Source: an uncultured archaeon (lineage in GTDB: Archaea > Asgardarchaeota > Jordiarchaeia > Jordiarchaeales > Jordiarchaeaceae). Taken from it: 28,609 nt of DNA. Numbering within the stretch: position 1 is the first letter of the stretch; every line of letters begins with the position of its first letter. The notes beneath the pieces are model-generated. The model was not told the origin of the DNA. It worked only from the letters and a program-made list of their open reading frames with translations, and did not search any database. The position numbers were made by a program, and so were the translations under genes. Positions 1 through 28,609 of this stretch are shown here, one piece after another. The stretch is from assembly GCA_964510585.1 (NCBI GenBank), contig CAZECW010000071.1:1-28609 (forward strand). Reading direction: 5' to 3'.

Positions 1-40
1 TGATGAGATAGACCTGGTTTCGAGAATGCCGGTATTCCAT
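1..40 (-). CDS. tnpA: IS200/IS605 Y1 transposase TnpA, N-terminal 13 codons (truncated by window edge)
   Basis: ATG at 40 gives MEYRHSRNQVYLI, typical of TnpA N-termini just before the NYHxVWxPKYR motif. It lies directly downstream of the left-end hairpin and is not in the ORF track. Confidence 0.75.
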   Translation of the reverse strand, partial: MEYRHSRNQVYLI

Positions 41-136
41 CTGTTGATACCCATAAATTCATCAACACACAAGCCTATAAGCCTTTTTGGCGATTCATCC
101 CCACGACTAAAGTCGGGGGCTTTCTCGCCAAGGGTT
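1..136 (-). mobile_element. IS200/IS605-family element, left end; continues beyond window start
   Basis: Minus strand reads TTAC|AACCCTTGGCGAG-AAAG-CCCCCGAC-TTTA-GTCG-T-GGGG. That is a TTAC target (+137-140), an AAAG guide (+120-123) abutting an imperfect hairpin with a bulged T (+99-119), then a TnpA-like ATG at 40. Same architecture as the IS608 left end. Confidence 0.8.
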
Positions 137-469
137 GTAAACTATTTTTCGTTAGTGAAGAGTGGTTTATTACAGTTTCTTTTCGGTAACCTTAATTACT
201 CTTTTTCCAAACTAGTATTCCATCCCTCCCTTTATCTAAAAATTTGGGTGTCTCTCTGATAGAGCTTTCTTAGCAACATAAGTCTTGGCTTTTTGCCTTG
301 CTTTCATTCCTTGTAGTGCAAGGCAATGGTGGAGGCTAGGATGTCAAACATTTTTTTAACTTTCGAATCAACTAGAATGATAGAGATATTTTTCCAAACG
401 GATTTATTGGATTCCTTATGTTTTAAATAGAGACATTGCCTCTAAAATTATAATACTAAAGAAAAAATA

Positions 470-1120
470 TTGGGGCTTGATGGATTGAGGAAAGTTAAGA
501 TCGATCCTGAAAATCCGGATATGAAGATTATTAGAGAAGCGGGAAGGTTACTGAGAGAAGGAAAACTGGTAGCGTATCCAACAGACACTGTTTATGGTTT
601 AGGGGCAAATCCGTTTGATGTTAAAGCAGTTCAAAATTTATTGAGAGCCAAAAGAAGAAAGTGGGAGTTGGGGTTACCACTACTGGTATCAGATGAAAGT
701 ACAGCTAGAAAAGTAGCTGAGTTCACACCGGACGCAGACCTACTTTCAAAAAATTTTTGGCCTGGAGGATTAACTCTTGTACTAAAACCTCTTATTAAAA
801 TACCCAGTATTGTTACAGGGAATAAAGATAGTATCGCTATTAGGTTACCCGCACATAAAGTCCCACGGTTACTGGCAAAATGTATAGATGGAATTTTGAT
901 AGGAACCAGTGCAAATATCTCAGGCCAACCATCAGCATTAAATGCAGAACAAGTTCAAGAGCAAATCGGAAATGATACAGATATGATATTAGATGGTGGA
1001 GAAACTTTAAATGCCCAACCCTCCACAATAATAGATTTAACCCAAAGGCCCGCAGTAATTCTTCGGGAAGGCAAAATCAGCGCCCAGATGCTAAAAAAAT
1101 TTATAGATGTCAAAGATTAG
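470..1120 (+). CDS. sua5: Threonylcarbamoyl-AMP synthase, short TsaC/YrdC type (no SUA5 C-terminal domain)
   Basis: YPTDTVYGLG, AKRR (KxR), FWPGGLTLVL, IAIRLP and TSANISG motifs; 216 aa. Start may be TTG at 485. Confidence 0.92.
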   Translation: MGLDGLRKVKIDPENPDMKIIREAGRLLREGKLVAYPTDTVYGLGANPFDVKAVQNLLRAKRRKWELGLPLLVSDESTARKVAEFTPDADLLSKNFWPGGLTLVLKPLIKIPSIVTGNKDSIAIRLPAHKVPRLLAKCIDGILIGTSANISGQPSALNAEQVQEQIGNDTDMILDGGETLNAQPSTIIDLTQRPAVILREGKISAQMLKKFIDVKD

Positions 1121-1156
1121 AGCCTTCTTTGAATTAGTTTTAAGAACAGGGAGCGT

Positions 1157-1735
1157 CTATCTCTGCAAAGTTAACAACGATGACCTCTCAATGCAATATC
1201 TCGTTAGAGCATCAATGTAAGAATCCCAGTCATCCGAACGACGAATTGTATCTAGCTCAATTTCGGTAATTTGGAAAAAACTACGTATCCTTCTAAACTT
1301 ATATTCATTAATAGATAAAACTGCATCGTTCTCCGTACCCTTGGTTATTTGCAAAATCTTTTTGTAAACCTCCAGAATAGGATCCTGGGTATCCCCAATT
1401 AAAACGATTCCCATACTTCTGGTGCTCTGCTTTACTCCAAAGTTCTCCACTGCTACACTTATCTGTCTCTGGCCTGAAACATAGAGTAAACATTCTACTG
1501 ACAAGTTATTTGAAATATTTTTACCGTATCTAAAAGCTTTTATGGCGTTTAAGGCGCCAAAAAAAAGGTGCTCCCACGTTGCGATTAAAGAAGAATCGAA
1601 AAGTTGAATCGCTACCCCTGTCTCTTTACTTAGTTCATTAACACTATTGAGAAGAGAAGGCAAGTCTACTCTCTGTGTTTCTAATCCAAAAATTCCAATA
1701 AAACATCGGCAATTCTCAACATTTTTAATTATCAT
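1157..1735 (-). CDS. cgi121: KEOPS complex subunit Cgi121
   Basis: IQLFD...IATWEHL, NISNNLSVECLLYVSGQRQISVAVENFG is the Cgi121 signature. Confidence 0.88.
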   Translation of the reverse strand: MIIKNVENCRCFIGIFGLETQRVDLPSLLNSVNELSKETGVAIQLFDSSLIATWEHLFFGALNAIKAFRYGKNISNNLSVECLLYVSGQRQISVAVENFGVKQSTRSMGIVLIGDTQDPILEVYKKILQITKGTENDAVLSINEYKFRRIRSFFQITEIELDTIRRSDDWDSYIDALTRYCIERSSLLTLQR

Positions 1736-1794
1736 AAAAATTTACTTCCTTAAGCGCCTTTTGAATAAACCTTTGTAGAAAATGTACCCTTTTT

Positions 1795-2442
1795 TTAATG
1801 TTTTGCGTCCATCGAGTATCTTTCGATTACCTTAACCCAATTAATAAAGTAGTCTATATATTCAGGTCGAATTTTAGTCCGCTCTATCTCTTTTTTTATT
1901 TCCTTCAAATTTTTCCCCTCTTTTCCTAATTTTCTCACAAGGCTACTAATTGTTTCAAAAATCTCCCAAGGGTAAATTATCCAAGCTTCTGTCTCAGAAA
2001 TATAGTAGTCTGGGCATACTATAGATTTAGGTTTTCGGTGCAGAGTAGAGATCCTTACCTCAGATGCTCCCTTACTTCTCAGACACTCTGCGGTTACTTT
2101 AAGACTTTTGCCCGTATCTGCAACATCATCACAAACTAGTATCCTTTTGCCCCTAACATCTACAGAAACATCCTGGGTTATGCAAGGGATATCCCGCGTC
2201 TGACTTATGTCCTCATAAAATTCTACCCGAATATTCGCCACCTCCTTTATGCCAAGTAAATCTGATAGTACGCGTGCAACAATCCATCCTCCACGAGCAA
2301 TGCCAACTATATAATCAGGTCTATACTTGTCTTTAACAATCTTTTTCGCCAATTTTATTAGTAATTCGTAAATCTCATCCCAACTGGGAGCAATATATTT
2401 GATTTTATCCAACAAAAACACCATAAGCTTGATTTTGTTCAC
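1795..2442 (-). CDS. Type I phosphoribosyltransferase (archaeal purine PRTase-like)
   Basis: IVGIARGG, PRPP-binding loop ILVCDDVADTGKSL, C-terminal WIIYPWE. True start is possibly a few codons downstream. Confidence 0.88.
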   Translation of the reverse strand: MNKIKLMVFLLDKIKYIAPSWDEIYELLIKLAKKIVKDKYRPDYIVGIARGGWIVARVLSDLLGIKEVANIRVEFYEDISQTRDIPCITQDVSVDVRGKRILVCDDVADTGKSLKVTAECLRSKGASEVRISTLHRKPKSIVCPDYYISETEAWIIYPWEIFETISSLVRKLGKEGKNLKEIKKEIERTKIRPEYIDYFINWVKVIERYSMDAKH

Positions 2443-2639
2443 TTTTTAGATAATAAATATTTAGGATACTATCCTGATTAAATCTATTATCCGTTTCATA
2501 TATTATTGTTGGAAATCATTATGTGCAAGTGATATTTAGTTGAAAAACCTAATGGGCATTAACCACTTTTGCACCATACAAAATCCTTTTTTACTTTACT
2601 AGCAATTATTAGCTAGACCATCAAATTGAGGGAGCATAA

Positions 2640-3371
2640 ATGATAGTTACTCTACAATTCGGCTTCCAGTTTACGTTGGACATACCCGTACTAGTTAGAT
2701 TGGCTCCGCTATTTTTAATCCTAGCAGGATCAGCTGCGGCGGGAAGACTTCTTGAGAGAGCATTTAGAGTTGTGCCTGTTGTAGGCAGTGGAGTGCAACT
2801 GTTAATACGAATAATAGTTTATTTAGGCATAATAATAGGCATATTCTGCATAATTTCAGGTGTACAGACGTGGCTAACAGGGTACAATATATTACAAAGC
2901 TTTTTTATCTTGTATCTTGCGGCGATTAGTGGGGTTCAAAGCGTTTACGGTTCTACTTTCTATATGTTGAGCTTAATTATTCAATACAAGTATTATTTCT
3001 GGCTTCACCCTGCTTACACCTATGGTATTCTTATACTAGTGGGGTTCGCACTTTTAATGAAGCCAATAAAGGCAGTTCCTTGGGCGGCGGTTATTGCATT
3101 AATAGTAGGAGGCGGTGTTACAGCACTGGTATGGAAATACTTCAACATTACTGAAACTACCTGGCTAATCGTGGTATTCATAGCAGCTCTACTCCTTACA
3201 TATTTACTTTTCAAGTTCATTGAAGATTTACTCAAAATACTCGCAACGATTCTCACATTTCCCATAATTGCCGTGCCATTTGGCTTAATTTGCATTGTTC
3301 AGGGAATACTACTGCTAGTTGGCAGTTCTTTGGGAGCCATACTTGCACCATTATTAGGTTCGATAATCTAA
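2640..3371 (+). CDS. Multi-pass membrane protein, unknown function
   Basis: 243 aa with about 6-7 long hydrophobic segments; GGGAG SD-like motif before the ATG; no recognisable motif. Confidence 0.75.
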   Translation: MIVTLQFGFQFTLDIPVLVRLAPLFLILAGSAAAGRLLERAFRVVPVVGSGVQLLIRIIVYLGIIIGIFCIISGVQTWLTGYNILQSFFILYLAAISGVQSVYGSTFYMLSLIIQYKYYFWLHPAYTYGILILVGFALLMKPIKAVPWAAVIALIVGGGVTALVWKYFNITETTWLIVVFIAALLLTYLLFKFIEDLLKILATILTFPIIAVPFGLICIVQGILLLVGSSLGAILAPLLGSII

Positions 3372-3410
3372 AATTTATACTAACTCAGAAGCCATTCTTT
3401 AGGAATCGTC

Positions 3411-3444
3411 AGAGTAGTGAAAAATAGGAATTCACTATTACTCT
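3411..3444. terminator. Imperfect hairpin between convergent genes (possible terminator)
   Basis: AGAGTAGTGAA pairs with TTCACTA(TT)ACTCT, with a bulge, between the 3' ends of the membrane gene and the DHH gene. Confidence 0.25.
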
Positions 3445-3552
3445 ACAAAAGCCTCTTCTCCGTATCCGATAGCATAGAAAATAAGAACAGGTGTCAGTCG
3501 AAAGGAAAAGTGATTATTCAGCGGTTCATAAATTCATTTTAACTTCATTTTT

Positions 3553-4551
3553 TTAATCCAGAGGGCCTGGTGGTGCATTTTCTAACTTTTCTTTAATTAT
3601 TTTCAGTAAATATTTGATAACTTTAGTATAGCTATTTTTCCCATTAAAACCGGCGGCGGTTGAGTGTCCTCCACCGACACCTTCAACTGTGGCGCCCAGT
3701 TCCTCCATAAGTTTTCCCAAATGAATACCTGTTTTTTTGTAAATGTTCTGTGTGGATCTAGCACTTACTCTGATTTCCTCTTTTCTTTTGGCTACCACTA
3801 TTGCTATGTCTGCTCCTGTCTCGATAAGTGCTCTGCAGGCACTAGCCTCGTAAGAACTTACATGTGAAATGGCAATTAACCAATTTTTAATGTCATGTAT
3901 CTGCGCTCTATTAACAGCCTTCAGCCTTGCCATCCTTTCTGATCTAGGCATTGTAGTGCTAAGTCTCTCAATTACCGTGTTGTAGTCCGCGCCTGCATCT
4001 ATAAGATCCGTGACGGCCCTAAAGGTGGAAGCGTTTGCTAAAAGAAAGTGTTTACTATCGTAGGTTATTCCTATAAGCAAAGCCATAGCGGTGTCTGTGC
4101 TCGGTTTTATGCTTGCTTCCTTAAAAAGGTTGTACACTATTTCGGCAGTTGAGGTAGATGTTTCATCAATTATTAGGTGCTTGGTAAATTGGGTTGCAGA
4201 TATATGGGGTGTGTGATGGTCGATGAGCAGTATTGGTTTTAAAAGGTTTACTACTGAGCGGTAGCAACCTAGTTGTTCAATATTATTAGTGTCAACGATT
4301 ATAAAGGCGTCAAACATATCAACCGTGATATCTTTAGCTAAAGGTACCTGTAGATCCTCTAATACCCCATTTGAGACTTTACTTATATCATCGGCGGCTA
4401 TTAAGGATTCAATTTCTGGAAAAAGGTGTGCGACTAGCTTTTTTATGGCATAAGCACTACACAATGCGTCTGGGTCTGCGTTTTGGTGACAAATAATTAA
4501 AATCTTTTGAATATGATTAATGAAGAAGTTTTTAAACGTATTTAGGATCAA
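3553..4551 (-). CDS. DHH/DHHA1 phosphoesterase (NrnA/RecJ-like)
   Basis: HQNADPDALCS, IIVDT, LIDHH and C-terminal GGGHSTAAG motifs; usual position after pfdB-DUF3194. Confidence 0.9.
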   Translation of the reverse strand: MILNTFKNFFINHIQKILIICHQNADPDALCSAYAIKKLVAHLFPEIESLIAADDISKVSNGVLEDLQVPLAKDITVDMFDAFIIVDTNNIEQLGCYRSVVNLLKPILLIDHHTPHISATQFTKHLIIDETSTSTAEIVYNLFKEASIKPSTDTAMALLIGITYDSKHFLLANASTFRAVTDLIDAGADYNTVIERLSTTMPRSERMARLKAVNRAQIHDIKNWLIAISHVSSYEASACRALIETGADIAIVVAKRKEEIRVSARSTQNIYKKTGIHLGKLMEELGATVEGVGGGHSTAAGFNGKNSYTKVIKYLLKIIKEKLENAPPGPLD

Positions 4552-4553
4552 AG

Positions 4554-4844
4554 TTATAACCCTAATAGCCTTCCATCTATAGCCTTCATAGCTACTCTCA
4601 GTGCCTCTTCTACTAGCATTTTATTTTCTTGTTCAGATAAAGACTTAATTTCAAGATTTATTTCAATAGTTAAATTTGTGGTTTCTTCTGAACCTAACTC
4701 AACCATGATTTCCAACTGGTTAACTTCTTTCTTAGGAACTTTTGAGTAAATATATTTCTTTATTTCGTCCTCAGCAAGAATACAAAGTTCTTCGAATTCC
4801 TCCAATGTTAAATTTTTCAAATCTCTCTTCTTTTTTTCTATCAT
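4554..4844 (-). CDS. DUF3194-like conserved archaeal protein
   Basis: LCILAEDEIKKYIYSKVPKKEV..LEIMVEL pattern, about 96 aa, conserved position between pfdB and DHH. Confidence 0.7.
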   Translation of the reverse strand: MIEKKKRDLKNLTLEEFEELCILAEDEIKKYIYSKVPKKEVNQLEIMVELGSEETTNLTIEINLEIKSLSEQENKMLVEEALRVAMKAIDGRLLGL

Positions 4845-4845
4845 T

Positions 4846-5214
4846 TTAGCCCGCCGGGCTTAAACCTCGTTGCTGAAGCGATTCCTGAACTTTTGCCCGC
4901 ATCTCCTCTAGCTGCTTCCTTGAACGCTCTTCCTGTCTCTGAAGAGTTTTTACCCTTAATTCAAGTGTTTCCTTTTTATCCCGAAGTTCTTCCTTAACCT
5001 TTTCAGGTTGGGTTTTTATCAGTAACGTTCCAACCATTTTGTAAACACTGCTTCCCTGCTCAATTTTTTCGAGTTCACTTAAAGCCTGTTCTGTTTCCCT
5101 CAACTGAATTTCAGATTGAGACCTTTGAGTGATAATTATTTCCAACTTTTGTTGCAATTGCTGCAGCATTGATATTTGATGCTGAACCTGTGGGGGAATT
5201 TCATTTCCTGACAA
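4846..5214 (-). CDS. pfdB: Prefoldin beta subunit
   Basis: Coiled-coil arms flanking VYKMVGTLLIK hairpin; GGAGG SD before TTG. Confidence 0.95.
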   Translation of the reverse strand: MSGNEIPPQVQHQISMLQQLQQKLEIIITQRSQSEIQLRETEQALSELEKIEQGSSVYKMVGTLLIKTQPEKVKEELRDKKETLELRVKTLQRQEERSRKQLEEMRAKVQESLQQRGLSPAG

Positions 5215-5225
5215 CTACACGCCTC

Positions 5226-5471
5226 CTAAACAAGTTCGTTAATGTCATAAATTATTTTTAACCATCTGAGATACGAGTTTAAAGCCGCTCTGAGCGCAAC
5301 CGTATCCTCAGCCTTAATTTCTATGCTTATAATGTCACCATCTCTTTTTAATTTACCTATACAACGCTCGCTAGCACCGGAAATAACTTCAAGAAAAAGA
5401 GCTCTAAAAACAACTTCCAATAAATTCCTAGGCAAAGTAATTTGTATAACTCCTTTTGCATTGTATTTCAT
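5226..5471 (-). CDS. pcc1: KEOPS complex subunit Pcc1
   Basis: IEIKAEDTVALRAALNSYLRWL signature. Confidence 0.9.
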   Translation of the reverse strand: MKYNAKGVIQITLPRNLLEVVFRALFLEVISGASERCIGKLKRDGDIISIEIKAEDTVALRAALNSYLRWLKIIYDINELV

Positions 5472-5640
5472 TAAATTTACTCCAAATACTTTTTGTGCCT
5501 TACCCTAAAATATTGGTAATCTTAAAATGTTACAATTTTAATCAATATCCTATTTGCGATAGAAAATGTTCTTTTAGGTCTCCTTTTTATGCAGACTGAA
5601 GCTAGAAGAAGCATCAAATATTTATGAAGGTAGCAAAAAT

Positions 5641-5931
5641 TTATTGTGGTGGCTTATTTTTCTCCGAGCTTAACGCAACTGTGTCTATGATATGTCTTTT
5701 TTCCTTGCCTAAAGGAGTTTCTGGAAGATAAGCCCCACCCGTAAAGGTATGTCCACATTTTCTGCAGGTCCATACTCCAGTAGACACTCGTCTAACCGCT
5801 TTAGTTGCACACCGGGGACATTTATGAAAGGTACTCAGTCCTTCCAAGATAGTTTTTACACGCTTTCTCACCTTTGTACCATATCTTGCTCCAAACCTAC
5901 CAGTAATACCTACTTTCTTAGTTCTCGGCAT
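5641..5931 (-). CDS. rpl37ae: Ribosomal protein L37ae (eL43)
   Basis: KKVGITGRFGARYG, CPRC...GVWTCRKC zinc ribbon, FTGGAY. Confidence 0.97.
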   Translation of the reverse strand: MPRTKKVGITGRFGARYGTKVRKRVKTILEGLSTFHKCPRCATKAVRRVSTGVWTCRKCGHTFTGGAYLPETPLGKEKRHIIDTVALSSEKNKPPQ

Positions 5932-6752
5932 TATGAGACCTCCTGCCTCTTTAAGATTGGTAGAATATATTTTTCTCTAAGTTCTTTTGTAATATCTCTA
6001 GCTATATCTATGGCCCTGTAAATATCTTGTTGGGTTAGGGCTCCACGCTCTCCTTTTTGGACGGCTACTAGATTACCGTTCGCATCATAAACAATGGTAA
6101 TTCTACAATCCATAACGTTTTCTTCCTCTTCTATGGGATCCACACAGAGTTGGTCGCCTATTTTTGCGAGGGTCAATGAAACCGGTATGTTGGTTACAGG
6201 TAATGGCATTTTTTCACTTAGCAATTTTACCTTTCCATTCTCAACTTCGGTTTTTGGAAGCATAGTGGTAAGTAAAGCACAAACACCAGCTAGAGAAGAA
6301 GCGTCAAATAGATTCCCACCGTGATCAATTATATATATGTCCACGAAAAGAATCCAAACCTTTTCATTGGGAATTATGCAGAGTTTGTCCACATCTACCA
6401 TTTTGGATTCACGGATACCCCTGTCAACAACTCTTGCGAGTTCGACTGCCTCTTCGCTGGGTGGTCCTGATTCAAAATAGGGAGAAGCCATTGGTATAAA
6501 CTCTGCAGCAACAGTTACGACACCCGAGTTAGGAGTATCGGGGTAGGGGGTTCCAATTTCTGCACTTACCCCCACGATAACCTTTGTGTTACCAATAGTT
6601 ACCCTAGCAGAGCCACTGGCTTTCTCCACCACTCCGGTTTCAATAGTTATCGGACGTACCTCTCTTAATCCACGGCCGTCCACTCTCTTTTCTCTAGCTA
6701 CAATTGATCTAATGTACTTTGATTCAATTTCAGAGATAAGACTATGAGGCAT
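5931..6752 (-). CDS. rrp42: Exosome complex component Rrp42
   Basis: RVDGRGLREVRPI, ASGSARVTIGNT, ELARVVDRGIRES. Start set at ATG 6752 (MPHSLISE) just after the rrp41 stop; the ORF-track start 6812 would overlap rrp41. Confidence 0.95.
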   Translation of the reverse strand: MPHSLISEIESKYIRSIVAREKRVDGRGLREVRPITIETGVVEKASGSARVTIGNTKVIVGVSAEIGTPYPDTPNSGVVTVAAEFIPMASPYFESGPPSEEAVELARVVDRGIRESKMVDVDKLCIIPNEKVWILFVDIYIIDHGGNLFDASSLAGVCALLTTMLPKTEVENGKVKLLSEKMPLPVTNIPVSLTLAKIGDQLCVDPIEEEENVMDCRITIVYDANGNLVAVQKGERGALTQQDIYRAIDIARDITKELREKYILPILKRQEVS

Positions 6753-6756
6753 TTTT

Positions 6757-7533
6757 TCATCCCCCATTTTCCTGTTCATCTGCTTCTTCTGAAGCCTCAC
6801 CTTGGATATCAATATATTTTTGGATTAAGATTTCCCTTTGCATTTCGTAAATCTTTCGACAACCCTTTACTGCCAGTTCGTAGGCTTCGATGAATTCCTC
6901 TCTGGTCATTATACCATCCATCTGTAATAGTGTAGTTAGTCCTTTGCGAGGCATTATGGCAACAGGTAAGTCCGCCTGGCCATTTTTATCTTCCAAATCA
7001 CTTAGATCCAAAGCGATTTTACCATCTATCTTTCCAGCGGCAACAGCAGATACCAAATCCCGCAAGGGAATTCCAGCGTCCGCTAAGGCTAGGGAAGCAG
7101 CGGTTATACTTGAACATCTGGTACCTCCATCCGCTTGGATTACCTGTATATAAACATCTATGGAAGCCCTGGGATAGTATTTTAGAAAAACTGCGGGAGC
7201 AAGAGCCTCCGTTATAACTTTTGAAAGTTCTGTTTCTCTGCGGGATGGCGCTGGGCTTTTTCTCTCCTCTACAGAAAAGGTAGCCATCCTATAAATACAC
7301 TGTAGTAGGGCTTCATCAGGTTGTGCAAGGTGGCGTGGATGTAATTCCCGCGGGCCATAAACTGCTGCGAGAATCTTACTTTTTCCCTGTTCAATGTATG
7401 CAGAGCCATCTGCTCTTGCCAGAACTCCGACTTCTAGTTTAATGGGTCGAAGTTCATCCAATCTTCTTCCGTCAAGTCTCAAATTGTCTTCATTTAGTAA
7501 CTTTATCTGCGAAGGAAAATGAAAATCTTCCAT
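6757..7533 (-). CDS. rrp41: Exosome complex exonuclease Rrp41
   Basis: [37 protein letters not shown], catalytic DLSDLED. Start set at ATG 7533 after a GGTGAT SD. Confidence 0.96.
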
Positions 7534-7551
7534 TACGATCACCAACAAGAT

Positions 7552-8229
7552 TTACTTATGAATTAACTCCCTTACTCTATCAGTTAAACCAGAGGTGTGG
7601 GCCTCCCGTTCAATCTGTCTTATAGCTTTAATAACCCTCTCCTCGTCTTCGAAACTCTTTCCAGAAACCCAAACAACACCATTCTGACCAATAACAATCT
7701 GACATCCTGTTTCCTTTTTAATCATATTTATCATTGAACCCTTCCGCCCGATTAAACGCGGAATCTTCGTGGGTAAAATATTTACTAGGTATCCGCCTTG
7801 AAGTTTGCCAAGTCCCCGTTCTTTTGTGGTAAGCAGAGGCGCCCGCGTTCGATCAAATGCCATTATCTTCGCAACTAGCGTATCTCCTACATCAAAATAC
7901 CTGCGAAGGTCTTCTTTTAATGGATCCATATGCCTTTCAAAAATGTTTACCGGATGCATTGTAGCTTGGTATGGTGAATTTATGTCAATTCTCCATGAAG
8001 TCATCTTTACATCTATTACCTTTCCAATAACCACATCACCAACTTTTGGAATGTACGCTCCTTCGAAAGCAACAACTTGCACAACTTTGCCCTTCGCCTC
8101 TACCAAGCCTACTACAGAAGAGTAGATACAATTTCCTTCCCTAAACGTACCTTCGCCAGGCTTATAACCTCCCTCTGCGAGTAACTCGCCAGGTACCACA
8201 ATCTGTCTATTTTTAAAATATAATGTCAA
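7552..8229 (-). CDS. rrp4: Exosome RNA-binding protein Rrp4
   Basis: VVPGELL N-domain, S1 domain (YIPKVGDVVIGKV), KH domain (PRLIGRKGSMI...IGQNG), AHTSGLTDR. Confidence 0.96.
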   Translation of the reverse strand: MTLYFKNRQIVVPGELLAEGGYKPGEGTFREGNCIYSSVVGLVEAKGKVVQVVAFEGAYIPKVGDVVIGKVIDVKMTSWRIDINSPYQATMHPVNIFERHMDPLKEDLRRYFDVGDTLVAKIMAFDRTRAPLLTTKERGLGKLQGGYLVNILPTKIPRLIGRKGSMINMIKKETGCQIVIGQNGVVWVSGKSFEDEERVIKAIRQIEREAHTSGLTDRVRELIHK

Positions 8230-8242
8230 AAAGAAACCCCCT

Positions 8243-8965
8243 TTATTCTTTGATAAATGTCACTTGTGCTTTACCCTTAGTTTGATTATTTATTGTTTCT
8301 ACAAATTTACCTCTAAGCCCTGCAGGAATCTCCAATTGGGCAATCCATGAGCCGTCACTTTGCCATTCTTGTTTGGTAACTGTTCCGAAACGTTCCACTA
8401 TGCTATATCCCTTACCTGAAAAATCAGGTGGAAACTTGACAGCCAGTTTTAAGAGTTCCATTCTTATAGGTATTATTGGCTGAAGCATTTTTAATATGTC
8501 TTTTGCTTGCTCTTCGGGGCTTCTCCACAAGTCGATTTGAACTTTTGCTTCCTCCATAGCACGTTCTATTCTTGCTGGAGGATGGGGGAGGCCAGTCTGG
8601 GGGTTAATACAGTTACGGGCAAGAATATTAATTATCTGCAATTTTTTGTTGTTTATCATCTCTCTGCGTTGCTCAGTAGTGAGTTGTATAAACCCTTTCT
8701 TCAGTATGATAGGCGCGATTTTATTTATATCTAATGTTTCAAACACTTTAAGCAGTTTATCTTCGGATGCTTTAAGACCTTTATGAGCGTCTTCAAATAT
8801 GTCAAAGCTTTTCAATATCTCTGATAAGTCAATATTCTTACCGCGACGAAAGTCCCAAGCCTTGTTAGGGTCAACAAGAATCTCAAACCTTTCTCCATGG
8901 GATTCATAGCGAGCTATTACTGTATCACCTAAATCGACCCATTTCGCACCCCGAATGTCAGACAT
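8243..8965 (-). CDS. sdo1: Ribosome maturation factor SBDS/Sdo1
   Basis: [41 protein letters not shown]. Confidence 0.96.
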
Positions 8966-8976
8966 AACTATCAGTC

Positions 8977-9708
8977 CTAACTTCCACCAGACTTTCTAAC
9001 CTCATTGATATAACTTTGAACTTCGCTAGAGGATAGTCTCCTGAAAATTCTCGATTTAACATCCACCACCGCAACCTCAACTTTTGAGGGATCAAGTTCA
9101 GACTCTAACACCTGATTTAAAGCCTTGAGAGAAAGTTTAATAGAATCCTCAAGCCCCATATCCTTTTTATACTCTTTTTCCAGAACTTCTTTAGCGGCCT
9201 GAGAACCACTACCTATTGCAGCTGCCCAATAAGACCAGTAAGTCCCAGAAGGGTCGGTCATAAATAATTTGGGGCCCAGTTCATCTACACCTGCTATCAG
9301 AAAGGAAACTCCAAACGGTCTAACGCCAGCGTGCTGAGTATACATTTGTTTAGTGTCACCAATGTATCTGGTTAAACTTTCAACAGTAATAGGCTCATCA
9401 TATGTTAGACGATTAACTTGGGCCTGAATCCTAGCTTGATTTACAAGAACTCGTGCATCAGCTGTTAATCCCGCGATGGCAGTTCCAATATGTTCGTCAA
9501 TAACAAAAATTTTTTCTACACTCTCGGGGTCTTGAAGGGCTAAAACCCGCTTCTCTACTGCAAGCACCACGCCCTCTTTACATCTTACACCAATAGCGGT
9601 GGTGCCTCGACGTACGGCCTCAATTGCGTATTCCACCTGAAAAAGCCTCCCATCTGGGGAGAAAATGGTTATAGCGCGGTCATAGCCCAATCCAGGAGCG
9701 GCAAACAT
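8977..9708 (-). CDS. psmA: Proteasome subunit alpha
   Basis: [21 protein letters not shown] signature, [13 protein letters not shown]; GGAGG SD. Confidence 0.98.
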
Positions 9709-9969
9709 TACACTTCTACCTCCTTATTTTATAACACCTACGAATTAAACTGAATACTAGAAATGCCAATCTCACACATAGCAATAATAATGTATTTACT
9801 ACGCAGTTTATATCTTTTATTAAGCATAACTTATATGTATATTCACGATATTCTAACATTTTTTTAAATATATCCTTAACCAACAGTGCTTCTCACAGTT
9901 ATTAAAAGAAAATACAAGTCAAAATTCTTTATTTACTTATACAGGGCGCTTCTCTAAAATGTTTCACTC

Positions 9970-11244
9970 TTAACTGAGTATATCTGAGAACTTTACACTC
10001 CTTGAGTCATTTATACAGGGCATAAAGAAGAACGCAGCAGGCTCTATACCGATTTTATTTCCATTCAGTATCTCCTTTTGAATTGCTCTAATTAAACAGA
10101 TTCCCAATGGGATTTGTTTAATTGAGTAGTTTGCGAAAAGTGCCGATGTGAAAAGCCGGCCCTGCCTTACCAAAAATTGTATAACCAGAGGGTTTAAATC
10201 ATATTTTTTTTCCCAAGGATTATTAGGAGTAATAACTACTCTCCTACTCAGCTTTGATTCCTCTAATTTTCTTTTAGCCAATTTTATTTGATCAATTGTA
10301 ACAGATTTCCCTTCATCCGTTTTAGCTTTGTAGAATCTAAGAAATTTTCCCAATTCCCCCTCTCCATGTAAAATTCCTTCCACTTGATGTTCAAGCTCTA
10401 CTAATTTAACGTCTACTTCCTCTAACTTAAACCCGAAATATAAATAAAATTGTCCTCCCTCTTGAGGCTCCGAATACTTTGCAAACTTGTATTCTAATTC
10501 CGATAATACCTCACGCAAATTTTGAGATCTTAAAAGTATGGGTCCAGCCAAGTTCTCATTATTGATTCGTGGATTAGAATTGGAGGTAGGTAGCGAACCG
10601 AAAAAGCTTTGTCTTAATTCATTAATTGAAGTTTCGTATATGTGTGCTGACCCCGAAATTGTGGTTATGGTGCCCAAAGCCTTTTTACCACCAAATCTAC
10701 TTGCAACTTCTGTTAAAAAAACCGTATAAATACCAGCAACATCGTCGGGATATGCTCGGGCCATATCATTACTTCTAATATATATGGTCGAATGAATTTT
10801 TGAGCCTACTTTATGAAAAAGAACAATATTAATACAGGGAGGATTAGTGCTTAAAATGTCCGTTGGTGGGTTCCAGAGCTGGGCAAAAGCTACATTTTTC
10901 CCACTACTTAACTGATTTTTAATGTAATCCAGCTGGTTAAACGTGAATCTTTTTCTCATAGCCCATCCATAGCTATATACATGTTCCCCCTTCTCAGAAC
11001 TAATATATTGGGGAATATAACTCTCAAGAAGTGTATCCTTACTCAGCCCAATATAGTTTATTGGAACAAAATTTCCACTTTGCCAATCACTTAGATGAAT
11101 CGTAGCACAAAAAGTTTCCCTAGTTTCCTGTTTTTTGTCCTCAGTTATCTCCTTTATTCCTTTTTCGAGGATTGTGTTAATGCAACTTCTCCAAGCAACA
11201 TCTATATTTCTGGCTCGAATCAAATAAGGGCCGTAGAAGCTCAT
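9970..11244 (-). CDS. Thymidylate synthase / dCMP hydroxymethylase-fold protein with two tandem TS domains
   Basis: Domain 1: YSYG, QLDYI, LWNP, PPC137, R157SND...D168, SAH201IY203, with the same C-to-R and R-to-N/D spacing as E. coli ThyA. Domain 2 (aa about 230-424) repeats the N-terminus (GPILLRSQNL vs GPYLIRARNI) and has DQI and SR334R335VVI...QFLVRQGRL. Confidence 0.85.
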   Translation of the reverse strand: MSFYGPYLIRARNIDVAWRSCINTILEKGIKEITEDKKQETRETFCATIHLSDWQSGNFVPINYIGLSKDTLLESYIPQYISSEKGEHVYSYGWAMRKRFTFNQLDYIKNQLSSGKNVAFAQLWNPPTDILSTNPPCINIVLFHKVGSKIHSTIYIRSNDMARAYPDDVAGIYTVFLTEVASRFGGKKALGTITTISGSAHIYETSINELRQSFFGSLPTSNSNPRINNENLAGPILLRSQNLREVLSELEYKFAKYSEPQEGGQFYLYFGFKLEEVDVKLVELEHQVEGILHGEGELGKFLRFYKAKTDEGKSVTIDQIKLAKRKLEESKLSRRVVITPNNPWEKKYDLNPLVIQFLVRQGRLFTSALFANYSIKQIPLGICLIRAIQKEILNGNKIGIEPAAFFFMPCINDSRSVKFSDILS

Positions 11245-11246
11245 TT

Positions 11247-12749
11247 TTACTCACAACCAAGCTTTAAAGCATAATAGGGATGGGGAGGCTTTGGGTAAAT
11301 CCCAACCGTATTTATGTTCTCGTCCGCAATTGCAGCTTCAACAGCCGCTACCTTCCTGAATATAGCCTCAGCATTTTTTATTGGACCATAAAGATTAATG
11401 TCTATTCCATAAAGGGAAGGAAGAGCATAGTCAAAAGAAAAATCCAGATTTTTTAATTCACTGTTACTCTTAGATAGCCTTGATTGCAGATTGTGGATGC
11501 CAATACATACAGGATAACCATAGCAATTCTTAAATAACCAAGCTGCATGCAAAGCACTTATTGAACCTGCCCCCAGAATAGAAACACCAGGATCAATAAT
11601 TGGCTTCGTGATTAACCCCTCCATAAATTCAATTATTTCTCTGAACCGATTGATCCTTGAAGGTAGTTTTACATCAAAGGGCAAAACTATAGAATATTCT
11701 ATCCGTCCCATTTCGCCAATCATAGCCTTTTCTCTTTTATCCACGCCGCTAACCGAATTGTATATAACTCTACCATCTAAACCCAGATCTTTAGCTACAC
11801 CCATCGCTTCTATTCTTGCTTCCAAAACTGGCGAATCAAGAATTATTGGTGAGTCTGTGATATCTGCAACAAATAAAAGGTATCTTGTTAAAGCCTCAGA
11901 AGTTTCTCCAACTATGTGTACCATTGAGGGAATTTCGTATTTTAAAGAATTCTCCTCCTGTTTCCGAATTTGCTCCTCAGCCTTAATCTTATCAAAGACG
12001 CCTTCACTATGATTAACTACCAATTTATCCCCTCTATAAAACATGGTTCCTGCTAAAACTACGGGATATTCCCCTCTCTGCCCGCCTATCTTAATCCCAC
12101 ATATATCATAAACTCTTAGTTCCCCAGTAAATATCAAGGGATTTAATAGAGATATACCCTTATCAAGAAAGCTTTTATTTTCCTCTTGAAACCGCCTTAT
12201 TCCTTCACCCCAATCATATTCCACTTTGGGTGTTAATGGAAGAATAGGCTCCTCAGGAAATGGAGATATGTTTTGCGCATTAAGTTCATTGATTATAGAC
12301 ATCAATTTTTGAACGTTTGTTTCTCCTCGTGCATCCACCACCCTAACGATTTGACTTTGAAACCTTTTAACAAATTTATTCGGGTCGTCTCCCCTGAAAT
12401 AATTTGGATGCAAAACAGGTATAGTACCCTCACTTCCGATAATTCTATAATTTTCATCAATCCCATTGTTATAGAGCGAAATGATAGTTTGCCCCGGTTC
12501 ATGGCCAACTACACGCTCACCGCAGACTATGAGAAACCTAATATTTGGGTTTGAAGCCAAATTTTGTAAAATCTTAGCTATTCCACTATTCTCCGTCTCA
12601 CAAAAACCAACAATTGCAATTTTGTCACTCAATTTGGCTAACTCTTTTGGCAAATCGTAAGACCCACACGTAACTATGGCGATGGCCGCCTTTTCGTTTA
12701 TAACAACATAATCACCAGCAACGAATGGCCACTTTGACATAAACAACAT
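11247..12749 (-). CDS. mtrAH: MtrA-MtrH fusion (corrinoid protein + methylpterin:corrinoid methyltransferase)
   Basis: N-half: WPFVAGDYVV, TENSGIAKILQNLASNPNIRFLIVCG, GH83 cobamide ligand, IIGSEGTIP (MtrA). C-half: IKIGGQRGEYPVVLAGTMFY, FDKIKAE, IILDS, LYGPIKNA, HPYY (MtrH). Start is 12749 or 12740. Confidence 0.9.
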   Translation of the reverse strand: MLFMSKWPFVAGDYVVINEKAAIAIVTCGSYDLPKELAKLSDKIAIVGFCETENSGIAKILQNLASNPNIRFLIVCGERVVGHEPGQTIISLYNNGIDENYRIIGSEGTIPVLHPNYFRGDDPNKFVKRFQSQIVRVVDARGETNVQKLMSIINELNAQNISPFPEEPILPLTPKVEYDWGEGIRRFQEENKSFLDKGISLLNPLIFTGELRVYDICGIKIGGQRGEYPVVLAGTMFYRGDKLVVNHSEGVFDKIKAEEQIRKQEENSLKYEIPSMVHIVGETSEALTRYLLFVADITDSPIILDSPVLEARIEAMGVAKDLGLDGRVIYNSVSGVDKREKAMIGEMGRIEYSIVLPFDVKLPSRINRFREIIEFMEGLITKPIIDPGVSILGAGSISALHAAWLFKNCYGYPVCIGIHNLQSRLSKSNSELKNLDFSFDYALPSLYGIDINLYGPIKNAEAIFRKVAAVEAAIADENINTVGIYPKPPHPYYALKLGCE

Positions 12750-12812
12750 CTCTTCATAGATTGACAGCTACAATACTTATTTAATACGAGGCAAGCCTCA
12801 ACCACATAGAAA

Positions 12813-12828
12813 TTATAAAACGTTTATT
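12813..12828 (-). promoter_or_regulatory. Putative BRE/TATA promoter of the mtrAH-TS operon
   Basis: Minus strand AATAAACG-TTTTATAA, about 65-75 nt upstream of the start codon; a GAGGC-N2-GCCTC inverted repeat at 12788-12799 lies near the predicted TSS. Confidence 0.3.
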
Positions 12829-13214
12829 ATAAATCAAGTACATTTGAAATTAACTATTTGCATGTAAAAAGTTTTTCATGTAAACTTTTTTGGAAGAAAC
12901 AATTTCAGTAGGGTAATTTTGTTTTCGCAACTTTAGTCAACATCTTCACCCTTGTTTTAAGAGGCCCCTTTTCACGTTTCCTTTTGGAAGGAGACTCGAA
13001 CCTCCAAAAACCAGCCACCCACCATCAGCTGCACCGCAATCCACAAAAAAAGTACCAAAGATCTTTTTGTGCCCAAATTTTTAGAAACCAGCCCCCTGCA
13101 TTCATTATTTTCCCTGCACCTGTAAACTACAAAGCCAGCAAGAAGAAGGCTAACAATCTTAATGAGCTTTTCCTTTAACCCCTCTGTTATGGATTTTTAT
13201 CAAGCTCTGCCAGT

Positions 13215-13272
13215 AAAAAATAGTTCCCGCTCCTCCAAAATAAGTTTTGGTAAATCTTTTAATCGTGCGGGA
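13215..13272 (-). terminator. Putative terminator after the LeuA-family gene
   Basis: TCCCGC (13225-30) pairs with GCGGGA (13267-72), enclosing a CCAAAA-TAAG-TTTTGG hairpin; followed on the minus strand by a T6 tract (13215-20). Confidence 0.35.
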
Positions 13273-13353
13273 GTAGCAATGTAGTAATTTAAGAAATTAA
13301 AAGTAACAAAAATATCATAAAAGGATGCAGAACGGTTTAGCGTCTACACGTTT

Positions 13354-14910
13354 TTACTCGTCCTTACGATTTTTATTGGAGGCCAGCATACGATTAACTG
13401 CATTGATAAGAGCCTGAACACTTGCACTTACTATATCCTCATTTGCCGCTCTAGCAGTATATAACCTATCTTTTTTGTCTTTAACTTTGACTGTAACAAA
13501 ACCCAACGCGTCCGTGCCACCAGTTATTGCTTCCAGATTATATTCAACTAGCGACATCTCCCCAAATGCCTTTACAGCCTTCTGTAAAGCGTTACAAGCT
13601 GCGTCAATTGGGCCGACTCCCAAATCCGAAACAAGTTTTTCTTCTCCACCCACATTTATTCGAACCGTAGCTGTGGGAGTAATATTCAATCCAGTGATAA
13701 CTACAAGCTCTTTTAATTTCAGAAACTGTTCCTCTTCCGATACTCTGCCAATTATGTCATCTGCAATGGCCTGCAACTCTATGTCAGTAATGCCTTTTCC
13801 TTTATCACCTAACTTTTTGATACGCTTCAGTATCTCTTCCAACTGTTCATTAGAATATATGTAGCCGTAACTATCCAGCTTAGCTTTTAGAGAGTGTTTC
13901 CCAGTATGTTTTCCAATTGCTATAGATGAAAGCGAAATTTCTTCCTTACTTCTCTTTCTTCCTATTAGTTCTGGAGAGAACGGTTCATAGGTTCTGGGGT
14001 CTTGCAAAACAGCATGAGCATGTATTCCACTTTCATGACGAAAGGCATTTTCTCCAATAATCGCCCTGTTGGGTGGAATTTTTATACCGCTTAAATTCTC
14101 AATGAGCTTTGATGTCTCGAAAATATACTCCGTTTTTATGTTTGTTTTAATCCCATAAAGAACAGCTAATGCCATAGCAACTTCTTCTAAAGAAGCGTTC
14201 CCCGCCCTTTCTCCTATACCGTTGACTGTGACATGAACCTGCTTGGCTCCCATCTCTATAGCGGCTAAAGAATTAGCCACTGATAAACCAAAATCGTCAT
14301 GTGTGTGCGCCGATATTACTGTATCACTATCCGCAACGCCACCCAATTCTTTTACTAGATACGCGTAAGCTCGGGGGGTTGCGCATCCCACCGTGTCTGG
14401 TATATTAATTACATCAGCACCCGCCTTAACGACCTCTCGATAAACCTCTTTTAGGAAGTCCAAGTCACTTCTAGTAGCGTCCTCGGCGGAGAATTCAACT
14501 TTTAACCAGTGCTCTTTAGCGTGCTCAACCGTTTCAACTGCACTGTTCAGGACTTGTTCCCGCGTCATTCTAAGTTTTTCCTTCATATGCAAATCTGAAG
14601 TGGCTATAAAGATATGTATCCGATCAACACCACAATCAAGAGCCAAATCTACTTCTTTTAGATTGGTTCTAGCTAGTGAACAAATCTCGGGATCTAAATC
14701 TAATTTAGCTATTTCACGTATAGCCTCTTCTTCACCCCTTGAAACTATAGCCATTCCTGCTTCAATAACATCTACACCCAATTTTGCGAGCTGCTCCGCA
14801 ATAGTTTTTTTCTCATTAATAGTGAAGGAAACACCAGGTGTCTGTTCGCCATCACGCATTGTTGTATCAAAAAACAATACCTCATCAGGTAGGGTTAATT
14901 CTTTAGACAC
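13354..14910 (-). CDS. 2-isopropylmalate synthase / (R)-citramalate synthase family (LeuA/CimA)
   Basis: DTTMRDGEQTPG, FSAEDATR, PDTVG, HTHDDFG, NGIGERAGNA, FRHESGIH and C-terminal allosteric domain (GVGPIDAA...DALG). LeuA vs CimA cannot be resolved by eye. Confidence 0.92.
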   Translation of the reverse strand: MSKELTLPDEVLFFDTTMRDGEQTPGVSFTINEKKTIAEQLAKLGVDVIEAGMAIVSRGEEEAIREIAKLDLDPEICSLARTNLKEVDLALDCGVDRIHIFIATSDLHMKEKLRMTREQVLNSAVETVEHAKEHWLKVEFSAEDATRSDLDFLKEVYREVVKAGADVINIPDTVGCATPRAYAYLVKELGGVADSDTVISAHTHDDFGLSVANSLAAIEMGAKQVHVTVNGIGERAGNASLEEVAMALAVLYGIKTNIKTEYIFETSKLIENLSGIKIPPNRAIIGENAFRHESGIHAHAVLQDPRTYEPFSPELIGRKRSKEEISLSSIAIGKHTGKHSLKAKLDSYGYIYSNEQLEEILKRIKKLGDKGKGITDIELQAIADDIIGRVSEEEQFLKLKELVVITGLNITPTATVRINVGGEEKLVSDLGVGPIDAACNALQKAVKAFGEMSLVEYNLEAITGGTDALGFVTVKVKDKKDRLYTARAANEDIVSASVQALINAVNRMLASNKNRKDE

Positions 14911-15306
14911 GTTTCTTATAAATTGGCTGACAAAGGAAGTCAGACCTCCTCATGGATTCAACCTCCAATAGAACATAAAGTACGCACCACAGTAACCCTA
15001 ACCAAATTTAACTATTTCGCGCAATAATTTTTGACTATAAATAAGACACAATCGCCTCTGTTACCTATCGTTTGTAGATTAGACATGTATTAAAAATGGC
15101 TAAATACAATTCTAAAAACGAAGCTTAATAGGGAATGTTGCTCACTCTTGGAAAAAAGTTGAATAAGTTAAGAAAATATATGCCTTAGTAAGCTAGGAGG
15201 GTAATCTTTTCTGAGAAGGAACATGTTATTCTTTTTTGGGTAGGCTCAGCTAAAGTCAGTGGGGGTATGCCCCCACATCTACCTTGTATAAGTATGCTTT
15301 CCTCCG

Positions 15307-15855
15307 TCAAAGCATTTTTAGTTGAAGTTCTTCCTCGATTGCCTCCTTTTGCATGTTTTTGAATTCGAGGGTGTCTACAAATTGTGTAACATTGGCAGAT
15401 ACGAACTTATTTTCTCTTATATTATCGATGTACACTTTGCGCGCTACTATTTTACCGATATATGTGAGAGATACTGGAATGCCTTTGTTTTCTTTGTTTC
15501 CTGCAATTATAAGCCCTGCTTTTTTAAGTCTGTTAAGATTCCACCTAGCCGTTGATTTAGGCATCTCAAATTTTTCCGAAATTTCTTCGGCAAGCCTTGT
15601 GAAAACGGTGGCGACTTCTAGATTTGATATGTACATCAGAATTTCTCTTTGCTTTTTCGTCAATGCTATGGAGGCTAATTTTTCGATTCCTTCTCTTAGT
15701 AAAGAGAATTCTTTAAGAAAATTCTTTTTTAAAGAACTCAACAAAAAATTCTTGTTTTCCTCTTTTTCGTCTTTCAAAAATAGATTTATGCCCTCTATGA
15801 GAGAGTCCATTCTATTTAATAGTTCAAAGATATCTGCTTCAGCGAATTTCTTCAA
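15307..15855 (-). CDS. Winged helix-turn-helix protein, probable transcription regulator
   Basis: LTKKQREILMYI...TRLAEEISEKFEMPKSTARWNLNRLKKAGLI...GIPVSLTYIG wHTH pattern; TTG start, in-frame stop upstream. Confidence 0.75.
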   Translation of the reverse strand: MKKFAEADIFELLNRMDSLIEGINLFLKDEKEENKNFLLSSLKKNFLKEFSLLREGIEKLASIALTKKQREILMYISNLEVATVFTRLAEEISEKFEMPKSTARWNLNRLKKAGLIIAGNKENKGIPVSLTYIGKIVARKVYIDNIRENKFVSANVTQFVDTLEFKNMQKEAIEEELQLKML

Positions 15856-16510
15856 CCCTCCAACTGTGGAGGAAAGAACACCTCTGCAACCTTATTTCAC
15901 CTCACGAAGCAATTTTCGGAACGGTGCTATAATTGTGTTGAGTAATATTCAAAGAAGATATATATCTTTTATGCTATTTGTTGCCCTAACCACTTACCTT
16001 TTAACATAAACATTGCAACTAAAGGGCTGAGATAGTGCACCTCCTTTTAATTTACTCATGTATTACTCGTTTTTTTAAACGGAAAAATTGTACTAAACTT
16101 AGCCGAAATCTAAATTATTCCACGCTTCTCTATACTGAATGAATTGTGGCGCTATTTCTTCACTAAGCGCACTGCACGGAGTCTACTTAAAATGGAAAAC
16201 ATTGCGGCCACGCGAAAATTTTAAATAGCTCAAAAAAAATGGAGTAAATTATCTAAAAAATTTTAGTAATTATAAATGCAAACAATACAACACTACCCTT
16301 AATTAAACTTCCCCACTTCAAAAGTTTGGACTTTAAATCATCAAAAATAATATTATTGGGAGACCAAATTAATTAGACTCTAAAAATTCAATTAATTGCG
16401 AGTTTCAACGGTCAAATGAGCACGTTGGCAACAGCTTCGATGGATTCTTATAAAAATCTGAGGCTACCCGTATTAAATGTTCAAAATTAGATATAGAGGG
16501 CGTAAACAAA

Positions 16511-16801
16511 ATGTGTGTAAAGAAGCTATTAGTATTTACACAAGTGAATTGCCCTAACTGTCCAACAATGAAAAAGATTACCTTAGAAGTGGGCAAAAAG
16601 CTAAACATACCCGTAGAATTGGTAGATATCACAAATGGTGTACCAGAGTCTTTAGAATTCGATTTACTACAAAATCAAATTTACATTTCATCAACTCCTT
16701 CCGTAGTATTGGTAAACGAAGATGGGTCAATTAGGGAATTAGTGTTGGGAGAAATTATCTATCATGAAGAATTAGAGAGGCGAATATTTAACCAAGAGTG
16801 A
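16511..16801 (+). CDS. Thioredoxin/glutaredoxin-like protein (NrdH-like)
   Basis: CPNC redox motif near the N-terminus, STP cis-Pro motif; stop overlaps the nrdD ORF start (GTGA). Confidence 0.85.
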   Translation: MCVKKLLVFTQVNCPNCPTMKKITLEVGKKLNIPVELVDITNGVPESLEFDLLQNQIYISSTPSVVLVNEDGSIRELVLGEIIYHEELERRIFNQE

Positions 16802-19188
16802 TTGCTATGTCTAACTCCAGTCATTCATCAAAAAAGAGGGAAGAGCTCCCTTTGGAACCCGAAAGCAATGGAGACTTTATCCACTCCTTACTACCCCCCG
16901 TGAGGACTTCGAGGGGTACAATCGAGAACTTTGATGTTTCTAAAATAATTAAAAGTCTTGTTAAAGAAACAGGAATCGAAAAAGAGAAGGCTGCTGAGGT
17001 AGCAAAAAGAATTGTACAACGAATCATATCCTCTAATATCCAATGGCTTTCAAGTCCCATGATACGGGAAATGGCCTGCTCAGTACTAGCCGAAATGGGT
17101 ATGGTTGAGGAAAGAAAGCGGTATACCAGAATTGGTGTGCCGATTTATGACCTAAACGAGATGATTGTTAATCCACTCAAGCATACTTGGAATGCAAACT
17201 TACAGATAAATCCCGAAACTATTGCTAAAATAGTTTATGACAAAGTTATGTCCGAACACACTTACCTAACATTACCCGGATATTTAGAAGTTGAGGTTCC
17301 CTCTGGGAAAACTTTAAGATTCACAACCAACATAGCCGACGCTCACTTAATGGGTGACAACTATCACAAAGATAGGGAATACACCAGCATAAGAGATTAC
17401 TGCGCATCATGGGATCCCAGACTATTTATGGTTTTAGGATTAGAGCCAGATGGGCTGCAGGGCGCTCACTCTTCAAGCGCTGGGCCTGCCAAACACCTAA
17501 TAGTTTTTACAAACCATGCTGCAATATGGCTTGCCTCGTGGCAAAGTAATATGTCTGGAGGCCAAGGATTTCACAATTGGATGGAGTCAATTGCCTGGTA
17601 CCTAAAAGAATTAAAACAAGAAGAACTCACAAGGGCGGCACAAAACTTAGTATCCAGTATGAACCCTGCTACCTTAAACCTTAATGAAGCTTTATACGCA
17701 AAATTCAGCCAGATCCCCAAGGAGATAATAGATTCCATAGTGGCTTACACTATGAGAGTTTTTTATGAGCGTGAAGTGGAACAAGCTTGCCAACACACAC
17801 CTTTTATCGCTACTCAACAGTATGTTGCCCGTGGTGGCCAAGTGCCCTTCACTTCCATTGATATTGGCCCTGGTATAAAAAAGGAATTTATGGATGAGCC
17901 AGTAATCATGCCCGGCGGCAAAGTTAGTGAACGCTATGTTTATGGAGATTTTGTTGAAGAAGTTAAAAAATACTTTATAACTCTGATGAAAACAATGTAT
18001 AACGGCGATAGGCACGGTAAACTTTTCAATTATCCAAAGATTAACATAGAACTTCGCGAAGAATGGATGAAGCCTGAGTTTGAGGAGGCCTATATCTGGG
18101 CTGCAAAGTTAACCGCTAAGTACGGTCTTCCCTATTTTGTAAACTACCTCAATTGGAGAAGAAAAATCGTTGGCGGGTGCGTATCCTGCTGTTCCCATAC
18201 TTGGGCAGCAGACACTCCAGAACAAAAGGAGGAATACCTCACAGGAAATGCAGTGTTCGGCGCGATTCAAATGGATACTCCCAACCCTGTTGCTAGTGCT
18301 GCCAGAACTTTTAAACAGGACGAGAGTAAGTTTTTCGAAGACTTTACACAAATAATAAATAATGTGACTATACCAAGCCTTCTAAACCGATATAACATAA
18401 TTAAAAGAATTAAAAAACTTGGGCTAGCTCCACTATACAATGTTAAACGTCCAAATGGAAAAGATATGATTATTCCTGAAGAGCGGAAGCTTCTTATAGG
18501 AACCATCGGTTTCGCTGAAATGACCGAAATAGTGGTCGGTTACCCACTTTGGCATGAAGAGGGATTGAAATTTGCATTAAAGGTTATAAAAACAATGCAG
18601 GCACTGGCTGATGAGTGGTCAGAGGAAACTGGGCTCTCCATACAGATAACTAGGACACCTGCTGAGTCGGCTGCTGGTAGACTTGCTAAAATAATGTATG
18701 AACGGTATCCTGAAATTCGACCGTTTCTTAGAGGTAGTTATCCAAATGTTTATCTGACGAACTCGGTTCACCAGCCGGTAGACGCAGATATACCGTTATC
18801 TGAAAGAATAAAGAAGGAAGCAATGTTTGCTCCGCTCCTTGGAGGAGGCTTCCTTCAGCACATTTTCTTGGACGATGCTTATCCGGATCCTGAAGCCCTA
18901 TGGAAATTCATTCAAAAAATAGCCAGAAACACTCTTACTGCTTATTTTGATTTCACAGTGGATATGTGGACTTGTAGCAGTTGCCACAGTCAGGGGCGAA
19001 TGGATTGGAAACAGAACCAGTTCAATTCCGTAGAGGAACTCTTAGACTTTAAATGCCCGAAGTGTGGGAGCCCAAATGCCGAAATTCTTTCAAGAATAAC
19101 GGGATACCTGCAAGGGCTGAAAGGAACTTGGAATGATCCCAAAAAGCAAGAATTTCTAGAACGCAGAAGGTATAACCTAAATATTTAG
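16798..19188 (+). CDS. nrdD: Anaerobic (class III) ribonucleoside-triphosphate reductase with N-terminal ATP cone
   Basis: ATP cone (VRTSRGTIENFDVSKI), RGGQVPFTS, FNYP, SCC finger loop, IGTIGFAE, RTPAESAAGRLA, YLTNS, CSSC/CPKC zinc site, glycyl-radical SRITG769YL. Start may be ATG 16807. Confidence 0.95.
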   Translation: MIAMSNSSHSSKKREELPLEPESNGDFIHSLLPPVRTSRGTIENFDVSKIIKSLVKETGIEKEKAAEVAKRIVQRIISSNIQWLSSPMIREMACSVLAEMGMVEERKRYTRIGVPIYDLNEMIVNPLKHTWNANLQINPETIAKIVYDKVMSEHTYLTLPGYLEVEVPSGKTLRFTTNIADAHLMGDNYHKDREYTSIRDYCASWDPRLFMVLGLEPDGLQGAHSSSAGPAKHLIVFTNHAAIWLASWQSNMSGGQGFHNWMESIAWYLKELKQEELTRAAQNLVSSMNPATLNLNEALYAKFSQIPKEIIDSIVAYTMRVFYEREVEQACQHTPFIATQQYVARGGQVPFTSIDIGPGIKKEFMDEPVIMPGGKVSERYVYGDFVEEVKKYFITLMKTMYNGDRHGKLFNYPKINIELREEWMKPEFEEAYIWAAKLTAKYGLPYFVNYLNWRRKIVGGCVSCCSHTWAADTPEQKEEYLTGNAVFGAIQMDTPNPVASAARTFKQDESKFFEDFTQIINNVTIPSLLNRYNIIKRIKKLGLAPLYNVKRPNGKDMIIPEERKLLIGTIGFAEMTEIVVGYPLWHEEGLKFALKVIKTMQALADEWSEETGLSIQITRTPAESAAGRLAKIMYERYPEIRPFLRGSYPNVYLTNSVHQPVDADIPLSERIKKEAMFAPLLGGGFLQHIFLDDAYPDPEALWKFIQKIARNTLTAYFDFTVDMWTCSSCHSQGRMDWKQNQFNSVEELLDFKCPKCGSPNAEILSRITGYLQGLKGTWNDPKKQEFLERRRYNLNI

Positions 19189-19269
19189 ATTCCTTCTCTT
19201 ATTTCAACTTTAAAAATCTTTCATAAAATTTGGTAAACCCAAATTTCTCTTTTTTCGTCTTCAAAAGGC

Positions 19270-20268
19270 TTATTTTTTGGTGTTATTGCTGAACGGTTCA
19301 GGTTTCGCTTCTATTCCCAACCTCGCCTTAATTTCTTCCGCCAGTCTGGATGCTTCACCCGGACGAGCGTTATCAGTTATTACTAATTTCGGTTTACACT
19401 CTTCCACATACTTAATTAGTTGGTTAAAATCTGCATGTCCACTAAATGAAAAAATATACTCTCTTGATGAAACTTTTTTGTATGCTGTTCCGAATTGCCA
19501 CCCTGTTAGATGTATGAAAACGGAATCCTCAGATATTTTAGGTCTGGATGATGGATGGTAAAACTCGATGTGCTGTTGCGATTTAGTTATCCTCCTCCCT
19601 AATTCACTATTTGAGGAGTAGAACTCACCTAGATTAATACCGTATTTTTCATAAATCTTTGAAATCGAGTAAACCTTCGGTGGATTAATGAAGGGTACTT
19701 CAATTTTCTCCTTGCGAAGTAAACTCATTACTTCTTGGAGCTTTCCATAGAATCCCAAGATGATGATTGAGTTATTATTCTCTAACTCTTCACGAACAAA
19801 ATTAATTAATTCACGTCTAATAGTGCTGAGGGAAGGCCGAATACAAGTGGGGTGACCGTATGTAGCATCTAAAACTAGAACGTCACACTCTATTGCCTGT
19901 ATTTTCTCATAAACAAAATCGCTACTATAAAGGTACCTTTCCCCATTCTCTGTTTCTACTAAGACTTGTGCTGCCCCAAGAATATGTCCAGAAGGATACA
20001 GGGTAATAGTGTTCTTCTCGTAATTGAAGGGAGTTCCGTAGAGGGGGGTAATCATTTGTAATGGATACAGTCCCTCCATAACTTCAAGTAAATCCTTAGT
20101 GGCAGGAGTTGAGCAGATTAAATCACATTCTCTAATACTCCTTTCTAATCCCTGAAGGTGATCTGAATGTACATGAGTTATAACTCTTATCTTACTGCCG
20201 GGAACATACCCATCGCAAATAACTTTATCCAGAATAATGGCGCCTGAATTTGTAATACTCACTCCCAT
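19270..20268 (-). CDS. Metallo-beta-lactamase / beta-CASP family nuclease
   Basis: THVHSDH, SGHILGAAQ, YSSD, DATYG and C-terminal FSGHADF motifs. Confidence 0.85.
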   Translation of the reverse strand: MGVSITNSGAIILDKVICDGYVPGSKIRVITHVHSDHLQGLERSIRECDLICSTPATKDLLEVMEGLYPLQMITPLYGTPFNYEKNTITLYPSGHILGAAQVLVETENGERYLYSSDFVYEKIQAIECDVLVLDATYGHPTCIRPSLSTIRRELINFVREELENNNSIIILGFYGKLQEVMSLLRKEKIEVPFINPPKVYSISKIYEKYGINLGEFYSSNSELGRRITKSQQHIEFYHPSSRPKISEDSVFIHLTGWQFGTAYKKVSSREYIFSFSGHADFNQLIKYVEECKPKLVITDNARPGEASRLAEEIKARLGIEAKPEPFSNNTKK

Positions 20269-20430
20269 AAAATCAACCTACTGTTTAGAGCTATACCGGC
20301 TCTGTCTCCGGATGCGATTGGAATTTAAAAGTTGTTAATTCCTATAACTATACTATGAAATCAAGATTTTAGTGTTTATTGTTAAGTATACTGGTATAAT
20401 ATTTATGGAAGTTTTTGGAAATAGTTTCTG

Positions 20431-21126
20431 GTGTTCGAAGTGCAAAAAAGGCTGTTCGATGAGGCAATTTCCAGAAAAGATTTTATTGAAGCATATAGGA
20501 TAGCAAAATACGTTTTACGCGATGAGAAAAAAGCTTGTGATCTTTACGTAGCTGCTTTGAGTTCTATTGGAAACTTGATACAAACTGGTGTGAACTTAAA
20601 AGAGAGGGGTGATTATGAGGAGGCGGCTAAACTTTTTTTGCGCTGTGCTGAATTTTTTGAAGGGGAGAGAGATTACGGTAGAGCAAGCGGGTTTTTTATA
20701 GAAGTTGGTGATTGCTTCTCAGCGACAAATAATGCGAACAAGGCGCGAGACAGTTTTGTACGCGGATACGAACTTGCCATCCTGGACTGGAAAAATTTTA
20801 ATCTTGCCAAAAAAGTCGCTTCTATGAGTGTGTTGCTCTTTGTCCTAACTTCTCTAATTAATGAAGATAGGATAGGAGCAAAAAAGATATTTAACCTAGT
20901 AAGATCCTCCTTAGAAGAGAAAGAGCGTCGAAAGTTGCGTAGGCAGGACTATTATTGGTTAGCCAAAGAGATTTACACCTCTCTTCTCAAAGAAAGTACA
21001 ATAGACTGGGTGAATCTTAAAAATATGCAAGCAAGATACGAGAAAACCGATTTTTTAACTTTGATGCAGGATCTATCCAAATCATATTATACAGTAAATA
21101 AGTTTCTAAAGAAATTTCAAAAATGA
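20431..21126 (+). CDS. All-helical TPR/SNAP-like hypothetical protein
   Basis: Helical repeats such as GDYEEAAKLFLRCAEFF and DYGRASGFFIEVGDCF...KARDSFVRGYELA; GTG start. Confidence 0.6.
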   Translation: MFEVQKRLFDEAISRKDFIEAYRIAKYVLRDEKKACDLYVAALSSIGNLIQTGVNLKERGDYEEAAKLFLRCAEFFEGERDYGRASGFFIEVGDCFSATNNANKARDSFVRGYELAILDWKNFNLAKKVASMSVLLFVLTSLINEDRIGAKKIFNLVRSSLEEKERRKLRRQDYYWLAKEIYTSLLKESTIDWVNLKNMQARYEKTDFLTLMQDLSKSYYTVNKFLKKFQK

Positions 21127-21230
21127 ACATGGTAAATAGTCTTACGAATAAAAAATATTAATCAATATTGATTGGTAACCCCACTGGATTTAAAAATTTT
21201 ACAAGACTAACTATCGAGGCGTGGCTAAAT

Positions 21231-23213
21231 TTGGAAGAAGATAAAAAGCCCATTTTTGAAGTCGCCAAACATGATGGCCCGGGTAGAATTGGAAGGATAG
21301 AGTTAACAGATAAAAAAATTCTGACCCCCTCAATTATTCACGCTAAATATCCTCATATAAATTATGTTTCTGAAGAAATGTTAATTTTTAATATTCTCCC
21401 TGACTCTTTAAAAGAAAACAGTTATGTAAATGTTTTTATGACAAACACGGCTAATCCTCTCATTTATGACAACTTAGATCAATGTTTGGAAGACCAATTA
21501 AAATTACAGCCAAAGATTTTAACAGTTCCCTGCGGCCTTTTTTTAGAACTGGAACGGGAAAACACTAGAAAGTTTTTCGATAATCTACTTAAGAATTCTG
21601 TCTATTTCAAAGAAAGAGCTGAAAAAAGGTATCTCGCGGTTCCAATATTCTATTCAAGGTATTTCGATCTGTGTGAAAAGCACATATTTGATCTCTCTCA
21701 ACTAGGTTTTGACGTTTATATTTTGAAGAATATAGGGAACGTTATAGGGAATCCCCGTGAGTTGGTAGAATTTATTATAAAGGTCAGGGGAAAAATTCCG
21801 CCTAACTCTTTAGTTTATGTTCCGGGTCCAATTCATCCCGCATACTATTCTCATCTAGTCTATTTCGGAGTTGATATTTTCGATACAACACTTATGATAC
21901 AGGAGGCAAGAAGAAATAATTTATTACAAGAATTTGGGTCAAAAAAGATTTGGGATTTAGTTGAACTTCCTTGCAACTGTGAGATATGTTCAACATACAC
22001 TATTTCTGAATTAAGAGAGATGCATTCAAATGAGCGCTTTTATAAATTATTGCAACACAACATTCTTTTTTCAACCTCTGTATTAAAAAAGATTAGGTTA
22101 GATATAAGAGAGGGGTTCCTGCGGGAGAGAGTGGAGCTATCATCACATTACTCACCGGCAATGGCGGCCTCCCTTCGAATTATGGATAACACTCACTATA
22201 ATTTTCTTGAGGAGTACACTCCAATTGCTAAAAAGGGAATGGTATATTGTATAGGGTCGGAGTCCTATAATAGGCCGGAAATTAAACGATTTAGAATAAG
22301 GGTTTCAGAACGATATACCCCCATCATAGGTATCAAAACGGTAGTCATTTTACCCTGCTCCGCAAAAAAGCCCTACTCACTTTCACAATCACATAAAAGG
22401 TTTAGGAAAGTTATAAGAAGTGTTGGTAAGGGAATGATACAAGAGGTTATACTTTCGTCCCCCCTTGGACTTGTTCCAAGAGAGCTAGAACAAGTTTATC
22501 CCGCGGCGCATTATGATATTCCCGTGACAGGCGATTGGGATTACGAAGAAATAGAAATCGCTTCAAGTTCTCTCTCAAAATATTTGGAAAAGTTAGATAA
22601 AGAAACGGTAGTAATAGCACATTTAGATGGAGGATACCGCAAAGCCTGTTTAAAGGCTTCCGAGATTTCTGGAAAAGATATTATATTCACCGAGGTGAGC
22701 GGCAACATAACTGGAGAAAAAAGCTTGTCTAGTTTAAAAAGAAATCTAGAAGAGTATGCTGACTTGTCAGGCTCTAAAAAGATTGGGGCAATAGACTGTT
22801 TGAGAAAAATCGCTGACTACCAATTCGGGATAGGCGCCGCAGAAAAGCTAATACCTAACGATGCAGATTTTAGGAGAGATAGGATGGGGAATGTGAAAAT
22901 TTTAGTAGACCAAAAATTAATTGCTGTATTTACCCCAATATTTGGTTTACTTAGAATGACCCTAAAAGGCGCCGAAAGGTTAGTTGGTCACGGCTATTGG
23001 ATAGAATTTGATGGAGATATTCTAGATGGAAAAAACCTTTTCGCTCCAGGCGTTAAAGATGCAGACCCACAGATTAGACCGGGAGACTCTGTAATGATTT
23101 ATAATGTGGAAAAAGAACTAATTGCTGTGGGGATATCTAATATGAGTGGATTAGAGATGAAACAATGTAAAAAAGGTGTTGCCGTTGAGCTCACCGAGAA
23201 AAAGAAGGATTAA
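21231..23213 (+). CDS. arcS: Archaeosine synthase ArcS (TGT-like domain, lysine transferase domain, PUA domain)
   Basis: HDGPGRIG, GVDIFD, LPCNCEIC zinc site, ILPCSAKKPYSLSQSH (PCx3KPYx2Sx2H), YPAAHYDIPVTGDW, PUA LFAPGVKDADPQIRPGD. Start set at TTG 21231 after GAGG; the ORF track extends to 21168. Confidence 0.9.
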   Translation: MEEDKKPIFEVAKHDGPGRIGRIELTDKKILTPSIIHAKYPHINYVSEEMLIFNILPDSLKENSYVNVFMTNTANPLIYDNLDQCLEDQLKLQPKILTVPCGLFLELERENTRKFFDNLLKNSVYFKERAEKRYLAVPIFYSRYFDLCEKHIFDLSQLGFDVYILKNIGNVIGNPRELVEFIIKVRGKIPPNSLVYVPGPIHPAYYSHLVYFGVDIFDTTLMIQEARRNNLLQEFGSKKIWDLVELPCNCEICSTYTISELREMHSNERFYKLLQHNILFSTSVLKKIRLDIREGFLRERVELSSHYSPAMAASLRIMDNTHYNFLEEYTPIAKKGMVYCIGSESYNRPEIKRFRIRVSERYTPIIGIKTVVILPCSAKKPYSLSQSHKRFRKVIRSVGKGMIQEVILSSPLGLVPRELEQVYPAAHYDIPVTGDWDYEEIEIASSSLSKYLEKLDKETVVIAHLDGGYRKACLKASEISGKDIIFTEVSGNITGEKSLSSLKRNLEEYADLSGSKKIGAIDCLRKIADYQFGIGAAEKLIPNDADFRRDRMGNVKILVDQKLIAVFTPIFGLLRMTLKGAERLVGHGYWIEFDGDILDGKNLFAPGVKDADPQIRPGDSVMIYNVEKELIAVGISNMSGLEMKQCKKGVAVELTEKKKD

Positions 23214-23216
23214 AAA

Positions 23217-24299
23217 ATGCTAGGATGCAATGATTCTGAATTATCCAGTAAGATATTTGAAATCCGTCAAAAAGGTCTAAACAGATACAGAGAGGACTTT
23301 ACCAGAAGGCCTGTAAAATTCTGGTTGGAAAAGGACAGGTTGTTAAATAAGGTTGGAACATCTCTAGTGGTTATTCTTGCTACAAGAGGCTGCAGCTGGG
23401 CTTTATCAGATAAGGGAGGCTGCTCCATGTGCGGGTACATATATGACACGCCTATTACTGTCCCTGATTCCGAATCTTTAATTAAACAATTTGATTTGGC
23501 TTATGATGCCTGCCGCTCAGTTGAAGGTTCCTTAGCAATCAAAATTTTTACTTCTGGTAGTTTTTTGGACGAGCAGGAGGTTCCTAAAGCTGCAAGGAAA
23601 GCTATTTTTAAAAAAATCGCGTCAGATGAACGGGTTGAGGAAGTAATTGTGGAAACAAGACCGCAGTATGTGAATTATGAACTTTTAAGCGAATGCCACG
23701 ACATACTAAGGGACATCTATTTAGAGATAGGAATTGGCCTTGAAACAAGTAACGATGAAATCAGGAATCATTACATAAACAAAGGTTTCAATCTAAATGA
23801 GTTTGAGAGAGCTGTTTCAATAGCTAATAAAAGCGGGGTCGGTGTAAAGTCATACATACTTATTAAACCACCATTTCTAAGGGAAAGAGAAGCCATAATA
23901 GATTCTATACAGTCTGCTGAGGACTCTTTTAAAATCGGCGTAAATTCCATATCCTTTAATCCCTGCACAGTTCACAGAGGCACTCTAGTGGAATACCTTT
24001 GGAATCAGGGTAAGTATAGGCCTCCATGGCTTTGGAGTGTGATTGAAATCCTGAAAATCATCTCTAAGAATCTAACTAAAAACAAAAGAATTATCTGCAG
24101 TTTAGTAGGGATAGGAAGTGAAAAGGGCCCACATAACTGTGGAAAATGTGATAAAAGAATTAAAGACCTTTTGGCTGAATTCACATTAAATCAAAATCCG
24201 GAAGTACTGCTAAAGGCTGAGTGTGACTGTAAAAGTGAGTGGCGTGACTACTGTGAAGAGGAATTTATTTGGGACAGGACGCCCGATAAATACAAGTAA
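23217..24299 (+). CDS. raSEA: Radical SAM enzyme for archaeosine formation (RaSEA)
   Basis: TRGCSW...GGCSMCGY atypical cluster motif, IFTSGSFLD, VETRP, IGLET, YRPPWLWS; 3 nt downstream of arcS. Confidence 0.88.
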   Translation: MLGCNDSELSSKIFEIRQKGLNRYREDFTRRPVKFWLEKDRLLNKVGTSLVVILATRGCSWALSDKGGCSMCGYIYDTPITVPDSESLIKQFDLAYDACRSVEGSLAIKIFTSGSFLDEQEVPKAARKAIFKKIASDERVEEVIVETRPQYVNYELLSECHDILRDIYLEIGIGLETSNDEIRNHYINKGFNLNEFERAVSIANKSGVGVKSYILIKPPFLREREAIIDSIQSAEDSFKIGVNSISFNPCTVHRGTLVEYLWNQGKYRPPWLWSVIEILKIISKNLTKNKRIICSLVGIGSEKGPHNCGKCDKRIKDLLAEFTLNQNPEVLLKAECDCKSEWRDYCEEEFIWDRTPDKYK

Positions 24300-24405
24300 A
24301 TTAAGGAATCTTTTAATTTTCTCAAAGATAAATGGGTAGACTTATTTTCAAAAATGAGTATACTAATAAATAGATTGGACACACAAAAATTTGGAGGATT
24401 AAAAG

Positions 24406-24942
24406 ATGAGTCCGATAGTTGTGTTTCAGGAAAAAAAACCAAAGATACATAAAGATGCATATGTGAGCCCACAAGCCACCTTGGTAGGAGATGTTGAAGT
24501 AGGAGAATACTCAAACATTTGGCCGGGTAGCGTAATCAGGGGAGACTTTTCAAAAGTACAAATCGGCGCCTACACTAATATTCAAGACGGATGCGTTATT
24601 CATGCCCACTCAGAGGACGCCCCAGTTATCTTAGGAAACTTTGTCAGTGTTGGAAGCAATGTGGTGATGCATGGTTGTTACTGTGGAGACGCAGTTACGA
24701 TAGGTGACGGCGTAATAATATATGAAGGCGTAACCATCGGGGAAGGAGCCTTCGTTGCCCCGGGATCCATTCTGGTACAAAACATGGTCGTACCCCCCCG
24801 GTTATCTGTTTCAGGCGCGCCGGCAAAACAAGTTCGAGAATTGTCAAGAGAAGACATAACAAGACAAAAAGAAAGAGCTGAAATCATCGCCAGAGTATTT
24901 CACAAACTCCGCAGATGGTTACCTTCAGAATCAACATTCTAA
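24406..24942 (+). CDS. Gamma-carbonic-anhydrase-like hexapeptide-repeat protein
   Basis: LVGDVEVG, IWPGSVIRGD, IGAYTNIQDGCVIH, VMHGC left-handed beta-helix; second Zn-ligand His replaced by Ser. Confidence 0.85.
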   Translation: MSPIVVFQEKKPKIHKDAYVSPQATLVGDVEVGEYSNIWPGSVIRGDFSKVQIGAYTNIQDGCVIHAHSEDAPVILGNFVSVGSNVVMHGCYCGDAVTIGDGVIIYEGVTIGEGAFVAPGSILVQNMVVPPRLSVSGAPAKQVRELSREDITRQKERAEIIARVFHKLRRWLPSESTF

Positions 24943-25534
24943 GCTTCACTCCATATTTTCCAATAGTCAGGCAGTTACTCTAAAAGTAATAATTAGACCC
25001 TACATAGGTTAAGAAGGAACGCATAAGGCCTAATGGCTACAGAAATATTAAAATTAATCTATAACTCTTTTTTTCAACAATTATCCTCTAACATGATTAT
25101 TAACTCTAGTAAGTTAAAATTGTCAGTTCCCATATTTGCTTTTGTACGACTATCTTACTAAGACGCTTTTACTACTTGTTTTAACCCTAAAATACCTATT
25201 TAATTTAGTCCTTAATTTTCTGGTAAATATTTTTGTTCTGTCCAAGCGAACCCTACACTAGGCGAATTTTCCACAGATGTCTTTTTTCATTTTCCAAACT
25301 CTATATGCCCCCTGGTGGTATTATGAAACTCAATTAAAACCTGTTCCAAAAAGACTAGTACTACCTTCCCCGGCTTGCCAAACTTAAAAACAAAAGGTGC
25401 AGAAGATAGTTTTATACGTTTTCAGATTATCCCTAACCACCTCGTTCGCTAAATAATGCCCAAATTATAATTGAAGAGGTTCAGGGGGCAACTACAAAAA
25501 GAGGGTGAATAGCCGAATAGGACTAATATGTACT

Positions 25535-26323
25535 TTATGACGAGAAAAGTTTTTCTAGTTGATTAACAGCGGATTCGGTCCATATGGTTAGCCTTCCCGG
25601 CGTGGTTCCTGGTGCTAATAGTTCTGCATTTAAGTTTTTTACATTTACTATGTCTAAACCTGGATGATTTCTTGATGCTTTAACTATACCTTGATCTTCA
25701 TTTATCACTATTAGTACACTTTTGGGCTTCTTGTATTTTCTTCCACGGCTTTTTCCTCTTCCCGATCTGACCTTCTTGCCATTTTTGGCTCTCAATATGT
25801 CCGGCCACACTCCCAATTTGATAAACAGGTTTCTTGTTTCGGAGGTGGTGCTAATGTTCTGCACTTCGTCAGACACTATTAGGGGTAACTCTGGCACCTT
25901 TTCGATTAAATGTCCTCTCTTTTTAACTATCTCTGGTTTCGCAGTGGCAGCTATAGCTGAGCAGATTGCTAATTTTCTTTCCTTCTTATTGATTTTCTCT
26001 AGGTATCTTTTTTCTGGTTTGGGTGGGTGTGCTCTTCTGCCTCCTACCGCCATGGTTACTAGTGCGCCACGCATAGCCGCGGGATACCGTGAACCCTTTA
26101 CTCTAGGCGTTCTAGAAATACCCAAACCGGGGCCCCGAGATTCAGCAGTTGTTCGTTTACCTGCTTTTTCATTTACTCCGTAGGGTTGAATCCTCGCAGT
26201 CATTGAGGACAACACTGCTCTTTTAATGAGATCTGGCCTATATGGTGTGGTGAATACCTCGGGTAGTTTAATGCTGCGTATCGGTTCTCCGTTAAGTCCA
26301 TAAACGTTAACTTTTTTCGCCAT
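25535..26323 (-). CDS. rpl4p: Ribosomal protein L4 (uL4)
   Basis: RPDLIKRAV, GISRTPR, AVGGRRAHPP, LAPGTTPGRLTIWTE. Confidence 0.97.
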   Translation of the reverse strand: MAKKVNVYGLNGEPIRSIKLPEVFTTPYRPDLIKRAVLSSMTARIQPYGVNEKAGKRTTAESRGPGLGISRTPRVKGSRYPAAMRGALVTMAVGGRRAHPPKPEKRYLEKINKKERKLAICSAIAATAKPEIVKKRGHLIEKVPELPLIVSDEVQNISTTSETRNLFIKLGVWPDILRAKNGKKVRSGRGKSRGRKYKKPKSVLIVINEDQGIVKASRNHPGLDIVNVKNLNAELLAPGTTPGRLTIWTESAVNQLEKLFSS

Positions 26324-26337
26324 TTGAATCGCTTCCT

Positions 26338-27348
26338 CTAAACTCCTTGTTTGGATTCAATACTTATATAGGAAATTTGGGGTGTCTTTTCAGGTATGTT
26401 GATTGGCGGTCTTATCGGATAGCGAAGGGTTATTAGTCGCTTAGAGGGTCCAGGTACAGTGCCCTGTAGTAGGATATAGTCTCCTCGCACCAGACCATAA
26501 CGTATGAATCCGCCTTTTGGGGTAACTTCTTCTCCTTTTTCACCGATTTTTAAGATTCTCTTGTTATATTCTGTGCGTTGATGATAGCCCATTTGTCCAG
26601 GTCGGGGAACTGTATAAGATACTCTAGCAGGCCGCCATGGACCAATTGCGCCCACTCCTCTTTTTGTTTTTCTGGATTTATGCTGGAGTCTACGAACCCC
26701 CCATCTTTTTATTGCTCCTTGAAAACCCTTCCCTTTGGTTATCCCAATAACGTCAACATATTGTCCCTCTTTAAAGATCTCGTTGATTCGAATTTGTTTT
26801 CCCAAGATTTGTTTTGCATAATTTATTTGTTCCTCTATTGAGCCGCCTCCTATTTTGATTTCTACTATGTCTGGTTTTTTCTTAGGCACACCGGTCATCC
26901 GTGGTTGAGTGTGAACTAAGGCTCGAATCTCCGATATTTTTTCTTTTTGTTCCTCGAGGTAATTTAGATTTTTCTCATAATTATAATCCTGCGGGAGGGT
27001 AAAATCTTTCCTCAAGTCATTTGACAGTTCTGGTGCCCAAACTTCTGTAAGTGTTTTTAAACCATAGGGAGTTAAACTGTAGGCTCTTATTCCGAAAACC
27101 ACGAGAGGAGGAGTCTCGATTACAGTCGCTGCAAACACCCTCTCTTGTCCAAAGTAAGGGCTGTTTGGCTTGTCTTCAACTAGCAAAACATGTGTCATTC
27201 CCGCTTTGTATCCTGCAGCGCCAAGCATAGTCGTTGATTCTGCATATTTGGGCCATCTTCTAACGCGTCCTATTGGACTAGAAGCTCTTCCTCTAGGTAG
27301 ATATGCTAGACTTCCTCTCTTTGGCGCATGTGTCTTACGATGCCCCAA
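26338..27348 (-). CDS. rpl3p: Ribosomal protein L3 (uL3)
   Basis: PKRGSLAYLPR, GYKAGMTH, TKGKGFQG, GQMGYHQRTEYNK; GGAGG SD before TTG. Confidence 0.98.
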   Translation of the reverse strand: MGHRKTHAPKRGSLAYLPRGRASSPIGRVRRWPKYAESTTMLGAAGYKAGMTHVLLVEDKPNSPYFGQERVFAATVIETPPLVVFGIRAYSLTPYGLKTLTEVWAPELSNDLRKDFTLPQDYNYEKNLNYLEEQKEKISEIRALVHTQPRMTGVPKKKPDIVEIKIGGGSIEEQINYAKQILGKQIRINEIFKEGQYVDVIGITKGKGFQGAIKRWGVRRLQHKSRKTKRGVGAIGPWRPARVSYTVPRPGQMGYHQRTEYNKRILKIGEKGEEVTPKGGFIRYGLVRGDYILLQGTVPGPSKRLITLRYPIRPPINIPEKTPQISYISIESKQGV

Positions 27349-27453
27349 CTTGTTAACCTCCTGAATTACAAATTTTAGGTGAATAAAATCCTTGCATTAG
27401 CATAATATTTTTTTATGATTACTCCCAAGATTTTTTATACTTCGTCCAACAGT

Positions 27454-28179
27454 CTACTTCCGTTGTTTTCTTCCAGTCCTGCGTGGAGCTATTAGACCAA
27501 CTTTTTGGCCTGGAGGCGCGGTTCTGGGAACAGTAGAAGGGCCTCCTACATGTTGGTGACTTCCTCCACCATGTGGATGTGATACCGCATTCATGGCTAC
27601 GCCGCGTACCTTGGGCCATTTCCAGCTCTTTGCTTTTGAGAGATAATATACGCTACCTGCTTTTATGAAAGGCTTATCAGTGCGTCCTCCGCCGGCAACC
27701 ACTCCTATAGTGGCGCGGCAATTGGGATTGAATGCCTTTATTTTGTTTGAGGGTAGCCGAACCATTACCTTATCTTCGCTGTGAGTAAGAATCGTAGCGT
27801 AAGTTCCCGAAGAGCGAACAAATTTTCCCCCGTCTCCGGGTACTCCCTCTAAATTGAAGATGGGTACTCCTTCAGGGATTTCGCGAAGTGGAAGAGTATT
27901 ACCCAGTCCTAGGCTAGCTTCCTCTCCGTACTCGATCCTTTGTCCTACGAAGGCGCCTTCAGGTACAAGGATCCATTGCTCCCTGTTGTCTTCAAACCTT
28001 ACCCTAGCCAGCGGCGCGCCTCTTCCTGATTCATGTGATAATTCCCTGATTATGCCAGACACTATTTTTCTGTCTTTTTCGGTAGGGTGGTGTTTAACTT
28101 CGCCTTTCCGTTTATGACTGGGTGCTCGGAAGTTTGAGCCGCCTCTGCCTCGTCTCTGAACAATTAATCGTCTGCCCAT
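27454..28179 (-). CDS. rpl2p: Ribosomal protein L2 (uL2)
   Basis: MGRRLIVQRRGRG, GRGAPLA, WPKVRGVAMNAVSHPHGGG. Start set at ATG 28179 after the GGAGG SD. Confidence 0.98.
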   Translation of the reverse strand: MGRRLIVQRRGRGGSNFRAPSHKRKGEVKHHPTEKDRKIVSGIIRELSHESGRGAPLARVRFEDNREQWILVPEGAFVGQRIEYGEEASLGLGNTLPLREIPEGVPIFNLEGVPGDGGKFVRSSGTYATILTHSEDKVMVRLPSNKIKAFNPNCRATIGVVAGGGRTDKPFIKAGSVYYLSKAKSWKWPKVRGVAMNAVSHPHGGGSHQHVGGPSTVPRTAPPGQKVGLIAPRRTGRKQRK

Positions 28180-28236
28180 AAGTAGAACCTCCATTGGAAA
28201 AGTAAATTTAGGAGTTCAAGCTGGATATTGATTCGA

Positions 28237-28251
28237 TATTTAAAAAGTTTT
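28237..28251 (-). promoter_or_regulatory. Putative BRE-TATA promoter of rpl2-rpl3-rpl4
   Basis: Minus strand AAAAACT-TTTTAAATA; TATA box TTTAAATA at 28237-28244, about 58 nt upstream of the rpl2 ATG. Confidence 0.45.
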
Positions 28252-28527
28252 TGAATTAAGTATTATCTATCTTGACATATTTAGTCTTATTTGAGGTTGA
28301 TTGTATGAATCTTTTTGTGTCTCTCTCCAGAAATCTGTTTTTTCTTTAGATTAATTTTTTATTGGAATTATACAGATACTATAAAGGATACATAAAGCTT
28401 TTCATAAATCCAAATCAACCATAGACATAAATGTAAGTTTTAATGTTTTATAATTAAGAGCGACATGTTGGTATTGTAAAAATTGTTTTAATTAAAAATG
28501 CATTATTTTTCGAGTGGAGATGCACTA

Positions 28528-28609
28528 ATGACGAACGCCAGTAAAGAGATGCTAGAATATTTTAAGACGATAGAAACTAGTTTTGATAATTTATACAATA
28601 TTGTAAGGG
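28528..28609 (+). CDS. polC: Probable DNA polymerase D large subunit DP2, N-terminus (truncated by window edge)
   Basis: GGAGATG SD, then MTNASKEMLEYFKTIETSFDNLYNIVR, resembling the DP2 start pattern (S.EM..YF..l......Y.ia..aR). Only 27 codons visible; not in the ORF track. Confidence 0.55.
   Translation, partial: MTNASKEMLEYFKTIETSFDNLYNIVR

What the first reader, a model, noticed from the sequence alone, without database searches (positions are those of the whole stretch)
9970..12749. Candidate new system: MtrA-MtrH fusion coupled to a thymidylate-synthase-fold enzyme (corrinoid/pterin-linked pyrimidine C5 methylation)
Seen: the mtrAH stop is followed after 2 nt by the TS-fold ATG (TAA-AA-ATG). 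No other mtr subunits, DHFR or phage genes are in the window. Known: MtrH moves a methyl group from methyl-H4MPT to the MtrA cobamide. TS-fold enzymes activate pyrimidine C5 through a Cys-C6 adduct and normally use methylene-pterin. Inference, three options: (a) methyl-cobamide directly methylates the activated C5, a reductase-independent route to dTMP or 5-methyl-dCMP unlike ThyA and ThyX; (b) MtrAH loads or recycles the pterin C1 carrier for the TS enzyme; (c) the pair makes a modified nucleotide or cofactor. I do not know of a characterised example, but cannot exclude one without searching.
Basis: partly seen in the sequence, partly recalled or inferred. Interest (0 to 1): 0.9.

Follow-up and report, generated by a model that had tools for sequence, protein, structure and literature searches.

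The report
B12 methyl-carrier gene paired with thymidylate synthase
In several groups of Asgard archaea the only recognisable enzyme for making the DNA base thymine is an unusual single-chain thymidylate synthase that always sits behind, and is predicted to bind, a vitamin-B12-type methyl-carrier protein, which suggests an untested third way of making thymidylate.

Summary
On the minus strand, a 500-aa MtrA-MtrH fusion (11247-12749) ends TAA, and 2 nt later a 424-aa thymidylate-synthase (TS) fold protein starts (9970-11244).

- **TS protein:** it is a single-chain pseudo-dimer. The N-half has Cys137, R157-S-N-D160, H201 and Y203. The dead C-half supplies R334/R335. Asp168 replaces the canonical base-specificity Asn in all 23 relatives.
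- **MtrAH:** it keeps the cobalt-ligand His83.
- **Linkage:** mtrAH lies directly upstream in 18 of 18 carriers among 301 Asgard genomes, and in 7 of 7 carriers in a second survey, in differing contexts.
- **Only TS in the genome:** five carriers, three of them closed genomes, show no ThyX and no thymidine kinase. In the four other than G000 this is the only TS-family match. All five have DCD, Mch and a RACo-type corrinoid activase.
- **Predicted complex:** ipSAE 0.92 against a best control of 0.00, through the MtrH domain.

Best reading (about 0.45): a methyl relay from methyl-pterin to MtrH, to the MtrA cobamide, to C5 of Cys137-bound dUMP (or dCMP). That the two proteins are functionally coupled is far more secure (about 0.85). 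No paper searched links the two genes. The scan saw the same operon in another Asgard genome (e1-3795747).

The parts
11247..12749 (-). mtrAH gene: 500-aa soluble MtrA-MtrH fusion (P0001), with stop TAA at 11247-11249
   Evidence: There are 39 close family members, all from Asgard MAGs.
12240..12737 (-). MtrA (corrinoid-binding) domain, residues 5-170. It has no C-terminal membrane helix and is joined to MtrH by a linker of about 35 aa.
   Evidence: Pfam PF04208, 131.7 bits. phmmer to cobalamin-bound MtrA structures 5L8X/5LAA, E 2e-30.
12501..12503 (-). His83 codon (CAT), in the G82-H83-E-P-G-Q motif that aligns with GH-I-T-GQ of structure-solved MtrA
   Evidence: Alignment. G82, H83, P85, G86, Q87, E51, E53 and N54 are invariant in 25 MtrAH sequences. 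That this His is the cobalt ligand comes from my own knowledge of the MtrA structure paper.
11316..12116 (-). MtrH (methyl-pterin-binding TIM barrel) domain, residues 212-478
   Evidence: Pfam PF02007, 195.6 bits. phmmer to MtrH 8Z9U_B, E 1.5e-41, and to MtgA 6SJ8/6SK4, E 1e-36. It carries the predicted interface with the TS.
11245..11246 (-). 2-nt spacer (AA) between the mtrAH stop and the TS start. This suggests translational coupling.
   Evidence: read directly from the sequence.
9970..11244 (-). Single-chain two-domain TS-fold gene (P0002, 424 aa), with stop at 9970-9972
   Evidence: AlphaFold model pLDDT 91.2, pTM 0.93.
10600..11244 (-). N-terminal, catalytically equipped TS domain (residues 1-215): PPC137, R157-S-N-D160, H201, Y203. 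It has no Arg-Arg pair.
   Evidence: Alignment A1 invariants. VIA Z 22.4-19 to TS-fold enzymes over residues 4-224. HMM alignment to PDB TS.
10834..10836 (-). Cys137 codon (TGT), the catalytic nucleophile in the PPC motif
   Evidence: Invariant in 23 sequences.
10741..10743 (-). Asp168 codon, at the position of the canonical base-specificity Asn (E. coli N177 / L. casei N229)
   Evidence: Ungapped HMM alignment of RSnDiaRayseD to RSGDMGLGVPFN. Invariant Asp in 23 double-TS proteins. It is Asn in every other archaeal-type TS examined.
10534..10599 (-). Inter-domain linker (residues 216-237, including the invariant G234-P235). It forms much of the predicted interface with the MtrH domain.
9973..10533 (-). 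C-terminal degenerate TS domain (residues 238-424): no Cys, no RS.D, no H.Y motif, but it keeps S333-R334-R335 and NNP
   Evidence: Model of this half alone, pLDDT 90.4. An unbiased VIA search gave only TS-fold enzymes at Z 12-15.6, with the next hit at Z 5.7. Foldseek E 1e-7 to E. coli TS.
10240..10245 (-). R334-R335 codons. They correspond to the Arg pair that in homodimeric TS reaches into the partner subunit's dUMP phosphate site.
   Evidence: esRRivvtpnnP aligns to ESRRMIISSWNP of PDB TS. Invariant in 23 sequences.
12777..12786 (-). TATA-like box TATTAAATAA, 28-37 nt upstream of the mtrAH ATG. This is a possible archaeal promoter for a two-gene, near-leaderless transcript.
   Evidence: Read by eye only; not tested. 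The 600-nt gap to the LeuA-like gene and the 260-nt gap to psmA argue that mtrAH and the TS gene form a unit of their own.

Best explanation
The two genes encode one enzyme system that supplies the cell's thymidylate. The TS protein is a fused pseudo-dimer with a single composite active site. Cys137, R157, D160, D168, H201 and Y203 come from the N-half. R334 and R335 come from the dead C-half. This site binds a pyrimidine 2'-deoxynucleoside 5'-monophosphate and activates its C5 by Cys addition at C6. The TS docks stably onto the MtrH barrel of MtrAH. MtrH takes the methyl group from N5-methyl-tetrahydromethanopterin (or methyl-THF) and puts it on the Co(I) cobamide held by the tethered MtrA domain (His83). 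The MtrA domain then swings to the TS site, where the C5 carbanion attacks CH3-Co(III). After proton loss and Cys elimination, this yields dTMP (or 5-methyl-dCMP if the substrate is dCMP), tetrahydropterin and Co(I). No dihydropterin is formed and no reductase is needed. A RACo/RamA-type activase elsewhere in the genome would rescue oxidised Co(II). The architecture parallels cobalamin-dependent methionine synthase: pterin barrel, B12 domain, acceptor-activating module. The chemistry at carbon parallels SAM-dependent C5-pyrimidine methyltransferases. Shown here: the domain identities, the motif conservation, the invariant linkage, the absence of other TS routes, and the predicted complex. Inferred: cobamide loading, the methyl relay, the identity of the nucleotide, and the product.
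For: **Domains and motifs:**

**Pseudo-dimer with one active site:**

**Linkage:** mtrAH is directly upstream on the same strand in 18/18 double-TS genomes from GTDB families f1, f2, f10, f13 and f16 among 301 Asgard genomes. It is also upstream in 7/7 Asgard loci among 80 GTDB loci. At least 16 metagenomic contigs carry both families, judged by matching contig lengths. Flanking genes differ between lineages. The MtrAH subfamily and the double-TS family occur in the same lineages only.

**No other route to dTMP found:**
- No ThyX in G000, nor in G038, G012, G023, G041 or G006.
- No thymidine kinase in G000, G038, G012, G023 or G041.
- A single TS-family match in every carrier except G000.
- A DCD-family dCTP deaminase, which can give dUMP, in 5/5.

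**Corrinoid and C1 metabolism present:** a RACo-type activase in 5/5, Mch in 5/5, and no MtrE.

**Predicted heterocomplex:** ipSAE 0.92 in three runs against a best control of 0.00. The runs share at least 88% of contacts, and partner pLDDT is 88. In the tool's calibration this mark was reached by 58 of 80 solved complexes and 2 of 110 mismatched pairs; those counts hold only roughly because my own alignments were used. I know of no solved TS-MtrH complex that the model could have memorised.

**Literature:** Valentin-Alvarado et al. 2024 (PMC11291895) describe this Asgard MtrAH fusion and state that the fate of its methyl group is uncertain.
Against: - No contact between the MtrA domain and the TS active site was reported in the model. 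The interface is with MtrH.
- D160, the counterpart of the pterin-binding Asp of canonical TS (E. coli D169, from my own knowledge), is invariant, so a pterin site on the TS may persist.
- The evolutionarily related MtrA-like/TS/DUF4346 fusions of DPANN, CPR and two Asgard genomes have lost the His and the CETEN motif. The two Asgard carriers show no MtrH. The TS/MtrA-fold partnership can therefore exist without the MtrA-type cobalt ligand.
- Three closed carrier genomes lack CobS and would have to import complete cobamide.
- Asp168 is unexpected for a dUMP enzyme.
- Methanogen-type TS genes show no Mtr linkage in about 58 loci.
- Nothing biochemical is known.
Confidence: 0.45

Rival explanations
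1. Conventional methylene chemistry with a pterin-handling partner. The TS performs the ordinary reductive methylation with methylene-H4MPT. The short archaeal TS lacks the C-terminal segment that closes over folate, so the bound MtrH barrel provides or channels the pterin. Alternatively, MtrAH feeds corrinoid-borne methyl groups into the H4MPT pool next to its consumer. The cobamide is then not the direct methyl donor to the nucleotide.
For: The predicted interface is between the TS and the pterin-binding MtrH barrel, not MtrA. D160, the counterpart of canonical D169, is invariant. His-less MtrA-like domains and a DUF4346 domain shared with a DHPS-like pterin protein (TIGR00284) are fused to TS in other lineages. 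This suggests that the ancient partnership concerns pterin handling.
Against: MtrH chemistry is methyl-level, not methylene-level. Converting methyl to methylene needs Mer, which is not in the operon. The corrinoid motif of MtrA is invariant in 25 sequences, which is hard to explain if the cobamide is idle. G000 already has three standalone canonical MtrH genes for general methyl entry. No FolA-type reductase was found, although that is uninformative for H4MPT users.
Confidence: 0.3
2. The nucleotide substrate is dCMP, not dUMP. The system makes 5-methyl-dCMP, whatever the C1 donor. Thymidylate then arises by deamination, or the product serves another purpose. This rival concerns the substrate only and can be combined with either mechanism above.
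For: Asp168 is invariant at the position where Asn-to-Asp turns L. casei TS into a dCMP methylase and where T4 dCMP hydroxymethylase has Asp. Both facts come from my own knowledge; PDB entries 1NJC and 6L18 appear. All other archaeal-type TS examined have Asn there. The best structural neighbours of the N-half are a dCMP hydroxylase (9IQU, Z 22.4, rmsd 2.1, 197 aligned) and the CMP hydroxymethylase MilA (Z about 21), against Z about 19.5 for L. casei TS.
Against: No cytidine/dCMP-deaminase family (PF00383) match in G000 or in the closed genomes G012 and G023. All carriers have DCD-family enzymes that make dUTP or dUMP, and no other TS exists to use that dUMP. The Z differences are small, and the catalytically dead C-half also matches 9IQC best, so the ranking may simply reflect the compact fold.
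Confidence: 0.3
3. The adjacency is inherited gene order without direct functional coupling. MtrAH serves methylotrophic or Wood-Ljungdahl carbon flow, and the TS works alone.
For: Most carriers belong to related Asgard classes, so some of the conservation is shared ancestry. Methanogens run the same TS family without a nearby Mtr gene.
Against: Flanking genes have been reshuffled completely while the pair stayed intact with 2-44 nt spacing. The two subfamilies occur only together. The predicted complex scores 0.92 against 0.00 for controls, and invariant residues such as G234 and P235 of the TS and G323 of MtrAH lie in the interface.
Confidence: 0.07

Closest known systems
Homodimeric thymidylate synthase ThyA, in particular the short methanogen/archaeal type (NCBIfam TIGR03283, MJ0757-like)
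   Same: It shares the TS fold and the PC catalytic Cys. It also shares the RS.D and H.Y motifs and an Arg-Arg pair that completes the active site from the second domain. It is the only TS-family gene in the genome, which points to a thymidylate role.
   Different: Here two domains are fused in one chain, with complementary loss that leaves one active site. Asp replaces the specificity Asn. The protein scores below the TIGR03283 cut-off (112 against 174.55 bits). It is always paired with MtrAH and is predicted to bind it. The cofactor is unknown.
Asgard MtrA-MtrH fusion described by Valentin-Alvarado et al. 2024 (PMC11291895, Fig. 5)
   Same: It is the same protein family. Their Atabeyarchaeia-1 copy is P0088, on CP147779, next to P0033. 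It is a soluble fusion without the other Mtr subunits.
   Different: The paper proposes transfer to an unknown acceptor, possibly coenzyme M, and does not mention the adjacent TS gene; 'thymidylate' occurs 0 times in its text. Here the TS-bound nucleotide is proposed as the acceptor.
Cobalamin-dependent methionine synthase MetH and three-component corrinoid methyltransferase systems (MT1 / corrinoid protein / MT2 / RamA activase)
   Same: The modular logic is the same: a methyl-pterin barrel, a mobile corrinoid domain, an acceptor-activating module, and a separate reductive activase present in the genome.
   Different: The acceptor module is a TS fold that activates a carbon nucleophile, rather than a Zn-thiolate barrel or a UroD-fold MT2. 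The corrinoid domain has the MtrA fold, not the MetH B12 fold. This is a resemblance of mechanism only, with no homology of the acceptor module.
MtrA-like / TS / DUF4346 single-chain fusions of DPANN, CPR and some Asgard archaea (uncharacterised, annotated only as 'thymidylate synthase')
   Same: An archaeal-type TS core is physically joined to an MtrA-fold domain. They sit in dTMP contexts: dUTPase/DCD upstream and thymidylate kinase downstream (L006), or fused directly to the kinase (P0048).
   Different: Those proteins lack the cobalt-ligand His and the CETEN motif. They carry DUF4346, have Asn at the specificity site, and mostly keep their own Arg-Arg pair. They have no MtrH domain, and none was found in the two Asgard carriers.
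TS-fold enzymes that use cytosine nucleotides or non-folate partners: T4 dCMP hydroxymethylase, MilA, L. casei TS N229D, and the phage dCMP hydroxylase AfhB with its flavin monooxygenase (9IQU/9IQC)
   Same: They share a compact TS fold, and Asp at the specificity position in the dCMP enzymes. AfhB is a precedent for a TS fold that activates C5 for a reagent delivered by another cofactor system.
   Different: Identity is only 11-19%. None of them is a fused pseudo-dimer, and none is linked to a corrinoid protein.

Membership tests
ThyA-type thymidylate synthase (PF00303 / TIGR03283) | TS fold | tested here: met
   N-half: VIA Z 19-22, rmsd 2.1-2.5, about 200 residues aligned. C-half: Z 12-15.6, with the next unrelated hit at 5.7.
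ThyA-type thymidylate synthase (PF00303 / TIGR03283) | Catalytic Cys in the P-C motif, the R-S-x-D motif, and the H-x-Y motif that binds the deoxyribose 3'-OH | tested here: met
   C137, R157-S158-N159-D160, H201 and Y203 are invariant in 23 sequences and align to the PDB TS motifs.
ThyA-type thymidylate synthase (PF00303 / TIGR03283) | Arg-Arg pair donated across the dimer interface to the phosphate site | tested here: met
   The pair is absent from the N-half (NVAFAQLWNP) and present in the C-half (S333-R334-R335...NNP). It aligns to ESRRMIISSWNP. It is supplied within one chain rather than by a second subunit.
ThyA-type thymidylate synthase (PF00303 / TIGR03283) | Asn at the base-specificity position (E. 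coli N177) | tested here: not met
   Asp168 in all 23 family members.
ThyA-type thymidylate synthase (PF00303 / TIGR03283) | Score above the curated family cut-off | tested here: inconclusive
   Pfam: 43.6 bits, above the cut-off of 24.3. The TIGR03283 equivalog: 112 bits, below 174.55. All bacterial-type equivalogs score far below their cut-offs.
ThyA-type thymidylate synthase (PF00303 / TIGR03283) | Reductive methylation of dUMP with a methylene-tetrahydropterin, releasing dihydropterin | not testable with these tools
   This needs an enzyme assay.
Mtr complex subunits MtrA and MtrH (methyl-H4MPT:CoM methyltransferase) | MtrA fold with the cobalt-ligand His, and the MtrH pterin barrel | tested here: met
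   Pfam matches are above the cut-offs. The GH83-PGQ motif aligns to 5L8X and is invariant. The MtrH domain matches 8Z9U, MtgA and 9QTP. NCBIfam equivalog cut-offs are not reached: 186 bits against 271 for mtrH, and 127 against 249 for mtrA.
Mtr complex subunits MtrA and MtrH (methyl-H4MPT:CoM methyltransferase) | Membrane-anchored MtrA in an MtrA-H complex that includes MtrE, with CoM as acceptor | tested here: not met
   MtrA is fused to MtrH where the C-terminal anchor would be. No MtrE in G000 or in 20 relatives. There is only one MtrA locus in G000.
Three-component corrinoid methyltransferase system (MT1, corrinoid protein, MT2, activase) | MT1 and the corrinoid protein are present, and a reductive activase is in the genome | tested here: met
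   MtrH domain, MtrA domain, and PF14574 RACo_C_ter in 5/5 carriers.
Three-component corrinoid methyltransferase system (MT1, corrinoid protein, MT2, activase) | An MT2 of a known type (UroD-fold MtaA/MtbA, MtrE, or a MetH-like Zn barrel) | tested here: not met
   The adjacent protein has the TS fold. The claim is therefore 'works like', not 'is a member of'.
MtrA-like / TS / DUF4346 fusion family | A single ORF with a His-less MtrA-like domain, a TS core and a C-terminal DUF4346 | tested here: not met
   Here there are two ORFs, His is present, and P0002 has no DUF4346 hit at E<=0.1. Compare.

The most novel reading that the evidence does not exclude
This is a third mechanistic class of thymidylate synthesis. 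The enzyme complex depends on a cobamide and uses a donor at the methyl oxidation level: methyl-H4MPT or methyl-THF, then MtrH, then the MtrA cobamide, then Cys-activated dUMP or dCMP on a TS fold. It needs neither the hydride from the pterin (as in ThyA) nor a flavin with NADPH (as in ThyX), and it releases tetrahydropterin. DNA synthesis in these Asgard archaea would then depend on vitamin B12.
Probability: 0.4. Interest if true: 0.95.

Novelty: new variant of a known kind. Interest (0 to 1): 0.8.

Why it matters
Thymidylate synthesis is essential, and only two enzyme classes, ThyA and ThyX, are known.

How archaea that use H4MPT make dTMP has never been settled biochemically. [quoted passage not shown] A 2022 comparative study says little is known of ThyA biochemistry in methanogens (PMC9012536).

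Here several Asgard classes, including three closed genomes, have as their only candidate a one-active-site TS welded by gene order and by predicted binding to a corrinoid methyl-transfer protein whose acceptor is unknown in the literature. That turns two open questions into one experiment:
- What is the Asgard MtrAH for?
- How do these archaea make thymine?

If the methyl-cobamide route holds, it would be new enzyme chemistry. It would also tie DNA replication to B12 supply in the closest archaeal relatives of eukaryotes. Even if the conventional chemistry holds, an obligate TS-MtrH complex and a naturally fused asymmetric TS are new.

Tried and rejected
- **Similarity between the two TS halves:** a profile-profile comparison gave only E 0.026, probability 1.9%, though in the correct register. 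The duplication is therefore supported by fold rather than by sequence.
- **RNA evidence:** no RNA holder was listed. Contigs from two runs labelled metatranscriptomic span the mtrAH-TS junction, but the tool flags them as probably DNA, and contigs cannot show a single transcript. I gave this no weight.
- **Methanogen neighbourhoods:** about 58 single-domain TS loci have no MtrA or MtrH within 8 kb. The one exception is L083, 4 kb away on the opposite strand. The idea that all methanogen-type TS are Mtr-linked by gene order is rejected.
- **Asgard family f7:** the single-domain TS and a standalone MtrA lie about 20 kb apart on the same contig in many genomes. This is conserved synteny, not an operon, and I did not use it as support.
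- **The second TS-like gene of G000 (C121):** this is not a competing housekeeping TS. It is absent from all five same-genus genomes and lacks the Arg-Arg pair. It sits by a QueC-like gene, a PK-barrel-like gene and a DNA methylase gene.
- **FolA-type DHFR:** it was not found in any of 21 genomes, whatever their TS type, so it does not discriminate.
- **Literature searches:** 'DUF4346'; 'thymidylate synthase'+'MtrA'+'corrinoid'; 'thymidylate synthase'+'MtrH'; and '8Z9U' found nothing relevant. The Nyce & White 1996 and Maden 2000 papers are not held. My recollection that the purified M. thermoautotrophicum TS-like enzyme made no dTMP with either methylene carrier (Krone et al. 1994) therefore stays unverified, and I did not use it as evidence.
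- **Model coordinates:** the tools do not return them, so I could not measure the His83-to-Cys137 distance or map the pterin-pocket residues.

Full report
**1. Observation**

The minus strand carries two ORFs. One spans 11247-12749 (500 aa, P0001) and the other spans 9970-11244 (424 aa, P0002). They are separated by TAA-AA-ATG.

- P0001 has a Pfam MtrA domain (residues 5-170, 131.7 bits) and an MtrH domain (212-478, 195.6 bits).
- P0002 matches Pfam Thymidylat_synt (87-212, 43.6 bits). Over residues 8-209 it matches the methanogen-type TS model TIGR03283 at 112 bits, below that model's cut-off of 174.55.

The window is archaeal. It holds proteasome alpha, SBDS, Rrp4/41/42, prefoldin, L37ae, a LeuA-like gene, NrdD, an ArcS-like gene with a radical-SAM partner, and L2/L3/L4. 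It holds no other mtr gene, no DHFR and no phage gene. Best hits name Freyarchaeota, Jordarchaeia and other Asgard MAGs. The DNA recurs in hot-spring metagenomes.

**2. Anatomy of the TS protein**

I aligned 23 relatives of 41-78% identity.

- **N-half invariants:** the N-half carries the invariant residues P135-P136-C137, R157-S158-(N159)-D160, H201 and Y203.
- **Missing Arg pair:** the Arg-Arg pair before the WNP motif is missing from the N-half, which reads 'NVAFAQLWNP'.
- **C-half:** it has lost the Cys, RS.D and H.Y motifs. It keeps an invariant S333-R334-R335 followed by NNP.

A profile of the family aligns both segments to solved thymidylate synthases. 'RSnDiaRayseD' aligns on 'RSGDMGLGVPFN', and 'esRRivvtpnnP' aligns on 'ESRRMIISSWNP'.

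The full model is confident (pLDDT 91.2, pTM 0.93).

- The N-half superposes on TS-fold enzymes at Z 19-22.
- The C-half was folded alone (pLDDT 90.4). In a search that does not rely on Foldseek, it finds only TS-fold enzymes at Z 12-15.6. The next unrelated chain scores 5.7 (Foldseek agrees).

The protein is therefore a fused pseudo-dimer with one composite active site. This agrees with two earlier first-reader notes (e1-5396362, e1-3795747).

Asp168 occupies the position of the canonical specificity Asn, and it is invariant in the family. Every other archaeal-type TS I looked at has Asn there. These were the Asgard single-domain form, the 337-aa form, the second TS-like gene of this genome, and all MtrA-like fusions.

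**3. Anatomy of MtrAH**

- The MtrA domain aligns to the cobalamin-bound MtrA structures 5L8X and 5LAA at E about 1e-30.
- 'CGERVVGHEPGQ' lies on 'CGSEVQGHITGQ', and 'CETEN' lies on 'CHTEN'.
- G82, H83, P85, G86, Q87, E51, E53 and N54 are invariant in 25 family members.
- The MtrH domain is closest to an MtrH structure (8Z9U, E 1.5e-41) and to the methylcorrinoid:THF methyltransferase MtgA.
- There is no membrane anchor. G000 has no MtrE and no second MtrA.
- G000 does have three standalone canonical MtrH genes elsewhere.

**4. Is the linkage conserved?**

Yes. In 301 genomes of the phylum, the full-length double-TS occurs in 18 genomes of five GTDB families. In all 18, the MtrA match lies just upstream on the same contig and strand.

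A separate scan of GTDB species genomes returned 80 loci. All 7 Asgard double-TS loci (Freyarchaeota, Jordarchaeia, Borrarchaeota and 'Promethearchaeota') have mtrAH immediately upstream.

The flanks differ between lineages:
- F420-ligase-like, CofC-like and RimK-like genes, with thymidylate kinase nearby, in Borrarchaeum.
- Ribosomal and EMG1 genes in the closed Atabeyarchaeia-1 genome.
- LeuA-like and proteasome genes in this window.

The MtrAH subfamily (39 clusters) and the double-TS family (43 clusters) come from the same lineages.

**5. Is it the cell's thymidylate synthase?**

| Feature | Result |
|---|---|
| ThyX | No match in G000, nor in G038, G012, G023, G041 or G006 |
| Thymidine kinase | No match in G000, G038, G012, G023 or G041 |
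| TS-family genes | One match per carrier, except G000 |
| DCD-family dCTP deaminase | 5/5 |
| Mch (H4MPT pathway) | 5/5 |
| RACo/RamA-type corrinoid activase | 5/5 |
| CobS | G000 and G041 only |
| PF00383 deaminase | G038 and G041 only |
| FolA-type DHFR | None in 21 genomes |

G038, G012 and G023 are single-contig genomes.

G000 has one further TS-like gene, on contig C121. It is absent from all five genomes of the same genus and lacks the Arg pair. It sits by a QueC-like gene, a PK-barrel-like gene and a DNA methylase gene. I read it as part of a nucleotide- or DNA-modification island.

The conserved H201/Y203 and the three phosphate-binding Arg residues point to a 2'-deoxynucleoside 5'-monophosphate as substrate. 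That reading uses established TS structural knowledge.

**6. Do the proteins bind?**

The complex prediction with both family alignments gave ipSAE 0.92 in each of three runs, against 0.00 for the best of three controls.

- The runs share at least 88% of their contacts, and partner pLDDT is 88.
- In the tool's calibration the mark was reached by 58 of 80 solved complexes and 2 of 110 mismatched pairs. Those counts hold only roughly here, because my own alignments were used.
- I know of no solved TS-MtrH complex, so recall of a known structure is unlikely.
- The interface joins TS residues 7-23, 50-53, 214-237 (the inter-half linker and its flanks), 253 and 257 to MtrH-domain residues 215-231, 258-275, 295-300, 320-327, 347-348 and 487-490.
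- It includes invariant residues: G234 and P235 of the TS, and G323 and D299 of MtrAH.
- No contact of the MtrA domain was reported.

This supports binding but does not show it.

**7. Relatives that complicate the picture**

Distant hits are single proteins with an MtrA-like domain, a TS core and a C-terminal DUF4346.

- They occur in Woesearchaeota, Aenigmatarchaeota, Nanoarchaeota, Huberarchaeum, several CPR bacteria and two Asgard genomes.
- One is further fused to thymidylate kinase (P0048). Another lies between a dUTPase/DCD gene and a thymidylate kinase gene (L006). These clearly serve dTMP synthesis.
- Their MtrA-like domain has lost the His, which is deleted or replaced by Phe/Tyr, and has lost the CETEN motif.
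- The two Asgard carriers show no MtrH, although those genomes are only 73-76% complete.
- DUF4346 is otherwise the tail of a 'dihydropteroate synthase-like protein' (TIGR00284).

These fusions show an old physical partnership between the archaeal TS and the MtrA fold. They do not show a cobamide mechanism. The scan has met them many times.

Methanogen TS genes show no Mtr linkage.

**8. Mechanism**

The most coherent reading is a MetH-like relay.

1. MtrH moves the methyl group of methyl-H4MPT (or methyl-THF) onto Co(I) of the MtrA cobamide.
2. The tethered MtrA domain presents CH3-Co(III) to the TS site.
3. The C5 carbanion of the Cys137 adduct takes the methyl group, as it takes it from SAM in C5-pyrimidine methyltransferases.
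4. The RACo protein repairs oxidised cobalt.

I rate this at about 0.45. I rate the proposition that the two proteins are functionally and physically coupled, and together provide thymidylate, at about 0.85.

Main rival (0.3): conventional methylene chemistry, with the MtrH barrel acting as a pterin-handling subunit.

A separate question is the substrate. Asp168 and the nearest structural neighbours point to dCMP. The lack of a PF00383 deaminase in two closed genomes, and the presence of DCD, point to dUMP. I leave this open, at about 0.3 for dCMP.

**9. What is known**

Valentin-Alvarado et al. 2024 (PMC11291895) describe the Asgard MtrAH fusion and say the fate of the methyl group is uncertain. 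The word 'thymidylate' does not occur in that paper.

Filee et al. 2023 (PMC9931769) survey Asgard thymidylate synthases without any mention of Mtr or of fusions. They note that archaeal TS biochemistry has not been followed up.

No paper in the searched library links TS with MtrA or MtrH.

The scan itself reported the same operon in another Asgard genome (e1-3795747).

**Verdict:** this is a real, conserved and uncharacterised system. It is a new variant that combines two known kinds. One clear experiment could reveal a new class of thymidylate synthesis.

Noticed in passing
G000 contig C121:10061-10804 (L001:1240-1983; L093): There is a second, single-domain TS-like gene with Cys and Asn present but no Arg-Arg pair (TIGR03283, 111.7 bits). 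It is preceded by a 342-aa protein with no Pfam match and a C-terminal Cys-rich ribbon. It is followed by a QueC-like protein and a pyruvate-kinase-barrel-like protein, with a DNA methylase 6 kb away. It is absent from all five same-genus genomes. It may be a nucleotide- or DNA-modification island.
   Followed up: partly
L006:5499-8409 (Woesearchaeota); P0048; L009:2949-4382 (G059); L010:2848-4185 (G084): These are MtrA-like (His lost) / TS / DUF4346 single-chain fusions. One lies in a dUTPase - fusion - thymidylate kinase - glutaredoxin row. One is fused directly to thymidylate kinase. Two are in Asgard genomes in which no MtrH was found. DUF4346 matches the C-terminus of the TIGR00284 'dihydropteroate synthase-like protein'.
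   Followed up: partly
Asgard family f7 genomes, e.g. G166:C2:191130-215142 and G075:C1:487929-507192: A single-domain TS (about 210 aa, with RR and Asn) and a standalone MtrA of about 232 aa lie a constant 18-23 kb apart on the same contig in many genomes. This is conserved synteny rather than an operon.
   Followed up: no
window 16511-19188 (+): A small thioredoxin/glutaredoxin-like ORF overlaps the start of an anaerobic ribonucleotide reductase NrdD with an ATP-cone, 4 kb from the mtrAH-TS pair. This is a second deoxynucleotide-supply gene nearby. No NrdG was looked for.
   Followed up: no
window 21168-24299 (+): A TGT-like / DUF5591 / PUA protein (681 aa) is followed 4 nt later by a radical-SAM protein (360 aa). 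This looks like the archaeosine synthase ArcS with its radical-SAM partner. It appears ordinary.
   Followed up: no
L003:1012-4374 and 9963-13158 (Borrarchaeum, JAEOSF010000001): Upstream of mtrAH-TS lie two RimK-type ATP-grasp genes, a CofC-like nucleotidyltransferase and an F420-ligase-like gene, which may modify a cofactor tail. Downstream, a thymidylate kinase fragment is separated from a full tmk by an RRXRR/HNH endonuclease gene.
   Followed up: no
G012 and G023 (closed Atabeyarchaeia-like genomes): Each has three DCD-family paralogues (about 171, 126-136 and 45-50 bits) but no PF00383 deaminase, no FolD and no CobS. The roles of the extra DCD copies are unknown. They would matter if the TS product were a 5-methylcytosine nucleotide.
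   Followed up: no
PDB 8Z9U chain B: The closest solved relative of the MtrH domain (E 1.5e-41) is a 344-aa 'MtrH' from an entry for which no paper was found in the library. It is closer than the MtrH of the methanogen Mtr complexes (9QTP, E 2e-28).
   Followed up: no

What the first reader, a model, noticed from the sequence alone, without database searches (positions are those of the whole stretch)
9970..11244. Single-chain TS pseudo-dimer with complementary active-site loss
Seen: domain 2 starts 229 aa after domain 1 (GPYLIRARNI vs GPILLRSQNL), after a Ser/Asn/Pro linker. Domain 1 has W124, C137, R157-S-N-D and H201-x-Y203, but N117-V118 where ThyA has R126-R127. Domain 2 has S-R334-R335 (nt 10240-10245), no catalytic Cys, and ANYS in place of RSxD. 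Known: ThyA is an obligate homodimer and the Arg-Arg pair binds phosphate in the partner subunit's site. Inference: one chain forms one composite active site, freeing the dead half for another role such as docking MtrAH.
Basis: partly seen in the sequence, partly recalled or inferred. Interest (0 to 1): 0.8.

Follow-up and report, generated by a model that had tools for sequence, protein, structure and literature searches.

The report
Single-chain two-domain thymidylate synthase
A hot-spring Asgard archaeon encodes its thymidylate-synthase-type enzyme as one chain of two fused, specialised copies that appear to share a single active site, always next to a vitamin-B12 methyl-carrier protein that it is predicted to bind, which hints at an unusual way of making the DNA base thymine.

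Summary
ORF 9970-11244(-) encodes 424 aa made of two thymidylate-synthase (TS) folds.

- **N-half:** it keeps Cys137, R157-S-x-D160, Y92 and H201-x-Y203 in all 28 aligned homologues. It lacks the Arg-Arg pair that ThyA lends to its partner subunit.
- **C-half:** it is a TS fold (Z 15-16; profile E 5e-14). It has lost the Cys, RSxD and HxY, yet S333-R334-R335 is invariant.
- **Model:** the whole-chain model is confident (pLDDT 91.9, pTM 0.93). I could not measure the Arg-to-Cys137 distance, because no coordinates were available.

I read it as a natural single-chain pseudo-dimer with one composite site.

- **Link to MtrAH:** in 18 of 18 Asgard genomes carrying the C-half, the MtrA-MtrH corrinoid fusion lies directly upstream. 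A 1:1 complex is predicted (ipSAE 0.92, best control 0.00). It forms through both N-terminal strands and the linker, not through the dead site.
- **Role:** it is the only TS-family gene in the closed genomes searched, and ThyX was not found in its five families. It is probably their thymidylate synthase.
- **Open questions:** invariant Asp168 sits where ThyA has the uracil-specifying Asn. The one-carbon donor is unknown; corrinoid methyl transfer is about 35-40% likely.

The scan found this architecture before on another genome (e1-3795747). I found no paper describing it.

The parts
9970..11244 (-). Whole ORF of the tandem TS-fold protein (424 aa plus stop), P0001
10606..11244 (-). Domain 1 (residues 1-213): the catalytically equipped short-type TS fold
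   Evidence: TIGR03283 E 2e-27. VIA Z 19-22, rmsd 1.8-2.6 A over 199-204 residues, to TS, MilA and AfhB. hhalign E 7e-48 to short TS.
10834..10836 (-). Cys137 codon, the catalytic nucleophile (P-P-C, 28/28)
10891..10896 (-). N117-V118, the position of the ThyA trans Arg-Arg pair; variable in the family
10765..10776 (-). R157-S158-N159-D160, the phosphate- and cofactor-binding RSxD motif (R, S and D 28/28)
10741..10743 (-). Asp168 (28/28), at the position of the uracil-specifying Asn177 of E. coli ThyA (Asn229 in L. casei)
   Evidence: HMMER alignments to solved TS place this Asp opposite the TS Asn. The short TSs and the MtrA-like fusions have Asn 11 residues after the Arg. Composition.
10636..10644 (-). 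H201-I-Y203 (H and Y 28/28)
10546..10605 (-). Ser/Asn/Pro-rich linker (residues 214-233). It has low confidence in the monomer model and is predicted to be a main contact with MtrH.
   Evidence: pLDDT 55-73. Interface residues 214-226 and 231.
9973..10545 (-). Domain 2 (residues 234-424): a TS fold without its own catalytic residues
10240..10248 (-). S333-R334-R335 (28/28), the retained trans Arg-Arg motif
   Evidence: A natural variant, 10243 C>T, is synonymous.
10186..10188 (-). Leu353 at the position of the catalytic Cys in domain 2 (L/I/V across the family)
11245..11246 (-). Two-base gap between the MtrAH stop (TAA) and the TS start (ATG), which indicates an operon
11247..12749 (-). MtrA-MtrH fusion gene (500 aa, P0002), the conserved and predicted physical partner
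   Evidence: Pfam MtrA E 3e-38 and MtrH E 1e-57. Synteny. Complex.
12225..12749 (-). MtrA (corrinoid-binding) domain, residues ~1-175, with invariant Glu53, His83 (12501-12503) and G108-T-I-P111
   Evidence: Invariant columns. Matches 5l8x MtrA at E 2e-29. His84, Glu54 and the GAIPF motif are described in PMC4915002.
11250..12131 (-). MtrH (methyl-pterin:corrinoid methyltransferase) TIM-barrel domain, residues ~207-500. Its alpha-to-beta loop face is the predicted docking surface.

Best explanation
The gene encodes a natural single-chain pseudo-dimer of the short, methanogen-type thymidylate synthase fold.

Origin (shown by tree): one old tandem duplication was followed by division of labour between the halves.

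Division of labour (shown by sequence):
- The N-half keeps the whole cis set of catalytic residues: Cys137, Arg157/Ser158/Asp160, Tyr92 and His201/Tyr203. It has lost the Arg-Arg pair that a ThyA subunit lends to its partner.
- The C-half has lost every cis residue. It keeps the TS fold and an invariant Ser-Arg-Arg.

Composite site (inferred): by analogy with the ThyA dimer, Arg334/Arg335 reach across the pseudo-twofold interface to bind the nucleotide phosphate at the Cys137 site. The chain would then have exactly one composite active site, and the second site is dead twice over.

Partner (co-encoding shown; complex predicted):
- The asymmetric body and its linker form a 1:1 complex with the co-transcribed MtrA-MtrH corrinoid fusion.
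- They dock on the non-catalytic face of the MtrH barrel through the equivalent N-terminal strands of both halves and the linker.

Role (inferred): this is the only TS-family gene in the closed genomes searched, ThyX was not found in its five families, and a dCTP deaminase is present. The chain is therefore most likely the cell's dTMP-forming enzyme acting on dUMP (about 70%).

One-carbon supply (inferred, about 35-40%): I favour MtrH loading a methyl from methyl-H4MPT onto the MtrA cob(I)amide. The C5 carbanion of Cys137-activated dUMP would then take the methyl from methyl-Co(III), so no dihydropterin is made.
For: **Two TS folds in one chain**
- N-half: Z 19-22, rmsd 1.8-2.6 A over 199-204 residues.
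- C-half folded alone: Z 15.0-16.3, rmsd 2.5-3.2 A over 173-180 residues. Foldseek E 5.6e-7. hhalign 98.2%, E 5.4e-14.
- Whole chain: pLDDT 91.9, pTM 0.93.

**Complementary residue pattern**
- It is invariant in 28 sequences.
- The N-half has mean pairwise identity 0.59 and the C-half 0.37, yet SRR is 28/28.
- The only variant seen in the R334 codon in related populations is synonymous.
- R126'/R127' of ThyA contact dUMP in the opposite subunit. An engineered WT:R126E/R127E heterodimer has one working site with wild-type affinity (PMC5981203).

**Pseudo-twofold packing**
- Equivalent residues 8-10 and 234-237 touch the same MtrH residues 321-323. They must therefore lie side by side, as expected near a dyad.

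**Single origin**
- All C-halves form one group (SH-aLRT 99) whose internal topology mirrors that of the N-halves. Their branches are 2-3 times longer.

**Partner**
- MtrAH sits directly upstream, amid otherwise different neighbours.
- In 18 of 18 sampled Asgard genomes with the C-half, an MtrA hit in a frame of mostly 505-586 aa (408 aa in fragmented G023) lies about 1.4-2.4 kb upstream on the same contig and strand.
- At least 15 contigs are shared between the two homologue lists.
- Predicted complex: ipSAE 0.92, best of 3 controls 0.00. That mark was reached by 58 of 80 solved complexes and 2 of 110 mismatched pairs; the counts hold only roughly because my own alignments were used. The runs agree in at least 88% of contacts, and partner pLDDT is at least 90.
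- To my knowledge no TS-MtrH complex has been solved, so a pass from memory is unlikely.

**Role**
- It is the sole PF00303 hit in G001-G003 and in G041, G026, G044 and G009. The second hit in G073 is the C-half of the same gene.
- No ThyX was found in G000-G003.
- ThyX was found in 117 of 251 sampled Asgard genomes, but in 0 of 20 from the five families that carry the tandem TS.
- A dCTP deaminase is present, and no PF00383 deaminase was found in the own genome, which is 96% complete.

**Corrinoid route**
- The MtrA domain keeps His83, Glu53 and the GTIP loop invariant.
- It is the only MtrA in the genome.
- Published work on this fusion says the fate of its methyl group is unknown (PMC11291895; PMC9635834).
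Against: - The distance from R334/R335 to the Cys137 pocket was not measured, because no coordinates are available.
- The direct similarity between the two halves is not significant.
- Some single-domain short TSs also lack a full Arg-Arg pair. One subclade keeps one Arg in the N-half.
- Invariant Asp168 replaces the Asn that specifies uracil in ThyA, which points to a cytosine nucleotide or to altered chemistry.
- Asp160, whose ThyA counterpart helps open the methylene-folate ring (title of PDB 1bjg), is retained. That fits a classical methylene-pterin cofactor.
- The predicted interface contains no MtrA-domain residue and no active-site residue.
- The MtrA-like domain of the MtrA-like-TS-DUF4346 fusions lacks the corrinoid His. 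The TS/MtrA-fold association therefore does not always imply corrinoid chemistry.
- Everything rests on sequence and prediction. There is no biochemical evidence.
Confidence: 0.78

Rival explanations
1. Classical chemistry in a new body. The pseudo-dimer is an ordinary ThyA-type enzyme that uses methylene-H4MPT (or methylene-folate) and a hydride from the pterin. MtrAH is a partner for some other reason, such as cofactor handling, regulation or scaffolding.
For: - Every residue that short TSs share for cofactor and nucleotide handling is kept in the N-half, including Asp160, Tyr92 and His201/Tyr203.
- All characterised one-carbon-transferring TS-fold enzymes among the structural hits use methylene-folate: TS, MilA and dCMP hydroxymethylase.
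- The genome has an H4MPT pathway enzyme, Mch.
- No MtrA-domain or active-site residue lies in the predicted interface.
Against: - It gives no reason why a methyl-pterin:corrinoid methyltransferase, fused to an intact corrinoid protein, is strictly co-encoded (18 of 18) and predicted to bind.
- No PF00186 DHFR was found in the own genome, which is 96% complete.
- Asp168 stays unexplained.
Confidence: 0.35
2. The enzyme acts on a cytosine nucleotide. It would be a dCMP or CMP C5-methylase or hydroxymethylase, and not the thymidylate synthase.
For: - Asp168 is invariant at the position that is Asn in ThyA.
- PDB entries among the hits show the TS N229D mutant bound to dCMP (1njc).
- The best structural matches of both halves are dCMP- or CMP-acting TS-fold enzymes: AfhB 9iqu, Z 22.3 (rmsd 2.2 A, 199 aligned) and Z 16.3 (rmsd 2.7 A, 174 aligned); MilA, Z 20.
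- From my own knowledge, T4 dCMP hydroxymethylase has Asp at this position.
Against: - It is the only TS-family gene, and no ThyX was found, in closed or near-complete genomes of its families. dTMP synthesis would then have no candidate enzyme.
- No dCMP/cytidine deaminase family hit that could convert 5-methyl-dCMP to dTMP was found in G000, G001 or G003.
- A dCTP deaminase that leads to dUMP is present.
- Thymidylate kinase genes lie near the pair in L003.
Confidence: 0.2
3. The C-terminal half is only a structural or regulatory appendage. It contributes nothing to the active site, and the chain must still pair with a second chain to work.
For: - The Arg-to-site distance was not measured.
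- Some short single-domain TSs do without a full Arg-Arg pair.
Against: - SRR is invariant in a fast-evolving half that has lost all its other TS residues.
- It is also kept in the distant tandem proteins P0121 and P0129.
- The two halves pack confidently in one chain (pTM 0.93).
Confidence: 0.07
4. Assembly or gene-calling artefact: two neighbouring TS genes, or a chimeric contig, read as one ORF.
For: None found.
Against: - There are 45 full- or near-full-length homologues of 386-433 aa from many samples and sources.
- Contigs from independent hot-spring runs cover the gene and bridge into MtrAH.
- The same open frame occurs in 18 genomes, several of them single-contig.
Confidence: 0.01

Closest known systems
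Homodimeric thymidylate synthase ThyA (E. coli, L. casei, human; PF00303)
   Same: It has the same fold in both halves. The N-half has the same catalytic Cys, RSxD, Tyr and HxY. The Ser-Arg-Arg loop is the one that in ThyA reaches into the partner's site.
   Different: - Two unlike halves sit in one chain, so at most one site can form instead of two.
- The fold is the short form (~200 aa per half), lacking the ThyA C-terminal segment.
- Asp replaces the uracil-specifying Asn.
- It has an obligate MtrAH neighbour.
Engineered single-site ThyA heterodimers (wild type paired with an R126E/R127E subunit)
   Same: One functional composite site is formed by cis residues of one subunit and the Arg pair of the other. 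The engineered form binds dUMP with wild-type affinity (PMC5981203).
   Different: Those dimers are made by mixing mutant and wild-type homodimers, and they re-sort. Here evolution has fixed the asymmetry by gene fusion and has also deleted the second site's own residues.
Short 'methanogen-type' thymidylate synthase (NCBIfam TIGR03283; hit in the Methanocaldococcus jannaschii control)
   Same: This is the nearest sequence family to the N-half (E 2e-27; hhalign E 7e-48). The size per domain and the motifs are the same.
   Different: - Those proteins have a single domain.
- They have Asn at the specificity position.
- The tandem protein scores 112 bits against the equivalog cut-off of 174.55.
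MtrA-like-TS-DUF4346 fusion proteins of uncultured archaea and bacteria (~450-510 aa; uncharacterised)
   Same: - They are the nearest non-tandem relatives of the N-half.
- They also join a short TS to an MtrA-fold domain.
- One carries a thymidylate kinase domain as well (P0048).
- P0148 joins MtrA-like, DUF4346 and a tandem TS in one 877-aa chain.
   Different: - The MtrA-like domain lacks the corrinoid His/Glu and the GxIP loop.
- There is no MtrH domain.
- The TS is a single domain with Asn.
MtrAH fusion of Atabeyarchaeia and Freyarchaeia (Valentin-Alvarado et al. 2024, PMC11291895)
   Same: It is the same protein family as the upstream gene: P0235 and P0227 come from those genomes. It is described there as a distinct Asgard fusion whose methyl acceptor is unknown.
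   Different: That paper's main text does not mention the thymidylate-synthase gene that follows it ('thymidyl' occurs 0 times).
Bifunctional DHFR-TS of protozoa
   Same: A TS is physically joined to the enzyme that services its one-carbon cofactor (PDB hits).
   Different: - The partner there is a reductase that recycles dihydrofolate, and the TS remains a symmetric homodimer.
- Here the partner is a corrinoid methyl-transfer module, encoded as a separate chain.

Membership tests
ThyA-type thymidylate synthase (PF00303 / TIGR03283) | TS alpha/beta fold | tested here: met
   N-half: Z 19-22, rmsd 1.8-2.6 A over 199-204 residues. C-half: Z 15.0-16.3, rmsd 2.5-3.2 A over 173-180 residues.
ThyA-type thymidylate synthase (PF00303 / TIGR03283) | Score above the curated family cut-offs | tested here: inconclusive
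   Pfam 43.6 bits against 24.3: passes. NCBIfam equivalog TIGR03283 112 bits against 174.55: fails.
ThyA-type thymidylate synthase (PF00303 / TIGR03283) | Catalytic Cys after Pro | tested here: met
   P135-P136-C137 is 28/28 in the N-half. The C-half has L/I/V at this position.
ThyA-type thymidylate synthase (PF00303 / TIGR03283) | Cis phosphate and cofactor motif R-S-x-D, plus Tyr (Y94) and H-x-Y | tested here: met
   R157, S158, D160, Y92, H201 and Y203 are all 28/28 in the N-half. None is kept in the C-half.
ThyA-type thymidylate synthase (PF00303 / TIGR03283) | Arg-Arg pair donated in trans to the partner's site | tested here: met
   It is present only in the C-half, where S333-R334-R335 is 28/28. 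It is absent or variable in the N-half. Its reach into the Cys137 site was not measured.
ThyA-type thymidylate synthase (PF00303 / TIGR03283) | Asn that reads the uracil O4/N3-H (E. coli N177) | tested here: not met
   Asp168 is 28/28, aligned opposite the TS Asn. The short TSs and the fusions have Asn.
ThyA-type thymidylate synthase (PF00303 / TIGR03283) | Two identical subunits giving two active sites | tested here: not met
   The two halves differ, and the second lacks every cis catalytic residue. The oligomeric state of the chain itself cannot be tested here.
ThyA-type thymidylate synthase (PF00303 / TIGR03283) | Catalyses dUMP + methylene-pterin -> dTMP + dihydropterin | not testable with these tools
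   There is only genomic inference: it is the sole TS-family gene, ThyX was not found, and dCTP deaminase is present.
dCMP/CMP-acting TS-fold enzymes (dCMP hydroxymethylase, MilA, AfhB) | Asp at the base-specificity position | tested here: met
   Asp168 is 28/28. That these enzymes carry Asp at this position rests on my own knowledge and on PDB titles for the N229D-dCMP complex.
dCMP/CMP-acting TS-fold enzymes (dCMP hydroxymethylase, MilA, AfhB) | Closer in sequence or structure to these enzymes than to TS | tested here: inconclusive
   AfhB gives Z 22.3 (rmsd 2.2 A, 199 aligned) and MilA Z 20.4 (rmsd 1.9 A, 200 aligned), against TS at Z 19.4 (rmsd 2.6 A, 204 aligned). The gaps are small. Sequence profiles name only TS.
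Three-part corrinoid methyltransferase system (MT1 + corrinoid protein + MT2) | MT1: methyl-pterin-binding TIM barrel of the MtrH/MtgA type | tested here: met
   PF02007 E 1e-57. Matches 8z9u MtrH at E 1.5e-41 and 6sj8 MtgA at E 1e-36.
Three-part corrinoid methyltransferase system (MT1 + corrinoid protein + MT2) | Corrinoid protein with the His lower ligand and its Glu partner | tested here: met
   His83, Glu53 and G108-T-I-P111 are invariant in 23 sequences. They correspond to His84, Glu54 and GAIPF of MtrA (PMC4915002; matches 5l8x at E 2e-29).
Three-part corrinoid methyltransferase system (MT1 + corrinoid protein + MT2) | A co-encoded third component | tested here: met
   The tandem TS follows MtrAH in 18 of 18 genomes and. 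A complex is predicted: ipSAE 0.92, best of 3 controls 0.00. That mark was reached by 58 of 80 solved complexes and 2 of 110 mismatched pairs, roughly, because my own alignments were used.
Three-part corrinoid methyltransferase system (MT1 + corrinoid protein + MT2) | The third component takes the methyl from methyl-Co(III) onto its substrate | not testable with these tools
   This is inference only. A Cys-activated pyrimidine C5 is a plausible nucleophile.

The most novel reading that the evidence does not exclude
The MtrAH / tandem-TS pair is a third mechanistic class of thymidylate synthase.
- MtrH moves the methyl of methyl-H4MPT (or methyl-folate) onto the cob(I)amide of MtrA.
- The single Cys137 site activates dUMP, whose C5 takes the methyl from methyl-Co(III).
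- dTMP is made without a hydride transfer and without producing a dihydropterin.
- The fused, asymmetric TS body would exist to give one site and one unique docking surface per MtrAH.
Probability: 0.35. Interest if true: 0.95.

Novelty: new variant of a known kind. Interest (0 to 1): 0.77.

Why it matters
- **Half-of-the-sites question.** ThyA has been the textbook obligate symmetric homodimer, with a long debate on half-of-the-sites reactivity. A natural enzyme that has fixed a single composite site in one chain shows that one site is enough. It gives a ready-made, non-re-sorting asymmetric TS for mechanistic work.
- **Archaeal methyl transfer.** The strict pairing with MtrAH offers a concrete and testable acceptor for the methyl group of the non-methanogenic MtrAH fusions. 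Two recent papers call the role of these fusions unclear (PMC11291895, PMC9635834).
- **Thymidylate synthesis without DHFR.** It bears on how archaea that use H4MPT and lack a PF00186 DHFR make thymidylate.
- **If the corrinoid route is real.** It would add a new class of thymidylate synthase beside ThyA and ThyX, in the archaeal group closest to eukaryotes.

Tried and rejected
- **Direct comparison of the halves.** BLAST gave E 0.13 over 10 residues. hhalign in global mode returned a meaningless alignment. Local mode gave E 0.067. The internal repeat cannot be shown this way.
- **Literature.** Searches found nothing relevant for thymidylate synthase with MtrA, MtrH or Asgard, with corrinoid, for DUF4346, or for pseudo-dimer/pseudodimer. 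The pseudodimer hits concern thymidine kinases and unrelated proteins.
- **Expression.** No RNA holder was listed. Two runs labelled metatranscriptomic are probably DNA and are held only as contigs, so says nothing about transcription.
- **MtrA-like fusions as support for corrinoid chemistry.** I considered this and rejected it, because their MtrA-like domain lacks the His ligand.
- **5-methyl-dCMP route to dTMP.** I considered methylation of dCMP followed by deamination. I down-weighted it because no PF00383 deaminase was found in G000 (96% complete), G001 or G003. One was found in G002.
- **Second TS-like gene.** I considered whether P0198 in the own genome is the real TS. No second PF00303 match was found in the closed same-genus genome G041 or in G001-G003. 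It looks like an accessory gene.
- **Names for distant proteins.** Cluster look-up gave no names for the distant tandem and fusion proteins.
Full report
**1. What is at the coordinates**

ORF 9970-11244 on the minus strand encodes 424 residues. It starts two bases after the stop of a 500-residue gene at 11247-12749 on the same strand. G5-P6 and G234-P235 are 229 residues apart. N117-V118, C137, R157-S-N-D160, H201-x-Y203 and S333-R334-R335 (nt 10240-10248) all check out.

**2. Is the C-terminal half really a thymidylate synthase (TS) copy?**

The ten-residue echo between the two N-termini is not significant by itself (E 0.13). A profile-profile comparison of the two halves gives only a short, in-register match (E 0.067). 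The case rests on each half's match to TS.

- The N-half matches the short methanogen-type TS model TIGR03283 at E 2e-27, and the C-half matches it at E 4e-4.
- A profile of 28 C-halves finds solved TS chains at E 9e-5, through the IDQ...SRR...NP core.
- Against a profile of 44 short TS domains, the C-half profile gives 98.2% probability, E 5.4e-14 over 92 columns. That alignment sets SRR on SRR, N-P-Leu on P-Cys, and A-N-Y-S on R-S-n-D.
- Folded alone, the C-half has pLDDT 92.2. It matches TS structures at Z 15.0-15.5, rmsd 2.5-3.2 A, over 173-180 of 196 residues, and at Foldseek E 5.6e-7 with TM 0.62-0.68.
- The N-half matches at Z 19-22.

For both halves the top structural match is a short phage TS-fold dCMP hydroxylase (9iqu). 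MilA follows for the N-half and classical TS for both.

**3. The family and the pattern**

About 45 full- or near-full-length homologues exist. All named ones come from Asgard archaea (Jord-, Frey-, Njord- and Atabeyarchaeia) at 41-78% identity. At 50% clustering the family collapses to four or five representatives.

In 28 aligned sequences the N-half keeps W-N-P, P-P-Cys137, Arg157, Ser158, Asp160, Tyr92-Gly93, His201 and Tyr203 without exception. The position of the ThyA Arg-Arg pair is variable.

The C-half keeps Ser-Arg-Arg without exception. At the Cys position it has Leu/Ile/Val, and nothing is conserved at the RSxD and HxY positions. Mean pairwise identity is 0.59 for the N-half, 0.37 for the C-half and 0.32 for the linker. 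SRR therefore stands out in a fast-evolving domain. In related hot-spring populations the only change seen in the Arg334 codon is synonymous.

In a tree, all C-halves group together (SH-aLRT 99). This includes the C-halves of three distant tandem proteins, P0121, P0129 and P0148. The branching inside the C-half group mirrors that of the N-halves, with branches two to three times longer. This fits one old duplication followed by relaxed constraint on the C-half. Long-branch attraction cannot be excluded.

**4. How it most likely works as a protein**

In ThyA, Arg126 and Arg127 of one subunit bind the dUMP phosphate in the other subunit's site. An engineered dimer of one wild-type and one R126E/R127E subunit has one working site with normal affinity (PMC5981203). 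The archaeal chain is the natural, covalent version of that design. The N-half supplies all the cis residues, the C-half supplies the Arg pair, and the reciprocal site lacks both sets.

The whole-chain model is confident about the relative placement of the halves (pLDDT 91.9, pTM 0.93). In the predicted complex, equivalent residues of the two halves (8-10 and 234-237) touch the same three MtrH residues. They must therefore lie side by side, as expected next to a twofold axis.

I could not do the decisive measurement of the Arg334/Arg335 to Cys137 distance, because coordinates are not exposed. A further caveat is that single-domain short TSs vary at this pair (RR, RQ, KQ, NQ, RG). Strict retention in the C-half is more telling than loss from the N-half.

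**5. The partner**

The upstream gene is a fusion of MtrA, the corrinoid protein, and MtrH, the methyl-pterin:corrinoid methyltransferase. Its MtrA domain keeps His83, Glu53 and a G-T-I-P loop invariant across 23 sequences. These correspond to the cobalt ligand His84, its partner Glu54 and the GAIPF motif of MtrA (PMC4915002).

Evidence that the pair belongs together:

- The pair is adjacent in three distant genomes whose other neighbours differ.
- In a sample of 251 Asgard genomes the C-half profile hits 18, in five families. In all 18, an MtrA hit in a frame of mostly 505-586 residues (408 in fragmented G023) lies about 1.4-2.4 kb upstream on the same contig and strand.
- The homologue lists of the two proteins share at least 15 contigs. 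The MtrAH clade ends where the TS family ends.
- A complex is predicted at ipSAE 0.92 with the best of three controls at 0.00. That mark was reached by 58 of 80 solved complexes and 2 of 110 mismatched pairs, and the counts hold only roughly because my own alignments were used. The runs agree in at least 88% of contacts, and partner pLDDT is at least 90.

This supports binding but does not show it. I know of no solved TS-MtrH complex that could explain the score by memory.

The interface joins TS residues 7-23, 50-53, the linker 214-226, 231-239, 253 and 257 to MtrH residues that all lie in alpha-to-beta loops. That is the face of the barrel opposite its catalytic end. The interface includes no MtrA-domain residue and no TS active-site residue.

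So the linker, disordered in the monomer model, is predicted to be a docking element. Both halves take part in docking, not the dead site alone. A symmetric homodimer could not offer such a unique, on-axis 1:1 surface. This may be why the fusion was kept.

**6. What the pair does**

The tandem gene is the only PF00303 match in the three genomes (one is a complete 2.8-Mb genome) and in G041, G026, G044 and G009. G041 is a closed genome of the same genus. In G073 the second match is the C-half of the same gene. None of the genomes tested has ThyX. ThyX was found in 117 of 251 sampled Asgard genomes but in 0 of 20 from the five families with the tandem TS.

The own genome is 96% complete. It has a dCTP deaminase and Mch, and no match to DHFR (PF00186) or to the dCMP/cytidine deaminase family. 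The simplest reading is that this protein is the cells' thymidylate synthase, acting on dUMP.

Two things do not fit a plain ThyA.

- Asp168 is invariant where ThyA has the uracil-reading Asn, whereas the short TSs and the fusion TSs have Asn. This is the signature of dCMP-acting relatives.
- A corrinoid methyl-transfer module has no role in the classical reaction.

In a corrinoid system that has a loader (MtrH) and a carrier (MtrA), the missing part is an enzyme that passes the methyl from methyl-Co(III) to a nucleophile. A pyrimidine activated by Cys addition is such a nucleophile. I therefore give about 35-40% to a corrinoid-dependent methylation, about 35% to classical methylene-pterin chemistry with an unexplained partner, and about 20% to a cytosine substrate.

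Against the corrinoid idea:

- Asp160 is retained.
- There is no MtrA contact in the model.
- The widespread MtrA-like-TS-DUF4346 fusions have lost the corrinoid His.

**7. What is known**

The MtrAH fusion of Atabey- and Freyarchaeia has been described, with the fate of its methyl group called uncertain (PMC11291895). The role of MtrAH outside methanogens is called unclear (PMC9635834). Neither paper's main text mentions thymidylate synthase. I found no paper on a tandem or pseudo-dimeric TS. Databases simply name these proteins thymidylate synthase.

These agree with my results but are not independent evidence.

**8. Verdict**

The finding is real, and it is not chance. It is a natural single-chain, single-site TS-fold enzyme tied to a corrinoid methyl carrier, which makes it a new variant of a known kind. 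The architecture is well supported (about 0.8). The composite-site geometry and the chemistry remain to be tested.

Noticed in passing
L006:1351-1983 (+), own genome contig C121:10172-10804: There is a second, single-domain short TS-like gene (P0198, 210 aa). It has Cys, R-S-L-D, S-A-H-I-Y and Asn at the specificity position, with K-S at the Arg-Arg position. It scores 111.7 bits on TIGR03283, below the cut-off. It lies between a gene with no family match and a QueC-like PP-loop gene. No second PF00303 match was found in the closed same-genus genome G041, so it may be an accessory or mobile nucleotide-modification gene.
   Followed up: partly
window 16798-19188 (+) and 13354-14910 (-): An anaerobic ribonucleotide reductase (NrdD with an ATP-cone) lies about 4 kb from the pair. 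A LeuA/homocitrate-synthase-like gene lies just upstream of MtrAH, and the same kind of gene neighbours the pair in L004.
   Followed up: no
proteins P0053-P0055, P0118, P0048 and ~95 further clusters: There is a large uncharacterised family of MtrA-like-TS-DUF4346 fusions (~450-510 aa). Their MtrA-like domain lacks the corrinoid His/Glu and the GxIP loop. One member also carries a thymidylate kinase domain, and some have TS-DUF4346 only.
   Followed up: partly
L008:4096-6729 (+) (P0148, 877 aa): One chain combines an MtrA-like domain, DUF4346 and a tandem TS. Its N-half has Asn-Asn-Tyr in place of Ala-His-Ile-Tyr, and its C-half has R-x-D-R in place of S-R-R.
   Followed up: partly
proteins P0121, P0129 (415-416 aa; no DNA served): A second, distant lineage of tandem TS shows the same pattern, with Cys in the N-half and SRR in the C-half. 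P0129 sits in an archaeal neighbourhood (diphthamide synthase, ribosomal S19/L22) without MtrAH next to it. P0129 has Asp at the specificity position and P0121 has Asn.
   Followed up: partly
L003:9963-13158: Near the MtrAH/tandem-TS pair of this genome lie a 92-aa thymidylate-kinase fragment and a full thymidylate kinase. An HNH/RRXRR endonuclease gene separates them, so this may be a kinase gene disrupted by a mobile element.
   Followed up: no
alignment A1, proteins P0017-P0021 (432-aa subclade): In this subclade the N-half keeps one Arg (S-R-T) at the Arg-Arg position, although the C-half site is as dead as in the others.
   Followed up: no
own genome contigs C29, C208, C99 (L011-L013): There are three stand-alone MtrH genes (E 1e-85 to 4e-96) besides the fusion, but no second MtrA. 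They probably belong to methylotrophic corrinoid systems with other corrinoid proteins.
   Followed up: no
window 5931-9708 (-): Directly downstream lie the proteasome alpha subunit, an SBDS-like gene and the exosome subunits Rrp4, Rrp41 and Rrp42, which form the archaeal exosome-proteasome gene cluster.
   Followed up: no

What the first reader, a model, noticed from the sequence alone, without database searches (positions are those of the whole stretch)
10741..10776. Asp at the TS base-specificity position points to a cytosine nucleotide substrate
Seen: RSNDMARAYPDD. The residue 11 after R157 is Asp168 (GAT, nt 10741-10743). Known: this position is Asn177 in E. coli ThyA (RSCDVFLGLPFN) and Asp179 in T4 dCMP hydroxymethylase; Asn-to-Asp substitution shifts ThyA toward dCMP. 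Inference: a chromosomal archaeal dCMP/CMP C5-(hydroxy)methylase, giving either a modified cytosine or a dCMP to 5m-dCMP to dTMP route. The ThyA Arg21-equivalent loop (TEDKKQ) also lacks Arg.
Basis: partly seen in the sequence, partly recalled or inferred. Interest (0 to 1): 0.75.

Follow-up and report, generated by a model that had tools for sequence, protein, structure and literature searches.

The report
Asp-type archaeal thymidylate synthase homologue
In some Asgard archaea the only thymidylate-synthase-like enzyme carries the aspartate that marks cytosine-using relatives, and its gene always follows a vitamin-B12-type methyl-carrier gene, so these cells may make the DNA base thymine by an undescribed route.

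Summary
RSNDMARAYPDD lies at 10741-10776 on the minus strand, and D168 (GAT) aligns with E. coli ThyA Asn177.

The Asp is neither a sequencing error nor a private variant. It is present in 44 of 44 family members (41-99% identity), all from Asgard archaea. Of the 145 nearest other relatives, 141 have Asn. Two of the four exceptions were checked and lie on viral contigs.

The protein is a tandem of two TS folds. The N-domain is catalytic but lacks the Arg-Arg pair. The C-domain has lost the catalytic residues and keeps SRR.

In 18 of 18 genomes the gene directly follows an MtrA-MtrH fusion gene, and the MtrA part keeps the cobamide-binding signature.

In 16 of those 18 genomes it is the only TS homologue. 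ThyX was found in 0 of 18, thymidine kinase in at most 1, a dCMP-deaminase-family gene in 6, and a dCTP-deaminase-family gene in all 18. Published long-read methylation data on carriers show no global 5mC.

The enzyme therefore most likely feeds thymidylate synthesis rather than making a modified cytosine for DNA. Cytosine (about 0.42) and uracil (about 0.38) remain nearly equally likely as the substrate base.

The scan had already found the tandem-TS/MtrAH module on another genome (e1-3795747).

The parts
9970..11244 (-). Gene for the 424-aa tandem TS-fold protein (P0001)
   Evidence: ORF. PF00303 E 2.7e-11. TIGR03283 scores 112 bits, below its 174.55 cut-off. AF2 model has pLDDT 93.3 and pTM 0.94.
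10600..11244 (-). N-terminal catalytic TS domain (about residues 1-215)
   Evidence: VIA-align: 9iqu dCMP hydroxylase Z 22.5, MilA Z 20.7, TS Z 19.6, over residues 4-223. C137, R157, S158, D160, D168, H201 and Y203 are invariant. The canonical Arg-Arg position is never RR (0/44).
10741..10776 (-). Motif R157-S-N-D-M-A-R-A-Y-P-D167-D168, the reported finding
   Evidence: Coordinates; alignment to solved TS chains.
10741..10743 (-). D168 (GAT), equivalent to E. coli ThyA N177 and T4 dCH D179
   Evidence: Invariant in 44/44 family members. Asn in 141/145 nearest relatives. One N-to-D change on the tree.
10744..10746 (-). D167, always Asp or Glu in the family (ThyA has Phe176 here), forming an acidic pair with D168
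   Evidence: Motif table. Not acidic in the four other Asp-type relatives.
10834..10836 (-). C137, the catalytic nucleophile (ThyA C146)
   Evidence: Invariant P-P-C; aligned to the TS PPC.
10843..10845 (-). N134, equivalent to ThyA L143 (Cys minus 3)
   Evidence: N in 30 and D in 14 of 44 members. The position is also polar in most Asn-type relatives, so it does not discriminate.
10636..10644 (-). H201-I-Y203, the deoxyribose 3'-OH binding pair (ThyA H207/Y209)
   Evidence: Invariant.
10540..10599 (-). Interdomain linker (about residues 216-235)
   Evidence: pLDDT dips to 72-81 in the whole-chain model.
9973..10539 (-). C-terminal degenerate TS-fold domain (about residues 236-424)
   Evidence: Folded alone: pLDDT 90.4. 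Seven TS-superfamily chains score Z 12.7-15.9 and the next hit scores 5.8. The profile matches the TS 'IDQ..SRR..WNP' segment. No Cys; ANYS replaces RSxD.
10240..10245 (-). R334-R335 (the SRR motif) in the C-domain, equivalent to ThyA R126'/R127'
   Evidence: Invariant in the C-domain alignment A4 and at least 90% conserved in A2.
11247..12749 (-). Upstream partner gene, an MtrA-MtrH fusion of 500 aa; its stop codon lies 2 nt before the TS start codon
   Evidence: PF04208 E 2.9e-38 and PF02007 E 1.4e-57. PDB sequence hits: MtrH 8z9u, MtgA 6sj8, MtrA 5l8x. Adjacent and upstream in 18/18 carrier genomes.
12501..12503 (-). His83 of the MtrA domain, equivalent to the cobalt ligand His84
   Evidence: The motifs CGERVxGH[E/A]PGQT, E53-N54 and GTIP are conserved in four Asgard fusions. 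Their roles are taken from PMC4915002.

Best explanation
Asp168 is a fixed, derived residue that defines this clade. It sits in the single active site of a single-chain, two-domain thymidylate-synthase-fold enzyme. That enzyme works with the upstream MtrA-MtrH cobamide protein, and the pair is the thymidylate-forming system of several Asgard lineages.

Proposed mechanism (inferred, not shown):
1. MtrH passes the methyl group of methyl-H4MPT to the cobamide bound on MtrA.
2. In the TS N-domain, Cys137 adds to C6 of a 2'-deoxypyrimidine 5'-monophosphate. Its phosphate is held by R157/S158 together with R334/R335 from the dead C-domain.
3. Asp168, assisted by D/E167, protonates N3 of cytosine.
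4. C5 takes the one-carbon unit, giving 5-methyl-dCMP.
5. 5-methyl-dCMP is deaminated to dTMP. This could happen in the same site (5,6-dihydrocytosine adducts deaminate easily), by a dCMP deaminase where one is present, or at the triphosphate level by the dCTP-deaminase-family enzyme.

Shown here: the residue pattern, its conservation, the domain architecture, the gene linkage and the absence of any other known thymidylate route. Inferred: the substrate base, the methyl donor and the deamination step.
For: - Conservation: Asp is invariant in 44/44 members down to 41% identity, and Asn occurs in 141/145 nearest relatives. The Asp clade is monophyletic (SH-aLRT 100) with a long stem.
- Residue rule: every characterised natural TS-superfamily enzyme with Asp at this site uses cytosine (T4 dCH, MilA, BcmA, RB69/DLP3 5-hydroxy-dCMP synthases). 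N-to-D converts TS to a dCMP methylase, and D179N cuts T4 dCH kcat about 3600-fold (PMC6400193, PMC5175136, PMC13326640).
- Other Asp-type relatives: the two that were checked are viral.
- Structure: the best structural matches are cytosine-nucleotide enzymes (9iqu Z 22.5, MilA Z 20.7, against TS at 19.6).
- Sugar: the deoxy-type residues S158, R335 and H201/Y203 are kept.
- Sole route: it is the only PF00303 gene in 16/18 carrier genomes. ThyX is found in 0/18 and TK in at most 1/18.
- Partner: the full-length MtrAH fusion occurs in exactly the same 18 of 151 Asgard genomes, always adjacent and upstream (also 18-20). The MtrA domain keeps the His84, Glu54/Asn55 and GxIP signature.
- C1 metabolism: H4MPT-based C1 metabolism is present (Mch and a MetF-like gene) and no DHFR was found.
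Against: - No consistent deaminase: PF00383 is found in only 6/18 carriers and not in this genome.
- dUMP supply: a dCTP deaminase, whose only known role is to supply dUMP, is kept in 18/18 carriers and passes the TIGR02274 cut-off here. That fits a dUMP substrate more simply.
- Asn-type relatives lie in dUTPase-TS-thymidylate kinase operons, so the ancestral substrate was dUMP.
- D160 (ThyA D169, a pterin contact) is invariant, which may mean a pterin still binds the TS site directly.
- No natural cobamide-dependent TS-fold enzyme is known.
Confidence: 0.42

Rival explanations
1. The same module has the same cellular role as sole thymidylate synthase, but the substrate is still dUMP. Asp168 is kept protonated by the neighbouring D/E167 and mimics Asn. 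Alternatively it acts as a base on N3-H, making the C5 enolate nucleophilic enough for a weak methyl donor such as methyl-cobamide.
For: - Pathway parsimony: dCTP deaminase is found in 18/18 carriers. No extra deaminase is then needed, which matters because PF00383 is found in only 6/18.
- The Asn-type relatives are dUMP enzymes sitting in dUTPase/Tmk operons.
- The acidic pair [D/E]-D is unique to this clade and is absent from viral Asp-type enzymes.
- The N-to-D change coincides with gaining the MtrAH partner.
- Carriers show no global 5mC in their DNA (PMC11529989).
Against: - No characterised natural uracil-using TS-fold enzyme has Asp here.
- Engineered N-to-D TS variants lose dUMP activity and gain dCMP activity.
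- An Asp enzyme would be expected to accept dCMP too, so it could not exclude it.
Confidence: 0.38
2. This is a dCMP (or CMP) methylase or hydroxymethylase whose product is an end in itself: a modified cytosine in DNA or RNA, or a metabolite. dTMP would then come from an unknown enzyme or from uptake.
For: - The Asp rule.
- N134/D134 lies at the L143 position, which is acidic in hydroxymethylases.
- The top structural matches are cytosine-modifying enzymes.
- This genome does hold a second, Asn-type ThyA.
Against: - The second ThyA is missing from 16/18 carriers, including three closed genomes, and those have no ThyX or TK either.
- The gene lies in the core chromosome between proteasome/exosome genes and leuA.
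- Long-read methylation analysis of Atabeyarchaeia and Freyarchaeia found only motif-limited m4C/m6A and two candidate 5mC motifs.
- The L143 position is polar in the Asn-type relatives as well.
- The ribo-type residues are not present (S158/R335).
Confidence: 0.12
3. The Asp is a sequencing error or a private variant, or the gene is a decaying pseudo-enzyme.
For: None found. GAT differs from AAT by only one base.
Against: - Asp occurs in 44/44 independent assemblies.
- The reading frame is intact, and the catalytic residues and the complementary RR pair are invariant.
- The model is confident.
Confidence: 0.01

Closest known systems
Homodimeric thymidylate synthase ThyA (EC 2.1.1.45; PF00303), especially the short archaeal type (TIGR03283)
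   Same: Same fold in both halves. Conserved: catalytic Cys, R166/S167/D169, H207/Y209, E58 and Y94. Probable cellular role in dTMP supply.
   Different: Asp replaces Asn177. Two fused, specialised domains replace the homodimer, with the Arg-Arg pair only in the dead domain. The score is below the NCBIfam equivalog cut-off. There is an obligatory MtrAH neighbour and no DHFR in the genome.
Phage T4 dCMP hydroxymethylase gp42 and the engineered L. casei N229D / E. coli N177D dCMP methylases
   Same: Asp at the specificity and N3-protonation position; deoxy-type Ser/Arg; polar residue at Cys minus 3 (T4 D145).
   Different: Those are viral or engineered homodimers that use methylene-tetrahydrofolate, and their product enters DNA as a modified C. 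This protein is cellular, lies in the core chromosome and is the only TS homologue. Carriers show no global cytosine modification.
MilA/BcmA CMP hydroxymethylases
   Same: Asp186 equivalent; strong structural match (Z 20.7).
   Different: The ribose-selecting Lys133'/Ala176 of MilA are Arg335/Ser158 here. There is no antibiotic gene cluster.
Flavin-dependent 5-hydroxy-dCMP synthases (phage HY126 AfhB, PDB 9iqu/9iqc; RB69 gp48)
   Same: Best structural match (Z 22.5); compact TS fold of about 215 aa; Asp at the specificity site.
   Different: Their diagnostic D169N change is absent, since D160 is kept here. They are viral and oxygen-dependent, whereas these hosts are anaerobes (NrdD, H4MPT pathway).
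MtrA-like + TS + DUF4346 fusion proteins of DPANN archaea and CPR bacteria (uncharacterised)
   Same: They are the nearest sequence relatives of the N-domain, and a TS fold is likewise physically coupled to an MtrA-fold domain.
   Different: They have Asn and a normal RR pair. Their MtrA-like domain lacks the His/Glu-Asn cobamide signature, and they have no MtrH. They sit between dUTPase/DCD and thymidylate kinase genes.
MtrA/MtrH of the methanogen methyl-H4MPT:CoM methyltransferase, and MtgA-type methylcorrinoid:pterin methyltransferases (for the partner gene)
   Same: The MtrA cobamide signature and the MtrH pterin-binding barrel are conserved.
   Different: The partner is soluble and fused, with no MtrB-G and no membrane anchor. 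A TS-fold enzyme stands where MtrE and coenzyme M would be the methyl acceptor.

Membership tests
Thymidylate synthase ThyA (PF00303 / TIGR03283) | Significant match to the family model | tested here: met
   PF00303 scores 43.6 bits against a cut-off of 24.3. However, the equivalog TIGR03283 scores 112 bits against a cut-off of 174.55, so that cut-off is not reached.
Thymidylate synthase ThyA (PF00303 / TIGR03283) | Catalytic Cys146 with R166, S167, D169, H207 and Y209 | tested here: met
   C137, R157, S158, D160, H201 and Y203 are invariant in 44 sequences and align to solved TS chains.
Thymidylate synthase ThyA (PF00303 / TIGR03283) | Asn177, which binds uracil O4/N3-H and excludes dCMP | tested here: not met
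   D168 in 44/44 members.
Thymidylate synthase ThyA (PF00303 / TIGR03283) | Arg126'/Arg127' supplied by an identical second subunit | tested here: not met
   The N-domain has no RR at this position (0/44). The RR pair is present only in the fused, inactive C-domain.
Thymidylate synthase ThyA (PF00303 / TIGR03283) | Converts dUMP to dTMP with methylene-pterin | not testable with these tools
   Needs an enzyme assay.
dCMP hydroxymethylase / dCMP methylase branch of the TS superfamily | Asp at the N177 position | tested here: met
   the rule is taken.
dCMP hydroxymethylase / dCMP methylase branch of the TS superfamily | Acidic residue at the L143 position (marks a hydroxymethyl product) | tested here: inconclusive
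   N134 here, with D in 14/44 members. The position is also polar in most Asn-type relatives of this archaeal clade.
dCMP hydroxymethylase / dCMP methylase branch of the TS superfamily | Product replaces C in DNA; viral context | tested here: not met
   The context is core chromosome. Published long-read data on carriers show only motif-limited methylation.
CMP hydroxymethylase (MilA/BcmA) | Lys133' and Ala176 in place of Arg and Ser (ribose selection) | tested here: not met
   R335 and S158 are present; the rule is.
Flavin-dependent 5-hydroxy-dCMP synthase | D169N signature | tested here: not met
   D160 is invariant; the rule is.
MtrA cobamide protein (partner gene) | His84 cobalt ligand, Glu54/Asn55 and the GAIPF-type loop | tested here: met
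   H83, E53-N54 and GTIP are conserved in four Asgard fusions. 5l8x matches at E 2e-29. Cobamide binding itself was not tested.

The most novel reading that the evidence does not exclude
This would be a third way to make thymidylate. A cobamide-dependent, single-chain pseudo-dimeric TS-fold enzyme takes a methyl group, not a methylene group, from methyl-H4MPT via MtrH and MtrA-cobamide. It places the methyl on C5 of dCMP, which is activated by Cys137 and Asp168. Deamination to dTMP then occurs in the same site or downstream. No dihydropterin is formed, so no DHFR-type reductase is needed.
Probability: 0.25. Interest if true: 0.9.

Novelty: new variant of a known kind. Interest (0 to 1): 0.7.

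Why it matters
Two routes to thymidylate are known, ThyA and ThyX, and both are drug targets and markers in the evolution of DNA.

Several Asgard lineages, including Jord-, Frey-, Njord- and Atabeyarchaeia-like groups, have neither a normal ThyA nor ThyX. They have only this Asp-type tandem enzyme, tied to a cobamide methyl carrier. [quoted passage not shown]

It would also be the first cellular, chromosomal Asp-type member of a superfamily in which Asp has so far meant phage DNA modification or antibiotic synthesis.

If it turns out to use dUMP, it breaks the most trusted specificity rule of the TS superfamily. That rule is now used to predict phage DNA modifications.

Tried and rejected
- Complex prediction of the TS-like protein with the MtrA domain (residues 1-180) gave 'no answer' (score 0.00). 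This is not used as evidence either way.
- Model coordinates are not exposed to the Python box. The distance from R334/R335 to C137 in the AF2 model could therefore not be measured, and the composite site rests on the complementary residue pattern and on pTM 0.94.
- The L143 'methyl versus hydroxymethyl' rule does not discriminate in this clade.
- Four literature searches found nothing describing the module: MtrH + thymidylate synthase + Asgard; MtrA + thymidylate synthase + corrinoid; DUF4346; and dCMP hydroxylase. PMC11291895 describes the Asgard MtrAH fusion but does not mention the TS neighbour. PMC9931769 surveys Asgard ThyA and ThyX without noting the Asp or the duplication.
- Sequencing error or private variant: rejected on conservation.
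- CMP substrate: rejected on Ser158/Arg335.
- Flavin hydroxylase: rejected on D160.
- The roughly 19-kb spacing between the short ThyA and an MtrH gene in another Asgard family was judged to be plain synteny, not linkage.

Full report
**Observation.**
The ORF at 9970..11244 on the minus strand encodes a 424-aa protein, P0001. A script located RSNDMARAYPDD at residues 157-168. Pfam PF00303 matches residues 87-212. The archaeal TS model TIGR03283 gives 112 bits, below its equivalog cut-off of 174.55. A profile of the family aligned to solved TS chains puts the motif against RSGDMGLGVPFN with no gap, so D168 corresponds to E. coli N177.

**Is the Asp real and conserved?**
A protein search found 43 full-length or near-full-length homologues of 365-433 aa at 41-99% identity. 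All those that carry a name come from Asgard archaea (Jord-, Frey-, Njord-, Atabey- and Lokiarchaeia labels).
- D168 is invariant in their alignment, as are C137, R157, S158, D160, H201 and Y203.
- An exhaustive search with the N-domain returned 150 representatives. Of 145 other relatives, 141 have Asn and 4 have Asp.
- Two of those four were checked. They lie on a phi29-like virus contig and on another virus-like contig.
- In a quick maximum-likelihood tree the Asp family is one clade (SH-aLRT 100, stem length 1.33) among short Asn-type archaeal ThyAs. The tree needs a single N-to-D change.

**What the protein is.**
It is a tandem of two TS folds.
- The whole-chain AlphaFold model is confident (pLDDT 93.3, pTM 0.94).
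- The N-domain matches TS-superfamily structures at Z 19-22.5. The best matches are the phage HY126 dCMP hydroxylase (9iqu) and MilA.
- The C-domain, folded alone, has pLDDT 90.4. It matches seven TS-superfamily representatives at Z 12.7-15.9, and the next hit scores 5.8.
- The residues are complementary. The N-domain has every catalytic and nucleotide-binding residue except the Arg-Arg pair that ThyA borrows from its partner subunit (0/44 have RR there). The C-domain has lost the Cys and the RSxD motif but keeps an invariant SRR.

This argues for a single composite active site.

**Gene context.**
Two bases upstream on the same strand ends a 500-aa MtrA-MtrH fusion gene.
- In a sample of 151 Asgard genomes, the tandem TS occurs in 18.
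- The full-length MtrAH fusion occurs in exactly those 18. It is always adjacent, upstream and co-oriented. The other neighbouring genes differ between genomes.
- The MtrA part keeps His83, E53-N54 and GTIP. In MtrA these correspond to the cobalt ligand His84, Glu54/Asn55 and the conserved loop (PMC4915002).
- The MtrH part matches solved MtrH and the methylcorrinoid:pterin methyltransferase MtgA.
- PMC11291895 describes this Asgard MtrAH fusion as being of unknown function and does not mention the TS neighbour.

The nearest relatives of the N-domain are fusions of an MtrA-like domain, TS and DUF4346, found in DPANN archaea and CPR bacteria.
- They have Asn and a normal RR pair.
- Their MtrA-like domain lacks the cobamide signature.
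- They sit between dUTPase/DCD and thymidylate kinase genes, so they are ordinary dUMP-to-dTMP enzymes.

Coupling of this TS lineage to an MtrA fold is therefore old. The Asp, the duplication and the MtrH fusion are Asgard innovations.

**Cellular role.**

| Gene family | Found in the 18 carrier genomes |
|---|---|
| A second, separate PF00303 gene | 2 (this genome and one congener) |
| ThyX | 0 |
| TK-type thymidine kinase | at most 1 (one weak hit) |
| PF00383 (dCMP/cytidine deaminase family) | 6 (not this genome) |
| DCD (dCTP deaminase) family | 18 |

- The three closed genomes among the carriers have no second PF00303 gene.
- The extra gene in this genome is a short Asn-type ThyA on contig C121. 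It sits in a small cluster with a vWA-like protein, a QueC-like protein and a PK-barrel-like protein.
- The DCD-family gene of this genome passes the dCTP-deaminase equivalog cut-off.
- This genome has no DHFR. It has Mch and a MetF-like gene, so it runs H4MPT-type C1 metabolism.
- The window itself is core chromosome: exosome, SBDS, proteasome alpha subunit, leuA, nrdD, arcTGT and ribosomal proteins.
- PacBio and Nanopore analysis of Atabeyarchaeia-1 (which carries the orthologue P0032), Atabeyarchaeia-2 and Freyarchaeia found only motif-limited m4C/m6A and two candidate 5mC motifs (PMC11529989).

Together this makes the module the only recognisable source of thymidylate. It argues against bulk replacement of C by a modified cytosine.

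**Which base?**

*The residue rule points to cytosine.*
- Asp179 of T4 dCH protonates N3 and sets dCMP specificity.
- MilA, BcmA and the 5-hydroxy-dCMP synthases all have Asp at this site.
- N-to-D turns TS into a dCMP methylase.
- An Asp enzyme could hardly exclude dCMP.

*The pathway context points to uracil.*
- dCTP deaminase is retained everywhere.
- No consistent 5-methyl-dCMP deaminase is seen.
- The ancestors of this enzyme used dUMP.

*Other active-site readings.*
- The acidic pair [D/E]167-D168 is unique to this clade. It fits either a proton-sharing Asp that can read uracil or an acid/base pair for N3 protonation and C4 deamination.
- The other 'code' positions read deoxy (S158, R335), not flavin (D160), and uninformative at L143 (N134).
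- My estimates are: cytosine first with the product ending as dTMP, about 0.42; dUMP direct, about 0.38; modified cytosine as an end product, about 0.12.

**One-carbon donor.**
The strict linkage to an MtrH-MtrA fusion with an intact cobamide signature suggests that a methyl group is handed over from methyl-H4MPT through methyl-Co(III). The lack of DHFR points the same way. In this scheme the TS-fold enzyme takes the place of MtrE and coenzyme M. This is inference only. The invariant D160, a pterin contact in ThyA, leaves room for direct pterin binding. I give the cobamide route about 0.45.

**Verdict.**
The Asp is a genuine, clade-defining change in what is probably the sole thymidylate-forming enzyme of these archaea. 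It is a new variant of the TS superfamily: the first cellular, chromosomal Asp-type member, a single-chain pseudo-dimer, and coupled to a cobamide carrier. Its substrate base and methyl donor can only be settled by assay.

Noticed in passing
G000 contig C121, L029:9126-13298 (short ThyA at L029:10172-10804, equal to L001:1351-1983): A second, short (about 210 aa) Asn-type ThyA has Tyr at the L143 position. It sits in a four-gene run: a vWA-like protein with a zinc ribbon, the ThyA, a QueC-like protein and a pyruvate-kinase-barrel-like protein. Among the 18 carrier genomes it is present only in this genome and one congener. It may be an accessory nucleotide- or DNA-modification cassette.
   Followed up: partly
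L030:5499-8409 and L032:661-2914: In DPANN/CPR contigs the MtrA-like + TS + DUF4346 fusion lies directly after a dUTPase/DCD gene. In L030 it lies directly before thymidylate kinase and glutaredoxin genes. One relative (P0047) even fuses the kinase. The role of the MtrA-like and DUF4346 domains, which lack the cobamide His, in an ordinary TS is unexplained.
   Followed up: partly
L003:9963-13158: Downstream of the module in another Asgard genome, a thymidylate-kinase fragment, an RRXRR/HNH endonuclease gene and a full thymidylate-kinase gene lie together. This may be a kinase gene disrupted or duplicated by a homing-endonuclease-type element.
   Followed up: no
L033:8001-9258: A phi29-like virus contig carries an Asp-type TS homologue directly followed by a dUTPase/DCD-family gene. 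This pairing may supply and modify dCMP for viral DNA.
   Followed up: no
G041:C6:271079-272350 and G058:C52:157512-158783: The orthologues in one Asgard genus show one in-frame TGA within the matched stretch. It could be a real stop near the end, recoding or an assembly error.
   Followed up: no
window 16798-19188 (+) and 21168-24299 (+): An anaerobic ribonucleotide reductase NrdD with an ATP-cone lies 5.5 kb from the module. An archaeosine-type tRNA-guanine transglycosylase (TGT-DUF5591-PUA) is followed by a radical-SAM gene. Both fit a housekeeping, anaerobic chromosome region.
   Followed up: no
G000 contigs C29, C208, C99 (L006-L008): There are three further stand-alone full-length MtrH genes in the genome, besides the fusion. 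They indicate other corrinoid-dependent methyl-transfer systems.
   Followed up: no
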